The position numbers were made by a program, and so were the translations under genes. This document shows, in pieces, positions 1 to 64,000 of a stretch of 64,000 nt of DNA. The notes below the pieces were generated by a model. The model did not search any database. It was not told the DNA's origin and saw only the letters and a list, made by a program, of their open reading frames with translations. The DNA comes from Octopus sinensis (taxonomy: Eukaryota). Within the stretch, counting starts at the first letter, position 1, and every line of letters begins with the position of its first letter. The stretch lies in the NCBI RefSeq assembly GCF_006345805.1, contig NC_043024.1, positions 4,712,001 through 4,776,000 of the forward strand, read 5' to 3'.

Positions 1-2630
1 TGTCGAGCTACCAGGCAGAGGCTCTCTCATTGGTTCGATTGCGTGATGAGATTTTTTAACACATATAGGATCTTTTCGGTTTGAACGGCAGTTTTTTTAA
101 CATAATTTCTAGGTAACTAAAAAATTTTAAACTTCGTATACTGGTAGAATGTGTTTATAAAACATCTTTTTCTCTTGGCTTGATTGAGAAAATTCTACAG
201 TTTGTATGATATTTGTTGTTTTTTCTTCAATTTCTGCAATTTCAACCAATCAATGACGTCCATTGAGGTAAAAAAAAACATTCTCTGCTGTATGAATATG
301 TCCCTCGTTTAAGAAACAGATTGGGTTTAGTTACATTTGTGAAGAAAAAGATGCCCTTTCCCCCAACCATAAACCTAAAATAGATTGAAATGCAATAGAT
401 CGATACTAGGGTCATAATTATGGTTGACAATTTCATATGACACCGCTAGAGTAGAAAGACAAGACTTAGTTCCCCTTGTTCAGAGTCAATTCTTCCTAAT
501 TTTGTTGCTCCGTATGCATGTGTATTGCTTGATCAGTTCCACTTTACAACTGATATTGAAGAGAAAATCTAATTAAATATACACGTGATTGGTAATTAAG
601 TGTCTAAAGAAATAGATGCAGCATTTTTTTTATTATGTTGACCTGTTAAATATTAATATTCGTCGTAAAAATTCTCTTGAAGCTGTCACTGTCCACTCTA
701 ACTTTTCACTCATTCAACATATTCTCATATTTTCATCGTTGACTCTCTCTGAATATATATTACTATGTAAGTATATTTCTATTGTATATGTATCATATTA
801 CGTACGTCTGTTTGTTTCGATGTGTTGAGTAAGTTACAAGAAAGAATCTCACTAAACAAAGACGAAATAGCGGAGGTAAAGGGCATGGACCGCACCTACC
901 TTTCCCTAATTTTTTTGCGATGGAAACCCACTTTTTCAACTTCGGTGAGGCTGTTCTTTCAATACTTTCGTTGTGTTCTCCTTTACATTCAGATATTTCA
1001 TTGCATCTTTCCTTATTTCCTATATTATTTGTTAACGTCAGATGGATACCTTGTGTAGATAACTTTTCTCCTTCTTCCTCACATGTAAATTCCGCGGGAA
1101 AATTACGATGTAATTTCTAAGACATGTGGAATGTATAAAAATACGAGTGTGCACTTGAAATACTGAAACGAAAAGTAAATATTGTATACAGAAGAAATGG
1201 AACGGATTTTATTTAAAACCTAGGAAGTCTTTATTTCCGGAGGTTCTTCTCCATCATTACAACTTACAATTTATATCTATTTTTCAAAGGAATCTTTCTT
1301 TAAGCACCCAATGTAACCGATTATCACATTTTTATTTTGGGGGAATTTTCAGAAAATTTCTGCGTATTTCTGCTGTACATGCAAGGATTGAAACGTTTAT
1401 GAAACCAACTAAGAAGGGAAAAAACCGATTGAAGAGCAATTTAGCTGTTATTTATCGCGCACCCCACGACCACCTGATACCTTCGGAGTTTCTTTCTCAC
1501 TCTTACGTGCTAATGTTTTTCGATATCTTTTTTCACATAAACACATTCCATGGTCCGTTGTTCGGATTTAAGGCATTATATATGAATTGCACTCTGTATT
1601 TTTTATGCTATTTTCAATTAATTACCTAAGTTATCCTTTTCTCTCTTCGTAATAAATATATATTTAAATTCAAATTACGATGAACGTAAACAAACAAACG
1701 AAGTTTGCTTTAGAAGCTTTGAGATGTCTTAGGAAGTTAAAGAAGTGATTTTAAATTCTCAAAGGCAGGATATTGCTAATAATATAGCCTGAACAGGATA
1801 AGCTACCGGCTAAGTGTTGGCGACCGGCTATGCGATTCGAACTCACACCTCCGTGATTACGCGTCGCAGTATTTTTCACTCACCACAATAAACAATATTT
1901 CGTTACGAAGTAAGAAGGAAGGGAAACATTAATTGTAACGTGTAAGAGTTTAAAAGTAAAGAAGAAAACGAGAATAATTTAATGTTAAAACTACATCATT
2001 TGCCCCCATTGAGAAGGATTGTCACCAATTTCCTTCTCCACCTCAACCAATAATTTTTCCTACGTGATAAATTCCCCACAAAAGATTTTGATGCTGTTAG
2101 TCATCCACGACCGCTTTGTTCAAAGCCTCCCTGGACCTCAAGTGGCCTGAACTCTTTACATGAACACCATCCTGTATTTAACTCCATGTCCCCCTACATG
2201 GCCTTGCTATTTGCTTTTGAGCCAAATTAACTAACTAACTAACATTTACTGACTGTTATTCATGTTTCATGTAACACAGAATATTGACATTAAGCTTCCT
2301 GTATGTATGTATTTATAAATGTACGGCAAGAGGCAGAGGAGGTGTGATATCTCTTTTACGACACATGACTGAGATGAAAACATCAGATATCTAGTGTCAT
2401 TGACATGTATATTGGTGTGTGTCTAGGACAGACGCAATGTCCAGGAGGTGTTATTACGATAGATGTCTGTGATATAAACCTCTTGAAAACAGAGAGATGG
2501 TATAAATATAATAGTTCAGATAAAGAATTACTTCTAAAATCTTTGAAAACAGAAATGTCGTAAATTTGCACTTTTGAATATCTGCCTTTTAAACATACTT
2601 GATGTCTTATATTATTTTTTCTATTCTTAT
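1..2630 (+). repeat. Segmental duplication unit (copies start at 11486 and 23497). Other blocks: 6775-8900 ~ 37195-42600, 10450-11485 ~ 22090-23496, 30660-33470 ~ 44650-47040
   Basis: Long near-identical stretches visible by eye, including the embedded TEs. Confidence 0.9.
68..450. mobile_element. Same MITE family lacking one TIR (co-duplicated copies at 11553-11928 and 23564-23939; fragments at 56330-56655)
   Basis: Starts GGATCTTTTCGG; all three copies are truncated at CCGCTAGA. Confidence 0.8.
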
Positions 2631-3240
2631 TTTTTCTAGTCCTTTATCTATACAATAAAGGACTCAAAATAGCTGTTATGTGGTAGCAGGGCATGCAAGA
2701 AATAGCGGCCGAATCCTTCTTTTTCTGAGGAAAGGAGCCGTTTACGTATAATTTCAATGTCACATACATTGAAAGCATGGAAAATAACCCAGAAAAAAAA
2801 CAAAAGAAGACTCTGTTGGTGGGGAAACTCCAAGGTCCCCCACCACCCCTCCCCCTTTCTTTTTCGGAAGAATGTGGCGGGTGGTGGGTTTGGACTGAGC
2901 ATCTTTGAATGCACTCAAAAGAACGTGTGGAAAAAATTATTTCACACCAAATTATGGGTCCTTTATGAAAAAGAAAGGACGGGTCATTCGAAGCTTTCTG
3001 TCCCCTGTAAAGAACCAGGTCATCCTCGCAATTTCGGCTAATTAATCTTGAGATTGCTCCAATCTGGCCAGCCCCAAGGAAAAAGTAAGCTAAGAGCATC
3101 AGATTCCTTGGAAGAAAGCATGGAATGTATACGAAAATAAGGACGGAAAAACAGACAATGTTACACAAATATAAATACAAAATACAATAAAAATATTAAT
3201 AATAACAACAGGTGTCTTTCGACTGGGGACGAATTGAATT
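2630..3240. mobile_element. Unclassified repeat inserted just before the splice acceptor of unit A
   Basis: Homology to the other units stops abruptly at ~2630; no protein motif identified. Confidence 0.35.
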
Positions 3241-3469
3241 CAGCTGGTGTGTGTGTGGAAATGAAGCGTTACGGCAGAGATTTCACAAACACACGGAAGA
3301 ATATCGATGTTGCACTGACCGTGGTCAGACGCAAAAAGAGGGTTAGCCGTCTGGCCTATCTGTCACGTGGGAAGAGAAGAGAGAGAAAAAGAGGAACAAA
3401 AGAATTAAGGAGGGGAAAGAGAAGAGAGAGAGTTGTAGAAGCATATGAACAGAAGAATTAAGGAGGGGC

Positions 3470-3501
<32 letters not shown>

Positions 3502-4080
3502 TGTTATGAAAGTCTTTTCCTTGGGAAGTAAAATAGTGGATTCCATTTGGGGCATATAGATTTGAACCTGAAAACAGCATTTTCCCACAGAAAAACAGTA
3601 GTTGACAACAGTGACACTCCACACATACCCTCTGCCAAGCCAATTTCTGTTTTCCTATTTGACCCCTAATCTCTTCTATACCACCAAAAGTCAAAATTAA
3701 ATGAAGAGCTACCTACATCAGTTTCCCCATTGTTCTCGGCAATATGCCTCTCTTTCTCGCTATATTGCACTTATAAAATACTAGAATTTCGTAAAGCAAA
3801 AGCCAGTTGGTGAAATGAGATGACCAGAGACAGCCATGATACATACAACTTTCACCAGCTCATCTTTCTCTAGCAAAGGCACAGGAGTGGTTGTGCGGTA
3901 AGTAGCTTGCTTACCAACCACATGGTTCTGGGTTCAGTCCCACTGCGTGGAATCTTGGGCAAGCGTCTTCTATAGCCCCGGGCCAACCAAAGCCTTGTGA
4001 GTGGATTTGGTAGTTGGAAACTGAAGGAAGCCTGTCGTATATATGAATATATATATATATATGTATATATATATATTATA

Positions 4081-4420
4081 TAATATATATATATATATAT
4101 TATACAAAATGAGAAAACGGAGAAATATATCTAAATCAATCATCAACCATCAGATAATACCCAATCAATACTTTATTAAACCATTACACAATAGCAATGA
4201 TATTATACATTAATATAGTACAAATATAACAAGACATAGAAATAGAAATACATTACATTTACATTGTAGCTGACAGCTGTTTCGGCCGTGAAGACAGGTA
4301 TGTCCCATTTAACCTATTAGCCATATAAAGCAGGTATAAATGAGACATTAACAAGAATATCTCACGGCCTCTTCAGAGAATTTAATGCAAGTATGAAAAA
4401 AATTTACATATAAATATAAA
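4081..4420 (-). mobile_element. Penelope-like terminal remnant inserted in the (TA)n of a SINE
   Basis: Hammerhead core followed by AATAAA on the minus strand; flanked by TA microsatellite. Confidence 0.5.
4262..4386 (-). ncRNA. Hammerhead-like core with long loop II and weak helix I
   Basis: CUGAAGA (4376-4370), GGCCGUGA/UCACGGCC stem, GAAA, palindrome ACAGCUGU, triplet GUC. Helix I has only 2 proximal bp. Confidence 0.6.
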
Positions 4421-4991
4421 TATGTGTGCATACACACTCATATATGTATGTATGTATGTGTGTTTGTCCCGGTAGCATTGCATGCTGGTGTGTTTACGTC
4501 CCCGGCACTTAGGGGTTCGGCAAAAGTGACCGATAGAGTAAGTACTGGGCTTACAATTAATAAGTCCCGGAGTCGATTTGCTCGACTAAAGGCGGTGCTC
4601 TAGCATGGCCGCAGTCAAATGACTGAAACAAGTAAAAGAATAAAAGAGTATATATATATAAATATAATATAGATATATAAATATATATATATGTATATAT
4701 ATATAATTATAATATATATATATATATATGTGAATAATTAAAAACTTCCATATTTGCAGCCAAACAGAAAAGATTCGGCAGGATTGGTAATAATGACAAT
4801 AATAATAATTTATGAGACAGAATTATCAAAGAAACATCTTTCACAAAATAGCAAATCTATAAAGTAGAGCCGCAATTCTTTAAAGACCGGAGTTAGTTCC
4901 CTAACGTTTGACGTCGGTGAAAAAGAACAAAAAGTGTTGTGGAGTTTTGAACTTCGGTTGATGCGGTTTCGCGTCGCACTGGTTCTGCGCG

Positions 4992-6239
4992 TTGCACTGT
5001 TTCTGTTTGGGCGGCCGTTTTCGGTCTGAGGAGATTATGAGCCGCCTCTCCCTAACTGGTGAGATGGCCGGGAGGAATTTATTTGAAAGTTTGCCGGAAT
5101 TGTCAACATCTGAGGAGGAGTTGGAAGAAGCAGTGGCAAAAATGGACAGGAAGCTGGAAAGTACCTACGCAGGAATAATGAGGAAGTCGATAGAAAAAGA
5201 GGTGGACCTGGCTAAACTACCAGGCTTCCAGAATTTTATGAAGGAGGAGGAAAACGACGAAGTCGAGCTGTCACCTCCAGCAAAGCGGGGCGAGTGGTTC
5301 AATCTTGGAACCATAAAATATGGAGTGTGCGTGAATGGGGGAAGAAGGATGGAAGTAGTCAATGTGGAAGTTATTGAAGAGGCATTGAAACAGACTGGAG
5401 AGGAAATTGTTTACCTGACTGGAGGAATGGAGTGTGGAACGGTAACGGTGCAGTATAGAAGTGAGAACGTCGCCAAAAAAATAGCAGCCAAGGTGGTGAA
5501 GACCGAGAAAATATACTTACTGCCCTCGTATCTAAATAGAAGGACCACAAGAATTAGGGTGGAGGGAATACCTCCACACCTAGCGGGTGAATACATAACG
5601 GCAGCGGTGATTAAGGGAAACGAGGAAAAGGTGGACATCCTCCACGCCACGATGAAGTGCGAAGGCGTGAGAGGTGCTACCTTGGACATGAATATGCAGA
5701 CGGAGGCGGAAGCAGTGGAAGGGCTGACAGATACTGTAGGAACGGGGAACATTATTATGAGAGTGTGGGTGGAGGGCAGGGCGCCCAGGTGCTATAAGTG
5801 TGGCCTGAGGGGTCACATAAGAGCCTACTGCCCTCTCCCTCCAAAGGAAAAGGAAATCGTTACGGAACCCCAAAAGAAGGAAGACACTAAAGAAAAGGAG
5901 AACCAAACAGAAAGGGAAGCAACTGAAGGGGAGGAGATCCAGCAAGAGTGGGAAGAAGGGATAAAAAAAGGAAAAGAAAGAAAAAAGAAAACAGTACGAA
6001 ACCCTAACCAACCCCAACACCACACGTACCCTCTGAATCCCATCCCTCCCCTGCAAACAGCGATTCCACCCACTCCCCGCCTACAAGAAAAACAAAAACA
6101 AATGCAGACACACAGAACGAACAAAGTCCCAGGACCTATTTTTTGTATGTTGCGAGGAGGAGGGACACCCAGAACTCGAAAAGGATGGTACATAAAGACT
6201 TATGGCGCGAACATGAAGATGGTAGTTACGCGGTTGTGA
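4992..6239 (+). CDS. Retrotransposon ORF1/gag-like nucleic-acid-binding protein (first ATG at 5037; probable frameshifted C-terminus to 6391)
   Basis: CYKCGLRGHIRAYC = CX2CX4HX4C; RIRVEGIPPHL RRM-like segment; charged C-terminal tail. Confidence 0.75.
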   Translation: MHCFCLGGRFRSEEIMSRLSLTGEMAGRNLFESLPELSTSEEELEEAVAKMDRKLESTYAGIMRKSIEKEVDLAKLPGFQNFMKEEENDEVELSPPAKRGEWFNLGTIKYGVCVNGGRRMEVVNVEVIEEALKQTGEEIVYLTGGMECGTVTVQYRSENVAKKIAAKVVKTEKIYLLPSYLNRRTTRIRVEGIPPHLAGEYITAAVIKGNEEKVDILHATMKCEGVRGATLDMNMQTEAEAVEGLTDTVGTGNIIMRVWVEGRAPRCYKCGLRGHIRAYCPLPPKEKEIVTEPQKKEDTKEKENQTEREATEGEEIQQEWEEGIKKGKERKKKTVRNPNQPQHHTYPLNPIPPLQTAIPPTPRLQEKQKQMQTHRTNKVPGPIFCMLRGGGTPRTRKGWYIKTYGANMKMVVTRL

Positions 6240-6463
6240 AATATGAATTTATGGAGACATTGGCGAGGAGGTGTGAGGAAGAGGGTATAAAATGGATGAC
6301 AGTGCCGATGCAGGGTGAAATGATAGAGATGTATGAAAGGAAAACGAAGAGTGTGATAGAAAAACTAGGAATTGTAATTGGAAATGGGTGATAAAGGACA
6401 GGTAAGTGATGCTGGCGGATGGGGCCGAGAGCGTCGCTTTCATATTATCATTTTTTCATTAGG

Positions 6464-6676
6464 CCTTTAGCATTCAGATTATTCTGTCAAATGTAAAGCT
6501 TATGTATTCACACCATGTAAAATTAATCTTGTATCATTTCATGACTTTAAGATTTCAATGATGTGATTGTTTATTTTTCAAAAAACACAATAAGGTAACT
6601 ATGAATGACCATATCTGACTAGTTTGAACATAAAATAGGTAGAATATTTTGGCCGGTTTAAACACTAAAGAGTTGA
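6464..6676. mobile_element. Degenerate piggyBac-like MITE nested in the Tx1-like element
   Basis: Imperfect TIR CCTTTAGCATT / AACACTAAAGAG; family recognised from memory only. Confidence 0.4.
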
Positions 6677-6879
6677 TAATTCATTGTTCATAAATTTAAT
6701 TATAATGTTCTATGTCCCCAATGTTTTGTAATGTCCCCTCTTCTGGTGGGTAATTAAGAAATTGGAGTTAGTTCTCGTTGTTCATTATCAAAACTCTTCC
6801 TCATTAAGTGTATTTCTTGCTCCTGTTTCTCACGCACCTTGATTGTTTGATCAGTTCCACTTTACGACTGATATTTAAG

Positions 6880-7090
6880 AGAAAATCCAATCAAATATAT
6901 ACAAATGATTGGTAATTAACTGTCTAAACAAACAGATACAGCATTTAAGATTATGTGGACCTGAAAAATATTAATTAACGTTTGTTGTAGAAATCTAGAA
7001 ATTCTCTTGAAGCTGTCGTTGTCCACTCTGACTCCAGTTCTCACATCTTCCTCCTTCACTCTTTCTCTCCATATCTATTACTATGTAAGT
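6880..7090 (+). promoter_or_regulatory. Putative promoter, non-coding exon 1 and splice donor of gene B (paralogous blocks at ~570-772, ~12050-12251, ~16455-16678, ~24060-24262, ~37310-37516)
   Basis: CCAATC(6887)...GATTGG(6907) pair; CACGTG-ATTGG in the A/C/F copies. Conserved CTAT/GTAAGT donor at 767, 7085, 12246, 24257, 30447 and 37511 (GTGAGT at 16673). Confidence 0.55.
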
Positions 7091-7754
7091 ATTTATTTAA
7101 ACATTTCTATTATATATGTGTCGTATTATGTACATTTATTTGTTTCGATGTGTTGAGAAAGTAAAAAGGAAAAAAAATCTCGAAGACGAAATTATACGAA
7201 AGGCTGTAATTTTAATACTTTCATTGTGTTGTCGTTTTCTTTTAGACATTTCATTGCACTTTTGGTTATTTTCTAAATTATTTGTAAAAACGTCGGATCA
7301 ATCCCTTGTTTAGATAACATTTATCTTTCTTTCTAACGTGTAAATTCGACGATTTCGTTAAAAGCGGGAAAATTACGATGGAATTAGTAAGAAATGGGGA
7401 ATGTATAAACATACGAGTGTGCACTTGAAATACTGAAACGAAAAGCAAATATCTTATCGAGAGGAAATGGCTTTTATTTGAGACATAGGAAGTCTTTATT
7501 TCTGGCGTTTCTTCTGCATCATTACAACTTACAATTAATATCTGGGGTTTGTTTTGTTTTTTCCGGAATTTTCAGAAAATTTTTGCAAATACATATTCTA
7601 CACACGAGAATTCAACAAACAAGCAAAAGCTGTGTGCTTTAAGAGCTATTTAGCTGTTATTTTTCGCACATCTCACGACCACCTGATACCTCCCTAGTTT
7701 CTTTGTCACTCCGATGTGCTGACGTTTTTCAGTATTTTTCTCCATATAAAACCG

Positions 7755-7925
7755 GCGAGCTGGTAGAATCGTTAGCACGTGAGTTCAAATTCCGTCGAGG
7801 TCGACTTTGCCTTTCATCCTTTCGAGGTCGATAAATTTAGTACCAGTTGCGTACTGGGGTCTATCTAATCCACTTGGGCCCCCTCTCCCAAAATTTCTGG
7901 CCTTGTGCCTAGAGTAGAAAAGATA
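7755..7925 (+). mobile_element. SINE with Meta-domain-like core (another copy at 30501-30659, minus)
   Basis: GTCGACTTTGCCTTTCATCCTTTCGAGGTCGATAAA; imperfect ~13-bp TSD; absent from the paralogous introns. Confidence 0.7.
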
Positions 7926-8899
7926 TCCTTCTCCACATAAACACATTGTTGAGATTTAATCAAAGTTCTACAGTGGCAATTTTTTAAAAAATGGGAAACA
8001 ATTTTTTCATAATGTAGGTCACAAATTTGGAGAATTTTTCGAAAATTCCACAGAAAAATGGGAAAAGAAATTTAAGGAACTATATAATGTTTAAAGCAGA
8101 ATTGCACCCTTTTTTAAATGTTATTTTCAATTAATTATGCAAGTTATCCTTTTCTTTCTTCGTAATGCGTATATATTTAATATGAATGTATTTTTCACTC
8201 ATCCAGATAAACAATATTTCGTTTTGAAGCAACAAGGAAGAGAAACATTAATTATAATGTGTAAGAATTTATAATTAAAAGAAAAAAACAAGAATGGCTA
8301 AGTTTTAAAACTATGTGCATGACAATGAAAAGAAATTATAGTTTTTCCGTAAAATAAGGATAGACTTCATTGAAGCCTCTTCCATTTGCCCCATGGAGAA
8401 GGATTGTCACCAATTTCATCAACCAACAATTTTTCTTAACATCAAAAATTCCCCACAAAAGATTTTGATGCTGCAAGTCAGACATCAATATTATTTACTG
8501 ACTTTTATGCATCTTTTATGCTCAACAAAAGGTTAACATTAAGCTAACCACATATATATATTTGTATATTTATGCATATACAGAAAGAGGCAGAGGAGGA
8601 GTGATGTCTATGTTATAAAACAAACCTGTGTTGATACAATAGAACACTGAGGGGAAGACATCAGATATCTACTGTCATTGACATGTATATTGGTGTGTGT
8701 GTGTGTCTAGGACAGACGCAAAGTCCAGGAGGTGTTATTACGATGGATGTGTCTGTGATATAAACCTCTTGAAAATAGAGAGATGGGATGAATATAATAG
8801 TTCAGATAAAGGATCAATTCTACAATTTATGAAAACAGAAATGTCGTAAATTTGCACTTTTGAATATCTGCCTTTTAAACATGCTTTATGTCTTATATT

Positions 8900-8918
8900 A
8901 TTTTTTCTATTCTTTCAG
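8900..8918 (+). promoter_or_regulatory. Putative splice acceptor of the coding exon (paralogs at 18314, 25982, 42590; minus strand at 13869, 60684)
   Basis: Conserved pyrimidine tract TTTTTCTATTCTTTCAG, ~430 nt upstream of the ATG (shorter in F). A second AG directly precedes the ATG in every copy. Confidence 0.55.
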
Positions 8919-8927
8919 AAAAATCAC

Positions 8928-9056
8928 ATGAAATTGGCTAAAAAGTATTTTTTACTTTTAAAGAATCATCAATATGTATCATGTTTGAAAGACTCTGCAA
9001 AGATATTCTACAAACGTATAATCCTGCTTTTAGAAAACATTGCTGAATTACAGTAA
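8928..9056 (+). other. Upstream ORF MKLAKKYFLLLKNHQYVSCLKDSAKIFYKRIILLL (35 aa in C', D, H, J; 42 aa in B; 11 aa in F)
   Basis: Translated by hand from the first ATG after the acceptor in each paralog. Confidence 0.5.
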
Positions 9057-9350
9057 AATATTTCCTCTGAGAGAGAGAAAGCATTTCTTTACTTCTGTGT
9101 CTGAAATGTGCAAAAGATAATCTTCTCTTTTAAATATACTTTGATAGATTTCCAAAGAGTATTTGCAACATTTTTAAATATTGGCAATGATCACGTTCAG
9201 AAGAAATATAAGAGAAGTGATATTTGTTTGGAATTAACTATAAAAGCAAAAAGAAGCAAAATATCCATATATTTTGGTGAGAGGAGAAATATTTTCGAAA
9301 AGTTGTTGATCTGTACAACTTGAAGGTTCAGGTTTATTTTTCTTGAAGAG

Positions 9351-10547
9351 ATGTCGGAAGAATTAGGAAAATCATCATATGACTGTGACATCTGCAAAGA
9401 GTCATTCTTAGAAGAAAGTAAATTCAATCAACACAAACAAATTCATACAGAGGAAGCACCATATCACTGTAGTATCTGTGGTAAATCATTCTTAAGTAAC
9501 AGTCACTTAACACAACACATACGTATTCATACAGGAGAGAAACCATATACCTGTAATATCTGTGGTAAATCATTCTCTCGTACTCATAGCTTAAATATTC
9601 ACAAGCGTATTCATACAGGGGACAAACCATATCACTGTGATATTTGTGATAAATCATTCTCTGATGGCAGTGCCTTAATTCAACACAAACATATTCATAC
9701 AGGAGACAAACCATATACCTGTAATATCTGTGGTAAATCATTCTCTCAAAGCAGTAGCTTAACTCAACACAAACGTGTTCATACAGGTGAGAAACCACAC
9801 CACTGTGATATCTGTGGTAAATCATTCTCTGTTTCCAGTAGCTTAACTAAACACAAACGTCTTCATACAGGCGAGAAACCATATCGCTGTGATATCTGTG
9901 GTAAATCATTCTCTAATGACAGTAATTTAACTACTCACAGACAGGTTCATGGAGGGGAGAAACCATATCACTGTGATATCTGTGGTAAATCATTCTCTGT
10001 TGGCGGTAGCTTAACGAGACACAAATATATTCATACTGGAGAGAAACCATATCGCTGTGATATCTGTGGTAAATCTTTCTCTGATGGAAGTAGCTTAACG
10101 AAGCACATATGTATTCATACAGGGGACAAACCATATCACTGTGATATCTGTGGTAAATCATTCTCTCTAAATAGTCACTTAACAAACCACAAACGTATTC
10201 ACACAGGCGAGAAACCATATGACTGTGATATCTGTGGTAAATCATTCTCTCAAAGCAGCAGCTTAACTACTCACAAACGGGTTCATACAGGAGAGAAGCC
10301 ATATTCTTGTGATATCTGTGGTACATCATTCTCTGATGGCAGTACCTTAATTAAACACAAGCGTATTCATACAGGGGAGAAACCTTATCACTGTGATATC
10401 TGTGGTAAATCATTTTCTGTTAGCAGTAACTTGACTGCACACAAACGTATTCACACAGGAGAGGAACCATATCGCTGTGATATTTGTGGTAAATCATACT
10501 CTGATGGCAGTAACTTAACTGCACACAAACGTATTCATTCAGGGTAG
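9351..10547 (+). CDS. C2H2 zinc-finger protein (gene B), 14 tandem fingers, no N-terminal effector domain
   Basis: 398-aa ORF of CxxC-x12-HxxxH repeats with TGEKP linkers at 84-nt period. It ends at TAG in a linker; 3 more in-frame fingers follow to TGA 10812-10814. Confidence 0.9.
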
Positions 10548-13041
10548 AAACCATATCATTGTGATATCTGTAGTAAATCATTCTCACATACTCATAGCTT
10601 AGATATTCACAAGCATATCCATACAGGAGATAAAAACTACCACTGTGATATCTGTGGTAAATCATTCTCTGAGAGCCGTAGCTTAACTCGACACAAACGT
10701 ACTCATACAGGGGAGAAACCATATCACTGTGATATCTGTGGTAAATCATTTCCCGATGGTTGTAACTTAACTTCTCACAAGTGTATTCATACAGGTGAGG
10801 AACCGTATCACTGATATCTGCGGAAAATCATTCTCATAAAATCATCACTTAATTAAACACAAGTGCATTCGTTATGCAAAGGATCCATAGCACAGTGGCA
10901 TTTGTTGTATGACATTCCGTCAGAAGTTGAAGCTTGGACCTTATAAAGAACTGTACACATCATAGAAACTATATGAATGTGACATCTATAGTAAATCTTT
11001 GAAATGAAATTATCCATTATTGAATCAAAAGAGCATTGACTGAGGAAGGAAAACATATCACTGTGATGTTAAACCTGAATCATTCTATCAAAATGGTGAA
11101 TTGTTTGTACACAGTCCTATTAATATGAAAGATATAACTGTAACCTAAGCTATTTGTGCTAAATCAATCTATGAAAGTGATCAATCTCACCCCACCCCAT
11201 GTTTTGGACCCATAAAAGGGTTTTGTAGCATATTATGAGGTCAGGGTAGTTGATTCCACACAAAAAATCTAACATTTTGATTTTTTTCTTAGTGAAAATC
11301 ATGCGGGAGTTGATATAGAAATTTACCATAATGTTATTTAGCCTCAAATCAAACCTGATACAGCAAACGTATCATCAAAGACATTCCAGCCTTCAGCAAA
11401 CTGTCTTTTGAGGGATAATCTAGGACATTACGTACAATGGGCATGTGATTTAGATAGGGGTATACTTTGGCTGCTATTTTTAGCATGTCGAGCGACCAGG
11501 CAGAGGCTCTCTCATTGGTTCGATTGCGTGATGAAATTTTTTAACACATATAGGATCTTTTCGGTTTGAACGGCAGTTTTTTTAACATAATTTCTAGGTA
11601 ACTAAAAAATTTTCAACTTCGTATACTGGTAGAATGTGTTTATAAAACATCTTTCTCTCTTGGCTTTATTGAGAAAATTCTATACTTTGTAAGATATTTG
11701 TTGTTTTTTCTGCAATTTCAACCAATCAATGACGTCCATTGAGGTAAGGAAAAAATTCCTGTGCCGTATGAATATGTCCCTCGTTTAAGAAACAGATTGG
11801 GTTTATTTACATTTGTGAAGAAAAAAGATTATCCTTCCCCCCAACCCTAACCCTAAAATAGATTGAAATGCAGTAGATCGATACTAGGGTCATAATTATG
11901 GGTGACAATTTCATATGACACCGCTAGAGTAGAAAGATAAGACTTAGTTCCCCTTGTTCAGAGTTAATTCTTCCTAATTTTGTTGCTCCGTATGCATGTG
12001 TATTGCTTGATCAGTTCCACTTTACAACCGATATTGACGAGAAAATCTAATTAAATAGACACGTGATTGGTAATTAAGTGTCTAAAGAAACAGATGCAGC
12101 ATTTTTTTTTATTATGTTGACCTGTTAAATATTAATATTCGTCGTAAAAATTCTCTTGAAGCTGTCACTGTCCACTCTAACTTTTCACTCATTCAACATA
12201 TTCTCATATTTTCATCGTTGACTCTCTCTGAATATATATTACTATGTAAGTATATTTCTATTGTATATGTATCATATTACGTACGTCTGTTTGTTTCGAT
12301 GTGTTGAGTAAGTTACAAGAAAGAATCTCACTAAACAAAGACGAAATAGCGGAGGTAAAGGGCATGGACCGCACCTACCTTTCCCTAATTTTTTTGCGAT
12401 GGAAACCCACTTTTTCAACTTCGGTGAGGCTGTTCTTTCAATACTTTCGTTGTGTCTCCTTTACATTCAGATATTTCATTGCATCTTTCCTTATTTCCTA
12501 TATTATTTGTTAACGTCCGATGGATACCTTGTGTAGATAACTTTTCTCTTTCTTCCTCACATGTAAATTCCGCGGGAAAATTACGATGTAATTTCTAAGA
12601 CATGCGGAATGTATAAAAATACATTCTGCGTATTTCTGCTGTACATGCAAGGATTCAATCGGTTATGAAACCAACAAAGAAGGGAAAAAACCGATTGAAG
12701 AGCAATTTAGCTGTTATTTATCGCGCACCCCACGACCACCTGATACCTTCCGAGTTTCTTTCTCACTCTTACGTGCTAATGTTTTTTGATATCTTTTTTC
12801 ACATAAACACATTCAATGGTCCGTTGTTGGGATTTAAGGCATTATATATGAATTGCACTCTGTGTTTTTATGCTATTTTCAATTAATTACCTAAGTTATC
12901 CTTTTCTCTCTTCGTAATACATATATATTTATATTCAAATTACGATGAACGTAAACAAACAAACGAAGTTTGCTTTAGAAGCTTTTGAGATGTCTTAGAA
13001 AGTTTAAGAAATGATTTTAAATTCTCAAAGGCAGGATATTG

Positions 13042-13141
13042 NNNNNNNNNNNNNNNNNNNNNNNNNNNNNNNNNNNNNNNNNNNNNNNNNNNNNNNNNNN
13101 NNNNNNNNNNNNNNNNNNNNNNNNNNNNNNNNNNNNNNNNN
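13042..13141. other. Assembly gap (100 N)
   Basis: Run of exactly 100 N. Confidence 1.
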
Positions 13142-13486
13142 GAAAGATTTACCACATAAATCACAGTGATATGGTTTCTACCCTGTATAGATATGCTTAT
13201 GTTTAGTTAAGCTACTGTCATCAGAGAATGATTTACCACAAATATCACAGTGATACGGTTTCTCTCCTCTATGGATACGTATATGTCGTATTAAGTTACT
13301 GTCATTAGTGAATGATTTACCACAGATACTACACTTATGTGGCATCTTCCCTGTATGAATACGTTTGTGTTGATTGAATTTACTTTCTTCAAAGAATGAC
13401 TCTTTGCAGATGTCACAGTCATATGATGATTTTCCTAATTCTTCCGACATCTCTTCAAGAAAAATAAAAATCAATCCTTCAAGCAA
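13142..13486 (-). CDS. C2H2 zinc-finger gene C' (partial; 3 fingers, amber stop, then array runs into the assembly gap)
   Basis: ORF 13178-13486 starts [18 protein letters not shown] sits in the linker at 13178-13180, followed by KPYHCDLCGKSF up to the Ns. Confidence 0.75.
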
Positions 13487-15410
13487 CTTTTCAAAAATAT
13501 TTCTTCTCTCACCAAAATTTATGGATATTTTTCTTCCTTTTTGCTTTTATAGTTTATTCCAAACAAATATCACTTCTATTATATTTCTTCTAAATGTGAT
13601 CAATGCCAATATTTAAAACTGTCGCAAATACTCTTTGGAAATCCATCAAAGTATATTTAAAAGAGAAAATTATCTCTTGCACATTTCAGACACAGAAGTA
13701 AAGAAATGCTTTCTCTCTCAGAGGAAATATTTTACTGTAACTCAGGAATGTTTTATAGAAGCAGGATTATACGTTTGTAGAATATCTTTGCAGAGTCTTT
13801 CAAACATGATACATATTGATGATTCTTTAAAAGTAAAAAATACTTTTTAGCCAATTTCATGTGATTTTCTGAAAGAATAGAAAAAATAATATAAGATATC
13901 AAGTATGTTTAAAAGGCAGATATTCAAAAGTGCAAATTTACATTTCTGTTTTCATAAATTGTAGAAGTAATCCTTTATCTGAAGTATTAAATTTATCCCA
14001 TCTCTCTATTTTCAAGAAGTTTATATCACAGACATATCTATCGTAATAACACCTCCTGGACATTGCGTCTGTCCTAGACACACACCAATATACATGTCAA
14101 TGACACTAGATATCTGATGGTTTCACCTGTCATGTGTCGTATTAACACAGCTTTGTTTGATAACATAGACATCACTCCTCCTCTGGCTCCTTGTGAACTG
14201 AAAATGTGAAATTTCCGAGGCCTCTCCCACACACCCCTTTCGCGAGCGCGCATTTTTTTTGTCATATTCGCTAAGAGCAAGTAGTTTTACTCCTCTTACA
14301 CAAATTTGTTTTTTTGACCGGGTTTAACTCTTTAGTTCAACCACATTGCCAATATTTCATAAAAGCCATCGACATAAATGGTCTTCATAAAGAATAATAT
14401 TTCCAAATTTGTTTTGATCGCTAATGAAGAAGAAAAAATTATGAACGAACAACAAACCAAACAAATGCAGCTATGGCGTTTGAGAAGAGTAGTCACTCTT
14501 ATTAAATCCCTTTACAGAATTATGGTTGTCTCCCTTTGAACGTTATCATTCAGATTTGGAGAAAAATGCGTTTTTTTTTTTTGCAAAGACCCTTCAACAA
14601 ATTTAATTTTTTGTATATTCTCATTTCAGTTTCGTAAAACAAATTTATTCGCCAATTTTTTTTCAGACTACCCCCTTATTTGTGCTTCCATTTGGATATT
14701 CATCATCATCATCGTTTAACGTCCGCTTTCCATGCTAGCATGGGTTGGACGGTTCAACTGGGTTCTGGCAAGCCCGAAGGCTGCACCAGGCCAGTCAGAT
14801 ATTATCTTTTGATAAACAAACCTTGTTTTCATTTTGAGTTTCTTGCAATGTTCGGCAAATTCCCAGCTGCAGAATTTCTTTAGAGATTTGTTGTGCAATA
14901 TCATATTTATATAATTTCCATCCTAGAATTTGTGAGAGAGAAAGGCGAGGCACTAAAGAAAAGTATCCCAGTCTGTCAGCAGGGTATCTCGAGAGGAAGA
15001 CAACTTGATGTAATTAGTAGACTAGAGAGGAATCGTTGTGACAAGCTGCATATGCCATTCACTCCAGAAAGTTACAGTTGCCAATTGAATGAGCACCTCT
15101 AAGGTAAGGGAGTTATTTTTCGCAAACTTACTAACTAATAATGATAATAATTGTAATCGAAATGATACTAATAATACGGGGTGGAATTTTGGAAGTTGGC
15201 TGTTTCTTTTAATGAAGACAAACCGACACAAGTTTGCAAACTTTGTTGGCAAGGTTTCCGCCCGTCCTCCCTAAAAAACCACCCTTTTTTCTTTTTCTTT
15301 TTTTACATTTTTTCGACAGAACCCCAACTTTTTCGGCTACAGGGAATACGAATATAGTGGGAATTACAAATAACGCGCGTACGTATCATAGTTGTAAATA
15401 AACAGACACA

Positions 15411-15447
<37 letters not shown>

Positions 15448-15708
15448 TACCAAATATATACATTTTTATTACTATTTTGGGAGAAAGAGAAAGGCAGAAA
15501 GACAGAGAAAGAATGAGAGAGAGAAAAAGTGAAATAGACACAATCTACTAAATTTATACGTTTTTATTATTTTGCAATTTTCTTAATCATCGGTATATTT
15601 TTATTTTATTTCTAATATTTCTATTATATGTAATAATACTTCTATTATAATTTATTGTTCATTTTAAAATTGATAAAAGGTGTTTTTTTGGTTAAACTAA
15701 AGCGTTAA

Positions 15709-16254
15709 ACCCGGTCAAAAAATGTTTAGCTCTAAGTTCAGAATATTTTCATTTCAATTACCAACAGGTCATCTATTAGTTGACAGCAAGAAGAAGATTA
15801 ACTGCGTTATTTGCATATTCACTCGGAAGGATTATAAATAATCCAATCAAAGAATGTTTCGCTTCACCTAAGTGTGTTTATGTAACTGTATTTCTTGAAA
15901 AGATCTTGAAGAAAAACATGGTACTAACAAGTGAAATTATCTCATAAGGAATGTTTTCTTTAACTTTAAAATATCTTCACTTTTTCCAGAATTTCTTCTC
16001 TTTTTTTTTTGGCGAAATACGTACAAAAACACGGAGTTTATGGTTCATGTGTGAGTGTGTGTTCTTGATAATCATTTAGAACAGGTAGTTTTACACCAAT
16101 TACACTATTTTTTTCTTAGTTTAAAGGCCGTGTACTGAAAATGTCAAATTTCCGAGGCCTCTCCCCCACCCCCCTTTCGCGAGTGCGCATTCATATTCGT
16201 TTAGAGCAAGTTGTTTTACACCTGTTACGCTGTTTTTGTTTTTTTTGACTGGGT
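15709..16254. mobile_element. TTAA-flanked MITE (right-end fragment also at ~14185-14330)
   Basis: TTAA/ACCCGGTCAAAAAA ... TTTTTTGACTGGGT/TTAA. Confidence 0.7.
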
Positions 16255-17147
16255 TTAACATAATCAAAAATGCTGCATCTGTTTCTTTAGAAATTTAATT
16301 ACCAATCGTGTATATATTTGATTGGGTTTTACGAATTTATGTGAAGCACCTCAGCTCTTAATTAAAAACGGATATTAGAAATAGAGTGATTTCCCCTTGT
16401 TTGTTAATTGCTAAATCTTTCCAATTCTGTTTCCTTGTTTGAGAGAGAACCCAATTGAATATACACACGTTTGATAATTAACTGTGTAAAGAAATCCGTA
16501 CAGTATTCTTTATTAAATTCACCTGCAAAATATAAATCAACGTTTGCTATTAAAAATCTAGAAATTCTCTTGAAGCTGTCATTGTCCACTCAGACTCCAG
16601 TCCTCACTGCTTCATCATATTCTCACATTTTCCTCGGTGACTCTCTCTATATATATATACATATATTTCTATGTGAGTATTATATTTATTTAAGCATTTC
16701 TATTGTATATGTGTCATTTTACGTACATTTGCTTATTCTGACGTGTAGAATAATTAAATTAAAAGAATCTCACTAAACAAAGCCGAAATTATATGAAAGT
16801 AAGGCTGACATTCGAATAATTTTGTTTTATTTTCTTTTAGACATTCCGTTCCAGTTTTGGTTATTTCTTACATTGCTTGGTTAAGTCAGTGCAATACCTT
16901 GTTTACACAACATTTTCCTTTATTTTTGGCTTGTAAATCTAACAATTTATTTAAATGCAGGGAAATTACGATGTAATTTCTGAAAAATAGAGAATATATA
17001 AAAATTAGATTGTGCACTCGAAATACTGAAACGAAAAGAGGATGGTTCACTGAAGAAATAGAATAACATTTGTGTGAAACATTAAAAGAAATGTCTTTAT
17101 TTTTGCTAGTTCTTCTCCGTCATTACAATTTACAACTTATATATATA

Positions 17148-17676
17148 GGTACTACTAGCAAAGACTGGACCCGGTGCGCGCCAGCTAGTCGTAAGTACTC
17201 GATCCTACAACGACTTGCATGTATGCAAATGAGTTGATTTTACAGAATAAAATAAAAGAAATTTTTAAAGAAAATAAATAAATTATTTCTTAGAACAATG
17301 GATTTGATTTTTTTACACAAATCAAATAAAATGTGTGTGATATATTCTTTTACTAGTTTTTAGTTTTTGGACAGCATCCATGGTAGGTACATCATTTAGG
17401 TATATATATATATATATGTTTGTATATGTGTGTGTGTGTGTGTATATGTATATATGTTTTGGTTTGTTTTGATGTTTTCTTGTTTGTTTATTTACACTAA
17501 ACCACCACCACCACCACCACCCTTGTCTTGATCATTAATTAGACCCATTGGTTGTCTTCCAACCTATAACACAACTCATTTGCATACGTGCAAGTCGTTG
17601 TAGGATCGACTACTTACGACTTGCTAGCGCGACTGCGTGTGTGCGTGCACCAGGTCCAATCTTCGCTAGTAGTACC
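17148..17676. mobile_element. MITE sharing GGTACTACTAG TIRs with the Merlin element
   Basis: ~90-100 bp imperfect TIRs; inserted in (TA)n, so the TSD is ambiguous. Confidence 0.8.
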
Positions 17677-17723
<47 letters not shown>

Positions 17724-17924
17724 TATATATAAGTGGGGTGGAAAGGAAGTCTTGTCAATCTAAAAAGGCAAAAAACAAAAGAAATATTAGGAATAATTGT
17801 AAAGGATGTGTATTGTGATGAAGAAAATGAACGATTTAAGTAACATAAGGAAAAAAGATATATATATATATATATATATATATGTTCATGTTATTTTTTT
17901 TATTAATTACTTCAGAAATGCGGC

Positions 17925-17997
17925 AAGACTTCCGGTCTGAGATTCGAACCCACGACCGCGAGTCGGCTGCTCTAACCACTAGGCCATGTGCCTCCAC
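17925..17997 (-). mobile_element. tRNA-derived SINE head
   Basis: Minus strand GTGGAGGCACATGGCCTAGTGGTTAG...GGGTTCGAATC shows A and B boxes. Confidence 0.65.
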
Positions 17998-18714
17998 ATC
18001 TGTGTTACTAAACAAAGCTGTGTTGACAAGATAGAACTCCGAGGTGCAAACATTGGTTATCTAGGCCATTAACATCTATATTGGTGTGTGTGTGTGAGAG
18101 AGAAAGAGCGTGTGTGTCACAGATTTAATGTCCAGGAGTTGCAATTATAATTATTGAATCTCCTCGTAATTTATTAACTTTTGGGTAAGTTTATTAGTTT
18201 GAATGCAGGTTTACTTCTACAATCCATTAAAACAGAAATGTTGTAAATTTGCATTTTTGAATATCTACCTTTTAAACATGCTTTATGCCTTATATTATTT
18301 TTTTTATTCTTTCAGGAAATCACATGAAATTGGCTAAAAAGTATTTTTTACTTTTAAAGAATCATCAATATGTATCATGTTTGAAAGACTCTGCAAAGAT
18401 ATTCTACAAACGTATAATCCTGCTTCTATAAAACATTGCTGAATTACAGTAAAATATATCCTCTGGGAGAGAAAGCATTTCTTTACTTCTGTGTCTGAAA
18501 TGTGCAAGAGATAATTTTCTCTTTTAAATATACTTTGATGGATTTCCAAAGAGTATTTGCAACATTTTTAAATATTGGCAATGATCACATTTTGAAGAAA
18601 TATGAAAGAAGTGATATTTGTTTGGAATAAACTATAAAAGCAAACAGAAGAAAATATATATATTTTGGTGAGAGGAGAGAAATTTGTGAAAAGTTATTGA
18701 CGTGTAAAACATAA

Positions 18715-19770
<1,056 letters not shown>

Positions 19771-20074
19771 TCCATAGCACAGTGACATTTCTTGCATAAC
19801 ATTCCCCGAGAAAAATCTCTACCCATGAAGGAAAGTATATTATGAATATGATATCTATGGTAAATCTTTCATCTCATCTCATTCATGAACTAATCAAAAG
19901 AGCATTGACTGATATTAATGCTTAATCATTCTTTCAAAAGGGTGAATTGTTTGTACACAGTCCTATTAATATGAAAGATATATCCATACCTCAAGATATT
20001 TGTGCTAAATCAATCAATGAAAATGATCAATTATTGAAATGTAAATGCATTCATACAGAAGACGAACTATGATG

Positions 20075-20330
20075 ATGATGATCCTCATCATTTAAAATTC
20101 ACTTTTCCATGCTTCAATGGATCAGATGGAATTCATTGATGGAGATTTTCTTCGGCTGGATGCCTTTCCTTTCACCAATCCTCACCTGTTTCTAGGCAAG
20201 GACATATTTTCCATGCTGAGATATATTTGACTCAGAAGACTGGAAATGGACTATCTGTATGACACTCATTATGACCATTTACGAGCATCACGTGCTATCT
20301 GGACAAGGGTACATACACACACATATGTAT
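20075..20330 (-). mobile_element. Old RTE-tailed SINE in antisense within ZNF 3'UTRs (also ~22770, ~28140, ~30905, ~44890, ~47715; two in gene J)
   Basis: (CAT)n-TTTAA..CTTTTCCATGC tail at the same position in each paralogous 3'UTR. Confidence 0.65.
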
Positions 20331-22065
20331 GTTCAAAGATTTTTTTATAGGAAATCTTTTACATTTTTAATCTACTTCTAAATGTTTGTAATTCCTATTA
20401 GGAAATGAAACATATGTAATGCTGAATAAATAATATCAAACTTTTCTCCAGTCTCCTCATGTGATTTGTAATTACTCTGCAAAAAATATTATCCAAACCT
20501 CCCACAAAAATAATGCACACACACAGATGTGGTGGTGAGTGCATAGTGAAAACGGTTTTGTCTTTTCATTGAAATAAATTTTTGTATCACCTACAAATTG
20601 AAATTTGTATTAGCTCTGACCCATCACCTTGGCTTATAAGTTACCAATGATGTGGTTTTCAGTGTATACCATGTTCTTTTAATCTTTTACCCACATGAAA
20701 TTGTGACTCCTATATTTTACTATACAATTTTTGTTTTCTAGAAGAATAATTTGACCATTTCAATTTGAAAATGTAATTTTATCTGTTTATGGTCAATATG
20801 GAAAAATAAGAGTGAATATTTATTTTATGAGTGCTGTGTATAAGTCTATAAAATTGTGCATAAAATATATAAGCTATATGAAGTGCATTGAGTCATTATT
20901 ATATTCCAATTTCCTTCACTTTTCAATGAATAATAGATGGGTGACTATCTTTTGATACAGACACAACACAGGCTACACTTTCGAGGTTTTAGATAAAGTT
21001 TTCAGAAATAACCGAATAGGTTTGCTATTAATTTCATAAAATATTCACGGATCCCACTAGTTAACATTAAGAGAATCATGTGGTGAGGTTAAGAATGAGA
21101 GACAAAGTGGGAGGGAAAAGTGTTAATGATATGTGGTGTGGTGAAGAAGGAATACTTATTACTTGGTTAACAGGTTAGCTGAAGAGAAAAATGAGGAGAA
21201 AGGGATATGTTTAGGATACATTATTTGTGAGAGAGTGAGGTTAAAGAGAAGGAGATAGAAAGAGATGGACGGTGGAGGCAGATAGGGTTTGTATTGTTAA
21301 AAGTTGATATCATCAAAGACCTGAAATGAAATAAATTTTGTTCCTGAAACTTATAGTGGTGATGATGATGGTGGTGGTGGTGTGTTGATTGTAAAAAGGA
21401 TTTTCTTTTTTTTATAGAGACCATCACTCAACACTTGCACTTCTGTGCAATTATTTATCGTCTTCTCACTTAAGAGATTGATATTTTTTTCTAAGGATTA
21501 ATTTAGCCTAAACTATGGATTCACAAGAGACACAGTTGCAAACTGCCTGAGAAAATATGCACAGATCTAGAGCATGGAACACTAAGAAGATGTAATAAAA
21601 AAGAGGAAAAAGATGGCACCGATGGTGTTGTGAGGAATTGGATGTAGACAGATTCCAAGTATATTCAAAGAAAGCTAAAACTATGAATGCTATAAAAATG
21701 CAAATCATCCTCTCTTTCTTAAATAGGTCCTCTTAATTTTTTTCATTGATAATAAGCGAAAGTGGCAAACTAGCAGGATCGTTAGCTCATTAAACAAAGT
21801 GTTTAGCTGGGTTCTTCTGACATGACTTAAGCATTTAAATTCTGCCAAAGAAGACTAAGGAATATGAAGGAGGTCGGGCGGATCTTTTTTGAACTCTACT
21901 TTGACTGTAATTGATTTTATATTTGGTGTATTGTTGTAGCGTTCTAAGGTAATCATTGACATGAAATTCATTTTTGCTAAAAATCAATAAAGTGTTAATA
22001 GCTTTTAAAGTTTGCAATTTTGTGTAATTTTAGCCACTCAAAATCTGCAGACATATATAAGTTAG

Positions 22066-23150
<1,085 letters not shown>

Positions 23151-26100
23151 GTCTTTATGTGTTTTTTTTCTAAGATCAAAGAAAAATGGCTTCCACCTCA
23201 CCCCACCCCGTTTTTTTTACCCATAAAAGGGTTTTGTAGCATATTAGGATGTCAGGGTAGTTGATTCCACGCAAAAAATCTAATATTTTGATTTTTTTCT
23301 TAGTGAAAATCATGCGGGAGTTAATATAGAAATTTACCATAATGTTATTTAGCCTCAAATCAAACCTGATACAGCAAACGTATCATCAAAGACATTCCAG
23401 CCTTCAGCAAACTGTCTTTTGAGGGATAATCTAGGACATTACGTACAATGGGCATGTGATTTAGATAGGGGGATACTTTGGCTGCTATTTTTAGCATGTC
23501 GAGTTACCAGGAGGAGGCTCTCTCATTGGTTCGATTGCGTGATGAGATTTTTTAACACATATAGGATCTTCTCGGTTTGAACGGCAGATTTCTTAAAATA
23601 ATTTCTAGGTAACTAAAAAATTTTAAACTTCGTATACGGGTAGAATGTGTTTAAAAAACACCTTTTTCGCTTGGCTTTATTGAGAAAATTCTATGGTTTG
23701 TAAGATATTTGTTGTTTTTTCTTCAATTTCAACCAATCAATGACGTCCATTCAGGTAAAAAGAAACATTCTGTGCTGTATGAAGATGTCCCTCGTTTAAG
23801 AAACAGATTGGGTTTATTTACATTTGTGAAGAAAAAAAGGTACCCTTCCTCCCAACCCTATCCCTAAAACAGATTGAAATGCAATAGATCGATACTAGGG
23901 TCATAATTATGGGTGACAATTTCATATGACACCGCTAGAGTATAAAGACAAGATTTAGTTCCCCTTGTTCAGAGTTAATTCTTCCCAATTTTGTTGCTCC
24001 GTGTGCATGTGTATTGCTTGCTCAGTTCCACTTTACAACTGATATTTAAGAGAAAATCTAATTAAATAGACACGTGATTGGTAATTAAGTGTCTAAAGAA
24101 ACAGATGTAGCATTTTTTTTTATTATGTTGACCTGTTAAATATTAATATTCGTCGTAAAAATTCTCTTGAAGCTGTCACTGTCCACTCTAACTTTTCACT
24201 CATTCAACATATTCTCATATTTTCATCGTTGACTCTCTCTGAATATATATTACTATGTAAGTATATTTCTATTGTATATGTATCATATTACGTACGTCTG
24301 TTTGTTTCGATGTGTTGAGTACGTTACAAGAAAGAATCTCACTAAACAAAGACGAAATAGCGGAGGTAAAGGGCATGGACCGCACCTACCTTTCCCTAAT
24401 TTTTTGGCGATGGAAACCCACTTTTTCAACTTCGGTGAGGCTGTTCTTTCAATACTTTCGTTGTGTTCTCCTTTACATTCAGATATTTCATTGCATCTTT
24501 CCTTATTTCCTATATTATTTGTTAACGTCCGATGGATACCTTGTGTAGATAACTTTTCTCTTTCTTCCTCACATGTAAATTCCGCGGGAAAATTACGATG
24601 TAATTTCTAAGACATGTGGAATGTATAAAAATACGAGTGTGCACTTGAAATACTGAAACGAAAAGTAAATATTGTATACAGAAGAAATGGAACGGATTTT
24701 ATTTAAAACCTAGGAAGTCTTTATTTCCGGAGGTTCTTCTCCATCATTACAACTTACAATTAATATCTATTTTTCAAAGGAATCTTTCTTTAAGCACCCA
24801 ATGTAACCGCTTATCACATTTTTATTTTGGGGGAATTTTCAGAAAATTTCTACGTATTTCTGCTGTACATGCAAGGATTCAAACGGTTATGAAACCAACA
24901 AAGGGAAAAAACCGATTGAAGAGCAATTTAGCTGTTATTTATCGCGCACCCCACGACCACCCGATACCTTCCGAGTTTCTTTCTCACTCTTACGTGCTAA
25001 TGTTTTTCAATATCTTTTTTCACATAAACACATTCAATGGTCCGTTGTTGGGATTTAAGGCATTATATATGAATTGCACTCTGTTTTTTTATGTTATTTT
25101 CAATTAATTACCTAAGTTATCCTTTTCTCTCTTCGTAATACATATATATTTAAATTCAGATTACGATGAACGTAAACAAACAAACGAAGTTTGCTTTAGA
25201 AGCTTTGAGATGTCTTAGGAAGTTTAAGAAGTGATTTTAAATTCTCAGAGGCAGGATGTTGCTAATAATATAGCCTGAACAGGATAAGCTACCCCTATTT
25301 TGCAGAAAAGTGTTGGCGGCTGGCAATGAGATTCGAACTCACACCTTCGTGATTACGCGTCGCTGTATTTTTCACTCACCACGATAAACAATATTTCGTT
25401 ACGAAGTAAGAAGGAAGGGAAACATTAATTGTAACGTGTAAGAGTTTAAAAGTAAAGAAGAAAACGAGAATAATTTAATGTTAAAACTACATCATTTGCC
25501 CCCATTGAGAAGGATTGTCACCAATTTCCTTCTCCACCTCAACCAATAATTTTTCCTACATCAAAAATTCCCCACAAAAGATTTTGATGCTGTTAGTCAT
25601 CCATACTGATTATTTGCTGACTGTTATTCATGTTTCATGTAACACAGAATATTGACATTAAGCTGCCTGTATGTGTGTATTTATATATTTATAAATGTAC
25701 GGAAAGAGGCAGGGGAGGTGTGATATCTCTTTTACAACACATGACTGAGATGAAAGCATCAGATATCTAGTGTTATTGACATGTATATTGGTGTGTGTCT
25801 ATGACAGACTTACTACTCCCTGATATAAACTTCTTGAAAACAGAGAGATGGGATAAGTTTAATTGTTCAGATAAAGGATTGCTTCTACAATTTATGAAAA
25901 CAGAAATGTCGTAAATTTGCACTTTTGAATATCTGCCTTTTAAACATACTTGATGTCTTATATTATTTTTTCTATTCTTTCAGAAAATCACATGAAATTG
26001 GCTAAAAAGTATTACTTCTGTGTCTGAAATGTGCAAGAGATAATTTTCTCTTTTAAATGTACTTTGATGAATTTACAAAGAGTATTTGCGACATTTTTAA

Positions 26101-26273
26101 ATATTGGCAATGATCACATTTAGAAGAAATATAAGAGAAGTGATATTTGTTTGGAATAAACTATAAAAGCAAAAAGAAGCAAAATATCCATGAATTTTGG
26201 TGAGAGGAGAAATATTATTGAAAAGTTGTTGATCTGTACAACTTGAAGGTTCAGTTTTATTTTTCTTGAAGAG

Positions 26274-27563
26274 ATGTCGGAAGAAGTAAGAAAATCATCA
26301 TATGACTGTGAAGTCTGCAAAGAGTCATTCTTAGACGAAAGTAAATTCAATCAACACAAACAAACTCATACAGAGGAAGCACCATATCACTGTAATATCT
26401 GTGGTAAATCATTCTCTGTTGGCAGTAGCCTAACTCGACACAAACGTATTCATGCAGGCGACAAACCATATCGCTGTGATATCTGTGGTAAATCATTCTA
26501 TCAAGGAGGTAACTTAACTACGCACAAACGTATTCATACAGGTGAGAAACCCTATCACTGTGATATCTGTGGTAAATCATTCTCTCAAAGCGATAGCTTA
26601 ACCCAACACAAACGGGTTCATACAGGTGAGAAACCATATCACTGTGATATCTGTGGTAAATCATTCTCCAAGGGCAGTAGCTTAACTACGCACAAACGTA
26701 TTCATACAGGTGAGAAACCCTATCACTGTGATATCTGTGGTAAATCATTCTCTCAAAGCGATAGCTTAACTCAACACAAACGGGTTCATACAGGAGAGAA
26801 ACCATATCACTGTGATATCTGTGGTAAATCATTCTCTGAGAACAGTAGCTTAACTATACATAGACGTATTCATACAGGGAAGAAACCATATCACTGTGAT
26901 ACCTGTGGTAAATCATTCTATCATGAAGGTAACTTAACTACTCACAGACGGGTTCATGGAGGGGAGAAAACATATCACTGTGATATCTGTGGTAAATCAT
27001 TCTCTTATGGCAGTAGCTTAACTCGACACACGCGTATCCATACAAGTGAGAAACCCTATCACTGTGATATCTGTGGTAAATCATTCTCTCAAAGCGACAG
27101 CTTAACTCAACACAAACGGGTTCATACAGGAGAGAAACCATATCACTGTGATATCTGTGGTAAATCATTCTCTGAGAACAGTAGCTTAACTATACATAGA
27201 CGTATTCATACAGGGAAGAAACCATATCACTGTGATACCTGTGGTAAATCATTCTATCATGAAGGTAACTTAACTACTCACAGACGGGTTCATGGAGGGG
27301 AGAAAACATATCACTGTGATATCTGTGGTAAATCATTCTCTTATGGCAGTAGCTTAACTCGACACAAACGGGTTCATACAGGAGAGAAGCCATATCACTG
27401 TGATATCTGTGGTAAATCATTCTCTCATAGCGGTAGCTTAACTCAACACACACGTATCCATACAGGAGAGAAACCATATACTTGTGATATCTGTGGAAGA
27501 TCATTCTCTGAAAACAGCAGCTTAACTAAGCACAAGTGTATTCATACAGGGGCGGAACCATAA
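26274..27563 (+). CDS. C2H2 zinc-finger protein (gene F), 15 fingers
   Basis: 429-aa ORF, all fingers canonical, with internal 168-bp and 336-bp duplications. Stop is TAA where the KPY tyrosine codon would be. Confidence 0.9.
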
Positions 27564-27638
27564 CCTTGTAATATCCGTGGTAAATCTTTCTCTGAAAGCA
27601 GCAGCTTAGCTCGACACAAACGTGTTCAAATAGGGTAG

Positions 27639-27773
<135 letters not shown>

Positions 27774-28454
27774 TGATTTAAACAGAAGTCTTTCCTTATG
27801 AAGTGGGTCCATAACACAGTGATATTTGTTGTACAACATTTCCTCAGAAGGACAAAGGACGTATGTCATAAAGACATCCACAGAATATAGAAACTATATG
27901 AATGTGACATCTATGGTAAATCTTTGACATGAAATCATCCATTATTGAATCAAAAGAGCATTGACAGGGGAAGGAAAACATATCACTGTGATGTTAAATC
28001 TGAATCATTCTTTCAAAATGGTGAATTAATTATACACAGTCCTGTTAATATGAAGAATATGCCATACCCTAAGATATCTGATAATGATCAATTATAACAT
28101 AAATGAATTCAAACAGAAGAGGAACCATATCACTACGATGATGATGATCCTCATCATTTAACATTCACTTTTACATTCTTCTATGGATCACATTGAATTC
28201 ATTGATACCTTCCCTGTTTCCAAGCAAGGAAATATGTTCCCTGGTGAGACATATTTTACACAGAAGACTGGAAATGAACAACTACAGAAGTATGACGGTC
28301 ATGATGGCCATTTATGAACACCACATAATATCTGGACAAGGGTGCACACACACACACACTTATGTATGTCTGAAGATTTTCTTATATCTTATATGTTTTC
28401 TACACATCTAATAGTTTGTAATTCCTATTAGGAAATGAAACACATGTAATGCTG

Positions 28455-28460
28455 AATAAA
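28455..28460 (+). terminator. Conserved poly(A) signal of the ZNF family (also 20425, 23123, 31292, 45235; minus strand 58651)
   Basis: AATAAA in the same context GTAATGCTGAATAAATAATATC at the end of each paralogous 3'UTR. Confidence 0.55.
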
Positions 28461-28585
28461 TAATATCAAACTTTTCTCTATTGTCCTTATGTGTTATGTA
28501 ATTACTCTGCAAGCAATATTATCCAAACCACACACAAAAATAATATACACACACACACATTATATATATATATATATATATATAT

Positions 28586-29100
28586 AAACGAGAAAGAAGC
28601 AACAAGAATGGATTGGTTTTTAGTACAATTGTTTCATACAAAGACAGGCTTTATTACAAGTTGCAAAAATTGCAGCAGATAAAAGTGTCCCGTACTCATC
28701 AGCTAAAATACATTTGAGTTCTCTAGACATCTTAGTGGGTGAGGTTATACTCATGAGATATTGGAGGTAGTTCCATTAGAGGCAGATATAGGTTGTAAAC
28801 AGTTTTCCAAAGTTCCTTAATGATGATGCACAGTCTTATCACAGATTTTTAAAAAAACTTATTAGTTTCGAAGAGATGAATCAATCCATAGTGTAGATTT
28901 AAATTTTCAGAGATATGAAGATGATGATGCACAGACTTATCACAGGTTATTAAAGACTTATTAGCTTCACAGAAAAGGTGAATTAATCCATAGTGAAGAT
29001 TTACATTTCCAGTGGTAAGATGAGGGATTTCATACTCACAGAATAACATGTAACAAAAACAATTTGCAAACATATTTACATTCCCATATAACAGTTAAAA
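28586..29100 (-). mobile_element. Penelope-like 3' remnant
   Basis: Hammerhead next to (TA)n at 28560-28585; ~100-bp internal duplication. No clear RT or GIY-YIG motif seen. Confidence 0.45.
28618..28708 (-). ncRNA. Type I hammerhead ribozyme (Penelope-like element type)
   Basis: Minus strand reads UUUUAG-CUGAUGA-[GUACGGGACA...UGUCUUUGUAU]-GAAA-CAAUUG-UA/CUAAAA. Helix I is 6 bp, helix II ~10 bp with a bulge, helix III is the palindrome ACAAUUGU, cleavage triplet GUA. Confidence 0.8.
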
Positions 29101-29264
29101 ACATCACCATTATTGTATTACGCATGCGTGGAAGTGTTTGTTTGACTAGGTGCTGCTGGCTTAATGACGCATGATACAAGTTAGAGAAGGGGTGTGTATT
29201 ATACACAAGGTTTAGGTGTTATGCTCAAGAATTTACAGTATATGTATATATATAGTAACCAGGT

Positions 29265-29580
29265 TTTTTGTGGTGAAAGTTGGTGTGCATCAGGGATGTG
29301 TGTTGTTTGCAATAGTGGTTGATGTGGAGAAGGAGAGTGCAAGAAAGAGACCGTAAATGGAGATACTGTATGCAGATGACTTGTTCTGATGAGAGAGAAG
29401 TTTTGGAAATGGAAGGAGGCCTTTGAAAGCAAGGGTTTGAAGGTAAACTTTGGGAAAACAAATGTGATAGTGAGTGGGGTGGAAGGAGAAGTGTTGGTGA
29501 GTAAGGTGGATCCATGTGGTGTCTGAGGGAGGAGGGTAATGGCAAATGCAGTGTTGTGTATGACATGTGATAACATTGGA
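29265..29580 (+). mobile_element. Degenerate RTE RT fragment
   Basis: Translates to KVGVHQG...ILYADDL...FESKGLKVNFGKT. Confidence 0.75.
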
Positions 29581-29732
29581 AAAATCCACATTTTTCATTA
29601 AAAAAATTAGGACCTGGGTTTGCACTCCCTTAGCAAATTTTGTTGCTGGGCCACTATTCATATGTGTAGGTAAAATCTGTAAAAGAAAACGAGATTTCAC
29701 ATGCACACATGAAGCTTGTAAGAACAAATATT

Positions 29733-30146
29733 GAATCCTTTCGGTTTGAACGGTAGTTTTTTCTAGTGGTGTCATGTGAAATTGTCACCCATAATTATGA
29801 CCCTAGTATCGATCTATTGCATTTTAATCTATTTTAGGGTTAGGGGTGGGAGGAAGGGTATCTTTTCTTCTTCAGAAATGTAAATAAACCCAATCTGTTT
29901 CTTAAACGAGGGACATATTCATACGGCACAGAATGTTTTTTTACCTCAATAGATGTCATTGATTGGTTGAAATTGCAGAAATTGAAGAAAAAAACTGAAC
30001 AAATATCTTACAAACTATAGAATTTTCTCAATAAAGCCAAGAGAAAAAGATGTTTTATAAACAGATTCTACCAGTATACGAAGTTTAAAAGTGTTTAGTT
30101 GCGTGGAAATTATTTTAAAAAACTGCCGTTCAAACCGAAAAGATCC
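29733..30146. mobile_element. Complete 414-bp MITE, ~29-bp TIR, 8-bp TSD (Merlin-like)
   Basis: TIR consensus GGATCTTTTCGGTTTGAACGGCAGTTTTT; CAAATATT at 29725-29732 and 30147-30154. Confidence 0.88.
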
Positions 30147-30289
30147 CAAATATTTAAGGCTTTTTTCACCAAGTTTAAAATACAACACACACACACAAGA
30201 AGCAGCACGCAGTTAACAAGACAACACATGCTCACGGAAACTAACAGAAAGTTGGTTTTATTGTCTCCTCAAAACGAATGATTACACAT

Positions 30290-31380
30290 TTTTTATGTTG
30301 ACCCGAAAAATACGAATTAATGTTTGTTGTAAGGAATAAGAAATCCTCTTGAAGCTCTCATTGTCCACTCTGACTTTAGTTCTAACCACTTCAACATATT
30401 CTCACATCTTCGTTGACTCTCTCTCTCTTCGCATATGCATTACTATGTAAGTATTATATTTATATAAACATTTCTATTGTATATGTGTCATATATATATT
30501 TCTTTACTACCAAGAAGGGGCTAAACATAGAGGGGAAAAATAAGACAGACAAACGGATAAAGTCGATTACACCGACTCCAGTGCGTAACTGGTATTTAAT
30601 TTATCGACCCAGAAAGGATGAAAGGCAAAGTCGACCGCGGCGGAATTTGAACCCAGAACATACATCTATGGTAAATCTTTGACATTAAATCATCCATTAT
30701 TGAATCAAAAGAGTATTGACAGAGGAAGGAAAACATATCACCGTGATGTTAAACCTGAATCATTCTTTCAAAATGGTGAATTGTTTGTACACAGTCCTAT
30801 TAATATGAAAGATATAACTGTAACCTAAGCTATTTGTGCTAAATCAATCTATGAAAATGATCAATTATTGAAATGTAAATGCATTGATACAGAAGAGGAA
30901 CCACGATGATGATGATCCTCATCATTTAAAATTCTCCTATTCATGCTTCTGTGGATCAGATGGAATTCATTGATGCAGACTTTCTACATCTGGGTACCTT
31001 TCTTGTGACCAATTCTCACCTGTTTCCAAGCAAGGAGATATTTTCCCTGGTGAGACATATTTTACACAGAGGACTGGAAATGAACAACTGCACAAGTATT
31101 ACGGTCATGATGGCCCTTTACGAACATCACATAATATCTGGACAAGGGTACACATCCACACACACACACACACACACTCACATAAACTGTTGTATGTCTG
31201 AAGAATTTCTCATGGGAAATATATGTTACATGTTTTCTACACATGTAAAAGTTTATAATTCCTATTAGGAAATGAAACACATGTAATGCTGAATAAATAA
31301 TATCAAACTTTTCTCCGGTTTCCTTGTGATTCGTAATTACCTTGCAAAAAATATTATCCAAACCTCCCACAAAAATAATG
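30290..31380 (+). pseudogene. CDS-less ZNF gene remnant (exon 1 + donor, SINE, then 3'UTR)
   Basis: Family exon 1 and GTAAGT at 30447, SINE at 30501-30659, decayed-finger 3'UTR from 30660, AATAAA at 31292. Confidence 0.7.
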
Positions 31381-32439
31381 TACGTGTATATATGTAATCA
31401 CAAGCTTGTTTGTTCAACTGGTGTATTTATGTTAGAGTAGTGGGGTGAGGGGGAGGGAAAAGTAAAGGAAGGTGGTCTTATAATAACTCTGCTTGTCATT
31501 ACGTTACTTAGGTCGTCAGTAACACTTTCATGTGATTGGAGAGAAAGGATAAGGCCATGAGTGGGACGGGAAGAGAGAGAAGCGTGCATGACATGATAGG
31601 GGGACATATTTAGTTTGCAGGTTGTGATATAGAGGAGAGTTAGAAATATAATTTTAGAAGGTGGGTGATGTTCTGATGGAGAGATTAAAGAAAGGTAGAG
31701 AGAGACAAATGATGGTGAATACAGAGTGAAAAGTAATATTGTTTTTTTACTTGAACTAAGTTTTTTTATAACACCTACAAATTGAAATGTGTATTGGCTC
31801 TCTGACCCATCACCTTGGCTTACAAGTTACCACTGATGTGGTTTTCAGAGTAAGCCATGTTACATTAAATTCTGACCCTATATTTTACATATAAAGTAAT
31901 TTTTTTAGTATACACTTCTCGTGTTCTAGATAAGAAATTGTGCCCAAGTAAATTTTAAAATGTAATTTTTTTCTGTTTATGAGAAAGCTGGAAAAATATG
32001 AGCGAATATTTATTTTATGAGTGCTGTGTCTATAAAATTGTGCATAAAGTGTATTAAGTAATTACCGTATTCCAATTTCCTTCAGTTTTCAGTGAATAGC
32101 AGATGAGCGACTATCTTTTGATGCAGACACAATACAGGCTCCACTTTAGAGTGTTTTGGTATCAGGAATAACCCAATCCATTGCCTCACTAGACACCGAG
32201 GCCATGACTAGTGACCGGGACCTTTTGTTTTTGGATAATGGATAAACAGCTGAAAGATTATATAAATATATATTTATAAAATTAAAGACTTAAATCTGTA
32301 CAAGATGCAAAGCAAAAAGAAAAGAATTCAATTAAGAATGCATCTGATGAAAGAATATTGGTTTAAAAAACATACGACATAAAAATGATAACAATGAAGA
32401 CTATAAGGAATATGAGGGAGATAGGGTGAATCCTTTCTT

Positions 32440-32830
32440 TTTGACAATGGCTGAGCATTGTCTTGTTGGAAGACTAATGCTTTTCTGTTGGTAATCTCCA
32501 GCCGCAGTTCTTTGATATATTTTGGTTCAAATTAGCCAGTTGATGACAGAACACATCAGAATTAATGGTCTGGTTTTATGGGAGAAGGTCATAATAAACA
32601 ATGCCTTTATGATCCCACCAAACACAAAGCACAGGTGTGTTGCCATGGATATTCATCTTTGGTTGCTTGGGGGATATTTCTTCAAACTCTAGAATCAGTT
32701 TTGCACAACATTAAGCATGCAATCCATTTTTCAACTCCAGTCACAAGTCGTTTCCAAAAAAGGGCATGCTTTCTTTCCATTTCAAAAGCATATCCCAAAT
32801 GGAATACTGGTCCCAGCAATTCTTTTCTGA
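32440..32830 (-). mobile_element. Mariner catalytic-domain remnant (duplicated at ~46030-46420)
   Basis: Minus-strand translation gives KRLVTGVEKWI and LCVWWDHKGIVYYDLLP, followed by a frameshifted QQDNA. Confidence 0.8.
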
Positions 32831-33504
32831 ATGTTTCAAGCACCTATATATTAAAGCAAAGAATAAGATAGAAAGAGGGACAGAGAGAAGCGTACATGAC
32901 ATGTGATAGGGGGAACATAATATTTATTACATGGTTAAAAAAGTTAGTCGAAGTTGATGATATAGAGAAGTTAGCAATATAATTTTAGCAGAGTGGTGAT
33001 GTTCTGATGGTGAGATTTGAGGCACAAAGAGAGAGAGAGAGAGAGATGATGGTTGTGGTGGAGGAAATGGTGATGGACAGTGCATAGTTAAAAGTAATTT
33101 GAATTTTAATTGAACAAAGGTTTTTATATCACGTATTTGCAGAATCGTATAAATTACCGGGTAAAAAGTACAAAATCACAATAATTTGATATTTCTCCCC
33201 ACTTTTTTTACATGAACAAAATGACAGCTTCCAAATATTGTTTTCTAAATGGGTAAGAATGATTAAACTTTAAACCACAGTAACTTTTTAAAAAATTCTT
33301 TTGTGTAAGAAGCAAATTAACTGATGGAATTCAGCGTGGAATATTATAGGAATACCTCAAATACTGAAATTTTCACTACACTCGAACATTTCCACACGTG
33401 GCCGCAAAACGGAAAAGGGTTGGTGATAATAACAATAATAGTGATGAAGCCGAATATTGAAGAAATCTTTTTCACAAAATACCAAATCTATAAAGTAGAG
33501 CCGC

Positions 33505-36500
33505 GTTGTGCGTGGAATGCGTCCCCGCTTTTGGCACTATTTTATAAGTATTACTACGCTGTGTCTAAAGTATAGAGGTGTCGCTGCGCTGAATGTAGTC
33601 CAGTTCGTGTAACATGAAAAAGTAAGTAAACACGTAAAAGAATAACAATGGCTTCATATTGGTTGTCTATCCCATTAGAACGAAACTACACATAACATGG
33701 TGGCAGCAGTAAATAATTAATCGGAAACTGTGCCTTTACAACAAAACAGAAAGACAACGAACCAGAAATTAACAAACAAAACATCGCTTCGTCTTCGGAC
33801 ACACATACACGAGGATCCAAAATGGCGACCCCCGTCACCGTACAGATGAATCTACATCCGATCATGAACTGGGACTCCGATGATATCGTGGAAGCGTCTA
33901 AGAAATTCAAAACTCAACTAGCTTTCGAAAGTTTCCTGAAAGGCAAGACTGAAGATGAAAATGTAAGCCACATCCTTTTATGGACGGCAGAAAAAGGTCT
34001 AGACCTATTCAATAGCTGGGACATGTCAGAATCGTATTGCAATAACCCAGACACACTTTTAGAGAAATTTGAAAGGCACCTAGAGCCCAGATAGAACCAT
34101 AGAATTCACAGATACAAATTCCAGGGCCTGAAACAAGACCCACAAGAAAAGATTGACAATTTCCTGTGCAGACTAAAGAATGTTGCCGAAAAATGCAAAT
34201 TCAAAGATAAGGACGAAAGAATTGTTGATCAATTAATATGGGGGTGTGCTCATAAAGAAGTTCAGAAATCCCTCATAGGTAAGGACGCTCTCCAGTTGAT
34301 AGAAGCAGTAGACACTGCAAGACCATTCGAAGCCACTACCAAACAAATGGCCTCACTTACCTTACAAACAAGCTCACTTGGCAGCAGTGTAGATATTGTA
34401 TCTAGGCACAGGACGAAACATACCTGCAAACAAAGAACATGCCAGTACTGTGGTACAGAGCATGAGTTCGACAACCGGAAGAAATGTCCTGCATTCGGTA
34501 CACACTGCAAAGCATGTGGTAAACCTAACCACTGGGAAAAAATGTGTAGGTTGGCAAAATCCCAGAAATACAAGCCCCAATTTTCAAAGAGAAGACAAAG
34601 AGATATACATGCACAACTACAGGAACAAAACACCTCAGAGGAGGAATTCTTGGCAGTCGGCACAATAAATGTGCATGAGATGGGGAATGACGACCAGAAA
34701 AAAAATGAGGCATACACAACAATAAGAATACAAAAGAAGTCTGGCAAGAAACGAATAAACATTGACTTAAGGCTGAAGATTGACACTGGAGCCCAGAGTG
34801 ATATCTTGCCTGTCAACCTCTACAAAAAGATGTTCCCAGAACACATCACAAGAGGATAAAGTCAAAGAAGGAATCCTCACACCAAGTGATGTAATCCTCA
34901 CTGCGTACGGAGGTACCAGGATTCCACAACTGGGCAAAACAACAATCACAGGGACACACAAAGGAAAAACAATCAATTCTTGGACTCAATACCTGCAAAA
35001 AGCTAAATATTGTGTCAATCAATGGTGAAGTGAAGGCAACTCCGAGCAGGATTGACAGAGATATGCCTATCAAAGACCGACCACCATTAACAAACAAAGA
35101 GGAACTGATAAGCATGTACCCTGAATGCTTTGACGATACAGTCGGGTGCTTTGTGAAATGTCGATACCATATAACAGTCAACCCCAATATCAAACCAATT
35201 GTTCACCCACCTCGCCGCGTCCCTCTAGAACTAAATGAGAAGCTGAAGACAGAGTTGGACAGAATGGAAGAAAAAAAGAAATAATCACCAAAGTGACACA
35301 ACCAACAGACAGGGTGAATTCAATTGTAATCAAAGAAAAACCCAATGGTACCCTACGGATATGCCTTGACCCAAGGGACCTGAACAAGGCATTAAAAAGA
35401 GAGTACCATCCAATTCCAACCCTTGAAGAAATCACACCATCATTGGCTGGGTCCAAATTATTCAGCAAACTGGATGCCAGCAATGGGTACTGGAATGTAA
35501 AGATAGACAAAGTCATCCATGCTCACTACCTTCAACACACCATTTGGCAGATATCGATTCAACCGACTCCCATTTCGATTGAAGGTGAGCCAAGATGTTT
35601 TCCAGCGCCAAATAGATGAGACCTACCAAGGCTGCAAGGGAGCAATTGGAATAGCAGATGACATCCAAGTGAATGGCAAGGATGAGACCACACACGACTT
35701 CAGTTTACATGAAGCTATGGAGAAAACCCGACAAGCAGGCATCAAACTCAATGCAGACAAGTGTGTGATAAAAGAAAAGGAGTGCAAATTCTTTGGAATT
35801 ATATACTCTGCAGAGGGAGTTAAACCAGACCCCGCTAAAGTGGAAGCCATCAGAGACATTAAAGAACCTAAAGACAAGAAGGAACTCAAGAGCTTCCTGG
35901 GACTCATTCACTACATGGGAGCCTTCATACCCAAGTTGGCCGATCACACTGCAAATCTCCGAGAACTAAACAAAGATGACGTAGAGTTTGATTGGTGTGC
36001 TTCACACACACAGGATTTCAAAGGAATCAAAAAGCTCATCAGTAAAGAGGCAACTCTGCAATACTATGACAGACGCAAACCAGTAACACTCCAAGTCGAT
36101 GCTTCTATGAGAGGAGTTGGTGCAGCACTGATACAGGAAGGTAAACCCATTGCATATGCCTCGAAAGCTCTCTCACCCACAGAGACAAGGTACGCACATA
36201 TTGAAAGGGAACTCCTGGCAGTAGTATATGGATGTGAAAAGTTCCATACATACCTGTATGGCAGACATTTCAATAGTGAAACAGACCATCGCCCGCTAGA
36301 ACAAATACATAGAAAAAACCTGACGAAAGCACCAGCCAGACTGCAAAGATTACTGTTAAGGCTTCAAACATACGACTATGATATCAGGTACAAGCCAGGA
36401 AAAGACCTGATATTGGCGGATGCTCTTTCCAGACTATCCTCACATGATAAACAGGAGATGTAAGGACAAAGCATAAAGGTCCACCACATTATAAATGTAA

Positions 36501-37118
36501 CAACCACCCATCAGCAGACAACGAGTACAACACCTGCTGCATCAGTGACAACACCCACAGAATCATCATCCCAATGGGCACCAACCACCCATCAGCAGCC
36601 CAACAACACACTTCAGATACCGGTGCGAAGCACAAGATCCACCAGATGTAGAAAGAACATCCTGCCACCGGTTCGATACCGTTAAAGAAAAAATATTTTC
36701 TCTTTTTATTCATGATAAAGTTTTTTCAAAACAAAAAAAAATTAAATGAAAAGATAAATAACTAATTCTGCTCGATTACAAAGCAGAGGCAGAATAATCT
36801 CACGGTTTCTGCTGCAGGAGTGCCACCTCACGCTGACAGTCCATTATATTTGTCCTCACTGCCAAAAGACCCCTTTTTTTTTACAAGAAGGGATGTTACA
36901 CATTCATATCTATGCGTGGGCGTGCGTGTGTGAAATACGTCCCCGCTTTTGGCACTATTTTATATTTGTATTACTACGCTGCGTCTAAAGTTACAGAGGT
37001 GTCGCTGCGCTGAATGTAGTCCAGTCCTTGTAACATGAAAAAGTAAATAAACACGTAAAAGAATAACTATGCTTCGTATTGAGTTGTTTATCCCATTAGA
37101 ACGAAACTACACATAACA
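33505..37118 (+). mobile_element. Ty3/Gypsy LTR retrotransposon, decayed, integrase deleted
   Basis: 5' LTR remnant 33505-33697, PBS TGGTGGCAGCAG at 33698. Gag CKACGKPNHWEKMC, protease DTG, RT IADD, RNase H DAS/ERE/TDH. PPT AAGAAGGGA, then 3' LTR TG...CA at 36894-37118. Confidence 0.92.
35519..36463 (+). pseudogene. Gypsy RT-RNase H fragment
   Basis: 314-aa ORF with TFNTPFGRYRFNRLPF, IADD and ERELLAVV motifs; frameshifted relative to upstream pol pieces. Confidence 0.9.
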
Positions 37119-38164
37119 GTGATGAAGCCAAATATTGAAGAAATCTCTTTCACAAAATACCAAATCTATTAAAGTACAGCCGCAATTCTTTAAAGACTGG
37201 AGGTAGTTCATTGTCAAAACTCTTCCTAATTAAGTGTATTTCTTGTTCTTGTTTCTCACGCATCTTGATTGTTTGATCAGTTCCACTTGACAACTGATAT
37301 TTAAGAGAAAACCCAATCAAATATATACAAATGATTGGTAATTAACTGTCTAAAGAAACAGATACAGCATTTACGATTATGTGGACCTGAAAAATATTAA
37401 TTAACGTTTGTTGTAGAAACCTAGAAATTCTCTTGAAGCTGTCGTTGTCCACTCTGACTCCAGTTCTCACATCTTCCTCCTTCACTCTTTCTCTCCATAC
37501 CTATTACTATGTAAGTATTTATTTAAACATTTCTATTATATATGTGTCGTATTATGTACATTTATTTGTTTCGATGTGTTGAGAAAGTTAAAAGAAAAAA
37601 AATCTCACTAAGACGAAATTATACGAAAGGCTGTAATTTTAATACTTTCATTGTGTTGTCGTTTTCTTTTAGACATTTCATTGCACTTTTGGTTATTTTC
37701 AAAATTATTTGTAAAAACGTCGGATCAATCCCTTGTTTAGATAACATTTATCTTTCTTTCTAACGTGTAAATTCGACAATTTCGTTAAATGCGGGAAAAT
37801 TACGATGTAATTAGTAAGAAATGGGAAATGTATAAAAATACGAGTGTGCACTTGAAATACTGAAACGAAAAGCAAATATCGTAACGAGAGGAAATGGAAC
37901 GGCTTCTATTTGAGACATAGGAAGTCTTTATTTCCGGTGGTTCTTCTGCATCATTAAAAGTTAGAATTAATATATTTTTCTAATTTATTTAATTTTTGTG
38001 TGTGTGGAGTGTTGCTTTAAGCACCAAATATAATCCCTCGTCACATATTTTTATTTGGGGGAATTTTCAGAAATTTTTGCGTACGAGAATTCGTTCGGTC
38101 ATGCAACCAAAAAAAGAAAAAAATCAACTGTGATTTATGAGCTATTTAGCTGTTATTTTTCGCA

Positions 38165-38927
38165 GGCGAAGTTTCGCATGTCGTAGCACAGATTTCCGTC
38201 GATTTCCGTAAAAAACTTTTATTTTTTTACATAAGTAATGAGAGCGAAAGAGACTAAGAGGAAGCGATTTTATGACGAGAAGGTTTCTCTTTGAAATCGG
38301 CCTGTGTGTTTGATGGGGTGTGGGAGACAGACAGTATGTTGTGTAAGTGAAGTGCTTCTGTTAGTGTGTGCGAAGAGACAGAGAGAGTAATGTGTGAAAG
38401 AGAGAGATAACTGATTTTTTACTCGGTGTATGTGTGTATGCATGTATGTGTATATGTATGTATGCATGTATGTGTATATGTATGTATGCATGTATCTATG
38501 TATGTGTGTGTGTGTATGTATGTATGTATGTATGGCCGATTCATCGTAATTTTTTACTCGGTGTATGTGTATATGTATGTCTGCATGTATGTGTGTGTGT
38601 GTATGTATCTATGTGTGTGTGTGTGTGTAAGTATGTGTGTGTGTATGTATGTGTGTGTGTGTATGTATCTATGTGTGTGTGTGTATGTATGTATGTATGT
38701 ACTCGGTGTATGTGTATATTATGTCTGTCTCTTCGCACACACTAACAGAAGCACTTCACTTACACACATACTGTCTGTCTCCCACACCCCATCAAACACA
38801 CACGGCCGACTTCAAAGTGAAACCTTCTCGTCGTAAAATCGCTTCCTCTTAGCCCTTTCGCTCTCATTACTTTATTCAAAAATAAAATTTTTTACGGAAA
38901 TCTGTGCTACTCAACCGAAACTATGCC
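38165..38927. mobile_element. 763-bp foldback element, ~215-bp TIRs, 8-bp TSD
   Basis: GGC...GCC ends; TTTTCGCA at 38157-38164 and 38928-38935; empty site in the paralog at ~7660. Confidence 0.9.
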
Positions 38928-39243
38928 TTTTCGCACATCTCACGACCAGTATGGTAATAATTCTCTACTTAAGTTCCTCTGGGCTTGCAGGAAGAGGGGA
39001 GACATAGACTAGGCCCTCCCTGAGCAAGAAATGGCAAGGTGTCATTGCCTTCTTCAGGACACGCCAAACTCTTTGGAGGAATCTGGCTTTCATTCTCCAC
39101 ATCAACCAATAATTTTTCCTACATTAAAATTTCCCCACTAAGGATTTTGATGCTGTTAGCGAGACATCAATATTATTTACTGACATTTATTCATCTTTTA
39201 TGCTCACCAAAATATTAACATTGAACTAACCGTATATATATCA

Positions 39244-41921
39244 CCATCATCATCATTTAGCGTCCGCTTTCCATGCTAGCATGGGTTGGAAGGTTCAACT
39301 GGGGTCTGTGAAGCCAGAAGGCTGCATCAGGCCCAGTCTGATCTGGCAGTGTTTCTACGGCTGAATGCCCTTCCTAACGCCAACCACTCCGTGAGTGTAG
39401 TGGGTGCTTTTTACGTGCCACTGGCACGGGGGCCAGGCGAGGCTGGCAACGGCCACGAACGGATGGAGCTATTACGTGCCACCGGCACGGGGGCCAGTCG
39501 AGACCGGCAACGGCCACGAACGAATGGTGCTACGTGCCACCGGCACGGGGGCCAGGCGGGGCTGGCAGCGACCACGAACGGATGGTGCGTTTACGTGCCA
39601 CCAGCACGGGGGCCAGGCGGGGCTGGCAACGGCCACGAAGGGATGGTGCTTTTACGTGCCACTGGCACGGAGGCCAGTCGGGGCGGTGCTGGCAACGGCC
39701 ACAATCGGATGGTTCGCTTACTTGCCACCGGCACTGGTATCACAGCTGCAATTTCCATTGATGTTGATCGACTTCGATTTTGGTTCTGCTTTCTGATATC
39801 TGATTTGATTTGGTTTGATTTTGATTTTGTTTTTCACTTGCCTCAACGGGTCTTCACAAGTGGAGTTTTGTGTCCCAAGAAGGAAAGGTATGTATAAGTC
39901 GACTGGCTACATACCAGGTAGAGGCCACGGGTTATGGTCTCACTAATCTTGCCGGGTCTTCTCACGAACAGCATACTTCCATACGTCTCGGTCTCTAGTT
40001 CGAAGGTTGTGCTTCACCACCTCGTCCCAGGTTTTCCTGGGTCTGCCTCTTCCTCTGGTTCCCTCAACAGCTAGGGTGTGGCACTTTTGCACACAACTAT
40101 CTTCAGCCATTCTCGTCACATGACCATACCAGCGCAAACGTCTCTCTTGCACACCACAAGTGATGCTTCTTTGGTCCAACTTTTCTCTCAAGGTACTTAC
40201 ACTCTGTCGATTATGAACACTGACATTACACATCCATCGGAGCATACTGGCTTCATATCCTCAGCAGTCACAGCCCATGTTTCACTACCATGTAGCATGG
40301 CTGTACGCACACATGCATCATACAGTCTGCCTTTTACTCTGAGCGAGAGGCCTTTTGTCACCAGCAGGGGTAAGAGCTCTCTAAACTTTGCCCAGGCTAT
40401 TCTTAATCTAGCAGTTACACTTTCAGCACACCCACCCCACTACTGACTTGGTCACCTAGGTATCGTAAGCTATCAACTACTTCTAGTTTTTCTCCCTGGA
40501 ACGTGGTAGAAGTTGGTCTCTGCACATTTTCAGTGTTTATTGCTCCTGAGCATCTGACACAGACAAAAACTATTTTCCTAGTTAGCCTTCCTTTGACATT
40601 GCTGCACCTCTTATGTGTCCATAGCTTACACTTGGTGCACCTTATAGTTTCTACCTACACCTTTTTTTACAGATCGAGCAGGGCCATCTACCTGAAGGCA
40701 TTTGTGATTGGTCTATCTTCCTACTTATTAGGACTTTCGTTTTGGCTAGGTTGATTCTAAGGCCCTTCGATTCTAAACCTTGCTTCCACACCTGAAACTT
40801 CGCCTCCAGTTCTGATAGTGACTCAGCAATTAGAGCAAGGTCATCAGCATAGAGGAGCTCCCAGGGGCATCATGTCTTGAATTCCTCCATTATTGCCTGG
40901 AGGACTATGATAAATAGGAGGGGACTGAGGACTGAACCTTGGTGGACCCCAACCTCTACCCGGAGTTCTTCACTGTACTCATTGCCAACCCTCACCTTAC
41001 TAGCAGCGTCTCTGTACATTGCTCGCACAGCTCTCACTAACCATTCATCTGTCCCTAGCTTCCTCATTGACCACCAGATAAGGGATCGGGGGACCCTGTC
41101 GAAGGCTTTCTCTATGTCAACAAAAGCCAGGTACAGGGGCTTATCTTTGGCTGGGTATTTCTCCTGCAGCTGTCTTACCTGGAATATAGCATCAGTAGTA
41201 CTTTTCCCTAGCACGAACCCAAATTGCATCTCATCTAAGCTAACCCTCTCTCTAATTAGTTGGGCTATAACCCTCTCCGTAACCTTCATTACCTGATCCA
41301 GCAGCTTGATACCCCTGTAGTTATTTGTATCTAGGGCGTCACCTTTACCTTTGTAGCAGTTGACTATTATGCTGCTACACCAGTCATTGGGTATGACTCC
41401 TTCATGTATCACCTGGTTAACTATACGGGTGACTAGGCTATAGCTGACACTACCAGATATTTTGAGCATCTCTGCAGTAATTCCTGATGGGCCTGGGGCT
41501 TTCCCTGTTTTCATGCTTGTAATTGCCTTAACTACTAAGGAACTGTCAACTCGGATTGCTGGTCCCTCTGTTGGGTCGACATTTGGCAGACTCTCTTTAT
41601 CCCATTCATTTTCCTCATTCAGCAACCTTTTATAGTGGCGTCTCCAAACCTCTCTCTTAGCATCCTCATTTAGTGCAAGTGAACCGTCATCCTTGCGAAC
41701 ACATTTCTCTCCTACCATGTCACGATTCTCTCTCACACACTGTCTTGCAACACGAAATACCTCAGGTCTTTCATCCTCATGGCGCAGAACATTGGCAAAG
41801 TTTTTCCTATCTGCTTCCCCTCTGGCTAAATACACCTGCCTCATAGATTCCCTTCTGGCAGTCTGATACACTTCCCTGCTACAACCGTTCTCCCAAGCCT
41901 GTTTCTTTTGTCTAATAGCCC
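39244..41921 (-). mobile_element. 5'-truncated RTE-clade LINE with intact 3' end
   Basis: RT motifs (KAPGPSG, QFGF, KAFDRV, QGSVLSP, YADD). C-terminal RRLRWYGHV...GRGRPRKTW; long 3'UTR ending in (GAT)n. Confidence 0.92.
39405..39735 (-). repeat. ~60-bp GC-rich minisatellite (~6 units) in the RTE 3'UTR
   Basis: Repeated TACGTGCCACCGGCACGGGGGCCAGGCGGGGCTGGCAACGGCCACGAACGGATGG. Confidence 0.8.
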
Positions 41922-41929
41922 TATACATA

Positions 41930-42250
41930 TATATGTATTTGTATATATGGCTCCCATGCAGGTAACATGTAAAAAGTACCATTCGAGCATGATTGATGCT
42001 AGTGCTGCCTGACTTGCACCCATGCCGGTGGCACATACAAAGCTCCTTTCAAGCATGGTCGATGCCAATGCTACCTGACTGGCTCTGTGGCACATAAAAG
42101 GCAACTGCTACACGCTCAAACAGCATCCAGCTGTAGAAATCTTGCCTGATAAGATTGAAACCTTGTTCAGCCTCATGGCTTGCCAATCCTCAGTCAAACC
42201 TCACAACCCATGCCAGCATGGAAGGCAGATGTTAAATGATGATGATGATG
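41930..42250 (+). mobile_element. RTE-family 3'UTR fragment
   Basis: Ends in GCATGGAAGGCAGATGTTAAAT(GAT)n. Confidence 0.7.
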
Positions 42251-42993
42251 AAGGTAGAGAAAGAGCGATATCTATTTTAGCAAACAAAGATACAAGACTG
42301 CAATGAAAACATCAGAAATCTAGTGTCATTAATATGTATATTGGTGTGTGTGTGTGTGTGTGTGGAAGTGTATATATGACAGACTTTATTTACCAGGAGT
42401 TGGTATTATAATAGATGTGTCTACTCTATGATATAAACATTTTGGTAATGCAAAAATTGGATAAATTTAATTGTTCAGATAAAGGATTGCTTCTACAATT
42501 TATGAAAACAGAAATGCCGTAAATTTGGGCTTTTGAATATCTGCCTTTTAAACATACTTGATGCCTTATATTATTTCTTCTGTTCTTTCAGAAAATCACA
42601 TGAAATTGGCTAAAAAGTATTTTTTACTTTTAAAGAATCATCAATATGTATCATGTTTGAAAGACTCTGCAAAGATATTCTACAAACGTATAATCCTGCT
42701 TCTATAAAACATTGCTGAATTACAGTAAAATATTTCCTCTGAGAGAGAAAGCATTTCTTTACTTCTGTGTCTGAAATGTGCAAGAGATAATTTTCTCTTT
42801 TAAATGTACTTTGATGAATTTACAAAGAGTATTTGCGACATTTTTAAATATTGGCAATGATCACATTTAGAAGAAATATAAGAGAAGTGATATTTGTTTG
42901 GAATAAACTATAAAAGCAAAAAGAAGCAAAATATCCATGAATTTTGGTGAGAGGAGAAATATTATTGAAAAGTTGTTGATCTGTACAACTTGA

Positions 42994-44520
<1,527 letters not shown>

Positions 44521-46883
44521 AAACAGAAGTCTTTCCTTATGAAGTGGGTCCATAACACAGTGATATTTGTTGTATAACATTTCCTCAGAAGGACAAAAGA
44601 CATATCTCATAAAGACATCCACAGAATATAGAAACTATATGAATGTGACATCTATGGTAAATCTTTGACATGAAATCATCCATTATTGAATCAAAAGAGC
44701 ATTAACAGAGGAAGGAAAACATATCACTGTGATGTTAAACCTGAATCATTCTTTCAAAATGGTGAATTGTTTGTACACAGTCCTATTAATATGAAGGATA
44801 TAACTGTAACCTAAGCTATTTGTGCTAAATCAATCTACGAAAATGATCAATAATTGAAATGTAAATGCATTCATACAGAAGAGGAACCACGATGATGATG
44901 ATCCTCATTTAAAATACTCCTATTCATGCTTCTGTGGATTAGATGGAACTCATTGATGCAGATTTTCTACATCTGGGTACCTTTCTTGTGACCAATCTTC
45001 ACCTGTTTCCAAGCAAGGAAATATCTTCCCTGGTGAGACATATTTTACGCAGAGGACTGGAAGTGAACAACTGCACAAGTATGACGGTCATGATGGCCCT
45101 TTACGAACATCACATAATATCTGGACACACACACACATATGTATGTCTGGAGAATTTCTTTTAGGAAATATCTTACATGTTTTCTCTGTGTAAATGTTTG
45201 TAATTCCTATTAGGAAATGAAACATGTAATGCTGAATAAATAATATCAAACTTTTCTCCGGTCTCCTTATGTGATTTGTAATTACCTTGCAAAAAATATT
45301 ATCCAAACCTCCCACAAAAATAATGTACGTGTAATATAATTTTAGAAGGTGGGTAATGTTCTGATGGAGAGATTAAAGAAAGGTAGAGAGAGACAGATGA
45401 TGGTGGTGGTTGTGATGGTGAATACAGAGTGAAAAGTAATGTTTTTTTTATACTTGAACTAAGTTTTTTTTTACAACACCTACAAATTGAAATGTGTATT
45501 GGCTCTCTGACCCATCACCTTGGCTTACAAGTTACCACTGATGTGGTTTTCAGAGTAAACCATGTTACATTAAATTCTGACCCCTATATTTTACATATAA
45601 GGTAATTTTTTTAGTATACACTTCTCGTGTTTTAGGTAAGAAATTGTGCCCATGTAAAATTTAAAATGTAATTTCTTTTTGTGAATAGCAGATGAGCGAC
45701 TATCTTTTGATGCAGACACAATACAGGCTCCACTTTAGAGTGTTTTGGTATCAGGAATAACCCAGTCCATTGCCTCACTAGACACCGAGGCCATGACTGG
45801 TGACTGGGAACTTTTGTTTTTGGATAATGGATAAACAGCTAAAAGATTATATAAATATATATTTATAAAATTAAAGACTTAAATCTGTACAAGAAGCAAA
45901 GCAAAAAGAGAATTCAATTAAGAATGCATCTGATGAAAGAATATTGGTTTAAAAAACATACGACATAAAAATGATAACAATGAAGACTATAAGGAATATG
46001 AGGGAGATAGGGTGAATCCTTTCTTTTTGACAATGGCTGGGCATTGTCTTGTTGGAAGACTAATGCTTTTCTGTTGGTAATCTCCAGCCGCAGTTCTTTG
46101 ATATATTTTGGTTCAAATTAGCCAGTTGATGACAGAACACATCAGAATTAATGGTCTGGTTTTATGGGAGAAGGTCATAATAAACAATGCCTTTATGATC
46201 CCACCAAACACAAAGCACAGGTGTGTTGCCATGGATATTCATCTTTGGTTGCTTGGGGGATATTTCTTCAAACTCCAGGATCAGTTTTGCACAACATTAA
46301 GCATGCAATCCATTTTTCATCTCCAGTCACAAGTCGTTTGAAAAAAGGGCGTGCTTTCTTTCCATTTCAAAAGCATATCCCAAATGGAATACTGGTCCCA
46401 GCAATTCTTTTCTGAGAATTTCAAGCACCCATATATTAAAGCAAAGAGTAAGATAGAAAGAGGGACAGAGAGAAGCGTACATGATATGTGATAGGGGGAA
46501 CATAATATTTATTACATGGTTAAAAAGGTTAGTTGAAGTTGATGATATAGAGAAGTTAGCAATATTATTTAAGCAGAGTGGTGATGTTCTGATGCTGAGA
46601 TTTAAGGCACAGAGAGAGAGAGATGATGGTTGTCGTGGAGGAAATGGTGATGGACAGTGCATAGTTAAAAGTAATTTGCCCTTTAATTGAACAAAGTTTT
46701 TTATATCGCGTATGAATTACCGTGTAAAAAGTACGAAATCACAATAATTTGATATTTCACCCCCCTTTTTCACATGAACAAAATGACAGCTTCTAAATAT
46801 TGTTTTCTAAATGGGTAAGAATGATCAAACTTTTGAACCGCAGTAACTTTTCACAAATTTTTTTTGTGTAAGAAGCAAATTAA

Positions 46884-47950
<1,067 letters not shown>

Positions 47951-48329
47951 CGTTACGTTACTCAGCCTGTTGGTAATACTTTCACTTGATTAGAGGAAAA
48001 GAAAGAGAGGGAAGAGGATAAGGCGAATATTGAGGCAAATAGAGAAGTGTGAACAATGTGGTTTTCAGTGTATGCCATGTTACGTTAAACTTTTACCCAC
48101 ATGAAATTGTGACCCCTATATTTTACATAGAGAATAATGTATTTACTATACAATTTTTGTTTTTTAGATAAAAAATTGTGACCATGTAAATTTTATTCTA
48201 TTTATAGGAGAAGTGAAAAATAAGAGTGAATATTTTATGATTGCTGTGTATAAACTATATAAATTTATATATAAAATACATTAAGTAATCAACGTTTCCC
48301 AAATTCTTTCACTTTTCAATGGATACCTT

Positions 48330-48969
48330 TTCATCTCGTCACAAGACGTTTAAAAAAAGGCAGGCTTTCATTCCATTTCAAAAACATATCACAAACAGAA
48401 TACTGCTCCAAGCAATCCTTTTCTGAGAGTTTGTGAGGGACCCATTACATTATAGCAAGAAATGTATCCTAGCTTCACAAGGTGTTCATCAGCCATACTT
48501 TGAAGAACTTTCAACTCCTCTGCAAGATCTTTAGTCTTGATATTGGATTTTCTTCGATTTTTGCCTTCAAAACATCCACATCCAATTTTGAAGATCTTCC
48601 ACTGCGACTGTCGTCTTCCAAGCTAAACTCTCCAGTTTTAAATTTCGCAAACCAGCTTCGAACAGTTGATTCACCTGCAGCATCATCATAAACTTTACAA
48701 ATATTTTTGAAAGTGTTTGCAGCATTTTCACATTTTTTCTTTAAGAAAAACATTATAACGTGAATATAAAATTTTTGGTTATCCATTTCAAATATCATTA
48801 AAGGCTAACCAGAATGAAAGATAAACGGAATTTTGGTGAGGAACAAAGACAAGATACACTACCACTTTGAGCAATGCCATAGTTTTAACTGTTACGTTTC
48901 TGGTGTATTCAATGAAGCGTTAAATTTAGCTTAAAAAAAAACACTCAGACCTTTCTGGACAACTTAATA
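48330..48969 (-). mobile_element. Mariner remnant (one end plus N-terminal HTH)
   Basis: ORF 48511-48798 with TVRSWFAKFKTGEFSLED..RSGR; VPHKL piece; TA end at 48968. Confidence 0.8.
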
Positions 48970-49317
48970 CGAGTGTTCATATGGTGTACGTAAAGAAGAA
49001 TCCCGTAAATATTTCGTTTGTTTTCAGTTCACTTCATGTGGTGTCATGCACAAAAGGACAGCTTCCAAATCCCGTTTTCTGAATGGGTAAAACTGATCAA
49101 ACTTTAAACCTCTGTAATTAATATATATATATATATATACATATATAGGAGTGGCTGTCGTAAGTAGCTTGCTAACCAACCATATGGTTCCAGGTTCAGT
49201 CCCACTGTGTGGCATCTTGTGCAAGTGTCTTCTGCTACAGCCCCGGGCCAACCAATGCCTTGTGAGTGGATTTTGTAAACGGAAACTGAAAGAAGCCTGT
49301 CGTATATATATATGTAT

Positions 49318-50183
49318 GTGTCTAGTTGTCCCCCTAGCATTGCTTGACATCCGATGCTGGTGTGTTTAACGTCCCCGTCACTTAGCGTTTCGGCAAAAGT
49401 GACCGATAGAATAAGTACTGGGTTACAAGAATAAGTCCCGGGGTCGATTTGCTCGACTAAAGGCGGGCTCCAGCATGGCCACAGTCAAATGACTGAAACA
49501 AGTAAAAGAGTATATATATATGAATGTGTGAATTATCAAAAATTCCACACTTGCAGTCAAACAGAAAAGGTTCGGCAGGATTGTTAATAATGACAATAAT
49601 AATAATTTATGAGACAGAATTATCAAAGAAACATCCTTCACAAAATACCAAATCTATAAAGTAAAGCCACAATTTTTTAAAGACTGGAAAAGACTGTCCC
49701 CATAAAATTCTAGGTAATCTGAATGTATGCCAAAAGAAATGCATTTCCGTGTCTAGTTGTCCCCCTAGCATTGCTTGACATCCGATGCTGGTGTGTTTAA
49801 CGTCCCCGTCACTTAGCGTTTCGGCAAAAGTAACCGATAGAATAAGTACTGGGCTTACAAAGAATAAGTCCCGGGGTCGATTTGCTCGACTAAAGGCGGT
49901 GCTCCAGCATGGCCACAGTCAAATGACTGAAACAAGTAAAAGAGTATATATATATGAATGTGTGAATTATCAAAAATTTCCACACTTGCAGTCAAACAGA
50001 AAAGGTTCGGCAGGATTGTTAATAATGACAATAATAATAATTTATGAGACAGAATTATCAAAGAAACATCCTTCACAAAATACCAAATCTATAAAGTAGA
50101 GCCACAATTTTTTAAAGACTGGAAAAGACTGTCCCCATAAAATTCTAGGTAATCTGAATGTATGCCAAAAGAAATGCATTTCC
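49318..50183 (+). repeat. Direct tandem duplication of ~431 bp
   Basis: 49318-49748 repeated at 49749-50183 with few differences. Confidence 0.9.
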
Positions 50184-51570
50184 ATAAAATTTCAATGAAG
50201 AAAACCCAAATTTTTCTTAAAGGTACGAGGGAAACGCTCAGATCTTGTGAATTTATATATGTCTGTGTAAAAAAAATAATAATTAAGTTTAAGAAATTAT
50301 ATACGTTTGCGTAAAAAAAAAAATTATTTACTTTGTTCAAAAAATATTATTAATTTTGATTAATTTTTCTGTAAAATAGTATTTTATGTTGATCGCAAAA
50401 TAAAGTTTCAGACATTATAGTTTGTGTAAAAAAAAATTATTATCTAAGTTTAAAAGATTATTTTATTTTGTTCAAAAAATATTAATATTAATTTTCAAGA
50501 ATTATTTAATTTATATAATTAATTCGTTTATTTTAATCTGTAAAATAGTATTTATGTTGATCGCAAACAAATATGTATCGCGCATGTGCGATACAAGTAT
50601 ATATTGCGCATGCGCCAATCAGCTCGTAGGATCGACTACCTACATCTGGCTAGCGTGGACGCGCGTCTGCGCAAACCGGGTCCAGTCTACACGACTAGTA
50701 CCAAAAACTTATATACTTTGTTCAAAAAATATTAACATAAATTAATTTTCAAGAATTATTTAATTTGTGTAAAAAAATTAATTTATTTTGTTCATAAACA
50801 GGTAACGCGCACTGTAAAAAAATTATTTTATTTAGTTCGTAAAAAGGTAATGTGCATGTGCAAATGAACTCATTTGCATATACCCAAGTCGCAGTGTCGA
50901 CCACGTACGACTAGCTTGCACGTCGCCGCGCATCAAGACCAGCATGTGCTAGTAGTACCATAATACTTTGCCTTGAAAGTGAAAAAACAAAACCAACATA
51001 TACAACAGGTATGTAAAACATACCTGTTGTATATGTAAAGCATTTTATAAAAAAAAAACATTCTTGAATTTTAAACTAGACAGTATAATACTGCCTAACG
51101 CATCTTATGAAATTCATAAAAGCAGTCTCTGTTTTATCATCACCAACTAAACTTGAACAGATATGTTGAAAATAACACACCTGATTATTGATTGGAAAAA
51201 AAAAAAAAAAAAAGTTAAAAATTAGGAGGAAGCAGAAAGAGATTTAAAATTTTAAAAATGTGGATTTTTACATATTCAGAATCTCCATCATAGAAAACTC
51301 GGTTCCGGGAGGCTGACTCCACTAGTTCCACCTAGTAACTTAAGGTGTATTGATCGCAGCAGGCATGGAACACTACTTATTAGTTCCTGAAATATTGGTA
51401 ACTATCATTAACATACGAAATATAATCTGATAGCAGCAAATAGAATGGTTTTTCACTACTCACACTTCACTCAGAAATGCTTCTCGCTTTCTCACTCTTC
51501 CCCAAAACGCCAATCAAAATACTCATCATCAGAATTGCAAACAAAAAATGTGGTGCAGACAAATTCTGTC

Positions 51571-53237
51571 GGTACAACTAGCGAACAGCGGTCCCGATGC
51601 GCGCACACGCGCAGTCACGCTTAAAGCTGTGAAAGAGTCTATTGAAAAGAATTCATATCGGGAAAACTCTAAATTAAAACTACGGGACTTTATCCTCGTT
51701 ACATACAACAGAGGTAGGATGCCACAGGAGAGATGTGGGTACAAGTCGCGTAGACTGGACCCAATCCTACAGCGACTTGCGTATGCAAATGAGCTGATTG
51801 GCAGATTAGTAGCAGAAATGTTGTGTGATTTATATACTATTGTTCAAGACTTTGATGCGACGTATTCGTTCCTAAAGGAGAAGAAAGTTCTCAAACATCT
51901 CTAATAATATGGAATTAGCCCCTAAAAGCTAACCAATCAGAACATTCAGTTCTAAAATCTAACCAATCAGAACATTCAGTTCTAAAATCTAACCAATCAG
52001 AACATTCAGTTCTAAAATCTAACCAATCAGAGCTAACTGAATTCTTACCACGTGGTCTTATAGATTTTATTGTCCCTTTACAATTCCATATTATTGAACC
52101 TTTCATTTGAGAAGCAGATTCGTAGCAGAAATGTTGTGCGATTTGTATACTATCATTCAAGACTTTGATGCGACGTATTCGTTCCTAAAGGAGAAGAAAG
52201 TTCTCAATGTTTGTCCCCATTGTGTGCAATGCCAGAAAGAAATGAGTCTTATAAAATACAATGATGAAAAAATATTTCGCTGCCCAACGCACAAAGGTGA
52301 GAAAGTTTCTATTAGGAAGAAATCGTGCCTTGAAAAGTCCAAACCAAGGCTATGGGACTTTATCCTAATAACATATTTATGGAGTCATAACACACCAGTT
52401 TCTACAACAATGGAACTGACTGGATTGGTTCAAAGCACCGTAATCCAATGGTACCAATACATCAAAGACATTTGCAGTCACCCTCTTGTGAATAACCCAT
52501 ACAAAATTGGTGGGGTTGGGCATATCATGGAAATAGATGAATCCATGATGTGCAAGAGGAAGTACAACAGAAGTAGAATGCCACAGGAGAGATGGGTTTT
52601 CTAGTCTTCGTACCTGACCGGTCCTCCAAAACTCTGCTACCAATCATAAAAAAATTCATAAGACCAGGCACTACAATTCATTCGGATTGTTGGGTGCTTA
52701 CAAGGGGATTGCTGAAATGGATGTGACACCTAAATACATCCATCTCACAGTCAACCATTCCCAGAATTTCGTAGATCCAGTGACACTTGTACACACAAAT
52801 TCTGTGGAATGTTACTGGAAGAATGCGAAAAGACGATTTAAGACAATGATGTGGGGACACTCCAACATGGTGGGGTCGTACTTAGACGAATTTCTTTGGA
52901 AGGAGCAATATGGGAAGTGTGGAAAGGAATGTTTTGAAAACATTCTGAGGCACTTTTCCGAATGGTTCACATTCAAGTGAATCAAATGAACTGCAAGAAC
53001 TGAAATATTCTACTTTTCATTTGCTGTTTGCTTTTTATTTACTTTAATTAATTTGTGTAAAAAAAAAAAAATTTATTTACTTACTTAAAAAATTTATATA
53101 CTTTGTTTCCAAACATGTATCGCGCGTGCGCGAATCTATTCATTAGCATATGCGCAAGTTGTAGGATCGATTACTTACGACCAGCTAGCGCGGATGCGGG
53201 ACTGCGCGCACCAGGACCACTGTTCGTTAGTAGTACC
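51571..53237 (+). mobile_element. Merlin (IS1595/ISXO2-like DDE) transposon, defective, with nested extra 5' ends
   Basis: TIRs GGTACAACTAGCGAACAG / CTGTTCGTTAGTAGTACC. Transposase pieces 52107-52604 and 52687-52980 with EIDES, HSDCW and HTNSVECYW. No TSD found. Confidence 0.85.
51921..52031 (+). repeat. 30-bp tandem repeat with four CCAAT boxes
   Basis: AACCAATCAG at 51931, 51961, 51991 and 52021. Confidence 0.9.
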
Positions 53238-53329
53238 GAAATGCTTTATAAAATATATATATATATATATAAAAAAAAATTTTAAAATCAAAAAAAAAAA
53301 TCGCCCTCCAAGAATATATACAATCAAGA

Positions 53330-54533
53330 TTTTAAAATCTTGCAATCCCCTCTATCAGTTTTTCGAAAAGATCGCAACCTTTGTACTTTCTGCACCACAT
53401 AATTTCACAGAGACCAGAGTCAATCATAGAACTCTGCTTAACACAGGCCCAAGGGCCTTCCATCCGTGGCGACTGACTTAGACTGAGCACCATGCTTCGC
53501 CACTTTATGGAGAAACTGATAACCCTCGATCTCTGGAATATGAGAGTAAGATCTCCACAGATCACTAACGACCGTGGTTCCGGGGAGAACCGAATGGCAG
53601 ATGCATTCTTCGAGTGTGTCACAATCCCGACATGTTACTGCATAGAGAAAAACTTGCTTGGCCTTGCGACACACTCCTTTATAGACCCACTGGTGGGGCG
53701 GCCGACCACCACGTCTACGTTTCCTCCTCGAGAAGACTGTCTCTTCTATCTCGACAATCTTCCCAGGACCACCTATCTGAACTGGGTTGAGGAGTAAGTC
53801 CTCTGCACAGACTTCTCTTACACAGCTGAACTGTGACTCACACCCAGCTCTTCATAACAATAACGTATTGTGGTCAGCTTCTTGACCCAAGAATATAAGA
53901 AAAGGAGGATAGTTCGCAGAGGAAGCGTAGTGCCTTCCAGCCATGTACCTTTCCTAACAGATACAGACTGGTCACAGCCTTTCCGTGCGCAGCGCCAGCG
54001 AACCCTCCCCCCACCCACTTTCTGTTTCATGAAATGTTGAACTCTACAATTTTTTCTTCGGAGGTATTATACCCTTCACTGTAAGGAAAGCTACCGCATC
54101 CACTTCGGTCCTAATCGTGTTGTACAAATCCATGAGGCCATACGATTTAGTTGCAGCCACAGCCATACTTCCCCAATACAACTGTGGGGGAAAATGCAAA
54201 TGTGCAAAAGAGGCGATCGAAAAAAAAAAAACCTAGTATGTAACACAGACAGCAAACAGAAATGAAATATGAGCAGATTGGGGGGGGGGGGGGAATAATC
54301 ACAAAATTAACACGGGAAAATGTACAAAAAGGGCGATCAAAAAGCAAGAAAAAATGAGGGAAAAAAAGCGTAAAAAAATTAAATAGAACAGTGTTGGAAA
54401 TAATTACAGGTAGTGAGTAAAAATATCCACAGATAAGTTTTAAAAAATACAGTCAAGTTAAAGAACACACCAGAATAATTAATGTACACGTGGTCGTGTT
54501 GCCCCTAGATTACTATCGCAAACAATAGGATCC
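53330..54533 (-). mobile_element. Second Merlin-type transposase pseudogene
   Basis: WRC..KGC..VSVRKGTW, VLPGTTVVSDLWRSY and EIMWCRKY pieces. Possible GGATCC-starting end at 54533. Confidence 0.75.
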
Positions 54534-54799
54534 TTCATGCGACAACATGGAATAAATTCTAATGTACACGTGGTTCTGTTGTTCTTTGGTTACTTTCACA
54601 AACAGTAGAAGGTATCTTCAGGTATTTGTCGATTTGGTTAGAATAATCCAAATGCGACAACTTGAAATAAATTCTAAAATACGAAACGTTGTGAAAAATG
54701 TTGACAGTGTTCAGCGTGAGAAATTACACCAGTATATGAAGTTTCAAACAGTTCAGTTAAAAAATATAATGAAAAAAATCTGTGAACCAAATTGAAGAG

Positions 54800-55250
54800 A
54801 TTTAAATTACCTCTTGCACATTTCATTCAGTGAAATAAAGCAATGTTTTTTTCTTTTTATCAGAGGAAATATTTTACTGTAACTCAGCAATGTTTTACGT
54901 TTGTAGAATATCTTTGCAGAGTCTTTCAAACATGATACATATTGATGATTCTTTACAAGTAAAAAATACTTTTTAGCCAATTTCATGTGATTTTCTGAAA
55001 GAATACGAAAATAATATTAAAAAAAAAAAAGTTTAAAAGGTAGATACTAAAAGGTACAAATTTACGGTATCAATCAATAAGAGTAGTCACGGTGCGCGCA
55101 GATGCGCGTACCGGGACCACGCTTCTTAAATAGTACCCAAATTTACAATTGTTTTGATAAATTATAAATGAATGAGATACAGTAATTATAATAGCAACTC
55201 CTGGACATTAAATCCTTAACAAAACTCTATCACCCTCTCTCAAACAAATA
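54800..55250 (-). pseudogene. 5' leader/intron fragment of a ZNF paralog without fingers
   Basis: Matches the conserved acceptor/uORF block (reverse). A second short piece lies at ~56090-56155. Confidence 0.65.
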
Positions 55251-56161
55251 TACATATATATATATATTATCTAGTTTCAGCTCACGAGCTGTGGCCATGC
55301 TGGGACACAGCCATTAATGTGAAGCTTTCACGCCGAAGGTAAAGAATACGCACACCTGGTGTTTAGGGACACGCCGAAAACGGGTTGTGCGTTTTCTTTA
55401 CCCCTGCAAATTGAAACACGATGGGGAGGGGTCAACGGAATCCAGAGATTTATTTAAGGAATGGATAACAGCTCTGATACGAAACAAAGATAATAATTAG
55501 GCGTAACTTCGGTATAGGTACCGGATATATTTCAAGAAAGGGTTTTTTTTATATATGGGGGGGTTTAGGGGTTAGGAGAAAAGGGTTTCTGTTATCTTCA
55601 GAAATGTACACAAAGTCACGTGTGTACCTATACCGAAGGTTCGCCAATAATTACATTATTGTGTACCAAAATGCATGCAAAAAAAGGGTTTAATACTTAC
55701 TAATAATCAGACGCCCTTACTCGCCAAAAAGGGTTATGGTGCGTTTTCTTTACCCCTGCAAACTGTAACACGACGGGGAATTAATGCCTTGTGCAAATGA
55801 TGATTTGCCACGGTTAAATATCAGCCTCTTGCTACATGTGGCTAACGAACACTGCGACGGAGTAAAAATGACATGTTAACTCGTCAAAGCAGCAACTAAA
55901 GTTGACCTCTTCGGTTTTGACGCCAGTCACGGCTATGTGTATCCTTCCGCTGCATGCTACAAGTGAGCGGAGTAACCTACCCTTGCGTGTTACTACGCTA
56001 GCACGAAATAGTTCGAACCAAAACTGCAAGGGAATATCTAAAAGAAAGAAGGCTGTGGTCATGTATTTTTGTCTTTGTTTAGTGAGATAATTTCTCTTGC
56101 ACACTTCATTCAGTAAAATAAAAGTTTTTTTTCTCTCAGAGGAAATATTTTACTGGGCATT

Positions 56162-56261
56162 AATTAACATACGAAATAATTCTATAATTTTATACACACG
56201 CTTTCCGTACGTATACGGAAAGCGTGTGTATAAAATAATAGAATTATTTTGTATGTTAATT
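56162..56261. repeat. ~48-bp-arm near-perfect hairpin with 4-nt loop
   Basis: ...TATACACACGCTTTCCGTA cgta TACGGAAAGCGTGTGTATA... Confidence 0.85.
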
Positions 56262-57690
56262 GTTTAAATTATTTTCCATTGCTTTAGTTTTTTTTTACAC
56301 GCGGAACAATTTACAAAAAAAAATTTAGGGTTAGGGTTAGTTACAGGATGTTGTCTCAGTTTTAGACGCAGCAAATGATTTTAGCTCAAAAGAGAGCATA
56401 GGATTGGTTAAAATTCGAAAAATTAAACTACGTTAAACAAACAAATTACAATTTTTTCAAGAAAGCCAAGTGAAAATAATGTTTTCTTTAGACATATTCT
56501 ACCAGTATACGAAGTTTTAAAGTGTTTAGTTAACAAGAAATTGTGTTGAAATCTGGCCTTCAAAAGGAAAAGAGCCCTTTTCGGTTTGACCGGCAGTTTT
56601 TAAAAATAATTTCCACGTAACTAAAAAATTCTAAACTTCGTATACAGGTAGAATGTGGGTACTACTAGTGAATACTGGTCCCAGTCCACGCTAGCTAGTC
56701 GTAAGTAGTTGATTGGCGCATGCGCGAACAAAATAAAACAATATTTTGCAGAATAAAATAAAAGAATTTTTTAAAGAAAGTAAATTAATTATTTTTTAAA
56801 ACAATGTATATGATTTTTTTACACAAATAAAATAAAAAGCAAAGTAAATAAATTTTTTTAACTAAAAAAATTAATTGTGGCTGTGTGGTAAATAGCTTGT
56901 TTACCAACCACATGGTTCTGGGTTCAGTCCCACTGCGTGGCACCTTGGGTAAGTGTCTTCTACTATAGCCTTGGGCCGACCAAAGCCTTGTGAGTGGATT
57001 TGGTAGACGGAAACTGAAAGAAGCCCGTCGTATATATGTATATATATATATATGCGTGTGTGTGTTTGTCCCCCAAGCATTGCTTGACAACTGATGCTGG
57101 TGTGTCTATGTCCCCGTCACTTAGCGGTTTGGCAAAAGAGACCGATAGAATAAGTACTGGGCTTACAAAAGAATAAGTCCCGGGCTCAAGTTGCTCGATT
57201 AAAGGTGGTGCTCCAGCATGGCCACAGTCAAATGACTGAAACAAGTAAAAGAGTAAAGAGTATTTTTTAAAACAATGTATGTGATTTTTTTACACAAATC
57301 AAATAAAAAGCAAAGTAAATAATTTTTTTAACTGAAAAAATTATTTTTTAAAACAATATGATTTTTTTTTACACAAATCAAATAAAAAGCAAAGTAAATA
57401 ATTTTTTAAACTTAGTTAATTAATTTTATTTTTAATAAACAAACTAAGATTTTTTTTTTGAAAACTGTATATAATTTTTTTACACAAATCAAACTAAGTA
57501 AATAAAAAGCAAATAGCAAAAAAAAAAAAATTGAATATATCACAGTTCTTGCAATTCGTTCGAAAATGCCACCAAACAATAAAATAAAATGTTGAAGTTC
57601 ATTTGAGTTCCTCAAATGTGAACCATTCTGAACACACACAGACATATACATACATTCACCTGCATGCATTTATACATATACACATGCATA

Positions 57691-58047
57691 CAAATTAAAT
57701 TAGAGATAAAACCACTATTAGGCAAATCAAACAGCGAAAGACATAAATCCAAATATATTGAAATAAAATTAATCAATATAATATACAAAATATATAAAAT
57801 ATAAAATTCAAAATATAATTATAATTTAAAGTTAAGAATTTAAAATTATTAATTTATATATATATATATATTTATTTATTTTTTATTTATAAATATAAAT
57901 TAATAATTTAAAATTTTTAACTTTAAATTTAAATAATTTAAATTTTGAATTTTATATATTTTGTGTATATTATAATTAATCAATTTTATTTCTATGTTTT
58001 TCACTGTTTGATTTGCCTAATAGTGGTTTTATCTCTAATTTAATTTG
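57691..58047. mobile_element. TA-flanked AT-rich foldback MITE
   Basis: TA/CAAATTAAATTAGAGATAAAACCACTATTAGG ... reverse complement/TA. Confidence 0.75.
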
Positions 58048-58313
58048 TATTTATACTGTAAAATTAGATTTAATCCTAAATCTAATTTTTCCCTGTAAGT
58101 TTGGATTTACTCCCTAATATTATTTTATATATATATATATAAAGTTAATCCAAACAAGAAAGCACAAAAAACACAACAACGCGAGGACGTAGAACAAATA
58201 TAGTATTATTGGACACTCAGGAAAGAAGGAAAGACAGAGGGAAAAAATCGCCAACGGTACAGACACGGTCACATTTTATATATATATATATATGCATATA
58301 TATATATTTATAT

Positions 58314-58344
<31 letters not shown>

Positions 58345-59221
58345 TACACACACACACACACACGTGCATGTGTATACATAGATGTGTGTTTTTGTGTTCT
58401 CTTGTCCCTTGTTTAAACATTACATGATGGATGTGATTGTGCATCGACATCAAATGAGCAGTTATTAGTTTCCAGTCTGCGTAAAATATGTCCTTGCTTG
58501 GAAACAGGTGAGGATTGGTGACAGGGAAGGCATCCAGCTGCAGAAAATCTCCATCAATGAATTCCATCTGATCCATGGAAGCATGGAAAATGAATTTTAA
58601 ATGATGATGATTACCATCATCATAATGATATGGAAAACAGTTTGATATTATTTATTCAGCATTACATGTGTTTCATTACCTAATAGGAATTACAAACTTT
58701 TAGACAAAGAGAAAACATGTAAAATATCTCCTATAAGAAATTCTTCATATATACATATATACAAGTGTGTGAGTGTGTGTGTGTATGCATAAGTGAGTGT
58801 ACCCTTGTCCAGATATTATGTGATGTCTGTAAATGGCCATCATGAGTGCCATACTAAGGCAGTTGCTCATTTCCAGTCCTCTGCGTAAAATATGTCTCAC
58901 CAGGGAAAATATTTCCTTGCTTGGAAATAGGTGAGGATTGGTCACAAGAAAGGGTACCCAGCTCAGGAAAATCTCCATCAATGAATTTCATCTGATAGAC
59001 AGATGCATGGAAAAGCGAATTTTAAATGATGATGATTATCATCATTGTAGTGATATGGTTCCTCTTCTGCATGAATGCATTTATGTTTTCAATAATTGAT
59101 CATTTTCATAGATTGATTTAGCACAAATGTCTTAGGGTATGGTTTTATCTTTCATAATAATAAGACTGTGTATAATTAATACACCATTTTGAAGGAATGA
59201 TTAAGCTCTGATATCAGACCG

Positions 59222-60259
59222 TTATGGTTTCTCCTCTGTATGAATATGTTTGTATTCAGTCAAGATGCTCTGAAGAGAGAATGATTTACCACAGATATCA
59301 CAAAGAAATGGTCTCTCCTCTGTATGAACATGGTTGTGTACAGTTAATTGTTGGTTTGTAGAGAATGCTTTGCCACAGATATCACTCTGGTATGGTTTCT
59401 CTCCTATATGAACATACCTGTGCATAACTAATTGTTTGTTTTGAGAGAATGAATTACCACAGATATCACAATGATATGGTGTTTCTCTTGTGTGTATAAG
59501 TTTGTGTGCAGTTAAATGGTGATTTTTAGAGAATGATTTACTGCAGATATCACACTGATATGGTTTCTCACCTGTATGAACCCGTTTATGAGCAATTAAG
59601 CTACCTCTAGAATAGAATGATTTACCACAGATATCACAGTGATAAGGTTTCTCTCCTGTATGAATATGGTTGTGTTTAGTTAAGCTACTGTTCTCAGAGA
59701 ATGATTTACCACAGATATTGCAGTGATATGGTTTCTCTCCTGTATGAATGCGGTTGTGTTTAGTTAAGCTGCTGCTTTTAGAGAAAGATTTACCACAGAT
59801 ATCACAGTGATAAGATTTTTTTCCTGTATGAATACGTTTGTGTCGAGTGAAGCTACTGCCATCAGAGAATGACTTACCACAGATATCACACTGATAAGGT
59901 TTCTCTCCTGTATGCACTTGTTTGTGAGTAGTTACCTCACTTCTTTCATAGAATGATTTATCACAAATGTCACACTGATATGGTTTGTCTCCTGTATGAC
60001 TATGCTTATGTACAGTTAAATAGATATTTTGAGAGAATGATTTATTGCAGATATCACAGTGATATATTTTCTCTCTTGTATCAATTTGTTTATGACTGAC
60101 TAATTCAGAATCTTGACTGACTGATTTATCACAGGTATCATGGTGATTTTGCTTCTCATCTGTATGAATGCATTTGTGTCTAGTGAGTTCACCTTTTTCT
60201 GAGAATGACTCTTTGCAGACATCACAGTCATATGATGATTTTCTTAATTCTTCCAACAT
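59222..60259 (-). CDS. C2H2 zinc-finger protein (gene J), 12 repeats of which 9 are canonical
   Basis: 345-aa ORF. Repeats 2, 11 and 12 have lost Zn ligands. Same 5' leader as the other paralogs (60260-60690). Confidence 0.85.
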   Translation of the reverse strand: MLEELRKSSYDCDVCKESFSEKGELTRHKCIHTDEKQNHHDTCDKSVSQDSELVSHKQIDTREKIYHCDICNKSFSQNIYLTVHKHSHTGDKPYQCDICDKSFYERSEVTTHKQVHTGEKPYQCDICGKSFSDGSSFTRHKRIHTGKKSYHCDICGKSFSKSSSLTKHNRIHTGEKPYHCNICGKSFSENSSLTKHNHIHTGEKPYHCDICGKSFYSRGSLIAHKRVHTGEKPYQCDICSKSFSKNHHLTAHKLIHTRETPYHCDICGNSFSQNKQLVMHRYVHIGEKPYQSDICGKAFSTNQQLTVHNHVHTEERPFLCDICGKSFSLQSILTEYKHIHTEEKP

Positions 60260-60954
60260 CTCTTCAAGAAAAATATAATCAATCCTTCAAGTTGTACTGA
60301 TCAACAACTTTTCAAAAATATTTCTCCTCTCACCAAAATATATGGATATTTTCCTTCTTTTTGCTTTTAAAGTTTATTCCAAACAAATATCACTTCTCTT
60401 ATATTTCTTCTTAACGTGATCAATGCCAATATTGAAAAATGCTGCAAATATTCTTTGGAAATCTATCAAAGTATATTTAAAAGAGAAAATTATCTTTTGC
60501 ACAGACACAGAAGTAAAGAAATGCTTTCTCTCTCTGAGGAAATATTTTACTGTAATTCAGCAATGTTTTATAGAAGCAGGATTATACGTTTGTAGAATAT
60601 CTTTGCAGAGTCTTTCAAACATGATACATATTGATGATTCTTTAAAAGTAAAAAATACTTCTTAGCCAATTTCATGTGATTTTCTGAAAGAATAGAAAAA
60701 AAATATAAGATGCAGAATATATTTTAAATAATCTGAATATTGTTTCTGAAAATTATCTCCATTCACTTTGTGCATAGAAAAGATAAATTTAGCTTGGGCA
60801 AAATGATTTAAGCAAGATAAGATAAATTTGCTGCTTCAATTCTCCAGAATTACATTTGTTAAATGACTTATACACATAAACATCAATCCTTAACCATCAG
60901 AAAGATTAGAAATACAGACAAAATTTAAAATATCTAGGTGAAATGAAATAGGAT

Positions 60955-61360
60955 CATGGAAAACCATCCAAACGTGGCCGTTGCCAGTGCCGCTTCGACT
61001 AGCGTCCGTGCCGGTGGCACGTAAAAGGCACCATCTGATTGTGGCCGTTGCCAGCCTTGTTTGGACCTCGTGCCGGTGGCTGTTTGCGAGCCTCGACTGG
61101 CACCTGTGCAGGTGGCATGTAAAAAGCACCATCCAATTGTGGCCGTTTGCCAGCCTCGTCTGGCACCTGTGCAGGTGGCACATAAAAAGCACCCACTACA
61201 CTCACGGAGTGGTTGGCGTTAGGAAGGGCATCCAGCTGTAGAAACACTGCCAGATCAGACTGGGCCTGGTGCAGCCTTCTGGCTTCCCAGACCCCAGTTG
61301 AACCGTCCAACCCATGCTAGCATGGAAAACGGACGTTAAACGATGATGATGATGATGATG
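60955..61360 (+). mobile_element. RTE-family 3'UTR fragment (another short copy at 14700-14800, minus)
   Basis: Matches the reverse complement of 39244-39740; ends in (GAT)n. Confidence 0.8.
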
Positions 61361-62915
61361 AAAAATGACACATGATATGAAATTAATGAAACGTAACTAA
61401 TTCTTAAAACTCAACGTAGAATATTCTTTATAGCTCCTTCATTAATTTGCTGGGGTGGCTGTCTTCGAGATATATTTATTCACCATGCAGTTGAAGGATA
61501 GAAATATTAGTCTTTACTCATTTTGTACCAGTTTAGACATATTTTCAAAACTGATAATTATCAAATTAGACTTTATCGTAGGAAGAAATTGACTTGAAAT
61601 CCAACAGAGAAAACAATTTCAATTGTTAATCACCAAAAATTAATTAGCAATCTCAATTACAATCGGGTGAAAGTTGAGGAAAAGCTTTTTGAAAAAAGGA
61701 AAGGACATTTATAGGCGTAGGAGTGGCTGTGTGGTAAGTAGCTTGCTTACCAACCACATGGTTCCGGGTTCAGTCCCACTGCATGGCACCTTGGGCAACT
61801 GTCTTCTGCTATAGCCCACGGCCGAACAATGCCTTGTGAGTGGATTTAGTAGACGGAAACTGAAAAAGCCCGTCGTACATATATATATATATGTATGTGT
61901 GTGTATATGTTTGTCCCCCCAACATCACTTGACAACCGATGCTGGTGTGTTTATGTCCCCGTAACTTAGCGGTTTGGCAAAAGAGACCGATAGAATAAGT
62001 ACTAGGCTTACACAGAATAAGAGTGACCTGCCAAACTGACTATGTTTTGGACTCTCTCAACTTCAACAACAATCATGTTGGCTTAAGAAAATATTTTCCG
62101 AATCTTTCCGAGTTTTCGACCAACAATTATTCTGAAATTTAGTTATTGGACACTTCTAGAAATGTCCAAAAGTAGATTCTCTCTCTCTCTTGAGACTTAT
62201 TTCAGTCATTTGACTGCGGCCATGCTGGAGCACCGCCTTTAGTCGAGCAAATCGACCCCAGGACTTATTCTTTTGTAAGCCCAGTACTTATTCTATCGGT
62301 CTCTTTTGCCGAACCGCTAAGTTACGGGAACGTAAACACACTAGCATCAGTTGTCAAGCAATGCTAGGGGGACAAACACAGACACACACACATACATATA
62401 TATACATATATACGACAGGCTTCTTTCAGTTTCCGTCTACCAAATCCACTCACAAGGCATTAGTCGGCCCGAGGCTATAGCAGAAGACACTTGCCCAAGG
62501 TGCCACGCAGTGGGACTGAACCCGGAACCATGTGGTTGGTAAGCAAGCTACTTACCACATAGTCACTCCTGCGCCTATAATTATAAAATTTCCGATATTT
62601 TTCTAGTGACATTTAAACTGTAACCGGAGGCTTTGGTCACTCACATCTGCATGCCTCGTAGTGTTGAATTATTTTTCACCCTCATTAAATAGACATTGCA
62701 TTAGCCATATTCTCCATCATGACCTTAAGTCATTTACCTAAATTCTTCTTAAAGTTGTTTGAAGAATTAAAGAAATTTAATATTAGTCATTCATCGCGAC
62801 GAATAAATTCTTAGAGGAAAAGAAATTAGAATAAATTTATGCTGTCTCAAAATTTTAAGTAGACCAAGGGAGAGCACTCCTGTTACATTTCTACTTCAAC
62901 TATTGAAATTGAATT

Positions 62916-63939
62916 TGGTTTGCAAGATTCTTTAGGAAATCGTGTGTTGAAGCGTATTCTGTTGTGTCTGGGGAGAGTCACTCTCTTTTAGTGCCTTAGT
63001 ATTTAACACACTCACCGGTAAAATTTCCACTTATTTCTTATTTTTATTTTCTAAAATTTTCGTTGCGTCTTGACTCTTGAAAAGGTTGCAAGACGCAACG
63101 AAAATTTTAGAAAATAAAAATAAGAAATAAGTGGAAATTTTAGAAAAATAAATAAGAAATAAGTGGAAATTTTAGAAAAATAAATAAGAAATAAGTGGAA
63201 ATTTTAGAAAAATAAAAAAGAAATAAGTGGAAATTTTAGAAAAATAAATAAGAAATAAGTGGAAATTTTAGAAAAATAAATAAGAAATAAGTGAAAATTT
63301 TAGAAAAATAAATAAGAAATAAGTGGAAATTTTAGAAAAATAAATAAGAAATAAGTGGAAATTTTAGAAAAATAAATAAGAAATAAGTGAAAATTTTAGA
63401 AAAATAAAAAAGAAATAAGTGGAAATTTTAGAAAAATAAATAAGAAATAAGTGGAAATTTTAGAAAAATAAATAAGAAATAAGTGGAAATTTTAGAAAAA
63501 TAAATAAGAAATAAGTGAAAATTTTAGAAAAATAAAAAAGAAATAAGGGGAAATTTTAGAAAAATAAATAAGAAATAAGTGAAAATTTTAGAAAAATAAA
63601 TAAGAAATAAGTGAAAATTTTTGAAAAATAAAAAAGAAATAAGTGAAAATTTTAGAAAAATAAAAAAGAAATAAGTGAAAATTTTAGAAAAATAAATAAG
63701 AAATAAGTGGATATTTTAGAAAAATAAATAAGAAATAAGTGGAAATTTTAGAAAAATAAATAAGAAATAAGTGGAAATTTTAGAAAAATAAATAAGAAAT
63801 AAGTGGAAATTTTAGAAAAATAAATGAGAAATAAGTGGAAATTAAAAAAAATAAATAAGAAATAAGTGGAAATTTTACCGATGAGTGTGTTAAATAATAA
63901 GGCACAAAAAGAAAATGACTCTCCCCAGACACAACTGAA
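62916..63939. mobile_element. Hairpin element with 15-bp flanking direct repeat and an expanded minisatellite
   Basis: TATTGAAATTGAATT at 62901-62915 and 63940-63954; inverted arms from 62955 to ~63941. Confidence 0.7.
63101..63870 (+). repeat. 32-bp minisatellite, ~24 copies
   Basis: AAATTTTAGAAAAATAAATAAGAAATAAGTGG in tandem. Confidence 0.95.
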
Positions 63940-64000
63940 TATTGAAATTGAATTAAATAAAAATAACATTGAGCAAAATCTTACGAGTCATATTTCTATA

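Follow-up and report, generated by a model that had tools for sequence, protein, structure and literature searches.

The type I hammerhead ribozymes of metazoans combine a 6-bp helix I and a 4-bp helix II with a helix III of 1–2 bp that ends in a small palindromic loop, and they act as dimers (PMC4209133). This short palindromic helix III has been described for metazoan, Penelope-like element (PLE) and retrozyme hammerheads (PMC4209133, PMC7229834). The minimal hammerheads of PLEs (min-HHRs) form consensus families with covariation, and are marked by a nucleotide that sits between position 9 and position 10.1, a G10.1–C11.1 pair and palindromic positions 15.2–16.2 (PMC4209133). They are located in pseudo-LTRs that flank an RT + GIY-YIG ORF, or in recognisable truncated PLEs (PMC4209133). 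In vitro, most genuine hammerheads of PLEs and retrozymes show poor cleavage (PMC4209133), and cleavage was reported for one of nine predicted retrozyme dimers (bioRxiv 10.64898/2026.07.22.740005). The hammerhead of the anole Poseidon element is assisted by protein and dispensable for insertion in vitro (PMC11167929).

PLE hammerheads are found near the 3' ends of the elements, with tails of 30–40 bp, and the Neptune and Naiad PLEs prefer (TA)n targets (PMC8557442). Most PLE insertions are truncated at the 5' end and keep one terminal repeat (bioRxiv 10.64898/2026.07.22.740005). Searches for PLE hammerheads used a spacing of 7–17 nt between the core halves and turned up a few "half-core" cases with the halves 35–50 nt apart, a spacing noted in PLE 3'UTRs (PMC8557442). 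Naiad PLEs occur in Architeuthis, Euprymna and Octopus spp., and in cephalopods they are old remnants only (PMC8557442). The giant squid genome contains Penelope elements and 235 matches to the Rfam Hammerhead_1 model (PMC6962438).

Here, we describe a hammerhead-like motif on the minus strand of a 64-kb stretch of Octopus sinensis DNA (CM016886.1, about 4,712,001–4,776,000), hereafter called the window, just past the 3' end of a zinc-finger (ZNF) gene. An initial annotation had read the site as a complete type I hammerhead ribozyme. The observation is confirmed; its interpretation is only partly supported.

Structure of the motif and its closest relatives

The window contains ten CUGAUGA sites, and in a descriptor scan of both strands a single one of them completed the motif (Table 1). 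The initial annotation had listed all core nucleotides on the minus strand, a cut between 28624 and 28623, a 6-bp helix I, a bulged helix II and a palindromic helix III; the scan recovered every core nucleotide and the position of the cut, and all three helices are present as drawn. The conserved positions C3 U4 G5 A6 N7 G8 A9, G12 A13 A14, A15.1–U16.1 and H17 are all occupied, H17 being an A, and alignment of the core predicts that the cut falls in the GUA triplet at that boundary. The topology is that of type I, with three helices abutting the core and helix I open, and the helices are thermodynamically weak. Stem II can be drawn in two ways, either as seven contiguous pairs (GUACGGG/UUUGUAU), four of which are G·U, or as two paired stretches of 4 and 6 bp separated by a bulge. 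Because CAAUUG is self-complementary, the palindromic 15.2–16.2 and loop 3 are present. Helix III would have 2 bp and an AAUU tetraloop in a modeled monomer, and would become an 8-bp intermolecular helix in a dimer.

Table 1. Coordinates of the motif, its parts and the flanking features in the window.
Feature	Position	Strand	Remarks
Whole hammerhead-like motif	28708..28618	-	UUUUAG / CUGAUGA / 60-nt stem II domain / GAAA / CAAUUG / U-A(cut) / CUAAAA
Helix I, 5' strand UUUUAG	28703..28708	-	6 Watson-Crick pairs with CUAAAA, 5 of them A-U
Core C3–A9, CUGAUGA	28696..28702	-	Exact match
Stem II domain, 60 nt, closing pair G10.1·U11.1	28636..28695	-	
Core G12 A13 A14 A15.1, GAAA	28632..28635	-	Sole motif-compatible GAAA 3' of CUGAUGA
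Helix III palindrome ACAAUUGU, A15.1–U16.1	28625..28632	-	Self-complementary; aligns to RF00163 helix III <<<<>>>>
A17, predicted cleavage site in GUA triplet	28624	-	Placed by core alignment
Helix I, 3' strand CUAAAA	28618..28623	-	Pairs with UUUUAG
AATAAA poly(A) signal of upstream ZNF gene	28455..28460	+	Invariant in six paralogous 3'UTR copies
(TA)13 microsatellite	28561..28586	.	TRF; possible insertion target of a motif-carrying element
Motif-bearing segment, ~650 bp	28587..29238	-	Bounded by TA tracts (28561-28586, 29239-29254); single-copy in window; candidate inserted fragment

The motif shares its type I topology, an identical catalytic core, the 6-bp helix I, C15.2–G16.2, C1.1–G2.1 and a low-GC setting with the hammerheads of RF00163 and the non-LTR retrozymes (PMC7229834). 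Like RF00163, it has an 8-nt palindromic helix III (consensus ACGcgCGU, here ACAAUUGU) made of 2 bp and a palindromic tetraloop. Unlike RF00163, however, it has a 60-nt stem II where the model has 4 bp capped by a short loop, a G·U at 10.1–11.1 and GUA instead of the usual GUC, and it lacks the loop 1/loop 2 tertiary-contact elements. In non-LTR retrozymes, a type I hammerhead is found in each of a set of 170–400-bp tandem repeats, whereas the octopus motif lies outside any such array (PMC7229834).

That PLEs carry dimer-acting minimal hammerheads with a palindromic helix III, as the initial annotation stated, is correct (PMC4209133). The motif resembles these in its palindromic 15.2–16.2 and loop 3, which imply dimer action, in a longer-than-usual helix II, for which seven pairs can be drawn, and in being a lone copy, since PLE hammerheads are most commonly present as dispersed single copies left by truncated elements. 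It also adjoins a (TA)n tract, as do Neptune and Naiad insertions. A PLE min-HHR is nevertheless not supported: of the four min-HHR hallmarks, the motif shows only the palindromic 15.2–16.2, and no PLE ORF or pseudo-LTR was found near the motif in a six-frame Pfam scan of 28549–30660. There is no extra unpaired nucleotide between A9 and 10.1, because the G right after A9 is required as 10.1; shifting 10.1 by one nucleotide would set U opposite U. The conserved G10.1–C11.1 pair is replaced by a G10.1·U11.1 wobble. Moreover, the core halves are 60 nt apart, whereas stem II of the PLE min-HHRs is a 6–8-bp hairpin, and helix I has 6 bp rather than 4–5.

Structurally, we assign the site only to the broad class of the "type I hammerhead motif", and not to the PLE min-HHRs or the retrozymes, because the tested features that define those two groups were lacking. 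A core split by a long insert, at the 3' end of a gene, is also found in the rodent Clec2 hammerhead. The latter is the discontinuous hammerhead that Martick et al. reportedly described in 2008 in rodent Clec2 3'UTRs, on the sense strand and conserved among species; its cleavage is said to have been demonstrated, and to lower expression. Unlike the Clec2 hammerhead, the octopus motif lies on the antisense strand past the 3'UTR and has its insert in a different helix. A 44-aa ATG-to-stop ORF (28620–28754, minus strand) reads through the motif; it is most likely meaningless, has no relatives and was not on record by exact look-up.

Rarity, Rfam score and predicted folding

As decoys for the descriptor, we permuted the two core words in all 2519 other ways and left the helix rules unchanged. 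In the real window, none of the 2519 decoys matched with a helix I of at least 5 bp and a helix II of at least 4 bp, and one matched when these limits were lowered to at least 4 and at least 3 bp, respectively. In 4000 simulated windows (first-order Markov), the cores and the helix III rule alone occurred 1.9 times per window, and 0.005 times when a helix I of at least 6 bp was added. With a helix II of at least 4 bp as well, there were no matches in the 4000 windows, even for a helix I of at least 5 bp, and extrapolation gave ~1.4e-4 per window.

The Rfam model RF00163 (Hammerhead_1) aligned over its full length (model 1–45 of 45) to 28618–28708 on the minus strand, with a sub-threshold score of 19.4 bits compared to the gathering score of 34 bits, and with E = 0.012 for 103 nt searched against 4227 families. 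Rescaled, this amounts to E ~2e-3 for RF00163 alone across the whole 64-kb window. The alignment contains a 54-nt insertion at stem II, where the consensus has 8 nt; outside the core, the motif agrees with the consensus at C15.2–G16.2, C1.1–G2.1, U1.2–A2.2, G10.1 and U10.2. In the Infernal check proposed with the initial annotation, the model aligns end to end, but below the gathering score and only when ~100 nt (103 nt) were searched. A whole-window Rfam search at the gathering threshold gave no match, and a search of 401 nt at E ≤ 10 did not recover the hammerhead. The core and the topology bear out the type I reading, but "complete type I hammerhead ribozyme" claims too much for a match with this Rfam score, a 60-nt stem II, a G·U at 10.1–11.1 and very weak helices.

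The UGAUGA of the core is also a C box, and weak Rfam matches to DdR5 (13.4 bits) and sR35 (11.7 bits) could be taken to indicate a box C/D snoRNA-like element, which we find hardly conceivable. All of these matches are far under their gathering scores (45–80 bits), and the lack of a CUGA D box beside the 3' strand of the terminal stem led us to reject the candidate.

In folding calculations, the helix I duplex, with five A-U pairs and one G-C pair, came to -1.6 kcal/mol, and the helix III self-duplex required for a dimer came to -6.4 kcal/mol. The 91-nt motif RNA folded no better than its shuffles (z = -0.10). The stem II domain alone formed one long imperfect hairpin of -11.5 kcal/mol (z = -1.3), and 11% of the shuffles folded as well. 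The hammerhead fold, at -10.7 kcal/mol, was 3.3 kcal/mol worse than the MFE fold at -14.0 kcal/mol, in which part of the GAAA and the cleavage site are hidden in a GUAUGA/UUGUAC hairpin. These models suggest that cleavage of a lone motif transcript would be poor or absent.

Our estimates put the frequency of so full a match at ~1e-4 to 2e-3 per 64-kb window. The motif is thus unexpected for a single window, yet tens are expected per octopus-sized genome: for a genome that we take to be 2.7 Gb in size, the rescaled E-value predicts ~75 equally good RF00163 matches. In addition, the motif was picked by eye in a scan, and the weight of its per-window rarity depends on the number of windows scanned. 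It could be a chance match in an A+T-rich genome, a CUGAUGA that falls 60 nt from a GAAAC-palindrome-GUA between A-U-rich flanks drawable as helices, with neither ribozyme descent nor activity, an explanation that we consider nearly as likely as the retroelement remnant discussed below. A long spacer that can vary freely, a stem II rich in G·U (4/7 pairs) and a helix I of nearly all A-U pairs are typical of false positives. Without the stem II requirement, the expectation is ~5e-3 per window, and a deliberately generous type I descriptor (CUGANGA, helix I of at least 4 bp, helix II of at least 3 bp, spacer of 4–100, any small helix III) found a match in 3.7% of the simulated windows. The number of equally good matches predicted for the genome, the sub-threshold Rfam score that was missed in the wider searches, the folding no better than shuffles, and a single copy with no relatives in window, protein or metagenome searches (see below) also point to chance. 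On the other hand, the strict motif is expected only ~1e-4 times per window, the non-core positions listed above match the natural consensus, the adjacent (TA)13 (p ~0.02) fits PLE biology, and hammerhead-bearing repeats exist in cephalopods.

Genomic setting and search for relatives

The motif lies 158 nt past the AATAAA of the upstream ZNF gene (ORF 26274–27563, plus strand), on the opposite strand, in agreement with the initial annotation, which had placed it antisense to the gene, ~160 bp from the poly(A) signal and beside (TA)n; the distance from the 3' end of the motif to the (TA)13 tract is 31 nt. Positions no more than 35 nt from a (TA)n tract of at least six units make up 2.1% of the window, corresponding to a probability of ~0.02 for this placement by chance. 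We used the annotation of GCA_006345805.1 (CM016886.1:4737519-4765762), which is 100% identical to positions 25519–53762 of the window. The motif is intergenic there, both neighbouring gene models are on the plus strand, and no minus-strand gene is annotated near the motif in this interval.

The ZNF gene belongs to an array in which C2H2 zinc-finger genes stand in tandem and in inverted orientation, at 9351–10547 (+), 26274–27563 (+) and 59222–60259 (-), with partial copies near 18.2–20.5, 22.2–23.2, 30.7–31.4, 43–45.3 and 47.1–47.9 kb. Its 3'UTRs show conservation, with an AATAAA that does not vary; homology ends ~90 nt beyond this signal, in a (CA)n/(TA)n seed. The ZNF ORF carries a recent internal duplication (26355–27757; 336-bp offset, four fingers), and a block of ~110 residues is present twice, almost verbatim. 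Its best protein matches are generic C2H2 proteins of vertebrates, at ~50% identity, and the protein itself was not on record by exact look-up. The window also includes an assembly gap of 100 N at 13042–13141.

Five other copies of the ZNF 3'UTR are present in the window, none of them with the motif. Homology between the paralogous 3'UTRs stops at ~28548–28555, in the (CA)n/(TA)n seed and shortly ahead of the motif. Two paralogous units are ordered 3'UTR, ~390 bp, MITE, repeat; in the motif-bearing unit, the same MITE and repeat are preceded by 1.17 kb of unrelated DNA, and the ~390 bp at the corresponding place in the paralogous units are unrelated to the motif segment. The 1.17 kb are made up of (TA)13, the 650-bp single-copy segment with the motif and a 102-bp x 1.9 tandem repeat, the TA tract at 29239–29254 and a degraded fragment of a LINE reverse transcriptase on the plus strand. 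Since the paralogous units lack this DNA, the motif lies in lineage-specific, probably inserted DNA, outside the duplicated gene unit.

These results bear on the suggestion in the initial annotation that the ribozyme could cut antisense RNA on its way into the gene. A functional hammerhead, kept by the host to cut antisense or convergent transcripts of the minus strand ahead of the ZNF gene, would fit the intact core and the position and strand of the motif relative to the conserved AATAAA; nevertheless, we consider it very unlikely. That the five other paralogous ZNF 3' ends lack the motif argues that it is not part of the gene unit; no minus-strand gene is annotated nearby, and the suggestion is pure conjecture. 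Furthermore, the lone copy has no dimer partner, its 8-nt A-U-rich palindrome is worth only -6.4 kcal/mol, and the monomer combines a 2-bp helix III with a disfavoured active fold. The poor in vitro cleavage of most genuine PLE and retrozyme hammerheads (PMC4209133) also speaks against it. We give still less credence to a single-copy hammerhead with an expanded stem II that the host has kept for cutting RNA strand-specifically at the 3' boundary of a single ZNF gene of the array, where it would trim convergent or antisense transcripts ahead of the gene.

Several repeats and transposon remnants lie in the same region. A tandem repeat at 28820–29012 (102 bp x 1.9, 82% identity) is found 112 nt from the motif and is single-copy elsewhere in the window; it is the only tandem repeat nearby and does not contain the motif. 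The MITE-like element at 29728–30151 is ~420 bp long with 35-nt terminal inverted repeats, and has copies at 56–450, 11541–11928 and 23552–23939, with 88–91% identity among the copies. The copy beside the motif has the opposite orientation to the other three; that of the flanking repeat (30289–30493) is unchanged. LINE-type reverse transcriptase remnants are present at ~29260–29620 (+) and 40870–42036 (-), with the common motif VGVHQG(C/S)VL...YADD. The former is frameshifted and 5'-truncated and begins right after the TA tract at 29239–29254; a stitched peptide from it matched RVT_1 with E = 0.12. A Ty3/gypsy RT/RNase H ORF is located at 35519–36463, and the gene model 35519–43762 ("zinc finger protein 431-like") joins it to zinc-finger exons ~7 kb downstream; this model is probably an annotation chimera of transposon and gene. 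Finally, a 415-aa ORF at 4992–6239 (+) combines a CCHC zinc knuckle (CYKCGLRGHIRAYC) with a tail rich in Glu and Lys, and resembles a retroelement gag.

No second copy of the motif was found in the window, which covers ~28 kb on one side of it and 35 kb on the other, by blastn with word sizes of 9 and 7 or by nhmmer, and searches with each half at three mismatches found no half copies there. Other repeats of the region are present in 4–6 copies in the 64 kb, compared to the single motif segment. The BLAST check for family copies that had been proposed was thus negative within the window, and the dimer action that had been envisaged needs a second copy, whereas the window contains no tandem partner. 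When the 12 stop-free peptides of 28588–29240 were compared as a chimeric query to 5.8 billion proteins, nothing was found at E ≤ 10. The exact motif pattern had no matches in metagenome contigs. These negatives from outside the window are weak, as the collections searched offered no cephalopod genome DNA. In the six-frame scan of 28549–30660, there were no Pfam domains on the motif strand, and no RT/GIY-YIG remnant; the only match was a weak LINE-type RVT_1 on the opposite strand. Nor did we find a tRNA-derived SINE.

The motif might instead be one copy of an uncharacterised multi-copy octopus hammerhead family with a native stem II of ~60 nt, active in multimeric transcripts. The perfect core and helix junctions suggest youth or selection, stem II folds as one continuous hairpin, and PLE 3'UTRs with widely spaced core halves have been noted (PMC8557442). 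This family is improbable, however, as no other copy was found in 64 kb even though regional repeats recur there, the stability of stem II is not significant and there is no tandem arrangement.

Proposed origin of the motif

The explanation that we prefer, tentatively and at a little less than an even chance, is that the motif is the inert, solitary remnant of the end of a hammerhead-bearing retroelement; its retroelement origin, its inactivity and its lack of function are inferred. The source would likely have been a 5'-truncated PLE or a solo unit of non-LTR-retrozyme type that inserted into the (TA)n microsatellite right behind the ZNF poly(A) site. In such elements, the hammerhead resides in the terminal repeat and is thought to process multimeric element transcripts, its short palindromic helix III joining it to another copy. 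With one copy left, the motif is predicted to show little or no cleavage, even if the minus strand were transcribed; this prediction is based on the single copy, the A-U- and G·U-rich helices and the 60-nt stem II. The motif would have no role for the neighbouring ZNF gene.

Several lines of evidence led us to favor such a remnant. A full core with three correctly placed helices is rare per window, and the architecture matches the Rfam type I consensus. Hammerheads and PLEs occur in cephalopods, and the adjacent (TA)13, with its chance probability of ~0.02, fits the (TA)n targets of Neptune and Naiad PLEs. A lone motif would also fit the truncated state of most PLE insertions, which keep one terminal repeat. 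The setting, a 650-bp segment specific to one ZNF unit and beside transposon debris, likewise points to an insertion.

Other observations argue against a retroelement remnant. The window, protein and metagenome searches found no relative of the segment and hence provide no family, consensus or covariation, and there is no RT/GIY-YIG remnant on the motif strand within 2 kb. Hallmarks of the PLE min-HHRs are missing, and the 60 nt between the core halves compare with 7–17 nt in PLE searches. The Rfam score is 19.4 rather than 34 bits, and there is no thermodynamic signal (z = -0.10 and -1.3; +3.3 kcal/mol relative to the MFE). Lastly, one would expect mutations in the core of an old relic, but this core is perfect.

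If the motif arose by chance, it would serve as a calibration point, indicating that A+T-rich animal DNA contains a perfect core with three drawable helices about once per 0.03–0.5 Gb. If it is real, the current picture of hammerheads and of ZNF gene regulation would stay the same, and the motif would be one more unannotated hammerhead of retroelement type in a cephalopod genome. As such, it could be the seed for an octopus family of hammerhead- or PLE-derived repeats, possibly with an unusually long stem II, that Rfam thresholds have missed.
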